From: Chiloscyllium plagiosum
Lineage: Eukaryota
Assembly (NCBI RefSeq): GCF_004010195.1
Contig: NC_057718.1
Span: 10,493,181-10,557,180, forward strand
DNA length: 64,000 nt
Reading direction: 5' to 3'
In this document: positions 1 to 64,000 of the stretch, piece by piece
Layout: each line of letters starts with the position of its first letter
How positions within the stretch are numbered: the stretch's first letter is position 1
Made by a program: the position numbers and the translations under genes
The notes under the pieces: generated by a model
Seen by the model: the letters and a program-made list of their open reading frames with translations, nothing else
Database searches by the model: none
What the model was told of the DNA's origin: nothing

Positions 1-400
1 AAGATCGTATGAGGAAAGGCTGAGGCACTTGGGGTTGTTTTCATTGGAGAAAAGAAGGTTTAGGGGTGACTTGATAGAGATGTACAAGATGATTAGGGGT
101 TTAGATAGGGTTGAGCGTGAGAACCTTTTTCCACGTATGGAGTCAGCTATTACGAGGGGGCATAGCTTTAAATTAAGGGGTGGTAGGTATAGGACAGATG
201 TTAGGGGTAGGTTCTTTACTCAGCGAGTCGTGAGTTCATTGAATGCCCTGCCAGTAGCAGTGGTGGACTCTCCCTCTTTATGGGCATTTAAGCGGGCATT
301 GGATAGGCATATGGAGGATAGTGGGCTAGTGTAGGCTTGGATCGGCGCAACATCGAGGGCCAAATTCTGCACTGTATTCTTCGATGTTCGATGTTTTTCT
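1..400 (+). mobile_element. CR1-clade LINE 3' fragment
   Basis: ORF 29-334 has typical CR1 ORF2 C-terminal motifs (LFSLEKRR.RGDLIE.YK, TRGH..KL, FFTQRVV). Confidence 0.9.
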
Positions 401-469
401 ATATCTATGAAATTCATGAAAACTCTGTAATTTAGACTTGTATAATTAAATGTTACATTATTGGACTAA

Positions 470-2095
470 TTATCTTAGTCCTTCTGTGGGATTAATTATA
501 TCCCTTACCACTACAGAAATGATAATGAGAATTCCTGTGAAAAAAATTACTTGAAGAAAGTTTGTAACAATATTTTTAAGGGAATCACAGTTCAGTATAA
601 TTAAGATGAAAATAATAATCAATAAACTAATCCTGATCAATGACCTATTCATATTAGTTTCTCTGATATCTGTGGCAGTGTTTAAGAAGGCTGTTCTTAA
701 GAGGGTTATGGGAGTCCTGGCATTATCAATGAAAACGGTACAGACATTGGAAAGAGTGGGAGTGACATGCAGACTGCAAAATTCCTCAGCAAATCTGAAA
801 TGGTCATTGAGAATGGTCCGTGAGGTGTTAAACCAGACAGGAGCTTGACTGAAGAGATTGAGATTTGAAAACCCGGTAGAGCTTGAGGGAGTTTGGTTGC
901 ATTGGTTGGGGTTATTTGTACTAAACCTGTTAGGAAGAAAATACTTCAAAATTGAGAAAATTCCCAATAAAATTATTATTATCCCAAAAAAAGTGAGAGT
1001 AGAATATACGAGTGGAATAGTTTTGTACTTTCCAAAGCTGGTGAGCAGGTAGAAATAATGTGTGGGGTTAAGAAGGCTAAAGATCCAAGTTATGCTTGTA
1101 ATACATAAATGGACGATGTTGCAAATTATCTGTAGCCCCAAGGCTATGGAGAACTTAAGTCCCATAACAACAGTCGATATTGTCCCATAGGTCCCCAAGA
1201 TAATCGTAACTACTAGTGAGATCGAGCCCCCCAAGACCGTCACAGCAATTGTCCAACCTCCTAGAAGCAGGCTAGGGAGAAATAACACACCAGACAGGAG
1301 GACTTTCCAGAACACAGGAATTCTGGTGATGGCTGGCCAATACTTGGATACCAGATTCCAGAGACTAGAAAGGGCATGGAAAAGCCATCTGAATTTGTTG
1401 CTATGAGAAGGATGGTTATCGTTTGCTGTCCTAATGTGCTCAATGATTTTGAGAGGTATGTTTGGGAGCTGGTTTGTTGAAAGAGCAGTCAGAAGAATGG
1501 CTCCAGAAAGCAAACCAACTAAGGAGATGAGGAAGGTGAGCAATGAGCTGAAGACAGGCAGCACAAAGCTTGCCAAATTCAGGAGACTAAAACTCGCCCA
1601 GGAAAGCAATACGAATAGGTGACTGAGTGCATTAATGATGTGAGTGGGGATGCTGGCGATGGACATCAGAAGGAACTCAACTACACTGGTGATGAGGCTC
1701 AGAAGACTATTGGCAATGAACAGGAACCCCTTGATCACCAGGAATGCGATTTGTGAGCAAATGTTACCAATCAATCCGAGGATTGCCAATAGAACCCCAA
1801 CGGCAACAGCCAGAAATAGATTGACGAGAGCCACAACCATACTTATGATTCTCAAAACAACATTCCCCAGACCACACATGACTCCAAACACCCCATAAAT
1901 AACCAAAGCCACACAATGATAGACACCCATTATAATAAAGCTCACAGCATGAAACAAGGTCATTGAGATGTTACTGAGCTCCAGGCTGTATAGTCTTTCA
2001 TACCATTTTGGCTTTAGAAACTCTTCAAGCTCTTCCAGCTTCAGACCATTTCGGGTTGACTTCAATGGATTCATCAAACAGTTTTTCCAATTCAT
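470..2095 (-). CDS. 541-aa multi-pass/hydrophobic ORF; probable ENDOD1-type C-terminal membrane region, in +1 frame relative to the nuclease exon
   Basis: Uninterrupted 1626-nt ORF, extremely hydrophobic; IAVTVLGGSISLVVTIILGTYG resembles the recalled mammalian ENDOD1 tail; overlaps the nuclease frame at 2025-2095. Confidence 0.7.
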   Translation of the reverse strand: MNWKNCLMNPLKSTRNGLKLEELEEFLKPKWYERLYSLELSNISMTLFHAVSFIIMGVYHCVALVIYGVFGVMCGLGNVVLRIISMVVALVNLFLAVAVGVLLAILGLIGNICSQIAFLVIKGFLFIANSLLSLITSVVEFLLMSIASIPTHIINALSHLFVLLSWASFSLLNLASFVLPVFSSLLTFLISLVGLLSGAILLTALSTNQLPNIPLKIIEHIRTANDNHPSHSNKFRWLFHALSSLWNLVSKYWPAITRIPVFWKVLLSGVLFLPSLLLGGWTIAVTVLGGSISLVVTIILGTYGTISTVVMGLKFSIALGLQIICNIVHLCITSITWIFSLLNPTHYFYLLTSFGKYKTIPLVYSTLTFFGIIIILLGIFSILKYFLPNRFSTNNPNQCNQTPSSSTGFSNLNLFSQAPVWFNTSRTILNDHFRFAEEFCSLHVTPTLSNVCTVFIDNARTPITLLRTAFLNTATDIRETNMNRSLIRISLLIIIFILIILNCDSLKNIVTNFLQVIFFTGILIIISVVVRDIINPTEGLR

Positions 2096-2537
2096 TCAGA
2101 GTAATCAGGGTCATTCCTGTCTCTTGTAGAATGTAACCACCAGATTTGAGTGATTTCTTTTTAGGCTTATTTCTGTGATCAGAATCATTTGAGCAGCAGC
2201 TGAAATAGCTGTAAACTCCTCTGGGTATGTTAACCCGCTCGTTAAGGAATTTGTCTGATGGGATGGCTCCAGTGATCACAAACAGTGTTGTAAGTGGTGG
2301 ACACATCATATTTTTTATTATTTTCTCAGCAAAATGAAACCATTTGGTGTTCCACTGCCGTGTCATAGGCACGACATTGGTGAGGGTGCATGAGGCCTTA
2401 CCACTGCCAGGGTTAAATGAGAATGGAAACAAGTGACCCCGTTCATATGACTTATTTCTGTAATCACTGTTGAGGGCTTGGTTGTTCTCAACTCCTTGCT
2501 CCATGCTCATCTCATCTGAACTATCAGGTCGATCCAA
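2025..2537 (-). CDS. ENDOD1: ENDOD1-like nuclease, exon 2
   Basis: Acceptor ttgtccttttcag|TTG at 2537, phase 0; QAL..DY, YERGHLFPFS, TLTNVVPM, VITGAIPS, RVNIP and SCC motifs; TGA at 2027-2025. Confidence 0.85.
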   Translation of the reverse strand: MDRPDSSDEMSMEQGVENNQALNSDYRNKSYERGHLFPFSFNPGSGKASCTLTNVVPMTRQWNTKWFHFAEKIIKNMMCPPLTTLFVITGAIPSDKFLNERVNIPRGVYSYFSCCSNDSDHRNKPKKKSLKSGGYILQETGMTLITLNELEKLFDESIEVNPKWSEAGRA

Positions 2538-2769
2538 CTGAAAAGGACAATGAAAATAGTCAGTTCCAATCCTGACTTTCTTCATTAATTCAATCCTCAT
2601 TTGTTACAAAAAAAAAACTCACAGACACAATCAGAATCTTAATCCCTGTTAATTCCCACTTCATACCCTTCATCAACCCCCATTTATTGGCTGTGCTTCA
2701 ACTAAGTAATCCTAGAGATGTGCAGTAAAACAGTAATCCAGATGAGACCATCCTCATTAATTGGAGCAT

Positions 2770-3230
2770 AGAATTTCAAGAGCATTGACGTTGAATGTAA
2801 AGAAGCCAATTGTTAGACTTTAGCTAGGGTATTGTGTACAATTGTGCTGGGGTACAATTCTGGGCGTCACATTATAGGTAGATGGAAACAGGTTGGAGAG
2901 AGTGCAGAAATGATTTACCAGAATGATTTCAGGGATGAGAAACTTCAGTTTTGGGAACAGACTAATGAAGTTGGAACTTCTCTCCTTGGACAGAAAAAAG
3001 CTAAGAGGAGATCCAGAACCTTGACACTGTAGGTAAGGAGAAACTTGTTTCCGCTTGTAAGCCAGAGGGCATGGATTTAAAATCAAACGTGAAGTGGTTA
3101 TTTGGATAAAATAAAGTGTGCAAGGGGATGGAGAAAAGGCGGGAAATTGGCACCAGCTAATGATACCCGTTTGAGGAGCTAATGCAGGCAAGATGGGCTG
3201 ACTGGCCTCCTTTTGTACCATAACATATCT
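2770..3230 (+). mobile_element. Decayed CR1 3' fragment in the ENDOD1-like intron
   Basis: Degenerate YCVQ.W, LE.VQK.FTRMI and CR1 3' tail-like sequence. Confidence 0.65.
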
Positions 3231-3529
3231 AACAAACCCCACAAAAGCAATTTAAGAATTTAAAACAAGCCCCCTTTTCCCCATCAAAATAAAAATCCCA
3301 AATTGCTTCCCAAGTAGCTGTGAAAATCCCACTCTGGCAATGTTGGGAATTTTACAAGGAGCAGTTTGAATTCCCAAAGAGCCTTGATGGGATTTGGACC
3401 CCAGCCCAAAATTATCTTTGCAAATCCTTACCGACCGTCATACCGAGAGGATCCATTCCTCATCCTCAAGGTGTACCATTAGCGACCGGATTTATGGAAG
3501 AAACATTCAGTGGTGACAGTACACCTTAC

Positions 3530-3832
3530 CTGCGGTTCAATGAAAAAAAAATTCGGCCTTCTGTCCTTCTCACAGCTTATTGTTTTAGCCCTATAAGCCG
3601 AATATAGCGGAATGCGCAGGTCTGTGCTGTACGCTGTGGCGAAGTGGAACTGGGAACGATAATACTGGCAGATTCTTTTGGGCTTAATGATCTTAAATAG
3701 GAAGGGTTCCTCGCCGTTACAGAAAAACTGGCTGCATTCGTGAAAAGAGTTTACAACTTTCCCCTCCGTTGCCCACGGGATGATGAGAGTCGAGAGCAGA
3801 ACCAAACTGCACCATCTCATAATCCAATACAT
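3530..3832 (-). CDS. ENDOD1: ENDOD1-like nuclease, exon 1 with signal peptide
   Basis: ATG 3832, hydrophobic leader ending ATEG-KV; F.EC..FF, ICQ.Y, FAT.Y....RIP.YSAY, IEPQ; donor CAG|gtaagg; 303 nt, phase 0; spliced product 271 aa. Confidence 0.88.
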
Positions 3833-3884
3833 GTTCGGCCACTTACTGCCTCTGCGATAATGAAAAGCTCAGTTTGCAGACCAC

Positions 3885-3897
3885 AGTTTTCAGTTTC
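3885..3897 (-). promoter_or_regulatory. Candidate ISRE/IRF element
   Basis: GAAACTGAAAACT matches GAAANNGAAA, about 53 nt upstream of the ENDOD1-like ATG. Confidence 0.45.
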
Positions 3898-6049
3898 GAA
3901 CTTCCTTGCATTTCTGAACAACCCAATCAGAGGAGTTCGACGTCAGGTATTATCCAACCCCGAATGTTTCTTAAGATTGTGAGCTGCCTTCTTGCAGTTT
4001 TAAGGAATTCAGTAATCCCCGCAAGTGCTATCCAGAAAGGAGATTTCCTATCAGTGAGGTTGAAGGATCTGGGAAATTGATCCATTTTATCTTAATGGTC
4101 TACCCGAGGAGTAATCGCTGGATCTGAAACAAGGCGACTTGCAGGAGATCCAGAGTCTCTTGGTGTTGCTGCCTCTAAGGATCCACTGGGACCTGTGAGG
4201 GATCTCACAATGTATCCACGCTGTCACTGGATCACACTGCTTCGTCTTGTTTTTTTTTCCCTGACTAGGAGAGTACTGCTTCTTGGACAATAAGCTTTGT
4301 CAACACACTTCCCCCTTGTGTAGGATGATGTAGCCTATACACACATCATGCTGAGAGAGCCATAATATGATGCAATTTCTTTCATACACAGAAAAAGATT
4401 CCATTCCATCAAAGTACTAATCATTGGTGACATTTAGCATTCCATCTTAGAAATGTGCACTACTTACCTTGGGAAGATAGTATTCTGAAGTTGTGACGTA
4501 AACTGGGATTTATCATTTTATTTGCTGAGAATTTGGGATTCTGGTTTTGAGTTAGTAACTGGTAGGACAAACCCATCAGAGGGAGTTGCGTTGGGAGTTC
4601 TTAACATCAGCTCTGGACCCCATGAAGTCTCATGGCTTCAGGTTAAACATGGGCAAGGAAACCTCCTAATGATTGCCACACACTGTCCTCTATTGGTTGA
4701 TGAATCAGTACCCCATCACATTGAAAATACTTGGAGGTAACTCTGAGGGCGACAAAGGTGTTAAATGTACTCTGGGTGGGAGATTTCAGTATCCACCACC
4801 AAGGGTAGCTCAGCAACAGATCGACTGATGGAGCTGGTCAGGTCCCAAAGGATATAACAGCTAGACTTGATTTGTAGCACGGGTTGAGGGAATGAGCAAG
4901 AGGGAAAGACATACTCAGCCTCACCTTTACCAATCTGATAGCTGCAGGTGCACCTGTCCATGTCAGTATTGGTAAGAGCGATCACCGCACGGTCCTTATG
5001 GAGACCAAGTCCCGGTTTACATTGAGAATCTCATCATGTTGTGTTGCACTATCACTGTGCCAACTGACGCAGACTTCAAACAGATCTAGCAACTCAAGAC
5101 TGGGCATTCATGAGGAGCTGGAGACCATCAAATGCAACAGAATTGTGTTCAGGCACAATCTGCAACCTCATTGCATGACATACCCCCATCCAACCATTAC
5201 CATCAAGCTAAGGGATCAACCCCAGTTCAGTGCAGAAAGGCATGCCAGGACCAGCTCTGTGCATATCTAAAAATGAGGTGTCAACCTGATTAAGCTACCA
5301 AACAGGAGCTCTTATATGCCAAACAGCATAAGCAGCAAGTGGTAGAGCTATTTTTTTATATATTCATTTGAGGGGTGTGGGCATTGCTGGATTGTTAGCA
5401 TTTATTGCCTATGCCTAGTTGCTCTGAAGGTGGAATAGTGCGCTTAGGGAGGAAATTCCAGGATTTTGACCTGGCAACAGTGAAGGAGTGACAATATGTT
5501 TCCAACACACAATGGTGAATGGCTTAGAGAGGAACTTAAAGATGGTGGCATTTCCATATATCCGTTGTCCTTAGAGATGGAAGTCATCATGGGCTTGAAA
5601 GTTGCATCTTGTGGAAACCACACACTTACTGCTGCTGAGTGTTGGTGGTGGTGAGTGAATGCTTGTGGATGTTGTGCGAATCAAGCGGGGTGCTTTTCCT
5701 GAAATAACATCAAGCTTCTTGAGTGTTATCAGGGCCACAGTCATCCAGGCACGTGAGGAGTCTTCCATCACTCTCTTGACGTGTGCCTTGTAGATGGTGG
5801 ATAAGCTACAGGGAGTCAAGTAGTGAATTACTGGCCACAGTATTCCTAGCCTCTTGCAGTCACTGTGTTTACGTGGTGAGTCTAGCTGAGCGTCTGGTCA
5901 ATGATAACCCCAGGATGTTGATAGTGGTGAATTCAGTGCTGGTAAAACCATTGACTGGCAATGGGCATTGGTTAGATTGTCTCTTTTTGCAATGGTCAGA
6001 TCATAGTACTTACATAGTGCAAATGGTACTTGCCAAGCCTAGATGTTGG

Positions 6050-6360
6050 CAATGAAACAGACTACAGACAGGAAGTAGAAGACCTGGAAAAATGATGCAC
6101 TGAGAACAACCTAGTTCTAAATGCCAGCAAAACCAAGAAACTCATTATTGACTTTTGGCAGGATGTTACTCATGCCCCTCTATAAGTTAACAGCACAGAG
6201 GTGGAACGACTGGAGAATGTCAAATTTCTGGGAGTGGTCATCCACAAGTTTTCTTGGACTCTTCATGGGGAGGCACTGGTTACTAAGGCCCAACGTCTCT
6301 TCTTCCTCAGGCAACTGAAAAAAATTGGCATGACGGTAAATACCTTTACCAACTAGTACT
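6050..6360 (+). mobile_element. Rex1/Babar-like LINE fragment
   Basis: ENNL.LNASKTK.LIIDF, KFLGV and RLFFLRQLKK-like motifs across frameshifts. Confidence 0.65.
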
Positions 6361-6457
6361 AGGACCAACCAGCTTCAGCTGCTTCATCAATGACCTGCCC
6401 TCCATCACAAGGTCAGAAGTTCAACAACATTAGTGACTCCTCAGACATGGAAGGTCT

Positions 6458-6740
6458 GGGCAGCACGGTGGCACAGTGGTTAGCACTGCTGCCTCACAGC
6501 GCCAGAGACCCGGGTTCAATTCCTGCCTCAGGTGCTTTGCGTGAAGTTTGCACATTCTCCCAGTGTCCGCGTGGGTTTCCTCCCACAGTCCAAAAATGTG
6601 CAGGTTAGGTGAATTGGCCATGCTAAATTGCCCGTAGTGTTAGGTGTAGGGGAATGAGTCTAGTTGGGTTGCTCTTCAGAGGGTCGGTGTGGACTTGTTG
6701 GGCCGAAGGGCCTGTTTCCACACTAAGTTATCTAAAAAAA
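6458..6740 (+). mobile_element. HE1-like V-SINE
   Basis: tRNA-like head (GGTGGCACAGTGGTTAGC...GGTTCAATTCC), V-domain, CR1-derived tail. Confidence 0.85.
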
Positions 6741-7230
6741 ACCATGTTCAAATGCAACAAGATCTAGACAACATCCAGGCTTGAGCTGACAAGTGGCAAG
6801 TAACATTCATGCTGCACAAAATGTTTGGGTAATGGTTATTTCCTGGCAAGACAATGTAACTGCAACCCCTTGACATCCCATTGTGTTGCCACCTATGAAT
6901 GCCCTGCTAACATGTGGGAGAGTTTACCATTAACCAGAAGCTCAACTGGACTTACCATATGAACACAGAGGCTCCTAAAGCAGGCCAGAGATTAGGAATA
7001 ATGTGGCAGGTCACATCCTAACTTCCCATAATCTGTCCAATATCTACAAGGCACAAGTTAGAAGTGTGATGGAATACTCCCAGCTTGCCTGGATGGAGTG
7101 TAGTTCCAACACTCAAAGACAAAGTCTGTTTTATGGGCACCATATCCACAAGCATCCACTCCGTCCACCACCAACACTCAGTAACAGCAGTGTGTAATAT
7201 TTACAAGTTGTACTGCAGATATTTGGCAAA

Positions 7231-7446
7231 CACTAAAAATCACACAACACCAGGTTATAGTCCAACAGGTTTATTTGGAAGCACTAGCTTTTTGAGCGCT
7301 GCTCCTTCATCAGGTGGTTTTTGTAGCCACCTGAAGGAGCAGCGCTCCAAAAGCTAGTGCTTTCAAATAAACCTGTTGGACTATTACCTGGTGTTGTGAG
7401 ATTTTTAACTTTGTCCACCCCGGTCCAACACCTGCACCTCCAAGTC
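7231..7446. mobile_element. Inverted pair of Penelope-like terminal repeats (family B) with decayed hammerhead motifs
   Basis: Long inverted repeat; CTGATGAAGGAGCAGCGCTC..AAAGCTAGTG motif; TTGGCAAA flanks at 7223 and 7447. Confidence 0.7.
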
Positions 7447-10400
7447 TTGGCAAAGATTCTGGGACAATGGCAGCAGAAAATTGGGAACACTACTAGTTCC
7501 CCTCCAAGTCACTCACCATTCTAACCTGAAAATATATTCTTGTTCCTTATGGTCACTGGGTCAAAATCCTGAAATTATCTTAAGGACATTTTAGGTCTAA
7601 CTACAGGAAATGGAATTTAGCAGTTCATCACTACATTCTCAAGGGCAATTAGGAATGAGTAATAAATGCCGGCCAGTCAGCAACACGTAATGAATGAACA
7701 AATAAATAAATAAATAACATCATTTAAGTTGAACCTCAGTGTATTTAGGACTCTGACTTTTAGATTCCCGTTTCCTAGACACATATTTAAATAGTGTTAT
7801 GTGAACTTGAATTTATAATGTCACTAGGTTAAAGTCCAAACAAGCCTTATGAATGTACATGCCCACATCATATGGAAGGCAGTGGCTCAACGAGGCAGCT
7901 CACCAGCATCTTAGAGGGGTCATAAATTGCCTTGTCAGTGATATCTGCATCCCACAAAAAGTAACCAAAAAAATCTAATTATGATATTGTTGAAGTTTCT
8001 TAGAATAGTGAGCTAGGTCCAAGTATCTGAAGTAGTTTCAATGACTTTCTGTCCATTGTAAGGCTGTTCACTAATAATTGCACAATGTTCAGAATTATCC
8101 CAAATCTTCAAACTCCAGACAGTCCATGTCCAAGCCTTTTTGCATGTGGTTATTATTCAAACTTATATTAAGTTACAAGTAACATTCATGACCAAATACT
8201 ATTGGGGGATGGGGGGTGGCACGATTAACCAGAAACTGAGTTGGATTGAGCCAAGAGCAATTCAGACCTGGGAAATCTGCAATAAATTGCCTCCTGTCTC
8301 ACCAAAGCCTATGCATCACTTACAAGATGCGTCAAGAGCATGACACTGATTCAATCACTACTGAAGACCTGAACACCATCAATGTTAAGGCATCCCACTT
8401 GATTGTTCCACCTTAAAACATTCACCCATACTAGAGAACCAGTGAATTCATTGAGAATTCATTTAAAAAATGCACTGCAGCAACTCACAATGCCTCCAAA
8501 CTCATGATCAAGGGCCCATTTTCAGAAGCATTAGCACCTTCAAGTTGCATTCAAAGCCTCAAACTATGCTGACTTTGAACCTTATTGCCATTCCTTAACT
8601 GCCACTGGGCCAAACCCTTTGTAATAGCACGGAGCGTACATATATATCACATAGACGGCAGTGGTTCAAGGACATAGGTCACTTACACCCTCTCAAGGCC
8701 ATTAGGGATAGGAGACAAATTCTAGCCTTGTTGTAAAACTCATTTCGCACAAACAACAAAAAACTCACCCAAAGATGTAATGATGTTATTTGTAACTAAA
8801 AACTAGGAAGGTCTTAAATCTGAGAAAAAAGAATTTCCAGGTTCCTTAAACAACCTTGACATATCTAGCATTGGTTTTAGATTGGAAAATGCACTTTTAC
8901 TGAAATTGGACTGAATTTAAGTCACATCACAAGTGTTCATTCTAAAGATCGTTCAATTATTCTGCTTGTTACAAACCTCAGGCCATGACAAACTGCTTCA
9001 ATAAAGTTGTTCACTGTTAGAATGTAGGCCAAATGAGGTCAGTTATGCACAGCAAGATCCCACAAACTGTGATGAGATAAACAAGGTATCAAAGATGTTA
9101 GCAGTGATTTAGATGTTGGTCAAGACCAAAGAAAATATTTGTTCATTTGCGAATAGTGCAATGGATCTTTCAGGCAAAAACAGATCAAATTCTTGTCAAG
9201 AGGGATTACTGAAGTAACATAGTACTTAACACATTAGGATATCACATTCTGGATCTTGCATCTAACTGAGCAGAACTGTCTGTGCCAAGATCATTCATAA
9301 AGCAAAATTATAGTCAATTTATGAATCACAAAGCTTTACTTGGATAAAAATATTTTTCCATGAAAATGATGTTACCAATAGACTGCTTTATATTACAAAT
9401 AATTTATGGGGATGCTAGATTTCTCTTTAGCCAAAGGGTACGTCAACATTAATTAAACAAGTCAAGTCAAAGGGTGGGTCCCTACTGTGAATGTGTCACA
9501 GACAGAACTACTCCGCAAAAATAGCCATGGTAGTTGAAATTGGGATCAGTTCATGCTTCAACTCAACTTCAGTGGCTCGCCAACATGATCAAGATGAAGC
9601 AAGTTTGCACATTCACGACCTTTTAAGAGAGGGAGAAATGATTCCCATGATCTTTTAAAAAGGGAAATGATGTCCCATCTGGATTTTCACATTGTCTTTA
9701 AGGCGTGAAATACGTATGAGCAAATAATATTTCAAAACACATTCCACACAAACCCAATGAATTGAAAGAGACCCATGCTAACAAGGCAGGTATTATTTAC
9801 ATATGTGAAATGCAGTCGACAAAATCAAATGGTGAAACACCAAAAGGATGGCATGATTCTCAAAGAAGGTCACTTTGTTTACATGATATGTCCAGTGCAA
9901 CAAAAAAAAAGGCTGTAAAAAAATTAAAAATTGTTTTCTTTTAATATATAAAAGTGGTTGAAAGTTCCTCTCTGATGTAGCATTCACAGGGCAGTGCAGC
10001 TTCTCGACTTCATCTTTTTGATATCTATGGCGATACTGAGTCATTTCGAGTGAATGCCGGTATACAAAGGAATTGAAAAGGAAACCGAAATCCCTTTGAA
10101 GTCCAACATTGCCGTAATGTTTACAAATACATATCGCTCAAAAATGTTAATGTTCTCTTGATTTTTGCTTTTAAAAATTGAAACATCGAAGAAAATTCCA
10201 AAGCCCCAAATATTTTTCCACCTCATCTCAACACAAAAGGATTGCTGGAACAAAAATGATATTTTCCATCTTCAAGCAGAGACAAATGGCATTCAATGTA
10301 ACAGCTCACTTTTGAAGTAAACCTCAGTGTTGCTGCATATTTAATCACCCCAAACTCCTTTCTTTTTAAAAAAAAAGTTATTTTTGAAAAATGTCCTCAT

Positions 10401-10685
10401 TTCTGATTCCTGCAAAATTTAAGAATTATTTAATTTGGTTTCTTTGTGGAGTGAAACAAAGTACTTCCTGTATCAAAAACCCCCATGAGAAAAAAGGAAT
10501 GGATCTTTCCAGACATCAAAATCCCCTTACAACAACAAACTCAATAGATAGCCACTTCTTTTAGTCTCCAAGTGCCGGCGTGCTACAATGTAGGTTTCCT
10601 GGATTGACTGCTGCTAAAGGACGTGTGCTTCACACACATGGTAACCTAGGGTGTAAACTAAGGCTACATTGTACAATACTTCAGA

Positions 10686-10691
10686 TTTATT
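10686..10691 (-). terminator. Candidate proximal polyadenylation signal of PPM1G
   Basis: AATAAA on the minus strand about 137 nt after the stop; more distal sites are possible. Confidence 0.3.
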
Positions 10692-10827
10692 TTTATATAA
10701 TTTCCAGCAATTGTTTGCTGTATTTTTTTTTAAAAAAGATCTCAAGGTTCATTAATTACACAATAATGTCAGGCCTCAGTTGATTCCAAACAACCCCTTC
10801 CCCAACCATTTCCTTGGGTGTGCCATG

Positions 10828-11010
10828 TTATTCGTTTCTCGCCTTCTTCCCATTTTCTTTTTCATCATCTGTTGAGTCAGGACGTTTTCGCTTGCTGCAG
10901 TCAGCCTGGATTTTCACGGGCCGTGGTTTAAAAGAGATGATAATACAAGTCATATTGTCACATCCAGTACCATCTCCTGATGTGTCAGGTGCCAAACACT
11001 GATCTAAGAG
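10828..11010 (-). CDS. PPM1G: PPM1G exon 10 (coding part)
   Basis: tttatag|[21 protein letters not shown]...SKRKRP...KKARNE*. Confidence 0.95.
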
Positions 11011-14000
11011 CTATAAACAAAAAAAAAGGTAAATAATGGCTACAGTACACGAAGACGGTATATAGAAAACCAAAATTAAAGATCTCCTACAGAGAACAAA
11101 ACTGTAATTATCCTACTACATCACTATCTTCATCTTTAGTCATGAATCCTTTTTAACTTTTAATGCATTTTAATGCTCATTTGAACGAGCGGAGATTGCA
11201 TTGAAATACATAAAACTCTTAGAGGAGGAGGAGGAGGGGCTAGATAGATTACAAGCTTGTGATACCTGTGATTGAAAAGTCTAGAACTAAAAGGCCATAG
11301 TCTCAGCATAGGGGAGCTGCCCTTAGGAGTGGATTAAGAAGTTACTTTAAGGATTGAGAATTTTTAGCAATCTCAACCCAAAGCAGTCAATGTTCAATTT
11401 TTGAGTAGATTCAAGATTCATAGCAATAGAATTTGGGAAACTTAGTAAAAAAGTGGATCTAAAGTCAAAGATCAAGCCTAATTTAATTGAAGGCAGAGTA
11501 TGCTTGAGTGGTCATATCACCCTTCGCTCTTCCTGTCATGTCCTAAGCTCAAAGCAGCTAAAGAGATCAGCAATTAGAATGAAATTTAATCAAAATGTTG
11601 AACATTCTACATAATATGCCACATTCTGTGTAAGGATATTTCTATTGAATTTCTTGCTGGATCTATGATTAGTGAAGCTATATTTATGGCTCCTAGTTTT
11701 GAATACATATCCTACCATCAACCCATGCTATTTAAAAAACAAAGAATGTTTGGCTCTTCATATTGGTTTGGTGCAAGGACAGTCTGCATTTAAATTGTGT
11801 CTCAAGCATAGTAATTTACCCCAGGAACAAGTTAAAACAAAATTTGACTTCAAATGACAAACGGAACATTACAATAAAGTCAAAAGACTTGGTTAAAGCA
11901 GCAGAGTTTAAGGAGCATCTCAAAAGGAGGAAAACAGTGTCACAAAGCTTGTTCCTTTTTTCAAGGTTACTATGACCTTGGTTTTCTTTCAGAAGGATAA
12001 TAAACCACTCTCAGTTCCGATTAGTCTGGTTTGGTACAGAGATTAAAGGGATGGAGAGGCCTTTTTGTTTATATGTAAAGCAGATGAGACTTCAGGCTAA
12101 AGTGGTCATGTTTCAGAAGTGACCTGTATAAACAAAGGGGAGTGGTCAGCTCTCTAGCTGCACTGAGCAGTTTATTTCAGTCCAGAACTGTAAGGGAGTT
12201 CAACAGTGAGCTGTGTGGAAACAAACAGTCTCTTCTGCCCTTCTAACTTCAACTTGTAAGCATCTGACCCTTTATACTGGTTTCTAAGTGGGTTTGCTTA
12301 TTGGGACAGTTGCGTATATTCGGAACAGCATACTTAAGTCTAGTTTGGATAGACTGAGATCTGTAGGGGTTCTTTATTATGTTTTTCATGTTTCATTGTG
12401 TAATTGTGTGAATAATTCTTTTTTGTCTGTTTTAAACCTAGTAGTCAACCTCACTAACTTAATCTGGGTAATTTTCACTGTACACTTACCAAAACAAATT
12501 GCAAAGTTTTAGTCTGGGCTGCCTGCTTAAGAATATTTTGAGTGGTCTGGCCTAGTCCATAATAACACAAGTTGAGAGACAGAGGATCAAGCAGAAAACA
12601 AATTCCTTGGAAAACTGTGGACTCAAAAATATTCAATGCCCTACGTTCTATCCTCAGCTGTTGCCTTCCAGACACCCTTCAAACATAGCAATTCAGAAAC
12701 CATACTTCATGGAATAATTGCTCATTTTGAATTATTTAACTAACCTTAAATCCTATGATCAAATATGTGTTCAGCTTTTCTACAAAAGGAATTAATTAGT
12801 CTCCTGTTGAGAGTCTGGTTCACACGTACACTTCTCTACAAGAAGAGCAATTTTTTTGAATTTCAAGTTCCTTTATTAAATGCATACGTGAAGCTCAACT
12901 TTGCCAGGACTTACTGTTTCCTTGTGACAAATAATAGATCATTTTAAACAGCTCAGGGGAAAAGGATTCTGGGGGTGCAGAGAGTGAGCAAGAGCAAGAG
13001 TGAATGATATTCCCCCTGGCAAGATTTGTTGAATGCCCTTTTCCTTCACAATCATGACAGCTGTACCTACCTCTTCAGATATGGAAGACAGCAACCTCAA
13101 GTCTCCATTCTCATCTGTTTTGTTGATGCGTTCACTGATGAAATCTACTACTTCCTGGCTGCTCATTACATTCCTGAAAAGAAAGACGAATGACTGAAGA
13201 TGCAAGACCCATTTCTAGAATCCCTCCCAAATCAGGTAACCATTGTTTGGAAAGCAAAACACTGTACAATAATTCTGGGTGGCTGAATGTTAAATAGAAG
13301 ATAGATTAAGATAGTCAGTCTTGCTTTCTTTTGAGAAATACTGATTCAAGAGGAGTCATTAGAAAAGTGTTCCAAGTCAACCAGGTTTCCTAAAAGTAAG
13401 GAGAAGAGAATGGGTTTGTTTGACCCTTCTGTTTGTGTAAATCATTTTGAGATTTCAAGAGTATGCTTGCTCTGCTTCAAGGAATGTTGGAAGCCAGCAA
13501 ATGGGAAGACGGGAAGAAAATATAGTACAGCATGCTGAAGCTGTAGAAAAGTCTGACTTGGGTGATTCGCCTCAGCTCCACTTTAGATTTTAAAAATTCA
13601 AACAAAATCCTGTGCAGACCAGTATCTGCTGGTAAATTTGGTAGTGAGAATCACACAACATTTCTTTATTCTAAAGTCAAAATAGCAATCTTGTTTCACA
13701 GTTGAATGTGTTATTTGGTACTCAAATACTAATATCAGCGGCACGGTTAGCACTGCTGCCTCATAGTACCAGGGTCCCAGGATCAATTCCAGTCTCTGGC
13801 AACTGTCTGTATGGAGTTTGCTCATAGTGTTAGGTGCATTAGGCAGAGTGAAATGGGTCTGGGTGGGTTACTCTTCGGAGGGTCAGTGTGGACTTGTTAG
13901 GCCGAAGGGCCTGCTTCCACACAGTAAAGAATCTAATCTCCAATCTAATCTTTCACTTTGACAGCCTGGTGTGTGGTGCACTTCCATATAATGAGCAGCA

Positions 14001-17000
14001 TTCAAAGTAGCTTTGCAAACATTTCCCTTTCTCTCAGTGCCTGGAAATATCTCAACACCAAACTGGGGTTCAAAACTTGGTGAGAAAATATTAATAAATT
14101 AGCAGAAATCTGATCAATTGAACATTGCTATTTTTTAAAAGTGAACTTATTTTTCTAATCAACCTGTTCAGAGATGATGTTATACATTTCTGGAGCAAGT
14201 GGGACTTGAACTCAGGTCTCAGGTCAAGAGGTGGGTACACTACCACTGTATCACAAGAGGGCCCAACGTTGCTGGTTGAAATGATTAGAGCACATTGCTT
14301 TCAGTTGTTCATCCACGAGTTAAAACATTGACTAATTTTACATCAGTAACTCAGTAATGTAGAAACCCCAAATGAAGAAGTCAGATTTGCTCGTCAAGTA
14401 AAACAGGAAAGGTCTGTTTTCACTGACTCAGTAAATACAAACTTTCAAGTAAAAACTTGCTCTGGATCACCTGGTATGTCTTCTTATTCACAGTAAACTA
14501 CATGAAAGACATTTTTTAGGCTGACAAAAAAATTCTCAAAAATTGATAAGACTCTAACATAAGCTCATATGCAACATAATCTTTATAAAGATTGGTCCTC
14601 AGATCCAAGAGGACCAGAAGCTATCAGAATTTAGCTGCACGTGTAGACTCTCATTGATTATTTCTTTAGGTGCATTATTTTGGCTGTGGCATATAGAATT
14701 TAGCAAATGGAAGCTCAGAGTGTTGGTAGCAGGAATGGAGTTTGACAGGATACCAGAATTACTTTTCCTTCTATTTAGCAAAAAAGATGTAGAAGAACTT
14801 GAAAGTCCAACTTAACAGACAGTTGAGATCGAAACTCTCACTTGACGACTGGCACTAATGTTAACATGGTACAGGCAGTCCATGGGTTATGAACTCTGTT
14901 CCCAAGTATATTCGCAAATCGATCTGTATGCATGTCAGTACACAGTGCAGCATTGTATAAAATATCAGTTTGTAAGTACGATCAAACGTTCGCGTGCCGG
15001 ATCCCTAAAATAGTAGCATATCTCATTCACAAGTATGAGCTTTCATAAGTTGGATATTTGTAAGTCACGGACCATCTTTCCTTGCCATATTGTACTGGAG
15101 TGTTGGCCAAGATTTGTGCTTAATTTTAAAGGGTCTAACTTCCACAAATAATTAAGCAAAGCGGAAATCCGATCATGAACAGGGTCAAAGCAAATAATAG
15201 GTTCATTCAATTTTCATTTTGCAGCAGGGCCATTGGACAGCAGCCAAGAATCTTAAAACTTCTGCTCTTTTCCGTATGGAGTTAATTGTGACACAAACCC
15301 AAATCAATTAATTCAGTATGGACTTTGTTGAATCAAAGGAGATTAAGATCAATATGACTCTACCCACTGGTTGATCAGAACTGATTTATGATTAAATCCA
15401 TTTATGTGCTACTAATAGCTATTGCGATTACCCGTTGGATCACAGCCTTGCTCCTAATAACAATTAGTAATGACATCGTTATTATTGCAAGTTTAGAAAA
15501 AGCAAAGTATTGAAATGCAATAAATATTGTTATCCAGCACATACACTACTTAATGGAAGCAATATTGACTTGGACAGTTGAGTGCTGTCAGTAATTAATT
15601 GGAATAACTACCAAAGTAAATTTCAAACAAAAAACATACAGTTGAATAAGAATCACTAAAAAAAAAATCACAGATATTTTCTAATCATCCCATGCAAAGC
15701 TGTTGTCTTACACACTGCTGGAGCATGTAGAACTTGAACAGACTTGCCAAATCACTACCACTGCACCAGAAGATCCAATCTTGTATACTGTTATAGATTT
15801 TTCTAATCAGACCTGTTCAGGCATGTTATTACACAGCTCTGGAGCAAGCAGGACTTGAATGTGGGTCTTCTGGTTCAGATGTACAGATATTACCATCACC
15901 CCACAATAGCTCAAGAAGTGACTATAGATCAAAAGCATTAGCTGCCTTCAGGTGTGATGGCCCTAAGCTAGTCATTGGCCAACTAAATCTCATCGATAGC
16001 CATGACAGTGTTCAAACAACATTGAACTTTGATACAGCCACAGGCTGGAAGCACTTATTCATCAGAGGTGTGGGATGTCTGTGGAGGTTGGTGGAACATT
16101 CCAATATATAATGCATTGAATAATGCTAACTTTATTTATCATGCAGACAGAAGAATTAGGTAAATTTTTGTTTCTGCCAGCAAGGGACGTAGCAATTCAA
16201 TAATCTCGAGGTAGGCATAGCCTCATTGCACATAACAGAATTGTGATCTGTAGTAGTGGCATTATATTTCAATTAAAGGCAAAACACTGTAGATGCTGGA
16301 AATTTTAAACAGAATACTGGAGAAACTCAGGAGGTCTGGCAGCATTTGTGAAGAGAAAGACAATGTACTAGACTTGAAACGTTAACTATTTCTCTTTCCA
16401 CAGATGCTGCCACACCTGTTGAGTTTCTCCAGCATTCTCTGCTTGTATCTTCTTTCAGTTGTTCATTCAAAACTTAAAACAAACAACTATGGAGAGGTGA
16501 AGAGGTCAAGAGAAGCGTATACCAACAACTAAGAGATCTGACTGAAGGCTCTACTGCCAATAAAAATAAATAAATTTGAACAAGGTCATAGAGCTGATAG
16601 TGTAGAATGACCTAGGTGGTCATGGAGGAATTTAGTCCAAGATAAATATTTTAAACTTAAATATGAAGAAAGAGATCTAGTGAAGGCTTGTGAAGACAGA
16701 AGATGAGTTATTGTAAAGACTTGAGTGGCAAAAGTGTGTAAAGGATTACAGGCACTAAGTTTGCACTGGAGTGAAGTTGGGCAATGCCACATCAGTAGAA
16801 GGAAGTAATTTGGTGATGAGAATATGCTGAGTAAATCTCAGCAAAATGCAATTATAAAGCATCTTTACTATAGCAGAATGCCCCAAGACATTCAAAGCTT
16901 TTGAGACAGAAGATATACTAGGAGTGACCAAAAGCTTTGTCAAAGTCTGCTTTAGAGGATTTTACACTTCAGCTCCTCTCATTAGTTCCAACAAATGAGA

Positions 17001-20000
17001 GAACTTCATAAACTCAAATCTAATAATTACTTACCATATACCGTCACATGCAATTACCATGAAATCATGGTCTTCATTTAATGTCAACACTTTGAGGTCA
17101 GGTAGGGCCGAGATCATCTGTTCCTCTGGAGGAAGGTTCTTATTCCTCTTGTAGAAATGATCACCTGTAACAACAGTCACAAAGCAACACTTCAGTAAAC
17201 AACACTTGTTAATTTTGGAGACAGGATTTCAGGCCCAGCATACATTAAAATCACTTGATGTTCCTATTAGGAGGAGACACTTTCTCACAAGCATCAGTGT
17301 CACTAATTACAAACCATCTAACAAGCCTTGAATTAGAAAGATTTTAACATGCTGGAAATACAGGTCTCTAATGCACAAGTTCCAGAAATAAAGATTGACA
17401 GCCAAGAGGCAAATTCTCCATGCTGATTAGAAAAAAATCAGTGTTTCTTTAATGAACAAACTCAAAGCCATGCATCAATTCAGGTGATCACAGAGTCATT
17501 TCAGCACCTAGTTTATTAAATAGGGCACGCAATTTTAAAAATACCATAAGCAAGAGAATAACTTTCAACTCCATTTTAGACTGGCAGCGTTGGGGGGGGG
17601 GCTAATAATGCAAAATAATTAAAAAATGAACAGGAAATTTCAAGTTACATTGAGTTTTGTTGTGCTTTTTAATGTTTGAGATTTTGATAAGGTTCTTCCC
17701 TCTTTTGTGATGCATTTGCCCAGCCCCAATATTTGGGGATCTCAACCACAACTACTCATATGCATGGAAGGTTAGCCATGATTCAACAGACTGAGACAAT
17801 TTTTATCTTTGATGGGATGGCCTGCCTTTCAAGTCAAAGCTTTAAAAGTGGGTTAAAAATTATAATGGTCAACTGCTCAACAGGCAGCAAGTAAAATCCT
17901 TATTTCCAAATCTGTAACCTGGCACAGAAAAATTAATTTCCATTCCAAGGAGATATACAGAAACAAGAAAGAGAAATTTAAGTTTGTACGTTTAACCTAA
18001 GAGGCTTTCAAGATATTATATAGTAAGTCAATGTTTGAGTCAATATAAAGCTTGGAACAACAAATCTGTCAGGAGAAACAAAGTTGATTACCTATTGCTC
18101 GAGAAAGGTTCAACCCTCCATTGACTCTCCCATCCAAAGTAACCTTTCCGCCAGCATTCTTGATTCTGGCCAGTTCTACTTCATCTTCTGGTTTGTGGTC
18201 ATAGGACATGTCAATTGCCTTGCCATTCTCCGAAACCACACACCGGGAGTCTCCAGCATTCGCCACTATCAGTTGCTTCCCACGGATCAGGGCCACAACA
18301 GCCGTTGTGCCGCTGTCAGAGCCAGGCTAGGAATCAAAAGTGATTCAATAAACAAAGTTTTCAACTGCCTTTGCACAGTAAATTAAGTGGCACTTATGTT
18401 CTGGGCAGACCTGTTTTGGTGTATACTTGCCCTTAACGTGTGATCTGATGGAAGATATAGTATTTCAAACAATTAAGTTAGCAGCTTTACATGTGTAAAG
18501 AGTACTTAACAAAGGTCCTTTACTCTCCAACCAAATTAGTTATGTCATGCTACAATGTCACATACTACTGCACTAACATGACAAGGGCATGATGAGAAAA
18601 TAATCTCAAATGAAAATGCACTATGACTCTATGACTGGCCCTGAACTTGATGTTACTTAGGAATGGTCCACTTAAATGAAATACGAAAGAGTTTTCAACA
18701 GTTCTTTGTCTTTTGGCACAACAGCATTTCATGACAGGAAAACATTTCATGTTTGTACAGCGTCATAAGTTAATTAAATAATTTAATACATTTTAATACA
18801 TTTCATATGATTTGCAGTAGTGAGGCCCTCAATGCAAATTACCTCCCTGGTGCTAAAATCATTTGTTTAAACATAGTTCCAAATAAAGCAAAAAAATACT
18901 CATTGGCCAAAGGCACTGAAGACAGCAGTATCAGTAGTACTGTGTCATGCTCAGCAAGGCCAATGACTTCTAAAGCAGCAAGATGTATGACAAGTGACAG
19001 GGAAACAAATGTCCTACTTTGTCACCATACAATACCACAACATAAAACAATTTATTAATACATATTTAAATGCTAGAAAGTCAGCCTACTGAAGTTCAGA
19101 CGTGCACATTAAGCATCTTTAAGACCATGCCTACCTCCTCTTTACCATCCATTCCTGGCAACATAATATCATCTTCTTCTTCTGCTTCATCACTGTCATC
19201 TTGCTCTTCCTCTTCCTCATCCTCCTCCTCCTCATCACTGCTGTATTCGTCCTCTTCACTGCAATCCTGCCATTGAAAATTTTAACAAAGTACAAGATAC
19301 ATGGTAAGTTGAAGCGCGTCCTCAGTTGTAAAGGAATTATTCACCAATAATCCAGCTGTGTATGTTTAAATAAAAATTAAAGATATACATACTAAAAAAG
19401 AAAATACTTTGATATAACTTGAACCTTTAATGATCAGCAGGCATCACAAAACACTTTAACAGCCTACAAAGTAATCTTCAATCGCAAGAATATAGGAAAT
19501 GCGACAGCTAATTTGCACACAGCAAGATTATACAAACAGCAACTTGATACCTTCCAGATAATCAACATTTGTACTTTTGATTGAGGCTATTGATGCACTA
19601 GGACGCTGAGCTAACTACTCTATTCTTCTTCAAATTAGTACTCAGGAATCTTTTTAAAGCCCACTGAGAGCAGATTGGGCTCGGGGGTTTGGTTTAATAG
19701 TCAAGTCATCCCTTGGTAGTGCACTGGAGTTTTGGCATGGATTTCTATGCTCAATTGCAAGAGAGGAGCTTGAAACTGATTTATTTGGTTCAGTTGAATT
19801 CAAAACGTGTGACAGGTTAAACTGTATTTATGAATTCATGCTGTTATTCTAACAGCAACAAACGTTTGTTTGTAACATTACTAAAAAAGGAAAAAAAGCT
19901 CTCAATGTCCATAAGACAAAGGAGCATAAATTAGGCCATATAGTCCATCAAGTCTGCTCTGCCCTTCAAATATGGCTGACAAATTTCTCAACCTAATTCC

Positions 20001-23000
20001 CCTGCTTTCTCCCCGTAAGTAGTCAGTAGTCAGACATCATTGTAGTATACACATTTTCAATTATTTCAGAAAGATTTGAGGTTTGCAACTACTAAGCAAT
20101 ATAAATATAAACAACAGCAATAACAATATCCAGTTGAGAGGAGGGTGTGGGTGCGTTGGTGGTGTACTCAAAAACCTACAATATTCTTACAGGATTACAC
20201 ATAGTAAATGCAAGAACAATGTTCCCAATAACATGGGAGTCCACAACCAGGAGTCACATACCAAGATTATGGAGTAGGCCATTGATTCCAAAACACTGAA
20301 AACTTTCAAAAAGGAGAGTTAGATGTAGCGCTTAGGGCTAAAGGATACAAGGAGTATAGGAAGAAAGCTGGGACAAGATGATCAGCCATGATCATACTGA
20401 ATGGCAGAGCAGTCTCAAAAGGGCCAAATGGCCCACTCTTATTTCTTATATTTTTAAGTCTTAATAAACAGCATATATGGTGTTCCACAGGGATCGGTTC
20501 TGGGTCCTGTATGGTTTGTCATTTATGTAAATGATCTGGATGAGAACATGGAAGACATGGTTAATAAGTTTGCAGATGACACCAAAATTGGTGGCATAGT
20601 AGACAGTGAAGAAGGTTTTCTAAGATGACAAAGGGATCATGATCAATTGGATCAATGGGTTGAAAAATGGCCGATGGGAGTTCAATCTGGATAAATGAGG
20701 TCCTGTGTTTTGGTACAACAAACAAGAGTTGGGCTTAGGGAAAAGTGAGGACTGCAGATGCTGAGAGTGTGGTGCTGGAAAAACACAGCAGGTCAGGCAG
20801 CATCCGAGGAACAGGAGAATCGACGTTTTGGGCATAAGCCCTTCATCAGGAATAGTTGGGCTTATACAATTAATGGTAGAGCCTTGGGTTGTATTGTAGA
20901 AAACACAGCAGGTCAGGCAGCATCCGAGGAACAGGAGAATCGACGTTTTGGGCATAAGCCCTTCATCAGGGAATAGTTGGGCTTATACAATTAATGGTAG
21001 AGCCTTGGGTTGTATTGTAGAACAGAGGGATCTAGGAGTACAGATAGATAAGTCCTTGAAGTTAAAAAGGCATTTGGTATGCTTGCTTTCATTGCTTAGT
21101 CCTTCGATTATAGAAGATGGGAAGTCATGTTGAGCCTGTACAGGACATTGGTGAAGCCTCTTCTGGAATACTATGTCCAATTCTGATTGCCCAGTTATAG
21201 GAAGGATATTAAGCTGGAGAGGGTTCAGATGTTGCCAGGTATGGAAGGTTAGAGTTATAAAGAAAGGCTGGGACGTGTTTTACTGGAGCGTAGGAAGTTG
21301 AGAGGCGACTTAATAGAAGTTTATAAAGCAATGCGGGTTATAGTTAATGGTAGTTTTTTTCCCCTAGGATGGGAAATTACAAGACTGGGGGCACACTAAG
21401 GTGAGAGAAGGGAGAGATTTAAAACAGAAATGAGGGGCAAATTTGTTTTACACAGAGGGTAGTTCACATGTGGAATGAACTTTCTGATGTGAGCATAATT
21501 ACAATTTTTAAAAGACATTTGGATAAAAACATGAACAGGAAAGGTTTGGAGGGACATGGACCAGGAGCAGGCAGGTGGGACTAGTTTAGTTTGGGATTAT
21601 GTTTGGCATGGACTAGTTGGACTGAAGTGTCTGTTTCCATGTTGTGTGAACATGTCGTAAATTCTTTCTAATCTCAATTTCCTGCTTATAATTTATCTTA
21701 CCTAATAAGTAACTACAATCTCTTTAAAAAGCGACATAGAGACTGATTCAATAGTTATAACATAGGAGCAGAATAAGGCCATTTGGCCCATCAAGTCTGC
21801 TTCTCAACCCCATTCTCCTGCTTTTCCTCCAACCACCTGTGACCCTTAATTCCCTTACCAATCAACAACTTATCTGTCGTAAATACACTCAATGACTGTC
21901 CTCCACAGACTTCTGCAGTAATGAGTTCCACAGACTACCCACTCCAGCTGTAGGAATTCCCCTTCACCTCAGTTCCGAAGGGTCACTCCTTCACTCAGAA
22001 CCTGTGTCCTCAAATCGTAGTCTCTCCTATTAGCGAAAATATTTTCTCTATGTACACTTTATCCAGGCTTCTCGGTTTCAATCAGGTCCACCCCCATCCT
22101 TCTAAAGTCCATCAGCTACAGACCCAAGAATTCTAAACCGTTCAGGTGACAAACCCTTCATCCTCTGGATCATTCTTGTAAACCCCCTCTAGATCCCCTC
22201 AAATGGCAGCACATTCTTCCTTTCATATGGGACCCAAAACAGATCAGTATTTCAAATTCAACTGGTTATGGTTAACAATTCCACAAACCTAAGAACATTA
22301 AAGCTGTATACTACTAACCAATATCATTAAATGAATTACTTACCTTACCATAATTCAAAACATTTACCAAGTCACCTTTAGTCACACCTTAAATGAAGAA
22401 AGAACTAGCTTCTCAAGTCACTCCGCATAAATTTCACAACCTTAATAACATCCTGACTGGTTTGTACTGTATATACTCAAGTAATAATCAAATTTTAAAA
22501 GACTACTTTTTGAAGTTAATTTATGGGGTCAACTATTACATGGATACTACTTTTGAGGAGCTGAAATTCATACCATATCATTAGCAGAAGTCCAGTTAAT
22601 CTCTAAACAAAGAAAAAAATGCAAATTACAGTAATTACCGGATAAAGACAATAGAAACAAAATGTATTACCAGTTGTAAGCTTTTATCTATACATACAAA
22701 TGAAGTAGAAATATAGTACAGCTTTAAATCACAATCACTGGTACAGGTTACATCTTCAATTAAAGATGTCAAATACAGGTGGTACTAAAATACTGCAAAA
22801 ATCACACTGTTCAATATCTTCACCACTGAATAAAAATTTCATAACTATCAGGATGAATGATATCTTCGTATGGATCCTTTTCATCATCTGTAGTTAGTGG
22901 TAGAACATCATCTGTTTCTTCTTCTTCATGTCATCCCGTAGATGATCTTCCTCTGTCCCACCCAATCCATTTGAAATTCCACATTTCTTGATTGATTTGG

Positions 23001-26000
23001 AAATAGCGCCAGCTTTCATTTCCTTCCATAAATCAACAATCCATTCTCAGATCAGTGGCAACGATGGAGCCCGCATACTGCCTCCTTTCGCATATATTTT
23101 TTCCAGTTACTTCGTTCTCATGGCCTTAAATGACATATTGATACCAACATCTATTGGTTGCAATACACTTGTAAGTTCACTGAGGATGTCAGTATTATGT
23201 GATTGGACGTTAACAACAACATTCTTCACTAAATGGGACTAAACTGGTCCCAGACGACTAAACTCTTTTCCTTATGTAGTCCAACAGGGTCATAAATTCC
23301 AAACTTCCTTCATCCATCTGGATGCATATGGATGACAAATTCTTTTGGAAATTTCCCCTTTGGTAAAGTTTCACTCTTAAAAACAGGCATCGGTTTTAAC
23401 TTAGTGCCATCAGCCATATAAAGAACTAAAAGTAAACTTACTTTTCTCATGGCCAGTGTTCTCAACAATACGATTTTTTTCTCCTTTTTGGTTCACAGTC
23501 CCCGACATGTCCAGGGTCAGAGGAGTTTCATCTAGATTTCCAATGTGCAATAACTTGCAGCCTTTCTTCTGCCGATTTCGTATTACAAACTAACACCTTG
23601 TCTTTTACGATTTGGAGGTGTCAGTGTTGGATGGGGGTGGATAAAGTTAAAGTGTGATTTTTAATCTTAACTTTTTAGTTCAGCTTTTATGCAATCTTAG
23701 TTCTCTGAAGTGCTAGGTTATGTCTTCTCATGATCCTTGTGCACCATCCAGTACTTGTCTTAAAATTAGAAATGCCACCTTCTTTGATTTTTTCGTGCAT
23801 GGATTTGGATGGCTTCATGACTAACACATCTTCCATTTTGATGATTTTCAAGTACCTACTTAGCAATGTTTTTCTCCAATCGTGGCCACTTGCTTGGTTT
23901 ACTTCTGTTGGCACACTTTCATTTCAGCATTGTCTGAAGTTGGTTCGCTATCTTTCTCCAGTCACTCAAGTTTCTCTGAAACACAATTCTCTTGCTGCTA
24001 CAGCTGTTTTCTCTGCAACTTCAATAACTTTCAGTTTAAACGCTGCTGTATTTTTTTTTGTTTTCTCCACAGGGCATTTTTACAAAAAAAAAAGAAATTT
24101 CAGAACTTCAACGAGTTATCCATGATGTGGAGGAGCTGATGTTGGAGTGGGATGGACATAGTTAAAAATCACAAGACCAGGTTATAGTCCAAAAGGTTTA
24201 TTTGGAAGGACTAGCTTTCGGAATGCTGCTCCTTCATCAGGGAGTTGTGGTGAATAAGACACAACTCTTATAGCAAAAGATTACAGTGTCATAGAGTCAT
24301 AGAGATGTCCAACCTGTCCATGCCGACCAGATATCCCAACCCAATCTAGTCCCACCTGCCAGCACCCGGCCCATATCCTTCCAAACCCCTCCTTTCATAT
24401 ACCCATACAAATGCCTCTTAAATGTTGCAATTGTACCTGCCTCCACCACATTCTCTGGCAGCTCATTCCATACCCGTACCACCCTCTACGTGAAAAAGTT
24501 GCCCCTTAGGTCTCTTTTATATCTTGCCCCTCTCACCCTAAACCTATGCCCTCTAGTTCTGGACTCCCCAACCCCAGGGAAAAGATTGTCTATTTATCCT
24601 ATCCAAGCCCCTCATAATTTTGTAAACCTCTATAAAGGTCACCCCTCAACCTCCGACACTCTAGAGATACAGCCCCAGCCTATAGCTCAAATCCTCCAAC
24701 CCTGGCAACATCCTTGTAAATCTTTCTGAACCTTTTCAAGTTTCACAACATCTTTCTGATAGGAAGGAGACCAGAATTGCAAGCAATATTCCAACAGTGG
24801 CCTAACCAATGTCCTGTATAGCCGCAACATGACCTCCCAACTCCTGTACTCAATATTCTGACTAATAAAGGAAAGCATACCAAACGCCGCCTTCACTGTC
24901 CTAGCTACCTGCGACTCCACTTTCAAGGAGCTATGAACCTGCACTCCAAGGTCTCTTTGTTCAGCCACACTCCCTAGGACCTTACCATTAAGTGCATAAG
25001 TCCTGCTAAGATTTGCTTTCCCAAAATGCAGCACCTCGCATTTATCTGAATTAAACTCCATCTGCCACTTCTCAGCCCAATTGGCCCATCTGGACCAGAT
25101 CCTGTTGTAATCTGAGGTAACCCTCTTCGCTGTCCACTGCACCGCTAATTTTGGTGTCATCTGAAAACTTACTAACTGAATGATATATTGAAGAAACCTG
25201 GATTGTTGTTAAGTCTTTCAACTTTTAGAATGCTTCGGTTCATTAATATGTAAATCCCAGAATTTCACTTAAGTTACCTTCGAGATAACAAAGTTTTACA
25301 ACAAAAGGTGACATTACACACATTTCCTTCTGAACAACAGCTGGTGCCAAAGAAGCAACTGTCTGGGGTATGACACAATGCACATCCTTATTGGATAGCT
25401 CAATAACTCAGACAGGTTTCCTTCAGTTCACAAACCATAGCATTCCTCATAGCTTTAGTGTGATGATCTCTGCACTCAACTTCAAAAGGCATGCAGTTTC
25501 TTTAGAACAAATGGATGGTTGCAATGAATTGTATTTTCAACCAAATGGGCAAATAAAATATCAAATTAAGCAAAGGTATCAGTCAACTGTACACCAATTT
25601 GTTCATATATAAGAAAGCATTGAACGCAGGACTCAAGACCATTTGGTCCTTCAATAAAGATCACGGTTGCTCAAGCTGTGGCCTGAATTTTCCATTTTCC
25701 TGTCTGCCTCTCCATAACCCTTCATCAAAGGCATCCAATAATCATTCAAGATAAGCAAGAGGAATAGGCTATTTGGCCACTGAACCTGCTCCTCATTTAG
25801 TAACACCACAGCTGATCTGATTGTAGCTTTCACATCACTGCCTTGCTTGTTCCCATAAATGTCAATTCCCTTGCCAAACAAAAATCTGCGCAACTCAACC
25901 TTTACTATATTGAAATAACCGCATTCTGTGGAATAGAATTCTAAAGACTAATAACCCACCGAGAGAACTTTTTTCATATCTTCTTCTCAAAAAGAGACCC

Positions 26001-29000
26001 ATAACTTTTATGGTGTGCAAACAAGGAACCATGTAACCTTCCGCACATGTGCAGTTTATATGTGCAGAATCGCCCCTCGGATTGTGTAGCAAAAAACAAA
26101 CATCAGTAGAACTATAATCGGGCAAAGGTTAGTGTTTTCAATTATATTTGGGCTGGGGAAGAAAACAAAAGAGGATGCTCAAGTCACAACACTGATTACA
26201 ATATTTTAATAGTGCACCATATGATTTACAACATCCTGAGTTAATATTTTCATCAGGTTGTCTGACCTCAGCATAGAAAACAGAGTAGTTACTACCCTGT
26301 AATAAGTTGTTCAGTGACTTTTTTCTAAACTTAACAAAAATGAATTGCAATCAGAAAGAACTGTTTAAAATAAAACAGAGATTTACCATGATGGCTGGAT
26401 AATTTCACAGTAAAGAATTTGATAGCTATAAAGAACTCTTTGTGTAACTATGGGCTCCTGCAATATGCAGATGATCAGGAGCCCAGGGGCTGTTGACAAG
26501 TGATGCTGATTAGTTCTGAGCTAACTGAGCAGGTTGAAACTGGAAATAAGTTACAGAAACAGAGACATAGAGGGAGAGACAAAAAGTCAGAAGTGTGTGC
26601 AGTTGTTCTCCCCTGCATAAGGTGCCAGTTCTCTGCCGTTAAAAAAACTCCACTTAACCTCACAGAAAACTGGTTACTTTTTCTGTAGCAGTTATTCGGA
26701 GCTGTGACTTTTCATTTGATAAATCAGACATTTGTACAAATGAACCATGCACTGTGTGTCTCTTACAAACGATTCAAAGCATTCAGAAAAGTCAACTAAA
26801 CACCTACAACTTGACTAGCTAAAGTACCATTTCAACACAGGAATCAGGAATGAAAGACAACTGAACTGATTTTCCAGCTTTTCTACCTCGACCAATAATC
26901 AATTTTCTGTATTTATTTTCCTGAGTGCGTGCTTGTATAAGAAGGAGGTTGTAAGGGGATAAGACTTTTAGTTTTTAAAGAGTTACACACCAATGGTTTG
27001 TCTGTTTATCTGCAGCTATAGTCTAGTTACTTGTAATCAATAATTTGTGGCAAGTACAGAAATCTGACCAGTATTTTTTATCAGCTCAATCTGAAAGTCA
27101 GGTAAAATGAGGTACTGCATTTATCACAATTGTTATCGCCTCCTTTGGCACGTTTTGGCTGATCACACATGCACTGGTTCTATTACCTAGTGTCAATCAC
27201 CTGCCTTTTGCCACATCCCTACTCACCATTTCTAATCAAATAATCATTCACTGCCCTCTTGAATCCCTTAACTGAAAGCATCCACCACATTTCCAGGCAG
27301 TACGAATGATAACCTACCTACAAGCAGTGTGAAAAAGGTTTTATCTTACATCACTATTACATTGTTTTCACATCACTTTAAATCTATACCTTTTTTTCCC
27401 TTTAACAAGCAGGAACAGCTTCGCCCTATTTACTCTGAACAGCCTACTCATGATTTTGAAAACCTCAATCAGATTTTCTCTCAGCCTTCTTCTCACCAAG
27501 TAGAACAGTTCCAACTTCTGCAATCCATCTTCATAACTTCTCATTCCTGACGCCATTCTTGTATATTGCTCAGCAGTCTCTGCAATGCACTGATATCTTT
27601 CTTACAGTTTGTGGCATCCACAACTGTGTAAAATGCTCTCAAGTCCAAAAAATTACCTTATACAAGTTCATCACCACCTCCCTGCACTTGCCCCTATTCA
27701 TAAAGCTGTATGTTTTATTAGCTGCTCTCTTCACCTGTCCTGCCAACTTCAGTGACCTTGTGAACATATACACCCAGTTTCTACCACTCCGGCACCCTAT
27801 TTAGAACTGTACCCCTATTTTATATTATGACCAAAGTGCATCACCTCAAACATCTGTGTATTGAACCTCAATTGACACCTATTCATCCATAACACCAACT
27901 TAGTAATGTTCAGGAAAACTACTGTTTTGAAAGATCATCAATTATGAGCACTCCAGCAACTTGGAAAAGCAGCTGTAGCATATCAGCATAACCTTAAACC
28001 CAAAAACACGAGGACAACATTGAGCAAACCTGCTAGTATCTCAGGGATTAAATACTCATGAGCAGACTGGCAGTCAAGACAGCTTCAACCCCTAACTCAA
28101 GCTCACACCTTCCTCACTTGCACTTATTTCTGAGGTCCAAAGAATGACAGCTTCTTCAAAATAAACTGTAAAAGGTAATGAAATAGCTACCTCTTCACTG
28201 TCTTCCTCTTCTGCTTCTTCAGATTCATCCTCGCTGTCCTCAAAGAAGACAGATTTAGCTGCTCGCTGTGATTTGGCAGATGATGAGCAGGACGGCCCAG
28301 CATCAACTGTGGATGATGACACAACAGCCTCTTCAGAGGTGCCTTTGCTGGCTTTGGCAGGTTCTTTGTCTGACCCAGATCCAGTAATGCTATCTCCACT
28401 TGCCAGTCCAGCTTCCTCACTTCCATAATCAGAACTTGAGGAGATTCCGACAGTCTCCCCCAATTTTCCATTTTTGCTCTTTTTCTCACCCATGCCTGCT
28501 TCACTGCTCTCCAACTCTCCATTAATCTCTTTTTCAGTTTTATTTGTCTCATCATCTTTAGGCAGAGGTTTCTTAACAGTGGGGGTAGTTTTGCTCTTTG
28601 AATGTTTGGCACTGTTCTGGTGTTGTCCATATCGAGTGAGTAACTCTTCAATTGTCATTGTAGCCTCTTCGTGTAAAAGTGCAGCCTCCTCATGGTCAAC
28701 TGGAAAAAAATAAACAAAAAAAATTTTGTTGATCTATTATGGGGTGGATGTATCTTACCAACTAAATAGCTTTAGGGAGTTATCACTAACATACTGGAAA
28801 GGGAAAGAATGCTTTTACCAGACCTGTACACTCATAACCTGATCCACATATGAAATATCTCCTAACTAAAGGATCAAACCTAAAAGTTTTTACAACAATT
28901 CATACACAAAGTTATTTAATAAAATTCTCATGCCTGATGGAATCCATGAATAAAATTTTCCCTGTTCTTTTCCATTTCGAGTTCATACCTATTTCAAAAC

Positions 29001-32000
29001 CTCTTTTAGTTTCTCCGGTGTTGTGGATTTGTAGGATATCTTTCACTATCAAATTTAGTTGTGACAAATAGGTCTTTTCAGAAGTAATAAACAACCTGCA
29101 TAAAAAAGGTAACCTGTCCATGTGGATTTCCAGAAGACAGCTGAAAAGATGCCACAAAGATACTACACAAAATGAGAACTCATAGTACAGGAGTAACATT
29201 GTTACAGATAGAGAATTGGTTTGTTAACAGTAAAGAGATGGAATAAAATGGATCAAGTTGGCAACACAGTTAAAAGTCAAATGCCAGAGATCAGGGATAG
29301 TTATTTACACAGTCTATATTAATGTGAGGAAAATACATATGTAACCTAATGCTCACCAATCTGCCTGCCACAGATGCATCTATGACAATATTGATAAGAG
29401 TGATTGTCATATTTCTTGTGGAGATGAAATCTGGCTTCACATTGATAATAACTTACATTTGTTGTGGGTATGTTCGCTGAGCTGGGAATTTGGTTAGCAA
29501 TGTTTTTATTGATTGGACTCCATCAATCAACACATTGACCGAGACCCAACTTGACCACTGCTACAAACAACTGAAACCGGCAACTGGAAACAGCAGGAAC
29601 AAAATCAAATAAATTCCAACTGACCAGTAAAGTGGCGCTTCACAGGAGGCTCCACAGCTCTGAGGATGTCACTGAGAAAGGAGACAAAACACTTGCAAAC
29701 CAAATTCCCAGCTCGGCGAACATACCCATAACAACTGCAAACGGCAAGTGAGCGACAATTCTTTACACAAACTTTGAGTATCTTACACCATGTTCTGTGA
29801 CACTACCATAGGGCTAAATGGGACAGACATTGACCAGATTTAGCAACTCAAATCTGGGTAATCATGAGGTGCTGTGGACCATCAGTACAGTATCATACCC
29901 CAACATCTAAATCGTCATGGCCTGGCAACAAGCCAGGGATCAATCTAGTTCAAAGATGACTGCAGAAAGGTATGCCAGAAGCAGACATATATAAAAATGA
30001 ATGGACAATCTGGAGAAATTACAAAATAAGACGACTCCGAGCATAAGCAGCAACTGATAGACAGTGTTAAGCAATTTCACAACCAACTCTGCACTCCTGC
30101 CACATCCAGTCAATTTACTGGAGGAGCGATTCCACAAACATCCCCATCAGACCAAAAGATAAGGCTGAACATAATCGCAACAATCTTCAGATGAAAGTAC
30201 AGTGGATGATCAAACTTGCCTCCTCCAAAAGCCCACTACATCACAGATGATTATTTAGTTAACTTGATTCACTCCACGTGTTATTAGGAAATGGTTGGAG
30301 ACACTGGATACTGCAAAAGCTGCGAGTCCTGACAATACTCCAGCAACAGTACTGAAGAGTTATGCCCCAGAACAGCTGCAGCAGTGGACAAGCTGTTCCA
30401 GTACAGCTAAAACACTGGCAGCTTCTCAACAATGTATGCAATATCCCAGGTATGTCCTGTATTCAAAAAACTGGACAAATTTACTGATTTACTTAGGATC
30501 ATCAGTAAAGTGATAGAACATGTCATTATCAGGGCCAACAAGAAGCACCCGCATACAGACGTCCAGTTTGGGTTCCGCCAGGGCCATTTAGCTTCTGACC
30601 TCATTACAGCCTTGATTCAAACACAAAAAACCTGAATTCCAGAAGGGAAGTGAGTAACAGCTCCTGACATCAAGTGGGGCATCAACCAAGTAGGGCATCA
30701 AGGAGCTGCAGGAAAACCAGAATCAATCTGAATCGGGGGGCAAACTATTGGTTGGAGTCATACTTGGCATATAGGAAGACAGATACGTTTGGAGACCAGT
30801 CATCACAGCTGCAGGAATTCCTCAGGTGGCATCCTAGGCCTTTCCTCCACCATAAAGTCAGACGTGGGAATGTTGATGATTGCACAATGTTCCGCACCAT
30901 ATGCAATCCCTCAGAAACTGAAGCATTCCATGTCTAAATGCAAAAAGAATTGGACAATATCCAGGCTTTGGCTGAAATGGGGGAATTATCATACCACACA
31001 AATGCCAGACAATGATCATCTCAAATAAGAGACTATCTAACCACAGTGACTGAAAGAACAGATTGAAGTCTATTAATACTTAAGTAATTCACCTCCTGAC
31101 TCCTTAAAGCCTGTCCACCATCAACAAGGCACAAGTCAGGAATGTGACAGAATACTCAACATGGCTGGATGCGGTTTAGCTCCAACAACACTGAAGAAGC
31201 TTGTCACTACCTGGGACGAAGCAACCCGATTGATTTGCAACACATCCACAAACATTCAGTCACTGCTCAATCGCAACAAGGTGTACTGTGTACAAGATGC
31301 ACTGTGGAAAGTCAAAGATCCTAAGACAGAACCTTTCAAATCCATTACCACGTCCAGCTAGAAGGACAAGGGCAGCAGGTACATGGGAACACCACAAACT
31401 GCAGGTTCACCTCCAAGGCACTCACCAACCTGACTGGATATATATCATCGTCCCTTCATGGTCACTGGGTCACAAGATCCTGGAATTTCCTCCCGAATGG
31501 CATTATGGGTTTACCAGCTCTCCATCAGGCAATCACGCATGGGCAATAAATGCTGGCACAGCCAATAATGCCCACATCCCATAAATGAAATAAAAACAAA
31601 ATTACTGAGACTAGGATACCATATAAATTTGCCGACGACAAACTTGGATAAATATAGTAAGTTGTGAATAGGATATAAAGATGGCTGCACAGGGACATAC
31701 AAGATGCATAGTAGTGAGGGAGGATTAATGACATGGTAGAAAACAAGAATAAAAATACAATTATAATCAGTTGTACATTTCTAGGGAATAACTGGTTTGC
31801 TTTAAATCAAATAACAAGGCACCCAACCAAAACTGAATTCTTTACATTGTTCATGCATTCTGGACCCTGACAACCAGTAAACAGAACTCAATTCAATCCA
31901 CTTATCTGTTTTATGGGATGTGGGCACTGATCAACATTTATTGCTGATTCCAATTTGCATGAAATGGTGTTGGTGAGTAGCCTTCATTAACTACTGTAGT

Positions 32001-35000
32001 CTATGTGGTAACAGTGGCACTCAGACGGCTGCTAACGGAGGGAGTTCCAGGATTACTTACAATGAAGAAATGGTGACGCATATCCAAGTCAGGACGGCAA
32101 GTGGCTAGCAAGAGATCCTGCAGATGACTGCAACAGGGTATCACTTTTTGTGGAATTTAAATTGTGTGTAATCAGGTCCCACTCCACTTAAAATCAGATT
32201 ACTTTCAGCTTACCATCATCTTCGTCAGCAACTTTCTCGCCATCATCCTCCTGAGGTCGGCCTGCGATCTGGGCAAGTTCCTTGATTACCATCTCCTCTG
32301 TGAGCTTGCTATCTATGGACAGAAAGGCATCCTCCAGTGCCTTGAATTCAAAAAGGTAAAGAAAAAATTAGATTAGATTAGATTCTCTACAGTGTGGAAA
32401 CAGGCTCTTTGGCCCACCAAGTCCACACTGACCCACCGAAGAGTAACCCAGCCAGACCCGCTTCCCTCTGACTAATGCACCTAACACCATGGGCCATTTA
32501 GCATGGCCAATTCACCTGACCTGCACATCTTCGGACTGTGGGAGGAAACCGGAGCAGACACGAGGAGAATGTGCAAACTCCACACAGACAGTCGCCAGAG
32601 GCTGGAACTGAACCTGGGACCCTGATGCTGTGAGGCAGCAGTGCTAACCACTGTGCTGCTCCATCTTAATGTTAAATTAGGGGTTTTGAATACTAATCAC
32701 AAGAAAAAGAATAGCGAATATAATTGGACATGGGGTTGCACTGGAAGAGGAAAATCACAAAACCTGTACTCAAACCATAACTGCTTCTCATGCAACCTCT
32801 TTGGAGTATTACACTTAAAAAAGAACAACCTAAAATTCAACACAAACTACTCCTGTGCACTATTAACAGTTAACTCAGAGGATAGTAGTGAGCAAGTAGC
32901 ATCAATTTGATTTAATTGCTACTGTGTTAGAAGGCTGATGTTCAAGATCAACTCTAGATTTCACAGCGAAATAAAAGCTGACACTTGCAGTTCGCCTCAT
33001 AAGATCCCTCAAAGTGGACTGTAACGACCTTTCATTTTGAAAACAAAGAAGTCCCCTCATATCTGGGCCAACTCCAACCCTCAGACCAATAGCAGTCAAA
33101 CAATAAATTGGTTATTCATCTGTTTGGCTGTTTGTGTGCCCACAGATGATGTTATAGATCATGAAATAATAGTCATCACTGTTTTGTCAATAATAATGAT
33201 CAGCTATTATGTAAAAGGCATCACATAAATCCAAGATCTTTCAATGCTGTGTTGACTTCTTAACTAGAAGAATGCAGTTTTTCAAAAAAATCACTTGTAA
33301 CAAAAAATGGAGCAATGTTTTCAAAGGTAATTTTTTTCCCCCCACAAATGACAGAGGCCTTAAATAATTCCAAGTTGGGAGTAGATAATATTACAGCTGC
33401 AATCTGACTTCCAAATAATTAGAAACAAAAACCTTGTAAACAACGTGCCCGTTCTTTGGAAACTGCCATGAGAGCAACTATACAACTATAAGTGCATTTA
33501 CGTGACAAACTATCCCAATACATTTCACAGCAGCATTATAAAGCAAGACATGAAATGGTGTCACATTCCTACAGCATTACCGAATTATGCTCGGACAAAA
33601 AGTTACAAAAGAAAAAACACTGGTCTTGGGATTGAAACACGACAGTGCTTCACTCTGAGTAAGGGGGAAAACATGCAAATTATTCAGATTTCTTAAATTG
33701 ACAACCATATTGAGGCCACCCTTAATGAGTTTAAGTAGCTCTTCAGCATCACCTGGTGGAAGAAATAAGAAGCTGCCAGAACTGAAAAATGTTGGACAAA
33801 TGGCTTTACAGGCTTAAAAAACCATGCTCCTTCACATTTGCTCAAAAGTATCATTTCCTCCCTTTTAGATTGTCTGGCTACATACTATTCCCACCTGCAC
33901 CAGTTTGGTTTCTTGCCCCTCCTTTGTGTCACAAGAGTTGACTGCTCAGGTAATCCATTCCTTTATCACCCACACTAGATATTAAGTTAACCTTTGCATT
34001 CAAGACAAGGTCCCTCAACATCAGGGAATGCAAGGGTTTTCCATTTTGACGCTGGGTCCAAACATTTAGACACTTAAAACTTGCCAAAAGTCAAACCCAA
34101 ATCCCTAAAGATAGTAAACCCAGCCACCTTCTTAACATTCAGCATAATCAAAGTTGAGACAAATACCCAAAGAGCATCCCCAAAAACTAGGAGGGAAACA
34201 AAACTATCGTCAACAAACTAAATGGAGATTACTACAATCAGGTCCTGATATTTGTCATGAACTGAGAGTTTAAGAAATTTGTAGAGGTCAATTCCCAATC
34301 CTTAAATAACTCCACTTCTTCCCACACCTTTGCACAAAAAGTGTCATAATGCACATGCAACACAATTGGATACTTCCTGCATAATGCTTTCATCTGGGGA
34401 GTGTTGCTGAACAAAAAGACATGGGTGTGCAAATGCACAGTTCTTTGAAAGTGGAGTTGGTGAAGGTGGCACTTGGCACACTGGCCTTCATTGGTCAACG
34501 CATTTAGTATAGGAATTGGGACAACATGTTAAGACTCCACAGACGCTGGTAAGGCCATTTTTAGAATACTGCCTTCAATTCCGGTCTCCCTGCTACAGGG
34601 AAGATGTTGTTAAACTTGAATGGATTCAAAAGATGATTCTGGGTAATCCAAGATGGAAGACGGAGAAAAACTTGCGGCTGTAAGAGCTGCTGCTTTTTTT
34701 GAGGTATTTTCAGTGTTGGAGGTGATTTCTTTGAATTCTGGGAGTAACATATACTGTTTTATATGATGTTGCATTGCTTTGGAACTTTGGGGTAAAAAGA
34801 TCAAAACAACAACACGTTTAAAAGGAGGAGGCAGAAAAATAGGCAGCGACCACATGGTCAGTGAGGGAGAGAGAGACACAAAGAAACCTACACTGCCGCA
34901 TTCCTAACTGACACAGCAGTGAATCTGCACAGTTATTGCCTTTGCTGTTTGAATCCATGTATCTCTGGACAACGGAGGGCATATAGGGAAAATTAACAAA

Positions 35001-38000
35001 CAGTGAAATTCACAGTTGACCTTGGAGGAATCTGTGTGGAAGAGCTCACAGTACAGGAACAGATAAGTGCATAGATTTTAAGTGTAACCCTGCTACAATA
35101 GTGAGTACAGTCGGTTCTTTCTTGACTATGTTTTATTTTACTGTGGAGAAGGACATGGAAGACAGAATGTGGGGAAATAGTTGGTGATATTTTGAAACAT
35201 GTCCGTAGTATAAAGGTGGTGGTGCTGGATGAATTGAAATGCATAAAAGTGGATGAATCCCCAGGACCTGATCAGGTGTACCCTAGAATTCTGAGAAGCC
35301 AGGGAAGTGATTGCTGGGCTCCTTGCTGAGATATTTGTCTCATCGATAGTCACAGGTGAGGTGCCGGAAGACTGGAGGTTGGCTAACGTGGTGCCACTGT
35401 TTAAGAAAGGTGGTAACGACAAGCCAGGGAACTATAGACTGGTGAGCCCTGACATCAGTAGTGGGCAAGTTGTTGTAAGGAATCCTGAAGGACAGAATTT
35501 ACATATATTTGGAAAGGCAAGGACTGATTAGGGATAGTCAATATGGCTTTGTGCGTGGGGAATCATGTCTCATTTTTGAAGGACTAACAAAGAGGATTGA
35601 TGAGGGCAAAGCGATGGACGTGATCTTTACGGACTTCAATAAGGCATTTGACAAGGTTCCTCATAGCCAACTGTTTAGCGAGGTTAGATCTCAAGGAATG
35701 CAGGGAGAAGGAGCCATTTGGATACAGAACTGGCTCAGAGGTAGAAGACAGACGGTGGCTTTTCAGACTGGAGGCCTGTGACCAGTGGTGTGCCACAAGG
35801 ATTGGTGCTGGGTCGACTGCTTTTTGTCATTTATACAAATGGTTTGGATGTGAGCATAAGATGTATAGTTAATAAGTTTGCAGGTGACACCAAAATTGGA
35901 GGTGTTATGGACAGTGAATATTACTGCAGAATATAACGGGATCTTGACCAGATGGGCCAAAGGGCTGAGAAGTGGCAGATGCAGCTTAATTTAGATAAAA
36001 GCGAGGTGCTGCATTTTGGAAAAGCAAATCAGAGCAGGACTTATACACTTAATTGTAAAGTCCTAGGGAGTGTTGCTAAACAAAGAGACCTTGGAGTGCA
36101 GGTTCATAGTTCCTCGAATGTGGAGTTGCAGGTAGATAGCATAGTGAAGACAGCGTTTGGTATGCTTTCCTGTATTGATCAGAGCATTGAGTATAGGAGT
36201 TGGGAGGCCAGGTTGTGGCTGTACAGGACATTGGTTAGGCCACTTTTGGAATATTGTGTGCAATTCTCATCTCCTTGCTATTGGAAGAATGTTGTGAAAC
36301 TTGAAAGTGTTCAGAAAAGATTTACAAGCATGTTGCCAGGATTGGAGGATTTGAGCTATTGGGAAAGACTGACACTGTTTTACCTGGAGCATTGGAAGCT
36401 GACCTTAGAGGTTTACAAAATTATGAGGGGCATGGATAGGATAAATAGACATGGTATTTTCCCTGCGGTAGAAAAGTCCTGAACTAGAGGGAGCACAGGT
36501 TTAGGAAGAGTGGAAAGACTTAAAAGAGACCCAAGGGGCAACTTTTTCATGCAGGGGGTGGTGCATGCATCAAATGAGCTGCCAGAGGAAGTGGTGAAGG
36601 CTGGTACAAATGTAGCACTTAAAGGTATCTGGATGGGTATATGAAGAGAAAGGGTTTAGACGGATATGGGCAGAATGTTGCAAATGGGACTAGATTAGGT
36701 TAGGATGGACGGGTTTGACCAAAAGGTCTGTTTCTGTGCTGTACGTCTCTATGACTAAAATATTTGGGTGTCATAGAGTGCGTTTTGTAATGGGTCTTGG
36801 GGACTGAGATTAAGATGGATCTGGTATCCCTCCTTTTGGGCTTGCCAAATCTCACTTCTTTGGACAAGCATGGGAAGCAACTGTTTAATATTCTTTCATT
36901 CTGTGCAAGGAAGAACATTATAGTGAGCTGGGTATCAGAGAATCCCCCGGGACTTTTGGGGAGGTGTAATTATTTATGGAGCACATCCCCCTGGATTTCC
37001 TTAAGCGTATGGTGCACCAGAAAACGGAACTGTTTTACAGAACATGGCGACTCTTCCTGAATTATTTAGACACAGACATGTCAGCTATATTGGTCAGTGC
37101 CTTTGTGTGGTCATGAGGGCTATGTCTGCTGGTGTGGGGTGCCCGGCAGGCAGAGTCCCGAACAAATACGGTATGCCTACTGATGTTCCCGGTGGTGGGG
37201 AGCTTTGGTTGGATTGCACTGAGTGTGTTAACTTAACTGAATGTAATTTAATTTACTTTGGTTTAACTTTGTTTAATTTAGATTTTTTTTAGTTATTTAT
37301 TTAATTGTAGTTTTTGTAGGTTTTTTTCTCTCTCTCCTCAGTGGTTTGTAGAGTAAAGTAGCAGTTTGTTTACGGTTATTGTTGTTATAAGGTTACTGCT
37401 TTGTAGTGATTTTGTAAAGAATTTAAAATCCCTTTTTCTCAATAAAAGTATTTACAAAAATAAAAAAGGATGTTGCCTGGATCTGAGAGTTTGAGGTGTA
37501 GAGAAGGACTGAATAGCATGGGGCTTTTTCCCTGGAGCTTTGGAGGCTGAACAGTGATCTTGTAGATGCTTATAAAACAAAGAGGCATGGATAAGGTGAA
37601 GAGCCAAGGTGTTTTTTTCCCCCAGGATAGGGGAGTCTAAAATTGGAGAGCATAGGGGAAAGATTTAAAAAAGGACCTGAGGGACAAATTTTTCACAAAG
37701 GTTGGTGTGTGTATGAACAAAGTGCCAGAGGAAGCAGTGGAGGCTGGTACAATTACAATATTTAAAAGACACCTGGATAGGTAGATGAATAGGAAGGGTT
37801 TAGATGGATATGGACCAAGTGTTGGCAAATGGAAGTAGATTAATTTAGCATATATGGTTGGCATGGATGTGTTAGACTGAAGGGTCTGTTTCCACACTGT
37901 ATGATTCTGGGAGGGTATCTGTGCAGGTTCCAGAGATGTATCAAATCCAGCTTCATTTTCCCAGAATCTGCACCACAAGTTATTCTCTCTCAGCATTTTT

Positions 38001-39964
38001 TACTGAGAGTCAGTGGAAAACCTGTGTTTTTAGAATTTGGCATCAAAATCAAGTTAAATTGAGAGAAACCAACTTTCCAGAAATCAAGCATCCCAGATGG
38101 TTTATCTTATATCTGACCTAGTCTATCGATGAATGCTTTGCTCTGTCAACCATATAAATTCCAACTCCAAAAGTCATACCTTCTGCAATTTTCCATTCCG
38201 ATAGGCCTGTTGGTTCTTAATAACATCAGGCAGGTACTTCGCACAATACAGTGCCACTTCTTCACCTGGAAGAAGTAAATTCAGGACATGAATTCAGACC
38301 AACTTATAATTTATTCCTTGAAAACATGAATTCAACAGTGACTGAGGAAATACACAGTAGTTGAGAGTTGGAAGAAAAGAACATGACATAACCTGGTGTT
38401 GTGTGATTTTTTAACTTTGTACACCCTAGTCCAACACCAGCATCTCCAAATCATGACATTTTGGATTATTAAGGAAGTCAGTTTTTTTTAAAATTCAGTC
38501 ATGGGATGAGGGAGTCACTAGCCAGGCCACTATTTATTACCCAGAGGGCAGTTAAGAGTCAACTCCATTGCTCTGGGTCTGGAATCACAGGTACACATTA
38601 CCAGGTAAGGATGGCAGTTTCCTTCCCTAAAAGGACATTAGTGAACCAGTTGGGTTTATCCAACAATTGACAATGTATTCATGGTCATCATTAAGACTTG
38701 ATTCCAGAATTTGTTTTGTATTGAATTCAAATTCCACCATCAGCCATGGCAGAATTTGAACTTAGGTTCCCAGGACATTGCTGGGGTCTCTGGATTAATA
38801 GTGATAATACCACTAAGCCATTGCCTACAGAGTAATCAAGTTGCAATGGTAAAACCATGGCTATACATTTCAACAATGTTGGCAACCAAGCAAGTAATAT
38901 GGACTTAAATGTAGGGTTTGAAATTCAGGCTTGGCTGAGCAGGACACCAAAGTCAAAGTCAAAGTCAAACAGCTGTGTATGTGTGGGGTCCACAAGCAGG
39001 AGTATTGTGAATCAGACAGAAGAGGCTCTTCTGCCCAAAGTCCATACTGCTGATAATATACTATCTATACTTGTCCTACTTTCCCATATTAGATGCAAAG
39101 CCATGAATAAGAATTTCAAGTGCTCATCCAAGCACTTTTTAAAGGTTGAAAGGTTTCCCATCTCAACATCTCTGGCATGGAGGGTCTGGCACGACACTCT
39201 GGGAAATGGTTTTCCCCAAATCCCCTCGAAACATCCTGCCTTTCAGTTTACAATTATGCCCCCTTGTTACTGACACTTCAACTGAAAGTGAACAGTTGTC
39301 TTCTATCTGCCCTGTACATGTCCCTCAAATCTTATACGGCTCATTCCTGAAGAAGGGCCTGTGCCCGAAACGTCGAATCTCCTGTTCCCTGGATGCTGCC
39401 TGACCTGCTGTGCTGTTCCAGCAATAAAGTTTCAACCTCAAATCTTATACACCTCAATCAGGTGCCCCTCATCCTTCTCTGCTCTGAAAACAACCCAAGC
39501 TTATCCAGCTGGTCTTCATAGCTCAAACACTCCATCCCAGGCCAAATCCAGGTGAATTTCCTTTGCATCCCCTCCAGCACAATCATATCCTTCCTCCAGT
39601 GTGGTGACCAGGACTGCACACAGTATGCCAGTTGCAGCTTAACCAAAGTTCTGTGCAGCTCCAATAAAACTCAATACTTTTGTAATCTATAGCTGATAAA
39701 GGCAACTGTCCCTTTTGCCTTCTTAATTATCCCACTAATTTGCGCTACACCTTCAGGGATCTGTGGACAGGCACCCAATTCATGAGGATATTTCCCTTGA
39801 CTCATTCCTTCTTCCAAAGAGCATCATCTCATATTTACCATGGTTAAATTCTATCTGCCACTGATCTGCCCATCTGACCAGCCCACTTATATACTTACTG
39901 TCAATCAATCAGGGAATCTTTGTCATCTTCAAGCTGATTTAGGATTGGCCTCGCCACCCTCCCA

Positions 39965-40023
<59 letters not shown>

Positions 40024-43000
40024 GCAATTTCAGGAGGACACAACAGAATGGCTTACATCTTGATAACATTGAGCAGCAGGAAGTATTCATTAGATTGTTC
40101 ACTCACTATCATGAAGACAAAGATTTCGTAGAGAAATATCTGTTTGCCAGTGTGAAAACGAGGATGAAGCCAGGTGGGATTATAATTACAGAGGGGAATC
40201 CATCATTGCAGGCAAATTTTTTTTGTTAAAAATTTAAATTTGCGACATGTGTGAAGATACCATATGGTTTGTCAGCGGTTTAAAGGAAAAAGAAAATTAC
40301 CCTTTCAGATGTTCTAATGGAGTATTCAGTGCTTAAATGCACCTTTTTTTGAGAAAGGTGCTCCTCAAACAACTGAGTTTTTGAATTCCATGTTTACAGC
40401 TACAAAATATTCAAAATTAGCTAACAGTCAATTTTTAGAACGATAGATGAATAAGTTCACAGAAATTACCAGCGATATGAGTATGCATGGGCTTAGCAAC
40501 AGATCAAAACCACCAGGTTTCAGCATTTAAGTTCTGAACATTTTATTTGTACAGAAGACCTGAATGTTAAAAAACTGAACCATTACATTTTCCACTTCCA
40601 ACAACACTGAATTAGCGAGCCCACGATATTAACCTATGTCATAGAAAGCCATTTTGAAAGTTACTTGAAACTATAAAGATTCCAGTCAATCAGGAGACAA
40701 AGTATCAAGCACAAAACCACTTCACTTAAACTACCTATAAAATGAGTTACTTTTTAAATTTATTTGCAAACACAGACATTCAATAAAGCAAACAGTAAAT
40801 CATTACGACTGCTTAAAGTAGTCAATTGGCTTGTCAGCAAAAGTTTGTAACATAACAACTTGAAATGATGGTGTCTTGCAATGTGCAAGACACCCACTTA
40901 TGTATCACAGAAAATTCATGTGCATTGGCAGTTTAGTCCAATTCATAAGATGGAAGAAGGTAGAAGAATCACTCTCAAGACATGCACTGTATTTAACCAG
41001 GTACACTACTGATTGAAGAGCTGCAAGCAAGTGACAAAAGAAAAAAAAATACAGACAAATATGGACATATTTCAATTACTTGGGCAAGGCAGAAAGGAAT
41101 TTTCCAAATTATACTTTTCTCGTGTCTCCCCAAGAGATTACATCAGCGGAAGAATGGCATAGCAAGTGTCTTGTCATTATGCATCAAGCACAGTAACAAC
41201 TCATTTTCAAGTTTGTATCAACCAATGCAGACTATAACAAATCAACTTAGTGTGATCTTGCAGATAGGGAATCAAGACGAACTGCAATTTTCAGGTGAAA
41301 CTGGAGAGCAGGGCTTGCAAATGTGTATTATAACCCATTTTGAGTAAAAAGAAATACTGATACCCATGCTCACATAAGCACACTCTTAAATAAATGAACG
41401 TGTTAGCAAAATGACTTCCGGCGCTCATGTTCTCCTACCTCCATGTCCATCATAAACTGCAAACATTGCAGTATCTTCATCCAATTCCGGGATACAGTTG
41501 TGTGCATCCTGAAAAACAAATTCATAATAAATTTTAATTTGTACAATTACCTGAACAATGACCTTCCACGCTTCATTAAGCGTCATCATTTATTCCGAAA
41601 CTTGCTACCTTCAACAGATTACTGCCGAGTGTGCTGCTGGGAAAGCATAGCATCGAGGTGAAGGAGGATCGACATTTCGGGCATATGCTCTTCATCAGGA
41701 ATGAGGCTTGTGGGCAGGGGCTGAGAGATAAATTGGGGGGGGGGGGCGGTAACTGAGAAAGCGATAGGTGGATGAAGGTGATAGGTCGGGGGAATGAGGC
41801 AACTGTTGAAATCTATATTTATCCCGTGTGGTTGCAGGGTCCCAAGGAGAAACATAAGGCATTCTTCCTCCAGGCATCAGGTGGTAACGATTTGGTGGTG
41901 GAGGTGACCCAGGACCTTCATGTCCTTGATGGAGTGGGAGGGGAAGTTGAAGCGTTCAGCCACGGGGCGTTGGGTTTGTCGGTGCCGGTGTCCCAGAGAT
42001 GTTCTCTGGGACGATCCGCAAGAAGGCGTCCTGTCTCCCCAATGTAGAGACGACCACACCGGGTGCAACGGATGCAGTACGTGACATTGGTAGAGGTTCA
42101 GGTGAATTTCTCATGGATGTGGAAGGATCCTGTGGGGCCTTGAACAGAGGTGAGGGGAGTGGTATGGGCGCAGGTTTTGCACTTCCTGCGGTGGCAGGGA
42201 AAGGTGCCAGGAGTAGGGCGTGGACTGGTGGGGGACATGGACCAGACAAGGGAGTCGTGGAGAGAATGGTCTCTCCGGAACGCTGATAGGGTTAGGGAGG
42301 GAAATATATCTTTGGTGGCGGAAGATAATGCAACATATGCAGAGGTTGGTGGGTGACAGGTGAGAACTGGGAGGGTTCTGTCCTTGTTGCGTTAGGAGGG
42401 GCGGGGTTCAAGGGCTCTGGAGCATGAAGTTGGAGGCAATGTGCTGTAGGGCATCGTCAACCACGTGGGAAGGGAAGGGAAGTTGCAATCATGGAAGTAG
42501 TACGCTAATTGGGATTCTATGGTGGAATGGGTCATCCTGGGAACATAGGCGGCAGAGGTGGAGAAATTGGCAATAAGGGATGGCCATTGTACAGGAGGTA
42601 GGGCGGAAGGTGGTGTAGTCTAGGTAGCTGTGGGCTTGTAGTAGATGTCTGTGGTTAGTCGGTCGCTGGAGATGGTGCTGGAGAGTCCAGGAAGAGGAGG
42701 GAGGTACCAAAATCGTCCAGGTGAATTTAAGGTCGGAGTGGAAGGTGTTGGTAAAGTTGATGAACTGTTCAACCTCCTCGTGGTAGCACAAGGCAGCGCC
42801 AATACAATCATCAGTGTAGCGGAGGAACAGGTGGGGGGGGGGGTGGCTGCCGGTGTAATTGTGGAAGATGGACTGTTCCACATATCTGACAAACAGGCAG
42901 ACATATCTGGGTCCCATGTGGATGCCCATGGCTACCCCTTTGGTTTGGAGGAAGTGGGAGGATTGGAAGGAGAAGTTGTTGAGGGTGACGACCAGTTCAG

Positions 43001-46000
43001 CAGGCGGATGAGGGTGGAAGGGTACTGGTTGGGACAGCATTAGAGGACGAAATGGAGGGCTTGGAGAGTACCGTCATAGTCGATCGATGTCTACAGGGAC
43101 TGGATGTCCACGGTGAAGATGAGGCGTTGGGGGCCAGGGAAACGAAAATCCTGGAGGAAGAGAAGGGCTTGGGTGGTGTCATAAACGTAGGTGGGGACTT
43201 CCTGGACTAAGGGGGACAGGACGGTGTCGAGGTAGGAAGAGACGGGTTCAGTGAGACAGACACCGGCTGAGACAATGGGTCGACTGGGGCAGTCAGATTT
43301 GTGAATCTTAGGAAGGAAGTAGAATCAGGCAGTGCGAGGTTGACTGACAATAAAGTTGGAGCCTGTGGGTGGGAGATCCCCAGAGGTGATGAGGTTGTGT
43401 TTGGTCTGGGAGATGATGGTTTGGTGATGGGAGGTGAGGACGTGATCAAGGGGGCAGTCGGAGGTGGTTCTGCAAGTTTATCTCTGGCTTCAGTGGTGTA
43501 GAGGTTAGTGAGCCAGACTACAACTGCACCACCCTGGTTTGCGGATTTGATGGTGAGGGTGACGTTGCAGCAGAGGGAGTGGAGGGCTGTGCTTTGTGAG
43601 GGTGAGAGTTTGGAGTGGGTGGAAGGTTGAGCTGGTCGATGTCACGGCGACAGTTTGAAATTAAGAGGTCAAGGAGTGGTTACAGGCCAGCACAGGGTGT
43701 CCAGGTGGATAGGGTGTGTTGGAGGCAGGAGAAGGAGTCCTCAGTGGATGGGCAGGCGGGTGTCCTGGTTGAAAATGTCAGCCTGGAGGCGGAGGAAGAA
43801 ATGTTCAAGGTCGCAGTGTGTGTCAAATTTATTTATCTGGGAGCATAGAGGAATAAAGGTGAGGCCTTTGCTGAGGACTAAATATTTGTCCTCAGAGAGG
43901 GGGAGGTCTGGGGAAATGGTGAACACTTCAACAGATTACCTCCTTGCAAAAAAAAATCAAGAGCAGACCCAAATGGCCCACTGTTGCTCCCATATTCTGA
44001 GTTATAATGGATTACTTATCATGAAATTCCCAGCCTTTGGACGGATTTTATTGCCTTTTTGTCAACTACCTCAGTCGTCCTAATTACGACAAACAGTTTT
44101 AGTCCTCACAGCATAAATATCTTCAAATTATCTTTTGAATGTCATGCAAATACATACAATAATGAAATGAACTATAGATGACAAACTTGTTTGCTCAGTC
44201 CATTAAGGATTTTTCTTTCAAAATGCAAATGAAGCAGAGAAACTAATTCTGCAAATTTGTACAGGTCCTCATGATTTGACCTTTTTTCAAAACTTGATCC
44301 TCCTTAGCCTTCAGGTAATTCATGGATTCTGCTTTCATATAAAGAGAAGTACAAATACGACTCCAACAACTTTCAAACTCAACACATCCATGGTAAAGAA
44401 ATCCATTTGAGTGGTACTCTACTGTTAGGTTGATAAGTCCCTGGGGCCTGATGGTCTACATCCCAGGGTACTGAAGGAGGTGGCTCGAGAAATCGTGGAT
44501 GCGTTGGTGATTATTTTCCAGAGTTCGATAGATTCGGGATCAGTTCCTGCGGATTGGAGGGTGGCTAATGTTGTACCACTTTTTAAGAAAGGTGGGAGAG
44601 AGAAAGCAGGAAATTATAGACCAGTTAGTCTGACTTCAGTGGTGGGAAAGATGCTTGAGTCTATTATAAAGGATGAAATTACAACACATCTGGATAGTAG
44701 TAACAGGATAGGTCGAGTCAGCATGGATTTATGAAGGGGAAATCATGCTTGACTAATCTTCTGGAATTTTTTGAGGATTTAATTCTGAAGATGGACGAGG
44801 GAGATCCAGTAGATATAGTGTACCTGGACTTTTAGAAAGCGTTTGATAAAATCCCACATAGGAGGTTAAAAGGTGACTAAACAGGTAGATGAGGGTAAAG
44901 CCGTTGATGTGGCGCATGTGGGGTACCGCAGGGATCAATGCTGGGACCGCAGCTTTTTACAATATATATTATTGATATAGAAGATGGTATTAGTAATAAC
45001 ATTAGCAAATTTGCTGATGATACTAAGCTGGGTGGCAGGGTGAAATGTGAGGAGGATGTTACAGGGTAACCATGACAAGTTAGGTGAGTGGTCAGATGCA
45101 TGGCAGATGCAGTTTAATGTGGATAAATGTATGGTTATCCACTTTGGTGGCAAGAACAGGAAGGCAGATTACTACCTAAATGGAATCAATTTAGGTAAAG
45201 GGGCAGTACAGAGAGATCTGGGTGTTCNNNNNNNNNNNNNNNNNNNNNNNNNNNNNNNNNNNNNNNNNNNNNNNNNNNNNNNNNNNNNNNNNNNNNNNNN
45301 NNNNNNNNNNNNNNNNNNNNNNNNNNNNNNNNNNNNNNNNNNNNNNNNNNNNNNNNNNNNNNNNNNNNNNNNNNNNNNNNNNNNNNNNNNNNNNNNNNNN
45401 NTGATTGAGACGTATAAGATTATTAAAGGATTGGACACTTCTGGAGGCAGAAAGCATGTTCTGCTGATGGGTGAGTCCCGAACCAGAGGACACAGCTTAA
45501 AAATACAGGGTAGGCCATTTAGGACAGAGATGAGGAGAAACTTCTTCACCCAGAGAGTGGTGGCTGTGTGGAATGCTCTGCCCCAGAGGGCAGTGGAGGC
45601 CCAGTCTCTGGACTCATTTAAGAAAGAGTTGGATAGAGGTCTCAAGGATAGTGGAAGCAAGGGTTATGGAGATAAGGCAGGAACAGGATACTGATTAAGG
45701 ATGATCAGCCATGATTATATTGAATGGTGGTGCAGGCTTGAAGGGCAGAATGAGCTACTCCTGCACCTATTGTCTATTAAACATTCCCTCTCTTGACCAC
45801 TGACACAGGATCAGCGCTATGAACCATACATAGAGTGTGCTGCAGCAACACAAAGCCTCTTTCCATAACATCAAACATAACCACAGCTTCTGTCACCCAG
45901 TAGGACAAGAGAAACAAGCACATGGGAACACCACCATGAACTCCTACAAAACGCCTACCATTCTAACTAGGACTGAAATGAGGAGAGACTTTTTTCACCC

Positions 46001-49000
46001 TGTGAAGAGCCTGTGGGATTCTCTGATTGAGGTCAAAACATTGAAGGTTTTCAAAAGGGAGTTAGATACAGTTCTTTCAGGTTAAAGGGATCAAAACATA
46101 TAATGAGAAAGTGGGAGTAGGGTATCGAGTTAGATGATCAGCTGTGATCATTCTGAATGGTAGAGCCAGTTCAAATGATTTACTCCAGTGCCTATTTTGT
46201 GTTTATATGAATTGCTCACCATAGAAATTCCCAGTCTTTGAACTGCTTTTGTGGCCGCTGTCACATTCAGTTTCAGGCCAAAGGTAACCCACATAATGTT
46301 GATTGCAGAGACTTCAGTGATTATGCCAGTGAATGCTGAAAGATTATTAGATCCTCTTGTTGGAGATGGCCATACCCTTCTACTAAAACGGCAAGTAACA
46401 TTTGTCCCACATTTCATCCCAGGCCTGAATGCTCCTCACATTTGTTTGCATGTGGGCAGACTGAGATGCCCTAAATAGCAGGATGAAAGAACCATGACAT
46501 TTAATGAATATTGCAACCAACAGCAAATATTAGCAGGTTTTGAGAAGATTTGTAGCTCAGGTTGAGGTTTTGGGTGTAGGTTTGGGTCCGCTACATGGAT
46601 GACACCTTTGTCACCATTAAACGAAACAATTAGAGGAAACCTTCAAGACCACCAATAATACCCTTACTGGCATAAAATTCACTAAAGAGGAGGAAAACAA
46701 CAACAAACCGCCATTCCTAGGTGTCACAGTAGAGAGAACAGCTAATGGGGAACTTCAAACCAGCGTCTACAGGAAAACAACACATACGGACCAAACATTG
46801 AACTACAGAAGTAATCATCCCAACACCCACAAACCAAACTGCATCAGAACATTATTTCAATGAGCCAACACATACTGCAGCACAGAGGAACTATGCAGAG
46901 CAGAGGAATACCGTGTATTCAAAAAGAATGGGTACCCAATGAACACAGTCCGCCAATTTCTCAGCAACAAACCCAAACAAGCTGACAAACACGTCCAGAT
47001 ACCCTAGCCACTCTCCCCCCTATATCAAAGGCACCTTGGAAATGACTGCCAGACTACTCAGATGATTTGGCATCATGGTAGCCCACAAAGCCACCAACAC
47101 ACTAAAAACTGCAGCTAATGAACTAGAAAGACCCTATGCAGACAACCATCAAAACTAATGTCATTTACAAAATATTGTGCAAGGACTGTAACAAACACTG
47201 CAGTGGACAAACAGGCAGAAAACTAACCACCAGGATACATGAACACCAACTAGCCACAAAAAGACATGACCCTCTCTTACTAGTATCCTTACATATGGAT
47301 GAGGAAGGACAACACTTCGACTGGGACAACACATCCATCCTAGGACAGGCCAAAGACACGCACAAGAATTCCTAGAAGCACGGCATTCCAACAACAAACT
47401 CTATCAACAAACACATAGAGTTAGACCCCCATCTACCATCCCCTGAGAAAGGGAACAGGAAATAACATCAGCACAGGAAATGACATCACCAACCCAAAGA
47501 AACCCAAACATATAAATGGAAAGCAGGAACTATCAGCAGTGCTTCGTCTGAGGCCCACTGAAGATGTAACCTAGTAGGGTGATGAAACGTCTGGAAATGA
47601 ACCTTCCAGCTCAGTGAGCAAACCTACATCCACAACAGCAAATATCCCCATTTCTGACGTTCTGACAGACATTGTAAAAGCAACTGCAAAGGGGCCCACA
47701 ACATCACACAGAAGAAATCTAGCAGTTAATTGTCTGTGAAGTTCTTGTTTCAACACCTTTTTTTCAATTCAAGTAAACATCATCTTAATTCATGAGATGC
47801 TTTGAACTGCCCAATACAATTATTTTTGCAATTTTTCATCCTTCTAATAATAATCTGTTAAGGCAGGATTAGATAATTCCCACACAGCGAATCTGAAATT
47901 TTACTGTACTTGCATCTGGTCACTCTCATGTATCCCTCCATTTACATTCGTGTGAATACTTGGAGAATACATCAATATACTAATTTTTAAAAATTCAGTA
48001 AGGATAGCCAAGTTGTCAAGGATTATAATTGTCAGAAGTTATACGGAAATGCAAATGACATCTAGACTGCACAATACAACGCGATGTAGTTTTTATTACA
48101 GTCTTTCATTATCTTTTGGGACACTCCTTATTTTTTGTTTGGAAGGTGAAGTCCAAAGAATCAGGACAAAAAAGGGGACAGCAGAAAAAGATACACTGAG
48201 ACAAAGCACAAGTAAAATGAACTAGAACCAACTTAAAAGAGAATAGGAAATTAGCCAAGTAGAAAGATCCTAGACAAATAGAAACAATCACAGTAGAGAG
48301 ATGTTGGGGGAAGGACATGATCAAGAATTTAGATTTTGAAGAGGTTTTTCAATACAAGCAGAGATAAGACTAAAAGGATAATTCTAGTATTTAATGAGGA
48401 AGAATGAATGTTAATCATTCCCCGATGGATTATCAGGAAAGCAATTTATATCTGTAGTTACGTTTCACAGTAACACTTCATTCATTGCAGATCTGAAACA
48501 CAGAATCTCCAGTATGTTTCTTTCATTAAAAGCAGACACATTTCATAGAGCAATCTTCCCAGTTTTCTGGACAATATATAACATTTACTCAATATCATTA
48601 GATTTCCTGTCCGTAACTTCATTATTGTTTTGGGACACTGATGTGCACAAATTAACAACAATTTAAAAACAAAGCACCTCACAGTCCACACAGAGATTTG
48701 GAAACCACTAACAGAGTCACTGTTAAATGTATGGATTAAGTCAGCGTGTCTAAAGATGGGGTGGATCAACTGAATAACAACTTGTTTTAATATTAAAAAA
48801 AGGAAGTTCAGATCCTCATGTGGTGCAATGGCAGTATCGCTACCCCTTGTCCAGGAGGCCCAGGTTCAAGTTCCACCAGAGGAGTGTAATAATATCTCTG
48901 AATAGGTTGATTAGAAAAATAGGTTACATTTTTAAAAAGTTCAGGCCCTCTCGTGCAGTGGTAACATCCCTGCCCAGAACCGGGAAACCTGAGTTCAGGT

Positions 49001-52000
49001 CTTACCTGTTCCAGAAGTGTGTAATAACATCTCTGAACAGGTTAATTAAATATAAATCAAATTATAATAACAAAAAGGGTCTGGTTGGATGCTCTTCGGA
49101 GAGCAGGTGTGGACTTGATGGACTGAATGGCCTGCCTCGATACTGTAGGGATTGTATTAAAGTCTGGGCCCTCTTGTGGTGCAGTGATAACGTGGCTACC
49201 CCTGGATCAAGAGGCCTGGGTTCAAGTCCCAGTTGCTTCAGAGGGGTGTAATAACATATCTGAACAGGTTCATTAAAAATAACTGGTTAAGTAGAAAAAT
49301 AATTGTTTCCGGATATCCTTGGAGTGGGAGTGAATGTTATCCAGGCACTTTGAGGCTTCCCACAACTGGTAGGTATCATTGGGGCAGGAATGTGTTATAT
49401 CCACCAAAACCCCATTTAACTGTATAGTGCCCTTTACGGGGTGTTACATTTTAATTTGGCTTAATTTGATTGAATTAAATGGTTCTCAGGAGTATAAATA
49501 CGGTATTTCTCTTTGTTAATTTGGTTTTTCAAAAGCATATATTAACAATTTTATGGCATAAGCGCAGTGTCCTTACCTCTAGGTCAGAAAGTCTGGGTTC
49601 AAGTCTGACTTGCCCATGAGGTATCATACTAGGTCCAAACATGTTGTTTAAAATAAATAAGACATTGGTAATGTGCGTTGTATAATGAGGAGCTATACAT
49701 TTATAATGTACACGGAGGATAAATCCTGGCTCCTGATCTACTCCTAGCTGTAATGTGTTTAAAAAGTTGTAACAGTTTATTTGCAACTCCAACTACAATT
49801 GCCTTTTAATAAACCCTGGGGTTCCAGTTCCCTTCTTCATACCCTCCATTGTGCATATTTTTATGACATCATATTACACATTCCTTATATATAACTTTGC
49901 CCACTTCTGACCAGCATGCTTTGCTGCTTTATCTGATTGGTTTCAGTTTGGTGGTCAGCTTGTCTCAGATGCAGTTTCTACCTGTTTATGGATTCATGGA
50001 TGACAGAATATAAATCAAACCTTACAATGACAGAGAGACATCCGATGACTTATCAATGCGTGGCAATTGAATGTTTTCATCAGTTTGGAAGAAATGAGGA
50101 TACTAGAGCTAGAGCTATTACATCTGATTTTCTGGTTTTATAATTCTGAAACAAATAGGAGATGTTGATAACCAAAAGCATGAAACCACAATGAGCAGTG
50201 TCTGAAGTGTTGCTTTGATGGGTTTAATTACAAAAAAAGTGTTGAGAAAATCCCACCTGACAACTGTGTACTGAAAACTAAAGTTGTCAAAGTAGAATCA
50301 AAAAGCTTTTAAGCATCAAATGAATTCCTGTGCTACTCAAAGTGAAAGACAACCTTGTTTTGCAAATGTGTTGCAATGAAGAAGCAGATATTGGCAAACA
50401 TCCTGATATGCGTGAACTGAGTAACTGTTATTGGGTTTGTTATCCAGGCACTTTGAGGCTTCCCACAACTGGTAGGTATCATTGGGGCAGGAATGTGTTA
50501 TATCCACCAAACCATCTAACTGAATTTACAGTTTTAATGAGATCAGATTTTTCTATTGTGTCTGGATTGATCAAACAAATGCAAACATGTGAACAGTGTT
50601 AAAATGATAAACAAATGTACTAAAATTGTGGTGTATTAACCAAATAGATTTAACCAAGGTGAAGTTTCTGATGATCCAGAAACAAAAATTAAGCTTTGTT
50701 GCTTTAAGAATGTAAAATATGGAAGTAATGCTAATACTTACATGATACAAACAAGACTACAGTTTTTCAACATTTGGGTGAACAAGTGGCAAGGCCACAT
50801 GCAATCACCAAGTCTATGAATTCTGGGGATCATTCCTGGTGTAAGACACCACAATAACTTGAAGGAAGTCCTGCAGAATTTAGTGTCAGTTTTGGCTGCA
50901 AAACACTTGCCTTCTGGTGCAATGCATTTATATCCAGTGCACTTTGGCATGCACTTACTCCAAGATGCATGTCGAATAAATTTAAATTTTGCAGTCTGAT
51001 TCCAGCTCAGAAAATAATAATCCATTCAAGGATCAGTAGAGGTGGTTAATCAAGTGATTCATGGTGAGTTACATGAAGTAGAAATACATTGTCCAATGGA
51101 GGAAATTCAGAAGTCGACAATTAATTAGAACTAGATAATTTAGAAATAAAATTGAGAAATATTTCTCACACCATTGCAGAAATCTGACTCATTTTCCCAA
51201 GAAAGGTTATGGATACAGGAATAATTGAAGCTTTCAAGACTGATATTGATGGATATTTCTTGGGTAAACAGAACTGACATATAGATCATCCTTACTACTC
51301 CTGTGAACTTGTCTAATTTTTTTTCATTTTATTCTGCATTCATCCTGGTCAGAACGTGTCTTACAAAAACGTTAAACAAATAAAAGTTGTTACATACAGA
51401 TTTCTGTTCCTCCTCACTTGACAGAAATGCTCTTTCATTGGAATTTGAATGTTGCTCATAATTGGTTGTAAATAAATAGGTTCCAATGCAAGTTTGTTCT
51501 TGCTATGAAACTAGTTATTTCGTTGCATCCTAGGAATGGGATCAAATACCAATCATGAGCAGGGATCTAGTCCACACTGGTTTAAGAAGGTATAAAATTA
51601 CTATTAAACATACATGTTTTTCAGCGATGTACCATTTATCTAAGTTTATTTTTAAGCAGAGACATACCAAGAGGACAAATTTCCTCCAGACAAAGACAGC
51701 AAATATTCTTAGTGTATAAATCTCTGCAGTATTTTATTTAAGCTTTTCTGAATTCTGCCCTTTAGTGAAGCACACTACCTGGGGTTGCCTGATTTGAGTA
51801 TTTGAAGTTTGTCAATACAAACTGAAAACGTGCAAACAATTTCCCCCCTCTCAACCCTGAAAAACACTTAGATAAAGTTATTTCAAATGATTAGTTAATG
51901 CCAACTGAATGTTGATGGTGACTTATTTTGTTTGAACCCCTGGCAGCCCCATGGTTAGGATTCTACAGTTCCACTGCCATGGCCCAGAATTGTTTTCTTA

Positions 52001-55000
52001 AAGGTTAGTGGGGGTGGGTGGCAATGTCATGTTAGAGTACAATCACATTAGTCATGACTTTGTTGAACGCAGCTCATGCTCGATGGGGCAAATGGTTTGC
52101 TCCTAATTTCTATGTTCAGGTGATTCATTCAATATAATTGAAGCAGGCCAGATAGCTAACACACCAGGACCTCTGAACCCATCTTGCTGAAAATGCCAAA
52201 GGAACTTGCTAAAGAATTTAGAAGGGATCCTTTTTGTGCACAATGTGACAGCCACTTATCAAACAATTTATAATTGAGCACAGACCCATTAGTGGGGTGG
52301 CAGGAAATATTCCCCAGAAAGCACTGACAACTGCAAGCATGTTAAAATTCCAGAAATGTTAATTCATTATACGCATTAAGATCGCCTTTTTTTGTAAAGC
52401 TCTATGTTCCTTTCAAAAACAAAAATGCTTAAACAGGAAGGGACAAGAAAACTAAGCAGTAGCTCATCATGATTTACAGCAACATAGCAGGGAAAGAGGA
52501 AACAGTTAGTGATTTGAACTCCAAAAGAATCCAATACTTTGTTTCCTAAGGATTTGAGCAAAAAAGTAGTGGATAAACTAGTGCTCTTTTCAGTAACTGC
52601 TCTTTTCAGTAACTGCTAGATCACTAACTGAAGCATAGCACTAACAAGCAGAAACATTATCTTCCAAGCTGGAAAATGTGTGGCTTACACAAAGTGACAG
52701 CAAATAAAAGCAAAATCCATTGCCAACTGCTTTCAACACTGTAAATGCACACCACCAGTAGTGAAGCAGTTATATTTTACAGAGCCAACGATCACCAACG
52801 CTGAAGAAAGAAACCTCGACCAGCCTGTTGAGACATCCAGCAGACAAGTGCTGACCTTAATGTTGGCAGTGACAAAGAACTCCTGACATAAGCAAAGTTG
52901 AAATTGGTCTTGTTGTTCCTGGTGGGTGCAATTGTGAAGAAGAGACCTTAAACAAATGATGCAGACTGCCGATGGAGGTAGGAGTAATTTCACAGTTCTA
53001 ATATCCAGTTCTTTGAGGAAATGGATGGCGATAACCAAATCATGTTACCAACACAATTTCCCCTGCATTAAGCTCTGTTGAGCTATTAACATCTATAAGG
53101 CTTTACAAAATGACAAAAAAAGATATTGAAACTTTCAACGAAGTGTGGTACATTAGTTGCTTTGATATTTTTTGTGTTAAGTATTAGTGTTTTGATGTCC
53201 TGTCTCAGTAGTTGAAACTACTAGATAATTTGAAATGACAGTTGAAATTGAACAATGAGTTAAAATCAAGAGTAGAGCACAATTCCGGCTATTCCCAGTC
53301 GATTCAAGTCACCGAGCGAGATGAACAAAAATAAAAACTAACTGATTCTGTCAGAACACTGCAATCTATAGAGATAATTTATCAGGTGGAGTTGCAAAGC
53401 TTTATACACATTTCCTGAGTACTTGAGTATTTTTCACAAATTCTACTGACACTGTTATTTGATAAACTTCATCTGAAAACTTACCAGATTGTAAAGAAAC
53501 AAAACATTAAAAAAAATTTCAATACTTATGATTGTCACGGCAAGGTATTTGTTGCAAAAAACTAAGTGGTTAACTCGGCTACTTTAGAGAGCAGTTAAGA
53601 GCTAACCATGTGTGCAGCTCAGCAGTCAACTGCAGACCAAACCAGTTAAGGACAGTAGGTTTCCTTCACCAAAAGACATTCGTGAACTCATTGGATTTTT
53701 ATAACAGTTGATGATCAACACTGAGACTAGCTTTCAATTACATAACAGAATTTAAGCTACACCAGCTGCTGTGGTGGGATTTGAACCAATGTCCTAACAC
53801 CCTTAACCCCGGCTTCTGGATTGCTAGATTACCATTACCATTGTACCAGCACCTTCCCCTTACTTGAATCACACTGTCAATGAATGCTGTACTCAAATTA
53901 GTTTTTCTTAACAAAACAATTATTGCCTGTCCAGAACAGGCAAGTCAGTAGGAATTCCCTCTTGTAGAACATCACCTCTACATTTCATGGTGTAGCCACA
54001 TAAACCAAGTTATTTCCAAAGTTGGTCACTAAACTGAACTGCAAACAACCAGACATGATTGGAATAGAATTAAAAACTTCACAGCCCTTTCAGGTATGAA
54101 GTATACACTATAAGTCAAGCTTTGTGACCGGATTTTTATCTTTCAAATCATAATTTTATTGATCTAGTGCGGAGGTCATTTATTTCTTATTTTACACTCG
54201 ACTACTTGTCAGATGCATTATTTAACCTTACTCATTGACATCTGTAGCAATCATTCTACTGAAAAAACATCCATCATCAGGCTCAGTATATTTATTATTC
54301 TTGATCTTTTTTTTCCTCTTTGCATTTTTAAAGATTCTATATTTTCACAAAGGAATTAGATATAGCTGTTAGGGTATGGGGAGAAAGCAGGAACAGAGAA
54401 TGGAGTTACATCATATTAAATGGCACAGCCTTCTTGAAGGGCCAAATAGCTTACTCCTTCTTTTTCTATGTTTCTATCATAGCACACTTACCCTAAAGGA
54501 AAATACTGCAGATGCTGAAAATATGAAACAAGAACACAGTTGGAAAAACTCAGGTGGTTAGGCAGCTATGAGAAGTGAAATAGAAGTAACCTTCCATGAG
54601 AACCCCAAAAGTAAGAATCATGACAACCCTCTTTGATTATGGTTGTTATAATCTTTACCCGCTCCAGTAGGATTTAGTGTGCCAGGTTATGACATATCAA
54701 TTAAGTGCTCACCTGTGAAATGTGGGCAGTTTGATCATGCTTGTGTGATTGACAATGAAGAGTTTCACTACACAGATCACAAAGTGCAATCTGAAAACAG
54801 CAGAGAATGCTAGAAAGTATGCTATGGATTAATATCTAGCATAAAGATGGCGATATCAATTTTTGAAAGTTGTGCATTCCTAAATACTGCGAACATTGGA
54901 TCCTGTCTTCATTCACTCAAATCGAACGTAAATGGGAGACACGAAACAACTTTTTCAACACAATCTGAACGCTTTGGGTACAGCAAGCCACGTATTTTTT

Positions 55001-55438
55001 GATCAAGCACTTGCTTAAACCGAACACATGCCTCTTGCAAACCGAAGTGTTGCCTCTTGTGTTTCCTCCACGAGGTATCACTGGACTTGCTCCTCGGAGC
55101 GATTTACATTGATTCAGAGTCGAACACAGGGAGGAGGATCATTCATTCACAACCGACTGCAAACCAACACAAACGAACAATCGCCTCGATCGCGAGAAGG
55201 GTTTCACAAAGGTATCTGAGCAAAAACACGCAGGCACACGAGAAATCCGCGCAGGACCGGGCGAAGCCCACAGTACAAGGCCCCTTGCTGATAACGCGTG
55301 TTGATGCGTGTGGATTCATTCACTCACCTCCATGGAGACCCGCCAACCTTGCATGGCGGAAACGCCAAAGTTGTATCTGTCGGTGCATTGCTCGCAGGAG
55401 TTCTTCACTGTATTGGGTTGCGACAGGTAAGCACCCAT
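10828..55438 (-). CDS. PPM1G: Protein phosphatase 1G (PP2C-gamma), complete 10-exon gene, 561 aa
   Basis: Exons of 111/70/86/127/509/132/235/130/103/183 nt join in frame (1686 nt); MGAYLS N-terminus, PP2C motifs SMEDAH, DGHGG, NAGDSR, ACDGIW, DNMT; central acidic insert; basic C-terminus. Confidence 0.97.
11940..12566. repeat. Possible solo LTR-like element
   Basis: Non-coding block ending ...GTCCATAATAACA with LTR-like composition; no clear TSD. Confidence 0.3.
13071..13173 (-). CDS. PPM1G: PPM1G exon 9
   Basis: ttttcag|[13 protein letters not shown]...SSISEE|gtaggt, 103 nt. Confidence 0.95.
13738..13950 (+). mobile_element. HE1-like SINE, internally deleted
   Basis: HE1 head, partial V-domain, AATCT tail. 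Confidence 0.75.
14140..14265 (-). mobile_element. Short tRNA-derived SINE (further copy at about 15795-15910)
   Basis: Reverse complement of the unit repeated at 48810-49280; A-box/B-box-like head. Confidence 0.6.
14870..15080. mobile_element. Tigger-like MITE remnant
   Basis: TA-CAGGCAGTCC..GGTTATGAAC terminus with a degenerate inverted partner. Confidence 0.4.
16280..16450. repeat. Inverted Penelope-like terminal repeat remnant
   Basis: GAGAAACTCA..AGGT.TGGCAGCAT arm and its reverse complement. Confidence 0.5.
17035..17164 (-). CDS. PPM1G: PPM1G exon 8
   Basis: [22 protein letters not shown]...IACDGI; AG/GT boundaries, 130 nt. Confidence 0.95.
18092..18326 (-). CDS. PPM1G: PPM1G exon 7
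   Basis: [13 protein letters not shown]...NAGDSRC...DHKP...[13 protein letters not shown]; 235 nt. Confidence 0.96.
19135..19266 (-). CDS. PPM1G: PPM1G exon 6 (acidic)
   Basis: [15 protein letters not shown]...[10 protein letters not shown]|gtaggc; 132 nt. Confidence 0.93.
20480..21650 (+). mobile_element. CR1 ORF2/3' fragment interrupted by a Penelope terminal repeat
   Basis: [23 protein letters not shown]; insertion flanked by AGTTGGGCTTA. Confidence 0.85.
22900..24080 (-). mobile_element. Decayed pogo (POGK-like) DNA transposase
   Basis: [17 protein letters not shown] (HTH), [34 protein letters not shown]; multiple stops and frameshifts. Confidence 0.8.
24130..24245 (-). mobile_element. 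Penelope terminal repeat (family B) with hammerhead core
   Basis: Minus strand CTGATGAAGGAGCAGCATTCCGAAAGCTAG. Confidence 0.6.
24290..25180 (-). mobile_element. CR1 (HER1-like) 3' fragment
   Basis: ORF 24687-25160 WQMEFN.DKCEV.HFG...[11 protein letters not shown]1 tail. Confidence 0.9.
27220..27900 (-). mobile_element. Decayed CR1 fragment
   Basis: SYE..LQKL.LF....[12 protein letters not shown]. Confidence 0.7.
28191..28699 (-). CDS. PPM1G: PPM1G exon 5
   Basis: [25 protein letters not shown]...[11 protein letters not shown]; 509 nt; AG/GT. Confidence 0.95.
29458..29780. mobile_element. Penelope-like fragment with inverted terminal repeat
   Basis: GTTGTGGGTATGTTCGCTGAGCTGGGAATTTGG is inverted at about 29700-29735; decayed hammerhead-like core. 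Confidence 0.6.
29790..31595 (+). mobile_element. CR1/L2-clade LINE remnant (second family) with 3' tail
   Basis: [23 protein letters not shown] motifs; tail ATGCTGGC...GCCCACATCCCAT. Confidence 0.75.
32214..32340 (-). CDS. PPM1G: PPM1G exon 4
   Basis: [13 protein letters not shown]...[10 protein letters not shown]...KVADEDD; 127 nt. Confidence 0.95.
32367..32660 (-). mobile_element. HE1-like V-SINE abutting the exon 4 acceptor
   Basis: Head, V-domain and (AATCT)n tail. Confidence 0.88.
35140..36755 (+). mobile_element. CR1 ORF2 3' portion, decayed
   Basis: [29 protein letters not shown]1 tail. Confidence 0.9.
36770..37465 (+). mobile_element. L1-clade LINE 3' end
   Basis: ARKNII..W....PP C-terminal motif, T-rich 3' UTR, AATAAA at 37441 and A-rich tail. 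Confidence 0.7.
37470..37905 (+). mobile_element. CR1 3' fragment
   Basis: CR1 ORF2 end plus tail. Confidence 0.8.
38180..38265 (-). CDS. PPM1G: PPM1G exon 3
   Basis: [16 protein letters not shown]...GKLQK|gtatga; 86 nt. Confidence 0.95.
38490..38830 (-). mobile_element. Deu-domain SINE (SacSINE1-like); second copy at about 53570-53850
   Basis: GGTAAGGATGGCAGTTTCCTTCCCTAAAAGGACATTAGTGAACCAG matches the recalled Deu domain (reverse strand); tRNA-like head. Confidence 0.7.
39060..39900 (-). mobile_element. Decayed CR1 fragment
   Basis: YCVQ.WSPH.RKD...LE.MQRKFT. Confidence 0.75.
39343..39378 (+). ncRNA. Minimal type I hammerhead ribozyme motif in a 98-bp Penelope terminal-repeat insertion
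   Basis: ATTC-CTGAAGA-A-GGGC-CTGT-GCCC-GAAACGTC-GAAT; 15-bp TSD at 39323-39337 and 39436-39450. Confidence 0.7.
39966..40021. repeat. (CA)n microsatellite
   Basis: Direct reading. Confidence 0.98.
41439..41508 (-). CDS. PPM1G: PPM1G exon 2
   Basis: [23 protein letters not shown]; 70 nt. Confidence 0.96.
41623..43925 (-). mobile_element. Penelope-like retroelement (family A), truncated and decayed
   Basis: [26 protein letters not shown] motifs; hammerhead-bearing terminal repeat; 14-bp TSD CTTCAACAGATTAC at 41609 and 43926. Confidence 0.9.
44430..45780 (+). mobile_element. CR1 ORF2 fragment spanning the assembly gap
   Basis: [28 protein letters not shown]. Confidence 0.88.
45228..45401. 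other. Assembly gap (174 N)
   Basis: Run of N. Confidence 1.
46531..47632 (+). mobile_element. Penelope-like retroelement (family C) 3' part with GIY-YIG endonuclease
   Basis: RYMDDTF, NVIYKI.CKDC....GQTGR...RIHEH; short inverted terminal repeat at the 5' end; 13-bp TSD CAACAGCAAATAT at 46518 and 47633. Confidence 0.9.
47555..47594 (+). ncRNA. Minimal type I hammerhead motif (family C)
   Basis: CCA-CTGAAGA-T-stem II-GAAACGTC-TGG; stem II has one mismatch and wobbles. Confidence 0.55.
48810..49280 (+). repeat. Three tandem copies of a short tRNA-derived SINE
   Basis: Unit TGGTGCAGTGG...GGTTCAAGTCC...GTGTAATAACATCTCTGAACAGGTT at about 48810, 48945 and 49166. Confidence 0.7.
49335..50511 (+). 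repeat. 74-bp perfect direct repeat (49335-49408 and 50438-50511)
   Basis: Direct reading. Confidence 0.9.
50150..52800 (+). mobile_element. Highly decayed Tigger/TIGD-like transposase relic
   Basis: Collinear degenerate motifs: [36 protein letters not shown]. Confidence 0.55.
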
Positions 55439-56500
55439 ACTGCTGCTTCCCCCCCTCCTTCCTCCTCCTCTTTCTTCTTCCTCCTCCAAGCAGCAGTACC
55501 TCCTCCGCCACTACTACTACCTGCTCCTGAAGGTGGTGGTAAAGAGAAGCGGGATTGGGATGCGGGGGTGCGGGGGCGGGGGGGGGAAGAGGCGGATGGG
55601 GTTCGATCCGCCTTTTGTTTTTCCGCTGGAGAGAGAGGAAGAGAAGGGCCAGAGAGACAAGCGAAACGATGCTGGTGGAGCACTCTTTGACAGGGGAGAG
55701 AGAGAGAGAGAGAGAGAGTGTGTGTATTGGGTGGGAGGTTCAAGGGGAGGGGGATGGTGGGGAGACGCGGCTCAGGCGCATGCGTGATGGGGGTGTGGGC
55801 GGGGCGGGAAGGGGAGTCGGCGCGCGCCAACCGCTGGTCACCAGGGTAACCGCGGCCTAGCGGGCTCGACCCCAGCGTCCGCCCACTGCAGAAAGGGAAC
55901 GAAAACAAAACCCCGCACTAACCACCACCTCCCTCCCCCAACCTTTTCTGAAGAGAAGTTATCTCTCTTGGTTTCCTCCTCCCCCGGCAAAAAAAAAACG
56001 AGCAAGAGACGGAAGTTCGGATTTCTTCCTCTCACACAATCACTTAGGATTGTATAATGTTTATAAGTGGATCTTAATCCCCGGCAGTGCCGAGAACTTT
56101 GACTAACTTCGAATCGATTTTAATCCTTATTTGAGAAAAGGTAATGTGGGGGGTGGGGGGACTGGAGGGACAAAACGATGGGGAGTGGAAAGGCCAAAGG
56201 CAACCGCGGGCCACGTGACATTCAAACGCCATGGCGGCCTGCTATGTCACTTCCTGGAACTGGTGTCGGCGAAGCGCGGGATTTCGCCCTCACCGGAAGC
56301 CTTCTTGAGAGAACTCTACATGGCGTACCTCTCTGCGTTCAGAGCTGTTTGTAGCTTCATATGATTTGTCGGGTCAGTCCGGCTGACAGTAATGAAGGAA
56401 ATGTGCGGTTAAGCATGTGACTGCATTTGCGAGGATGCAGAGGGCTCTTGTGGCACGATGGAGGTGCCCCCGCGTTTGGGTCAGGAGGCCTGTCTGCTCC
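55000..56500. promoter_or_regulatory. CpG island / PPM1G promoter
   Basis: High CpG density; NRF1-like GCGCATGCG 55776, GC boxes about 55797-55806, X-box-like GTCACCAGGGTAAC 55837-55850, E-box 56212, ETS cores. Confidence 0.85.
55328..55438 (-). CDS. PPM1G: PPM1G exon 1 (coding part)
   Basis: [12 protein letters not shown]...[11 protein letters not shown]|gtgagt; 111 nt. Confidence 0.96.
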
Positions 56501-56984
56501 AGAGGGATTTGGTAGACAAGCTGGGTGCTGGGAGAACACAGCAAGGCAGGCAGCATCAGGAGATGGAGAAGTTGATATTTCTAGTGTAATCTGTATGGTA
56601 GCATCTCTGAACAGATTTGATTAGAAAATATACCAGATGCCGTCTTAAAATATTTAAAATTTAAGAACAGGTTCTTCCCGCCAATTTCAGACTTATAAGC
56701 AGACCTCTCATTAGAGTTGACCTTTCTCTGCACCTTCTCTGTAGCGTGTTCTGCACTCTATTATGCTGATGTACTTATGTAAGTTTTGATTTATCTACTT
56801 AACATGCAAAGCAATACTTTTCACTTTATTTTGGTACAAGTGACAATAATAAATCAAATCAATAAAGCTGGTCCAGGTCTTGAAAAACAGAGGATGCAGA
56901 GGACACCTACCAAGATATTGTCTAGGCTGAAGAGATTCAGCTGTGAAGAAGGAATAGATAAGCTGGGGTTGTTTTACTTTGAGC

Positions 56985-57377
56985 TGAAAAATGTGTTGCT
57001 GGAAAAGCGCAGCATCAAAGGAGCAGGAGAATCGAAGTTTCGGGCATAAGCCCTTCAGGAATGGAATTGACGGGAGGCATGGACCCCCAAATACTTTGGC
57101 TTCGTGATGGGCGCACGAGGCAAGTGGCTGGATATGAGTAACCACCTCATGAAATTCCTTGGAAGCGAGAGATACGATACATTCGCCCAAAAGACATCAA
57201 GACTCACTCTGTCACTGACACTTGAACTCTTACAAATCTTCAGTGACTCTTCCTGAAGAAGGGATAATGCCCAAAAAGTTGATTCTCCTGCTTTGATGCT
57301 GCCTGACCTGCTGCGCTTTTCCAGCAACACATTTTTCAGCTCTGATCTCCAGCATCTGCAGTCCTCACTTTCTCCTA
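56985..57377. mobile_element. Inverted Penelope terminal repeats enclosing an R2-like ORF fragment
   Basis: 17-bp flanking duplication GTTGTTTTACTTTGAGC at 56968 and 57378; internal 57064-57256 encodes FGFVMGARGKW. Confidence 0.75.
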
Positions 57378-58456
57378 GTTGTTTTACTTTGAGCAGAGTC
57401 GATTAGAACATAGAACAATACAGTCAAGTATAGGCCCTTTGGCCCACAATGTGGTGCCGAGCATTTAACTTAATCTAAGATCAACCTAACCTACACCCCC
57501 CCCCCCCCAATTTACTGCTGTCCATGTGCTTGTCCAGCAGTTCCTTAAATGTCCCTAATGTCTCTGATTCTACTACCACTGCTGACAGTGCATTCCATTC
57601 ACCAACTGAGGTGAAAGTGAGGACTGCAGATGCTCGAGATTAGAGCTGAGAGTGTGGTGCTGGAAAAGCGCAGCTTGAAAATCGATATTTCGGGCAAAAG
57701 CCCTTCATCAGGAATGAGGCTGGGAGCCTCTGGGATGGAGAAATAATTGGATCTACCTCTGACATCTATACTTTCCTCCAATCACCTTAAAATTATGACC
57801 CCTTGTGACAGCCATTTCTGCCCTGGGGAAAAGTCTCTGGCTATTTACTCTATCTATGCCTCTCATCACCTCCATCAAGTAACCCCTCTTCCTTCTTCTC
57901 TCCTAGCTTACTCAACCTCTCTTTATAAGACAAGCCCTCCAATCTAGGCAGCATCCTGGTAAATCTTCTCTGAATCATCTACAAGGGATTGAGGGGGGCG
58001 GGGAGGTGGGAAACCTGAGGTGTACTAACTTCTGAGGGATGTACACAAGGTAGCTACAGAAAAGCATTTAAACTTAGTAAAGAGATCAGTAATGAGAGAC
58101 ACAGGAGGTTTAGAGAGAATTTGAGGAATGCTTTTCATCCAGAGGTTGTGGGCGTCTGGGACTCACTACCTAAAAGATTGGTGAGAGTGGGAATCCTTAA
58201 GACATTTCAGAACTATTTAGATGAACACTTGAGACACCAGAGCACACATGTCTATGGGCCATTTGCTGTAAAAAGGGGTTGGGATAAATGGATCTTTGAT
58301 GACTGACATGAACACGATGGGCTGAAGGGCCTTTTTCCTCATGTAAAAACTTTTAAAGTAGTATAAGGTTAGGCAACCGTTGAACTCAATTTTAAGCCAT
58401 GTTTTTCTCTTCATAGACGATGACAGAGATTTGTGTTTCTCCAGCACTTTGTTTTT

Positions 58457-58845
58457 AGGGTGGCACAGTGGTTAGCACTGCTGCCTCACAGCACCAGGGT
58501 CCCAGGTTCAATTCCACCAAGAAGGGCTTATGCCCGAAACGTCGATTCTCCTGTTCCCTGGATGCTGCCTGACCTGCTGCGCTTTTCCAGCAACACATTT
58601 CCAGCTCAATTCCACCCTCGGGCAACTGTCTGTGTGGAGTTTGCACATTCTCCCGGTGTCTGTGTGGATTTCCTCCCACAGGCACAAAGATATGCAGGCT
58701 AGGTGAATTGGTTGTGTTAAATATCCATAGCGTTAGGTGCATTAGTCAGAGGGAGGTGGGTCTGGGTGGGTTGCTCTTTGGAAGGTCGGTGTGAACTTGT
58801 TGGGCTGAAGAGCCTATTTCCACACTGTAGGTAATCTAATCTCAG
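58457..58845 (+). mobile_element. HE1-like SINE carrying an 87-bp Penelope terminal-repeat insertion
   Basis: TSD TCAATTCCACC at 58508 and 58606. Confidence 0.85.
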
Positions 58846-58915
58846 ATTTTATTTAATTTCTCCAGCAGTCACAGTATTTTGCTTTTGATACAGTACGAGG
58901 CTTACTTCTGTCATC

Positions 58916-59103
58916 GAGGAGAAAGTGAGGGCTGGAGATCAGAGCTGAAAATGTGTTGCTGGAAAAGCGCAGCAGGTCAGGCAGCATCCAAGGAACAGGA
59001 GAATCGACGTTTCGGGCATAAGCCCTTCTTCCAAAACGTCGATTCTCCTGTTCCTTGGATGCTGCCTGACCTGCTGCGCTTTTCCAGCAACACATTTTCA
59101 GCT
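58916..59103. mobile_element. Inverted Penelope terminal-repeat pair (family A)
   Basis: Near-perfect inverted repeat; 15-bp TSD CTTACTTCTGTCATC at 58901 and 59104. Confidence 0.85.
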
Positions 59104-60724
59104 CTTACTTCTGTCATCCAAAGGAATGGACTTATTTTTCGAAGAAATTGTAAATTTAGTCCAAGAGGCATAAGCTTTCCAGATCATTACTGATATGGTC
59201 AGCTGTTAGGATGAATGGAGAGTCATATTATAACATAACCCTTTTTTGCTTTAATAAATTGTCAATAATCTAAACAAAACATATGTAGATGCCGGCAATT
59301 CTGAAATTAGAACATAAAAAAATGGAAATTCTTAGGTCATATGAACAAGGATAAAGACTAGGAGAAAGTGAAGACTGCAGATGCTGGAGATCAGAGTCAA
59401 AAGTGTGCTGCTGGAAAAGCACAGCTGGTCAGACAGCAACGGAGGAGCAGGAGAATCAACGTTTCTGGCATAAGGCCCTTCATCAGGAATTCTCCTGCTC
59501 CTAGGATGCTGCCTGACCGGTTGTGCTTTTCCAGTAAGGAATAAGAGTAGGCCACTTGGTCCTGTCAGTTTGCTTAGCCATTCAATAAGATCATGGCTGA
59601 TATGTTTAACCTAAACTGTACATTCCTGCATATTCTCGATAATCTTTTATCTCCTTGGTAATCAAGCATATATTTATCTCTGTTTTAAAGAAATTCAAGG
59701 ATTCTGCATCTATTGCATTTTGAGAAAGAAAATGACAAAGGTTCTCAACCCTCAGAGAAAAAAATGTTTCCTCATCTCATAACTAGATTCCTGCTTATTT
59801 TTAACCTATGACTCTTAGTTCCAGAATCTCCCACAAGAGCAAACACTTTTTCAACAGCCACCCAGTCAAGTTCCCTCAGGATCTTATATGTTTTGATTAA
59901 GTTAGCCCTGACTCTTCTAAATTCAGAGAATACAGGCCTAGCCTGTCTAGCCTTTCCTCAAGGCAATCTGCTCATAACGTGTTTTGATTGTGATCTGGCC
60001 TGAAATTAGATAGTTAAAGCAATAAACTAGTTCCTTTTGTTAAGTCAGACATTATCTACTTGCAAATGTACATTTGAGAAGAATTATTTAAAGGGATGGG
60101 AAATTGTATTTTGGGTCTCAAGGGTTTCAATTGGAAGCGATGACAGAACAAATCTGGAAACTTTTTTTTAAATGGAAAATAAATATGACAGGCAACATTT
60201 ATGGAGAGAAACAATTAATGTTTCAGTTTGATCATTTATCAAGTCCAAGCCTGTTCCTGCCTCCACAGATGTTGCCTGATGTGATGAGTAAGACCTTTAG
60301 ACCTGGGAGTAGAAGTTGGCTATTCACGTCATCAGCATCAGATTATTGCATATAATAATCCACAACTCCACTTTCCTGCCTTTTCCTTATAATTCTTGAT
60401 TCCCTTACTGGTTAAAAATTTGTCTCTTTCAGTCTCAGCTGGGGGAGTATTTGAGGCAGGAATCCTCATCCATGTACTTGGGTGAGGACTTGAAATGTCA
60501 TAACAAGCCGATTGCACATTGACATCTGATTCCAATGTTGTTGCTGCATGCAACCATAAGGAAGTCAGAGAAATGCTACTCAGAGAAAAAAACCTTAATG
60601 CCTCGGCGACTTTGAGTAAAGAAATCAGAACTACTCTGTGACTTAAACTCAGGACTGCTTGCTTACAAATTCAGTACAAAATCTCTAAATGAAATTCACA
60701 TCCAGTTCCTTTGTGAAACTGTAA

Positions 60725-61165
60725 ATACAATAGTCCCCCTGAACCCGTGGGGGATATGTTCCATGACCTACCGCAGATAGGAGCAAGCCCATTCATTTCA
60801 ATGGGAAACGTAACTTCCCGGCAGCCTTCTGGTCCCTGGTTCTGGAAGGTTCCTATAGTATGTTTGGGCTGCAGATAACTGAAACTGTGGATATGGGAGT
60901 CGCCCTGTATTCATTTAAAATGAAATGTGGAGAATCAGCCTTTTTATACGTATCTCTGTTTTTCAAACGTTCGCTTTACGCCACATCTCTTTTATGAAAG
61001 ATCCACATTAGTGCCTGTTTTCACAAATACAAAGAGGATTTTCGCTTTTACGAAAAATGATGAAATTTTTCCCATAGAGATCGTGCATCTTCGCTTTATG
61101 CCATTTTCAGCTTATGAAAGGTTTCCTGGGAACGCTTTACTTTTGGATAACGGGGGATACCTGTA
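60725..61165. mobile_element. Two Tigger-like MITE remnants
   Basis: TA-CA.TAGTCCCCC...GGGGATATGTTCCA start and CCTGTA-ending termini. Confidence 0.5.
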
Positions 61166-61199
61166 TCATAGAAAATAAATTATGTTGAACAAACTGAGA

Positions 61200-61820
61200 A
61201 TAGATTTTGACATACCAAGATAAAAGGATAAGTACAGTGAAAAGCTGTGTTTGTAAGCAGTACAGGCATATCATAGTAACCCAGGTGGAAAAAAAAATCT
61301 TTGACCAAGTAAGGCTGCAGGATGTACAGGAAGCAACATTACCAAGATCAGAATTATTTGAAATTAGTCCATTCATCAGTCTAATAATGGCAGGGAAGAA
61401 GCTGTTCTTGAACCTGCTGGTGCGTGTGTTCAAGTTTCTGTATCTTGTGACTGATGAAAGAGATGATAGGAGAGCATTACTGGGGTGGGAAGTTGACAGC
61501 CTTTCTGTGGCAATGAGAAGTGAAAATGGAATCCTTGCATGGGTGGTTGGCTTTCGTGATAGTCTGGGCCGTGCACAGTACCTTCTGTAGTTTCTTAATG
61601 TCCTGGGCATAGCAGTTGCCATACCAGGCTGTTATTTACCCAGACAGTATACTTTCTGTGGTGCATATGTGAAAATTGGTAAAGGTCTTTATGAACATGC
61701 TGAATTTCCTGAGACACTTGAGGAAGAAGCATTGCTGTGCCTTCTTGACCATCGCATTTATGTGGAAGTCCAGGACAGATTCTCAGTTATCGTCACTCCT
61801 AGGAACTTGATGCTCTTAAC
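61200..61820 (-). mobile_element. Rex1/Babar-like LINE 3' fragment
   Basis: RYRNLNTRTSRFKNSFFPAIIRLMN. Confidence 0.8.
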
Positions 61821-62369
61821 CTCCAAAATTAGAGAGTGCGGTGTTAAAGTATTTGCAAAATAAAGATGATTCAAGAACAAAATGCTTTCATAGTATGAAT
61901 GGAATGCACTGTCTGGAAGTATGGAGTCAGGTTCAAGTTGAGACTTTCAAGATGGTGTGAGATGACACTTCACCAGCTCTGATCAAGAGTCATCTACACT
62001 TGAAACATTAGCTAGCTGTCACTCCATGGATGATGTGTGACCTGCTGTGATCTCCAGTATTTGTTGTTTTCAGTATGAGATAGCAATTTGAATAGCAATA
62101 AAAAGTGGATGGAAAATGTAGAATGATTCATACAGAGAGCTAGCGTGCTGATGAAGGGCTGAATAGCCTCTTCCTGCAGAGTAATCAATTCTAAGAGCAA
62201 TTGCATTTATTGGCAGTGGCACTCAACTGATCAAACTGAAAATAGTCTCTATCCAGATAACAGTTAAAAATCACACAACACCAGGTTATAGTCCAACAGG
62301 TTTATTTGGAAGCATTAGGTTTCAGAGCACTGCTCCTTCATCAGTTAGCTGTAGAGCAGAACCACAAGA

Positions 62370-64000
62370 CGTTAAGGACAAAAGGGTAACTAGGGACAAA
62401 ATAGGACCCCTCAAAGATCAGCAAGGTGGCCTTTGTGTGGAGCCGCAGAAAATGGGGGAGGTACTAAACGAGTAGTTTGCATCAGTATTTACTGTGGAAA
62501 AGGATATGGAAGATATAGACTGTAGGGAAATAGATGGTGACACCTTGCAAAATGTCCAAATTACAGAGGAGGAAGTGCTGGATGTCTTGAAACACAAAGG
62601 TGGATAAGTCCCCAGGACCTGATCAGGTGTACCCTAGAACTCTGTGGGAAGCTAGAGAAGTGATTGCTGGGCCTCTTGCTGAGGTATTTGTATCATTGAT
62701 AGTCACAGGTGAGGTGCCGGAAGACTGGAGGTTGGCTAAGGTGATGCCACTGTTTCAGAAGGGTGGTAAAGACAAGCCAGGGAACTATAGACCAGTGAGC
62801 CTGACATCGGTGGTGGGCAAGTTGTTGGAGGGAATCCTGAGGGACAGGATGTACATGTATTTAGAAAGGTAAGGACTGATTAGGGATAGTCAAGATGGCT
62901 TTGTGTGTGGGAAATCATGTCTCACAAACTTGATTGAGTTTTTTGAAGAAGTAGCAAAGAGGATTGATGAGGGCAGAGCGGCAGATGTGATCCATATAGA
63001 TTTCAGTAAGGCGTTCGACAAGGTTCCCCATGGGAGATTAATTAGCAAGGTTAGATCTCATGGAATACAGGGAGAACTAGCCATTTGGATACAGAACTGG
63101 CTCAAAGGTAGAAGACAGAGGGTGGTGGTGGCTGGTAGTTTTTCAGACTGGAGACTTGTGACCAGTGGAGTGCCACAAGGATCGGTGCTGGGTCTTCTAC
63201 TTTTTGTCATTTATATAAATGATTTGGATGTGAGCATAAGAGGTACAGTTAGTAAGTTTGCAGATGATACCAAAATTGGAGGTGTAGTGGACAGCGAAGA
63301 GGGTTACTCAGATTACAACAGGACCTTGACCAGATGGGCCAATGGGCAGATGGAGTTTAATTCAGATAAATGCGAGGTGCTGCATTTTAGGAAAGCAAAT
63401 CTTAGCAGGACTTGTACACGCAATGGTAAGGTCCTAGGGAGTGTTGCTGAACAAAGAGACCTTCAAGTGCAGGTTCGTAGCTCCTTGAAAGTGGAGTCGC
63501 AGGTAGATAGGATAGTGAAGAAGACGTTTGGTATGCTTTCCTTTATTGGTCAGAGTATTGAGTACAGGAGTTGGGAGGTCATGTTGCGGCTGTACAGGAC
63601 ATTGGTTATGCCACTGTTGGAATATTGCGTGCAATTCTGGTCTCCTTCCTATCCGAAAGATGTTGTGAAACTTGAAAGGGTTCAGAAAACATTTACAAGG
63701 ATGTTGCCAGGGTTGAAGAATTTAGCTATAGGGAGAGGCTAAACAGGCTGGGGCTGTTTTCCATGGAGCGTTGGAGGCTTAGGGGTGACCTTATAGAAGT
63801 TTACAAAATTATGAGGGGCATGGATAGGATAAATAGACAAAGTTTTTTCCCTGCGGTTGGGGATCAGAACTATGAGCATAGGTTTAGGGTGAGAGGGGAA
63901 AGATATAAAAGAGACCTAAGGAGCAACGTTTTCACACAGAGGGTGGTACGGGTATGGAATGAGCTGCCAGAGGAAGTGGTGGAGGCTGGTACAATTGCAA
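62370..64000 (+). mobile_element. CR1 ORF2 (RT) fragment, relatively well preserved, running off the window
   Basis: ORFs 62600-62872 and 62903-63742: [35 protein letters not shown]. Confidence 0.93.

Follow-up and report, generated by a model that had tools for sequence, protein, structure and literature searches.

A 29-nt deletion in the genome of the Chiloscyllium plagiosum lineage truncates an ENDOD1-like gene, and we find no support for a recoding switch at this locus; we put the probability of this reading at about 0.88. A lineage-specific frameshifting deletion in an ENDOD1-like cluster is an ordinary event. The gene lies on the minus strand of the window, the stretch of 64,000 nucleotides of contig NC_057718.1 that was analyzed. 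The first-pass annotation had described a nuclease frame split from a long +1 frame, and had offered an assembly indel, a recent frameshifting deletion, or a switch (recoding, reinitiation, bicistronic message) as explanations. Its middle option was borne out, and the other two were not. The features of the locus are as follows:

3530..3832, minus strand: coding exon 1 (303 nt, 101 codons, phase 0), with the same start as XP_043552735.1; it holds the start codon, a signal-peptide-like hydrophobic N-terminus and the beginning of the nuclease domain
2538..3529, minus strand: intron (992 nt, GT..AG, phase 0), its splice joint found in contigs
2025..2537, minus strand: coding part of exon 2, with the remainder of the DNA/RNA non-specific endonuclease domain (R134-G135-H136, N155, N164, E172)
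2036..2095, minus strand: opening 20 codons of the 541-codon ORF, where nuclease codons are read off-frame and orthologues have nothing equivalent
2035..2036, minus strand: deletion breakpoint, with 29 extra letters in read set X18 and none in X7 or X10
2025..2027, minus strand: premature TGA, straddling two ancestral codons (Leu-Glu) and the earliest stop that the shifted frame meets
470..2035, minus strand: relic of the hydrophobic tail, homologous to the tails of orthologues, with about 520 codons and 10 hydrophobic windows of 19 residues
488, minus strand: second frameshift, one extra base compared with organisms B and C, altering the last few tail codons

The two frames were confirmed at the coordinates first given for them. 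The spliced frame encodes 271 aa, ends in AGA GCT TGA, and is identical letter for letter to RefSeq XP_043552735.1, annotated as 'endonuclease domain-containing 1 protein-like' of Chiloscyllium plagiosum. The coding part of exon 2 closes with three shifted-frame codons and the TGA. On the same strand, in the +1 frame, a stop-free run of 541 codons extends from an ATG at 2095, directly preceded by an in-frame TGA at 2098, to a stop ending at 470. Skipping the T of the nuclease stop would join 271 and 518 codons into 789 aa, by arithmetic from the coordinates. Spliced contigs from X10 and X18 span exon 1, and the splice joint 2537/3530 is present in three of the four read sets compared. Within the intron, at about 2890-3130, lies a high-copy repeat.

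The 271-aa product matches Pfam PF01223 over residues 53-243 (E 6.8e-11; 42.7 bits against a curated cut-off of 23). R134, G135, H136, N155, N164 and E172 were invariant in all six shark sequences aligned; the RGH with the downstream Asn and Glu are, we assume from Serratia nuclease and EndoG, the catalytic residues. A PDB sequence search returned only EXOG, at E 0.23-0.26, plus two unrelated chains, and the RGH aligned with that of EXOG weakly, at E 0.23. The predicted structure was a weak model (mean pLDDT 54.9), whose best fold matches were ENPP1 (its nuclease-like domain), EndoG and EXOG, at E of about 1e-4 and query TM of 0.31-0.40. Both the catalytic residues and the last predicted helix (248-256) precede the break. 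The N-terminus would be a signal peptide, judged by its hydrophobic sequence and by analogy with human ENDOD1. Since this N-terminus is kept and the product contains no transmembrane-like hydrophobic window (0), the product is probably a secreted nuclease with no membrane anchor.

To characterize the break, contigs assembled from four read sets were aligned over 300-4000 of the window. Two of the sets come from this species: X7 is another sample, with the intron included, and X10 is a third sample. X13 represents organism B and X18 organism C, a related shark. In X7, a single contig of 2194 letters covers 336-2529 with four differing letters and no gaps. In X10, a contig over 1926-2175 shows no difference at all; the X10 pieces listed leave 1862-1925 unbridged. 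X10 also has the exact splice joint, with at least 255 letters on each side, and most of the intron is without depth. Because of this joint and the absent intron depth, we read X10 as RNA, despite an automatic guess of DNA. Since contigs drop rare variants, they establish that the allele is real, its fixation in the species being a separate matter.

Organisms B and C depart from the window at this point. X18 provides one spliced contig (401-2537 and 3530-3856) with 30 gap letters, of which 29 are inserted behind 2035 and one is left out at 488. In X13, the contig's alignment breaks off exactly at 2036 and leaves 36 letters unplaced, which is consistent with the insertion seen in X18. The breakpoint sits 8 nt upstream of the TGA. 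As far as 2036, exon 2 is 502 nt long; adding 29 gives a number divisible by three and leads into the tail frame. The junction with the 29 nt, read by hand with the flanks of the window, is WSEAAVSKSESILLEELEEFL, and the RefSeq model of Hemiscyllium ocellatum at the junction is WSEPAVSQSESILLEELEEFLKPKW. The extra letters in X18, the restored frame and the colinear orthologues show that the window lost 29 nt. The comparison of the four read sets lists 40 of 238 substitutions, with five indels outside the list; in organism C the frame is free of frameshifts at the junction, point stops are possible, and the 797 aa calculated for its protein is an upper bound. Such stops are of concern given that 251 aa is all that the C. 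punctatum model has.

An alignment of orthologues, which the first-pass annotation had proposed as a check, agreed with the deletion: the models of five of the six other shark species (H. ocellatum, Heterodontus, Cetorhinus, Carcharodon and S. torazame) are colinear through the junction, in one continuous frame, whereas that of C. plagiosum is broken. The sixth model, from C. punctatum, ends earlier, inside the last predicted helix. Four orthologues are:

Carcharodon, XP_041036423.1: 854 aa
Cetorhinus, XP_078413746.1: 900 aa
Scyliorhinus torazame, GCB82386.1: 912 aa
Hemiscyllium ocellatum, XP_060686687.1: 425 aa

Identity to the shark orthologues was 57-92% in the nuclease domain. In the tail it was 45-48% to catshark and basking shark, and 92% over 137 aa to H. 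ocellatum. The long orthologues carry C-terminal transmembrane-like segments and have about 103 more tail residues than the C. plagiosum tail. Model lengths vary among the seven species: three have 854-912 aa, and four have 251, 271, 416 and 425 aa, each with a different end. The lesion of C. plagiosum is the one checked at the DNA level, the other short lengths being those of automatic gene models. A missing terminal Cys of the nuclease domain had been taken as a possible trace of the lesion. This did not hold, since the orthologues that read through also lack it (SIEVNPxW); the four paralogues of the gene have one at the domain end.

Next, we considered the 541-codon frame itself. Its tail matched the tail of a white shark protein with 43% identity over 441 columns (E 7e-81); because of this homology, the frame is not a product of chance. 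Homology to orthologues begins only past the break. Both the ATG at 2095 and the TGA preceding it result from reading the conserved TLNEL codons off frame, and only through the deletion does this ATG join the tail frame. A Pfam scan of the 541-aa ORF gave only DUF3948, at E 0.036 and below its cut-off. Searches for tail homologues returned one protein among 8000 scored candidates and two among 1.84 billion representatives, all from sharks, and a search of the animal's own genome, whose first look was stricter than usual, found this locus only. The long hydrophobic tail is thus without a known Pfam family, with matches only in sharks in the searches made. Spliced-type contigs of X10 span the tail from 1861 to 671, and the relic is most likely 3' UTR now.

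We then asked whether the open tail requires selection. Between the window and X18, 93 of 2137 aligned positions differ (4.4%), and between the window and X13, 36 of 920 do (3.9%); over 817-1420, organisms B and C share 12 changes relative to the window, or about 2%. In neutral simulations of 5000 runs each, the tail was free of stops in 93, 82, 68 and 44% of runs at divergences of 0.2, 0.5, 1 and 2%. When indels were added at an assumed rate of 0.1 per substitution, it stayed open in 73, 44, 19 and 4% of runs at the same divergences. The low share of open tails with indels implies that the deletion is younger than the species split or that the tail was constrained part of the time. A deletion younger than the split is more likely than one at its base.

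Over 817-1420 there were 8 nonsynonymous (N) and 4 synonymous (S) changes in this lineage and 7 N and 2 S in organism B, small counts taken from the 40 of 238 substitutions listed, apparently complete for X13 over this interval, and not counting one change at 482 and two shared ones, at 524 and 545 (1 N, 1 S), which lie outside it. The pooled omega for the tail was 0.9-1.0, and the chance of so many N changes at an omega of 0.3 was 0.013. The ratio in organism B suggests that the tail is loosely constrained in general, rather than released by the deletion. Samples of C. plagiosum differed from each other at four positions (2 N, 2 S), and none of these created a stop. At position 488, the base is left out in X13 and X18 and present in X7. 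In view of the neutral simulations, this second frameshift and the near-neutral N/S, the open tail requires no selection. The earlier statement that both halves are otherwise intact does not speak for selection on the tail, and the tail, with its frameshift at 488, is not wholly intact.

Herein, we propose the following course of events. The ancestral gene would have encoded one protein of about 800-900 aa, made up of a signal peptide, a non-specific endonuclease domain of the His-Me-finger type and a very long hydrophobic tail. The 29-nt genomic deletion, visible in the contigs, fell just past the nuclease domain and shifted the frame, so that ordinary translation stops three codons on. Transcription and splicing of the gene continue, as the contigs show. 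Because the stop lies in the last known exon (the X18 contig is continuous to 401), exon-junction-dependent decay probably spares the mRNA, which would carry a 3' UTR of at least 1.35 kb, with X10 reaching 671. The product would be a 271-aa protein that lacks a membrane anchor, is probably secreted and probably keeps nuclease activity. The 541-codon ORF would be the old tail lying in this 3' UTR, with too little time elapsed for a stop to arise.

The main rival to a secreted nuclease is early gene decay. On this view the deletion is the same, but decay affects the entire gene, and the 271-aa protein would be carried along by a pseudogene at an early stage, within a birth-and-death cluster, and would not work as a secreted nuclease. 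We regard decay as a serious possibility, at somewhat longer odds than even. The function could be taken over by four paralogues, all on this contig and within about 280 kb; the nuclease domains of the two Chiloscyllium species share only 90.4% identity; the C. punctatum model, at 251 aa, ends within the last predicted helix; and the Heterodontus model is without about 35 residues of the nuclease domain. Against decay, no damage is seen in the catalytic residues, the N-terminus or the splice sites, and X10 shows splicing. Tail-less forms of similar length also exist, namely paralogue L006 and the conger protein P0010 (272 aa). We therefore rank a working soluble nuclease somewhat above early decay.

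A further version of the deletion explanation holds that membrane tails have been shed repeatedly and adaptively, with anchored nucleases turning into shorter or soluble ones independently in shark lineages and paralogues. Among the paralogues, L003 has a hydrophobic tail of about 100 residues, L004 one of about 60, and L005 a short hydrophobic end; L006 is a near-duplicate of L005 that lost its hydrophobic end through a 5-nt deletion. This loss, together with the short orthologue models (251, 271, 416 and 425 aa) in four of the seven species, speaks for repeated shedding. However, the lengths other than that of C. plagiosum come from automatic gene models, the 416- and 425-aa forms keep four hydrophobic windows each, and a dispensable tail would give the identical pattern with no adaptation. 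Adaptive shedding thus seems unlikely to us, though it deserves a hearing. Gene decay and adaptive shedding are both sub-cases of the deletion explanation, and our figures for them are not additive.

Far behind come the readings in which the tail is still translated. Under the first, leaky scanning, reinitiation or an internal transcript would give rise to the tail as a protein of its own, with the ATG at 2095 or a later one as its start. In-frame ATGs do exist at 2095, 2074, 1963, 1930 and 1879. However, 16 AUGs lie upstream of 2095 in the spliced mRNA, and the context of the ATG at 2095 is weak, with a pyrimidine at -3; both count against the proposed switch by initiation at this codon. It also precedes the stop by 68 nt, and where the 29 nt are retained it does not share the tail frame. 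After an ORF of 271 codons, reinitiation is inefficient. An exact look-up of four candidate tail proteins found none on record. We consider a separate tail protein highly improbable.

Still less probable, by a little, is programmed +1 frameshifting at GCU-UGA in the manner of antizyme, which would yield a 789-aa anchored form beside the secreted form. The geometry permits it: the tail frame runs open past the nuclease stop, and spliced-type contigs of C. plagiosum (X10) cover most of the tail. In both antizyme and the C. plagiosum gene, the first ORF stops at UGA and a longer ORF overlaps it in the +1 frame. A survey of about 300 antizyme mRNAs, in the portion available to us, describes conserved sites, UCC-UGA in most animals, vertebrates included, and a 3' pseudoknot in vertebrates (PMC1874602). 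The C. plagiosum site has a GCU codon, is lineage-specific, was made by the deletion and has no stimulator that we found. In that portion of the survey the pre-stop codons named are UCC, CCC, GCG, CCG, UUU, AUU and GUU, and 'GCU' occurs 0 times in its main text (PMC1874602). Folding 3' of the stop gave z-scores of 0.14, -0.28 and -0.68 in a method without pseudoknot prediction, and none of four stretches folded around the stop beat its shuffles. Rfam over 1700-2400 returned five weak matches (E 0.94-8.9), far below gathering scores, and no frameshift element up to E 10.

The site arises only after the deletion and is absent from the relatives. The recoding claim thus lacks support, in view of the break 8 nt upstream of the stop, relatives that read through, and the lack of a stimulatory structure or antizyme family match. 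A slip newly evolved after the deletion, at or near GCU-UGA, that restores the anchored form is as improbable as the programmed one, with nothing in our results in its favor. If true, a new secreted/anchored nuclease recoding switch would have been gained within about 2% sequence divergence, and this very unlikely outcome would matter much more than the deletion. Splicing offered no rescue either: a simple filter for frame-restoring GT..AG introns of at least 60 nt with a pyrimidine tract across the break gave no candidate, and none of the 10 joints listed in contigs, which drop rare variants and could also miss a rare rescued splice form, restores the frame. An assembly error can be set aside, since two other samples from two studies (X7 and X10) cross the break gap-free and the lesion is a clean 29-nt loss with no homopolymer slip.

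Finally, we compared the truncated gene with human ENDOD1. In the part of the source available, the human protein has 500 aa, with a signal peptide at 1-22, an endonuclease domain at 49-257 and, at its C-terminus, three transmembrane motifs (PMC9126970). Its signal peptide, nuclease domain and hydrophobic tail follow one another, as far as that part describes them, in the same order as in the ancestral-type shark protein. The shark tail has about 600 aa and 13-14 hydrophobic windows, with no match outside sharks, compared with the three transmembrane motifs given there for the human protein. The shark protein keeps the RGH, whereas the human domain is called atypical in the same part of the source (PMC9126970). 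The 271-aa product, unlike mammalian-type ENDOD1, has no C-terminal transmembrane segments. With its shorter tail, paralogue L003 is nearer to human ENDOD1 in size.

A literature search over open-access titles found nothing describing the C. plagiosum gene. The 271-aa product is already in RefSeq, and it is an ordinary event, of little weight, for a frameshifting deletion to cut short a duplicated gene. What the name and length of XP_043552735.1 hide is its origin as the cut-off front of a longer ancestral protein, namely the front third of a nuclease with a hydrophobic tail of about 600 residues. With tails that appear cut at different places in four species' models and shortened among the paralogues, the cluster can serve, on a small scale, as a natural test of whether soluble nucleases have repeatedly arisen from anchored ENDOD1-like ones. 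In turbot, endod1 is induced by bacteria, according to the portion of the report available (PMC11659141).

The tail of the long-tailed shark orthologues P0001, P0002 and P0004, of which the window carries a relic (470-2035), is about 600 aa long and has 13–14 hydrophobic windows. No Pfam family was found for this tail, and its homologue matches came from sharks only. The window's copy has about 103 residues fewer than the long forms, and this difference is in frame. In X13, from organism B, the tail carries an in-frame deletion of 24 nt at window 721-744.

Three orthologues are represented by shortened protein models:

H. ocellatum (P0011), 425 aa
C. punctatum (P0012), 251 aa
Heterodontus (P0007), 416 aa, with a nuclease domain lacking about 35 residues

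When these protein models were compared, the truncation point was found to differ among the three.

Four ENDOD1-like paralogues of the gene were compared on the same contig (positions within each locus):

L003:1444-2577, hydrophobic tail, 38 kb from the gene
L004:1006-1914, hydrophobic tail, 60 kb from the gene
L005:1159-1878, near-duplicate of L006 at a distance of 175 kb, short hydrophobic C-terminus retained
L006:1498-2145, near-duplicate of L005, 5-nt deletion, short hydrophobic C-terminus lost

The hydrophobic tails of L003 and L004 differ in length. L006 lacks the short C-terminus because its 5-nt deletion shifts the frame relative to L005. Further matches to the nuclease domain PF01223 in the assembly are spread across several exons (L007, L012 and L015 on contig C30; L013 and L014 on contig C5), and these loci are probably EndoG/EXOG-type genes.

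In run X7, from another sample of the same species, the intron is covered, yet the spliced joint 2537/3530 is also present, with a short side of only 23 letters. The joint may have arisen by chance, come from a processed copy or stem from RNA mixed into the run. A search of the assembly for a second copy of exon 2 found none.

Two other features of the window were noted:

28095-28733, minus strand, acidic open frame
2-400, high-copy repeat beginning 70 nt past the stop of the tail

The acidic frame, which had no match in Pfam or PDB, may resemble an exon of the protein phosphatase PPM1G. Inside the repeat lies a reverse-transcriptase-like frame (2-334), for which a Pfam search gave no match; we take the repeat to resemble CR1/L2 elements. 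Past position 401, the spliced contig X18 of organism C continues for 289 letters that differ from the window; the repeat may thus have inserted at this place and be missing from that related shark.

Follow-up and report, generated by a model that had tools for sequence, protein, structure and literature searches.

An R2 fragment at the head-to-head junction of a Penelope-like element insertion in Chiloscyllium plagiosum

Penelope-like elements (PLEs) leave insertions of a characteristic form. In the parts of Craig et al. (2021, PMC8557442) that deal with insertion structure, an inverted, 5′-truncated copy lies beside the element, the terminal repeat carries a hammerhead motif and a tail of 30–40 bp is present at one end only, a tail that is also described by Frangieh et al. 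(2024, PMC11167929). The in vitro reaction cuts and extends both strands of the target, and two adjacent internal start sites bound the tail (PMC11167929). The insertion described here lies in a 64,000-nt stretch of the Chiloscyllium plagiosum genome, which is called the window throughout. It shares with the published tandem and inverted insertions (PMC11167929 and the same parts of PMC8557442) the inverted 5′-truncated copy next to a direct copy, the 30–40-nt tail at one end, the hammerhead motif in the terminal repeat and the target duplication, and it fits the cleavage and extension of both strands seen in vitro. It differs from them in that 185 nt of an unrelated element, an R2 retrotransposon, stand at the head-to-head junction. 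PLEs can retrotranspose host genes in trans, which is the only mention of this kind in the sections of Craig et al. at hand (PMC8557442). In a limited literature search we met with no account of foreign sequence lodged where two PLE arms join head to head, which is no proof of absence.

Template switching by LINE-1 (L1) gives rise to chimeric retrocopies, U6-L1 and similar, and twin priming by L1 gives rise to inversions. Like the L1 chimeric retrocopies, our locus joins what would be two unrelated transcripts in the same orientation, within one target duplication and with little or no homology at the joint, and like the twin-priming inversions it has the inverted halves expected of priming from both target strands. 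The L1 cases differ in their enzyme, which here would be that of a PLE with a GIY-YIG endonuclease, and L1 chimeras carry the foreign piece at the element's 5′ end, whereas here it lies inside, with one half of the mobilised element on either side. The reverse transcriptase of R2 itself performs end-to-end template jumping in vitro and copies separate templates without homology. Consecutive homology-free copying is common to that system and ours; in our locus, however, R2 is the captured sequence and not demonstrably the enzyme, and the flanks and duplication are of PLE type. Parts of two elements share an orientation here and lie inside a single target duplication, all as one event, which is the make-up of a template-switch chimera. 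Chimeric retrocopies are a known kind of event, and the locus is one in a class of elements for which we found no prior description of such a copy. Its value lies in the natural evidence that it offers on PLE integration, a poorly understood process.

Anatomy of the insertion and its flanking repeats

The insertion occupies positions 56968–57394 of the window. It is bracketed by a 17-bp direct repeat, GTTGTTTTACTTTGAGC, whose copies at 56968–56984 and 57378–57394 are identical at 17 of 17 positions in a repeat comparison within the window; the final four nucleotides of the left copy, GAGC, also fit the usual outer end of a short arm. Between them lie two inverted arms, complementary at 34 of 34 positions in the outer part (56981–57014 against 57309–57342) and 83% complementary in the inner part (57022–57056 against 57258–57292). 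Inverted Penelope repeats of 'family A' within a 17-bp duplication are thus present where a first-pass annotation of the sequence had placed them. The left arm (56985–57063, minus strand) is an inverted short PLE terminal unit, spanning unit positions 7–93 and tail-less. The right arm (57248–57377, plus strand) is a full terminal unit (positions 1–129), including a 35-nt tail (57343–57377, plus strand) that is confined to this arm, as the left arm stops at the mirror of position 57342. Both arms extend to their usual inner ends, on the left ...CTTCAGGAATG, with AGGAATGAGG as the natural continuation of that arm, and on the right TCTTCCTGAAG..., so nothing was lost at the junction. The central stretch of about 185 bp is part of neither arm, and the R2 piece occupies the exact spot where ordinary head-to-head pairs have 0–12 nt.

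The inner halves of the window arms differ by about eight substitutions and three indels, and the outer 34 nt by none. In seven other pairs the arms differ at 0–5 of about 90 positions, against the more divergent inner halves in the window. Private variants, an extra T in a T-run and TTTGATGC, are common to both window arms. Taken alone, the locus is a dead fossil, a frameshifted remnant of 61 codons with no function.

The assignment of the flanking repeats to Penelope, proposed in the first-pass annotation, is borne out by GIY-YIG frames upstream of the repeat, by head-to-head pairing and by the one-end tail. A genome search with the Pfam GIY-YIG family returned 14,403 first-look candidates; 47 of 150 scored at an E-value of 0.01 or better, all above the family cut-off. 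In 11 of 20 fetched loci, which cover the endonuclease end of the frames only, a repeat copy lies on the same strand 50–650 nt downstream of the GIY-YIG motif, against a chance expectation of about 1.3 in 20 (estimated from 12 repeat matches per 64-kb window), and several of the GIY-YIG frames continue into the repeat. These data support the flanking repeat as the probable 3′ terminal unit of PLEs. In 269 kb of sampled sequence, minus/plus arm pairs within 800 nt of each other numbered 13, and 10 of these are −13 to +32 nt apart. One arm of the sampled pairs is full, to unit position ~125–129, the other ends at ~79–95, and target duplications of 13–14 bp were seen by eye in five of eight pairs. 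A survey of junction gaps, which combined counts of exact anchor patterns with loci picked by eye, found exact inner anchors 0–12 nt apart at 3297 loci genome-wide. In its normal insertion this repeat forms a head-to-head pair with a 13–17-bp duplication, and just one of the two arms has a 35-nt tail.

The hammerhead label of the repeat rests on visible core motifs around stem II, and the ribozyme is to be read as putative. In well-kept copies the motifs CTGA[T/A]GA, GGGC-loop-GCCC and GAAAC can be seen, and they are decayed in both window arms. The hammerhead-like motif of the left arm (57026–57063, minus strand) reads CTGAAG-GGC TTAT GCCC GAAAC, with its CTGAAGA core 3 nt short. That of the right arm (57253–57283, plus strand), compared with better copies, reads CTGAAGA AGGGATAATGCCC AAAAAGTTGA and is the more decayed of the two. 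The hammerhead families of Rfam gave no match at E-values up to 1 in the window or up to 10 in a well-kept copy, and the only Rfam matches were sub-threshold microRNA hairpins caused by the palindrome. Since published PLE hammerheads are minimal forms (PMC11167929), such a miss does not exclude a hammerhead.

The R2-derived centre

The first-pass annotation had put the central stretch at about 190 bp. The stretch is there, with a shorter R2-derived length of 185–187 bp (57061/57063–57247). From 57064 to 57247 it reads in the sense (plus) direction of R2, as indicated by DNA matches to family copies and by a protein match, and bases 57061–57063 can be attributed either to the left arm or to R2. 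A residual open frame of 61 codons plus TGA (57071–57256, plus strand) has the translation originally given; it lacks a start codon and does not represent a gene. Searched against PDB sequences, the 61-aa peptide found as its top match residues 1057–1110 of a 1121-aa R2 protein (9nl2_A, E 7.6e-4), in an alignment that takes in YFGFPLGARGKW (YFGF.LGARGKW). Pfam returned for the same peptide a chance-level match to LinB-like_C only (E 0.16).

At the DNA level, window positions 57058–57262 match at least 39 other places in the 3.56-Gb genome at 79–94% identity, in a search that scored 40 of 64 first-look candidates, all on chromosome-scale contigs. In the 11 places that were fetched, similarity to the window is confined to 57061/57063–57247, and the places are alike among themselves over far more sequence. 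Six copies were extended: four align over about 4.3 kb, another (L018) aligns in pieces over the same span, and the sixth (L015) is 5′-truncated; reading frames are broken in all inspected copies. A 531-aa frame of L018 matches 9nl2_A at E 1.2e-100, 9nl3_A at 2.2e-93 and R2Tg (9dou_A) at 3.2e-93, followed by Bombyx R2Bm (8gh6_A) at 1.3e-39, with LINE-1 ORF2p at only about 1e-13; Pfam RVT_1 is found in it at 1.5e-24. A 339-aa frame of a further copy (L017) aligns to residues 869–1111 of 9nl2_A (E 4.5e-54) through the zinc knuckle and the restriction-like endonuclease, and includes C..C...H...C, KPDL and VDVTV stretches. C2H2-like and Myb-like strings are visible in the translations of this copy, and Pfam gave no significant match for the N-terminal part. 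Sequence comparison thereby confirms the parent family as an R2 non-LTR retrotransposon, with a predicted reverse transcriptase closest to R2 proteins. The peptide had been proposed to be an R2 C-terminus, and both its own PDB match and the matches of its parent copies, at E-values down to 1e-100, agree; the search for a parent element that the annotation had suggested led to these decayed ~4.3-kb copies.

Placed on a 4306-nt family copy, the R2 piece corresponds to positions 3827–4017, that is, to the last 61 codons of the open reading frame minus the final two. It covers only the part after the nuclease core and is without the last ~290 nt of R2, including the 3′ UTR. Family copies end in ...AGT GAC AAG TGA, and the window reads ...AGT GAC TCT TCC TGA. 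Because the R2 stretch stops two codons before the native stop, the TGA in the hammerhead motif is a fusion product. The annotation had observed that the stop coincides with the hammerhead CTGA, and it does (57254–57256 within 57253–57256), but this stop was made by the fusion and is not that of R2. The window has five C in the run at 57084–57088 (plus strand) where six of six aligned family copies have four, which shifts the frame, and four public runs hold contigs of related R2 copies in which the extra C is likewise absent. With that base removed the frame gives ELTGGMDPKY, as had been noted, and the family copies read ELTGGVDPKY.

The piece is 88.6–93.5% identical to six family copies, which are 87–95% identical to one another. 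As it is as diverged from the copies as they are mutually, it dates from the family's period of activity. A nested R2 insertion was ruled out, the piece being without the R2 3′ end, and for the same reason the piece was not placed by R2's own target-primed insertion. R2 is intronless, and the captured piece has neither poly(A) nor an RNA 5′ end, features that would mark an origin from RNA.

Junctions and the origin of the insertion

The arms and the R2 piece overlap by 1–3 nt at the left junction and by 0–1 nt at the right. The event is unique in the assembly. With up to three mismatches allowed, a 28-mer across the left junction has a single occurrence in the 3.56-Gb assembly. A 26-mer across the right junction has 50 matches at up to three mismatches, which are ordinary pair centres or unrelated flanks; seven inspected near matches have upstream sequence unrelated to R2, and the exact right junction is found genome-wide in the window only. 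Among 40 places scored with the whole insertion, none spans either junction. TCTTCAG, the one longer similarity, is common to the R2 sense strand and the inner end of an inverted arm, 4 nt from the right junction, and its polarity gives no simple primer–template pairing. We also considered CTTCAGTGAC as a normal part of the PLE unit, which would amount to a 10-nt microhomology, and ruled this out: it lies 2–6 nt upstream of TCCTGAAGAAGG at six loci genome-wide including the window, and the inspected upstream sequences are unrelated.

In contigs from public runs X1 and X5 (organism A) and X2 (organism B), the sequence takes in the left flank, the duplication and the left arm's first 20–24 nt, with 4–10 differences in about 205 nt, and ends within that arm. 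These contigs hint that the insertion is real and present in relatives too. The public-run contigs are mostly repeat copies, and none is seen to bridge the R2 junctions. Contigs that skip from 57056 to 57248/57250 were considered as an empty allele and rejected, as they are ordinary head-to-head pairs of other loci.

Foreign sequence recurs at the centre of other pairs of this unit. Anchors lie 160–190 nt apart at 214 loci, most of which simply have longer arms, and about 12 of the first 50 listed show other sequence in the centre by eye. Five such loci with foreign centres of 160–190 nt were picked, and all five have one outer duplication, of 10–16 bp. The centre of one (L066) is the 169-bp 5′ part of a SINE-like sequence without its 3′ end, a form that the ordinary insertion of a SINE does not yield. 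In another (L065), a 6-nt snap-back precedes sequence that copies, at 97%, unique DNA lying 0.6–0.9 kb downstream on the same strand. In a third (L063), the centre and the adjoining PLE piece together copy, at 95%, a locus at a distance of 480 kb, and this insert looks like a 5′ transduction. Both traced sources are on the same contig as their inserts. These other centres cut both ways: they show that the junction takes up sequence, yet in two of them the source would be nearby DNA or a read-through transcript and not free RNA.

We favour, somewhat above an even chance, a single PLE insertion in which the bottom-strand cDNA switched template to sense R2 and then joined the top-strand cDNA. The PLE endonuclease would cut both target strands 17 bp apart, and each 3′ end would prime reverse transcription of a short PLE terminal RNA, from a distal start site to give the right arm with its 35-nt tail and from a proximal one to give the tail-less left arm. 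In the usual outcome, the two cDNAs would meet head to head with 0–12 nt between them. In the present case, the bottom-strand-primed cDNA would have completed the right-arm template, jumped to a sense-strand R2 template at a point two codons short of the R2 stop, copied 185 nt in the direction of the R2 5′ end and finally become linked to the inner end of its partner cDNA. A single event is argued for by the one 17-bp duplication that brackets the whole structure, by an architecture that is that of ordinary insertions of this PLE unit, by the fit of the anatomy to the published features of PLEs (PMC11167929 and the relevant parts of PMC8557442), and by the intact inner ends of both arms. The sense-to-sense arrangement of the R2 piece and the 3′-side arm points to a cDNA running from one RNA onto another, the missing R2 3′ end to a placement other than by R2's own insertion, the recurrence of foreign centres to uptake at the junction, and the identity of the piece, within the range among family copies, to capture while the R2 family was active. 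From this we infer that a polymerase switched templates, that it was the PLE reverse transcriptase and that its R2 template was RNA. The two arms, the tail on one of them, the single duplication and the insert at the meeting point match the two-strand priming and two start sites seen in vitro, to which the locus would add the uptake of foreign sequence when the cDNAs are joined.

Several observations weigh against the template switch. Microhomology is minimal, so nothing marks the landing site; the annotation had proposed a switch through microhomology, and the switch stands as the best explanation with its microhomology much weakened. Because the piece is internal to R2 at both ends, either fragmented RNA or two internal switches would be required. 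The location of both traced sources on the contigs of their inserts means that DNA-templated copying or 5′ transduction could apply here as well. The inner halves of the arms are far more divergent than their outer 34 nt, and Rfam recognises no hammerhead in the repeats.

We regard it as rather unlikely that the centre is instead DNA-level filler, a stretch of R2 DNA or R2 cDNA put into a gap by repair synthesis or end joining, with no jump by a reverse transcriptase, either during the joining of the two cDNA ends or afterwards at a break in the palindrome centre. The insert copied from unique DNA 0.6–0.9 kb downstream (L065) is what templated repair would give, junction overlaps of 0–3 nt are compatible with end joining, and long palindromes are fragile. 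A centre break, however, usually deletes sequence, and both arms are whole to their usual inner ends. Inserts of 160–190 nt are long for repair filler, and the template would have had to act in trans, as the 64-kb window holds no other R2 sequence and the contig no further R2 copy among the 40 scored places. Lower again, improbable in our view though like the filler still a live rival, is a 5′ transduction, in which a source PLE unit lay in an R2 copy just before its stop and a read-through RNA of R2 and unit was retrotransposed as one. The insert shared with a locus 480 kb away (L063) is a precedent, and the greater decay of the right-arm hammerhead region is what an old source copy would show. 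Such a source should carry the right junction, but the exact junction is confined to the window, its seven inspected near matches are unrelated to R2 upstream, and no R2 place scored with the whole insertion continues into the repeat; moreover, the private variants common to both arms suggest one template type for both.

Two further readings carry very little weight. An assembly artefact that joined unrelated repeats is highly improbable: palindromic repeats are hard to assemble and no public-run contig was seen to bridge the R2 junctions, but the perfect 17-bp duplication falls exactly at the outer ends, contigs from X1, X5 and X2 carry the left flank, duplication and left-arm start, and five further loci have the same architecture with foreign centres. 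A chimeric R2–Penelope family that transposes as a unit, the other origin raised in the first-pass annotation, has the structure itself in its favour and no other point, and it is refuted for this assembly. The 28-mer of the left junction has no second occurrence, neither junction is spanned by any scored place, and such a repeat is absent from the corresponding positions of the other 11 fetched R2 copies, so that the suggested search for further copies of the junction leaves a one-off event.

If the template switch is the right reading of this locus, it may belong to a wider behaviour. It is possible, though we hold this only tentatively and at less than an even chance, that converging cDNAs jump templates during PLE integration in vivo and that in a measurable minority of events they copy whatever nucleic acid is at hand, be it R2 RNA as here, or elsewhere the 5′ part of a SINE or DNA or a transcript from nearby. 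Head-to-head PLE pairs would then preserve in their centres, like fossils, the molecules that were present at PLE integration complexes, and sense RNA of a then-active R2 family would have met a PLE complex in the germ line. The interest of the locus itself is modest; that of the general pattern, and of the R2 copies outside rDNA, is higher.

The parent R2 family outside rDNA

The parent copies are not at the 28S R2 site, as the flanks of the 11 fetched copies are unlike one another and unlike 28S; these flanks are unique, and their duplications are tiny or none. All five full-length 5′ ends start with up to 28 nt, GGCGGGAGTAACTATGACTCTCTTAAGG or decayed forms of it, and this leader is identical to the genome's own 28S directly upstream of the R2 site (L056, L060 and L062 show this sequence, and we take them to be 28S from their sequence context and the conserved 28S region). 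The 3′ ends read ...CCAAAAT, often followed by AGCA, to give TAGC as in 28S downstream of the R2 site. Position −28 is the commonest cut position of R2 ribozymes in the available part of PMC3774820. Rfam gave no ribozyme match at E-values up to 0.1 in three full R2 copies. A 28S leader on dispersed copies indicates that their RNA probably came from 28S-resident elements, and the parent copies look like processed R2 RNA copied into sites outside rDNA.

R2 in cartilaginous fishes was reported in 2026 (PMC13188248, as excerpted). The parent copies resemble vertebrate R2 of lineage A (9nl2, 9nl3 and 9dou; PMC13188248, in the same excerpts) over the reverse transcriptase, linker and endonuclease, and share with it the 28S leader from the R2 target site. 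They differ from it in their many unique non-rDNA sites and in the broken frames of every inspected copy. Non-site-specific R2-like elements of the German cockroach are likewise R2 relatives scattered genome-wide, but the copies here differ from them, on the portions of that account at hand, in retaining the 28-nt 28S leader (PMC7650587). The parent copies thus look like copies of RNA from elements resident in 28S, and less like a clade of their own that has taken up a new target. Dozens of non-rDNA R2 copies that start at the −28 cut bear on the degree to which R2 is bound to its target, which matters in practice now that genes are inserted with R2. The first-pass annotation had suggested that the captured piece would record an R2 lineage in this genome. 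Such a lineage is present, but the piece is unneeded as its record next to the other copies of the family, and a different R2 stands in true 28S context on small contigs (L059 and L061).

R2 copies outside and within 28S rDNA

The dispersed R2 family, the parent of the R2 piece in the window, is approximately 4.3 kb long and is represented by at least 39 copies besides that piece. At their 5′ ends (L013, L014, L016, L017 and L018; L-numbers denote other loci of the same genome), dispersed R2 copies carry up to 28 nt of the 28S sequence that immediately precedes the R2 site, and the 3′ ends (L003-L012) often read ...CCAAAAT+AGCA. Loci L054, L055, L057 and L058 also enter into this description. 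The flanks are unique and different for each copy, and the target duplication is small or none. These elements have the appearance of R2 RNA that was processed by the ribozyme and then copied into sites outside rDNA.

Genuine 28S context holds an R2-like element that is distinct from the dispersed family (L059, at approximately 1500-2760, and the whole of L061). This element lies at the R2 site or 14 nt past it, and in it a 5′ UTR precedes a reading frame that contains zinc-finger and Myb-like strings. In L059, a 28S stretch is duplicated around it.

Foreign sequence within and beside PLE pairs

In five other head-to-head PLE pairs (L063, L064, L065, L066 and L067), foreign sequence of 70-170 nt occupies the junction, and one outer target duplication brackets each pair. 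The centre of L066 is the 5′ part of a SINE-like sequence, and in that of L065 a 6-nt snap-back leads into DNA copied from 0.6-0.9 kb downstream. The L063 centre is likely a 5′ transduction, with its source 480 kb away.

PLE and R2 are neighbours at a further site, L002, where a complete head-to-head PLE pair (234-478) directly adjoins the 5′-truncated end of an R2 copy (475-1970). No junction is common to L002 and the R2-PLE insertion of the window.

A short motif upstream of the PLE unit

In a few PLE units, CTTCAGTGA stands 2-6 nt upstream of TCCTGAAGAAGG, at 6 loci genome-wide with the window included (window 57237-57263; L076-L081). The sequence further upstream is unrelated. The reverse complement of the CTGAAG of the PLE unit is CTTCAG, and CTTCAGTGA in this position may represent a very short snap-back.

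Ordinary pairs and neighbouring repeats

The PLE unit of the insertion at 56968-57394 also forms ordinary head-to-head pairs at window 58919-59105, with a 13-bp duplication TACTTCTGTCATC, and at 59358-59537. The palindromes of both pairs give rise to sub-threshold Rfam microRNA matches (mir-3122, 50 bits versus a gathering score of 92); these matches are false. A longer PLE-unit copy at 57603-57752 is adjoined by a very abundant, unrelated repeat (57753-57960, minus strand; 7005 first-look candidates at approximately 80% identity).
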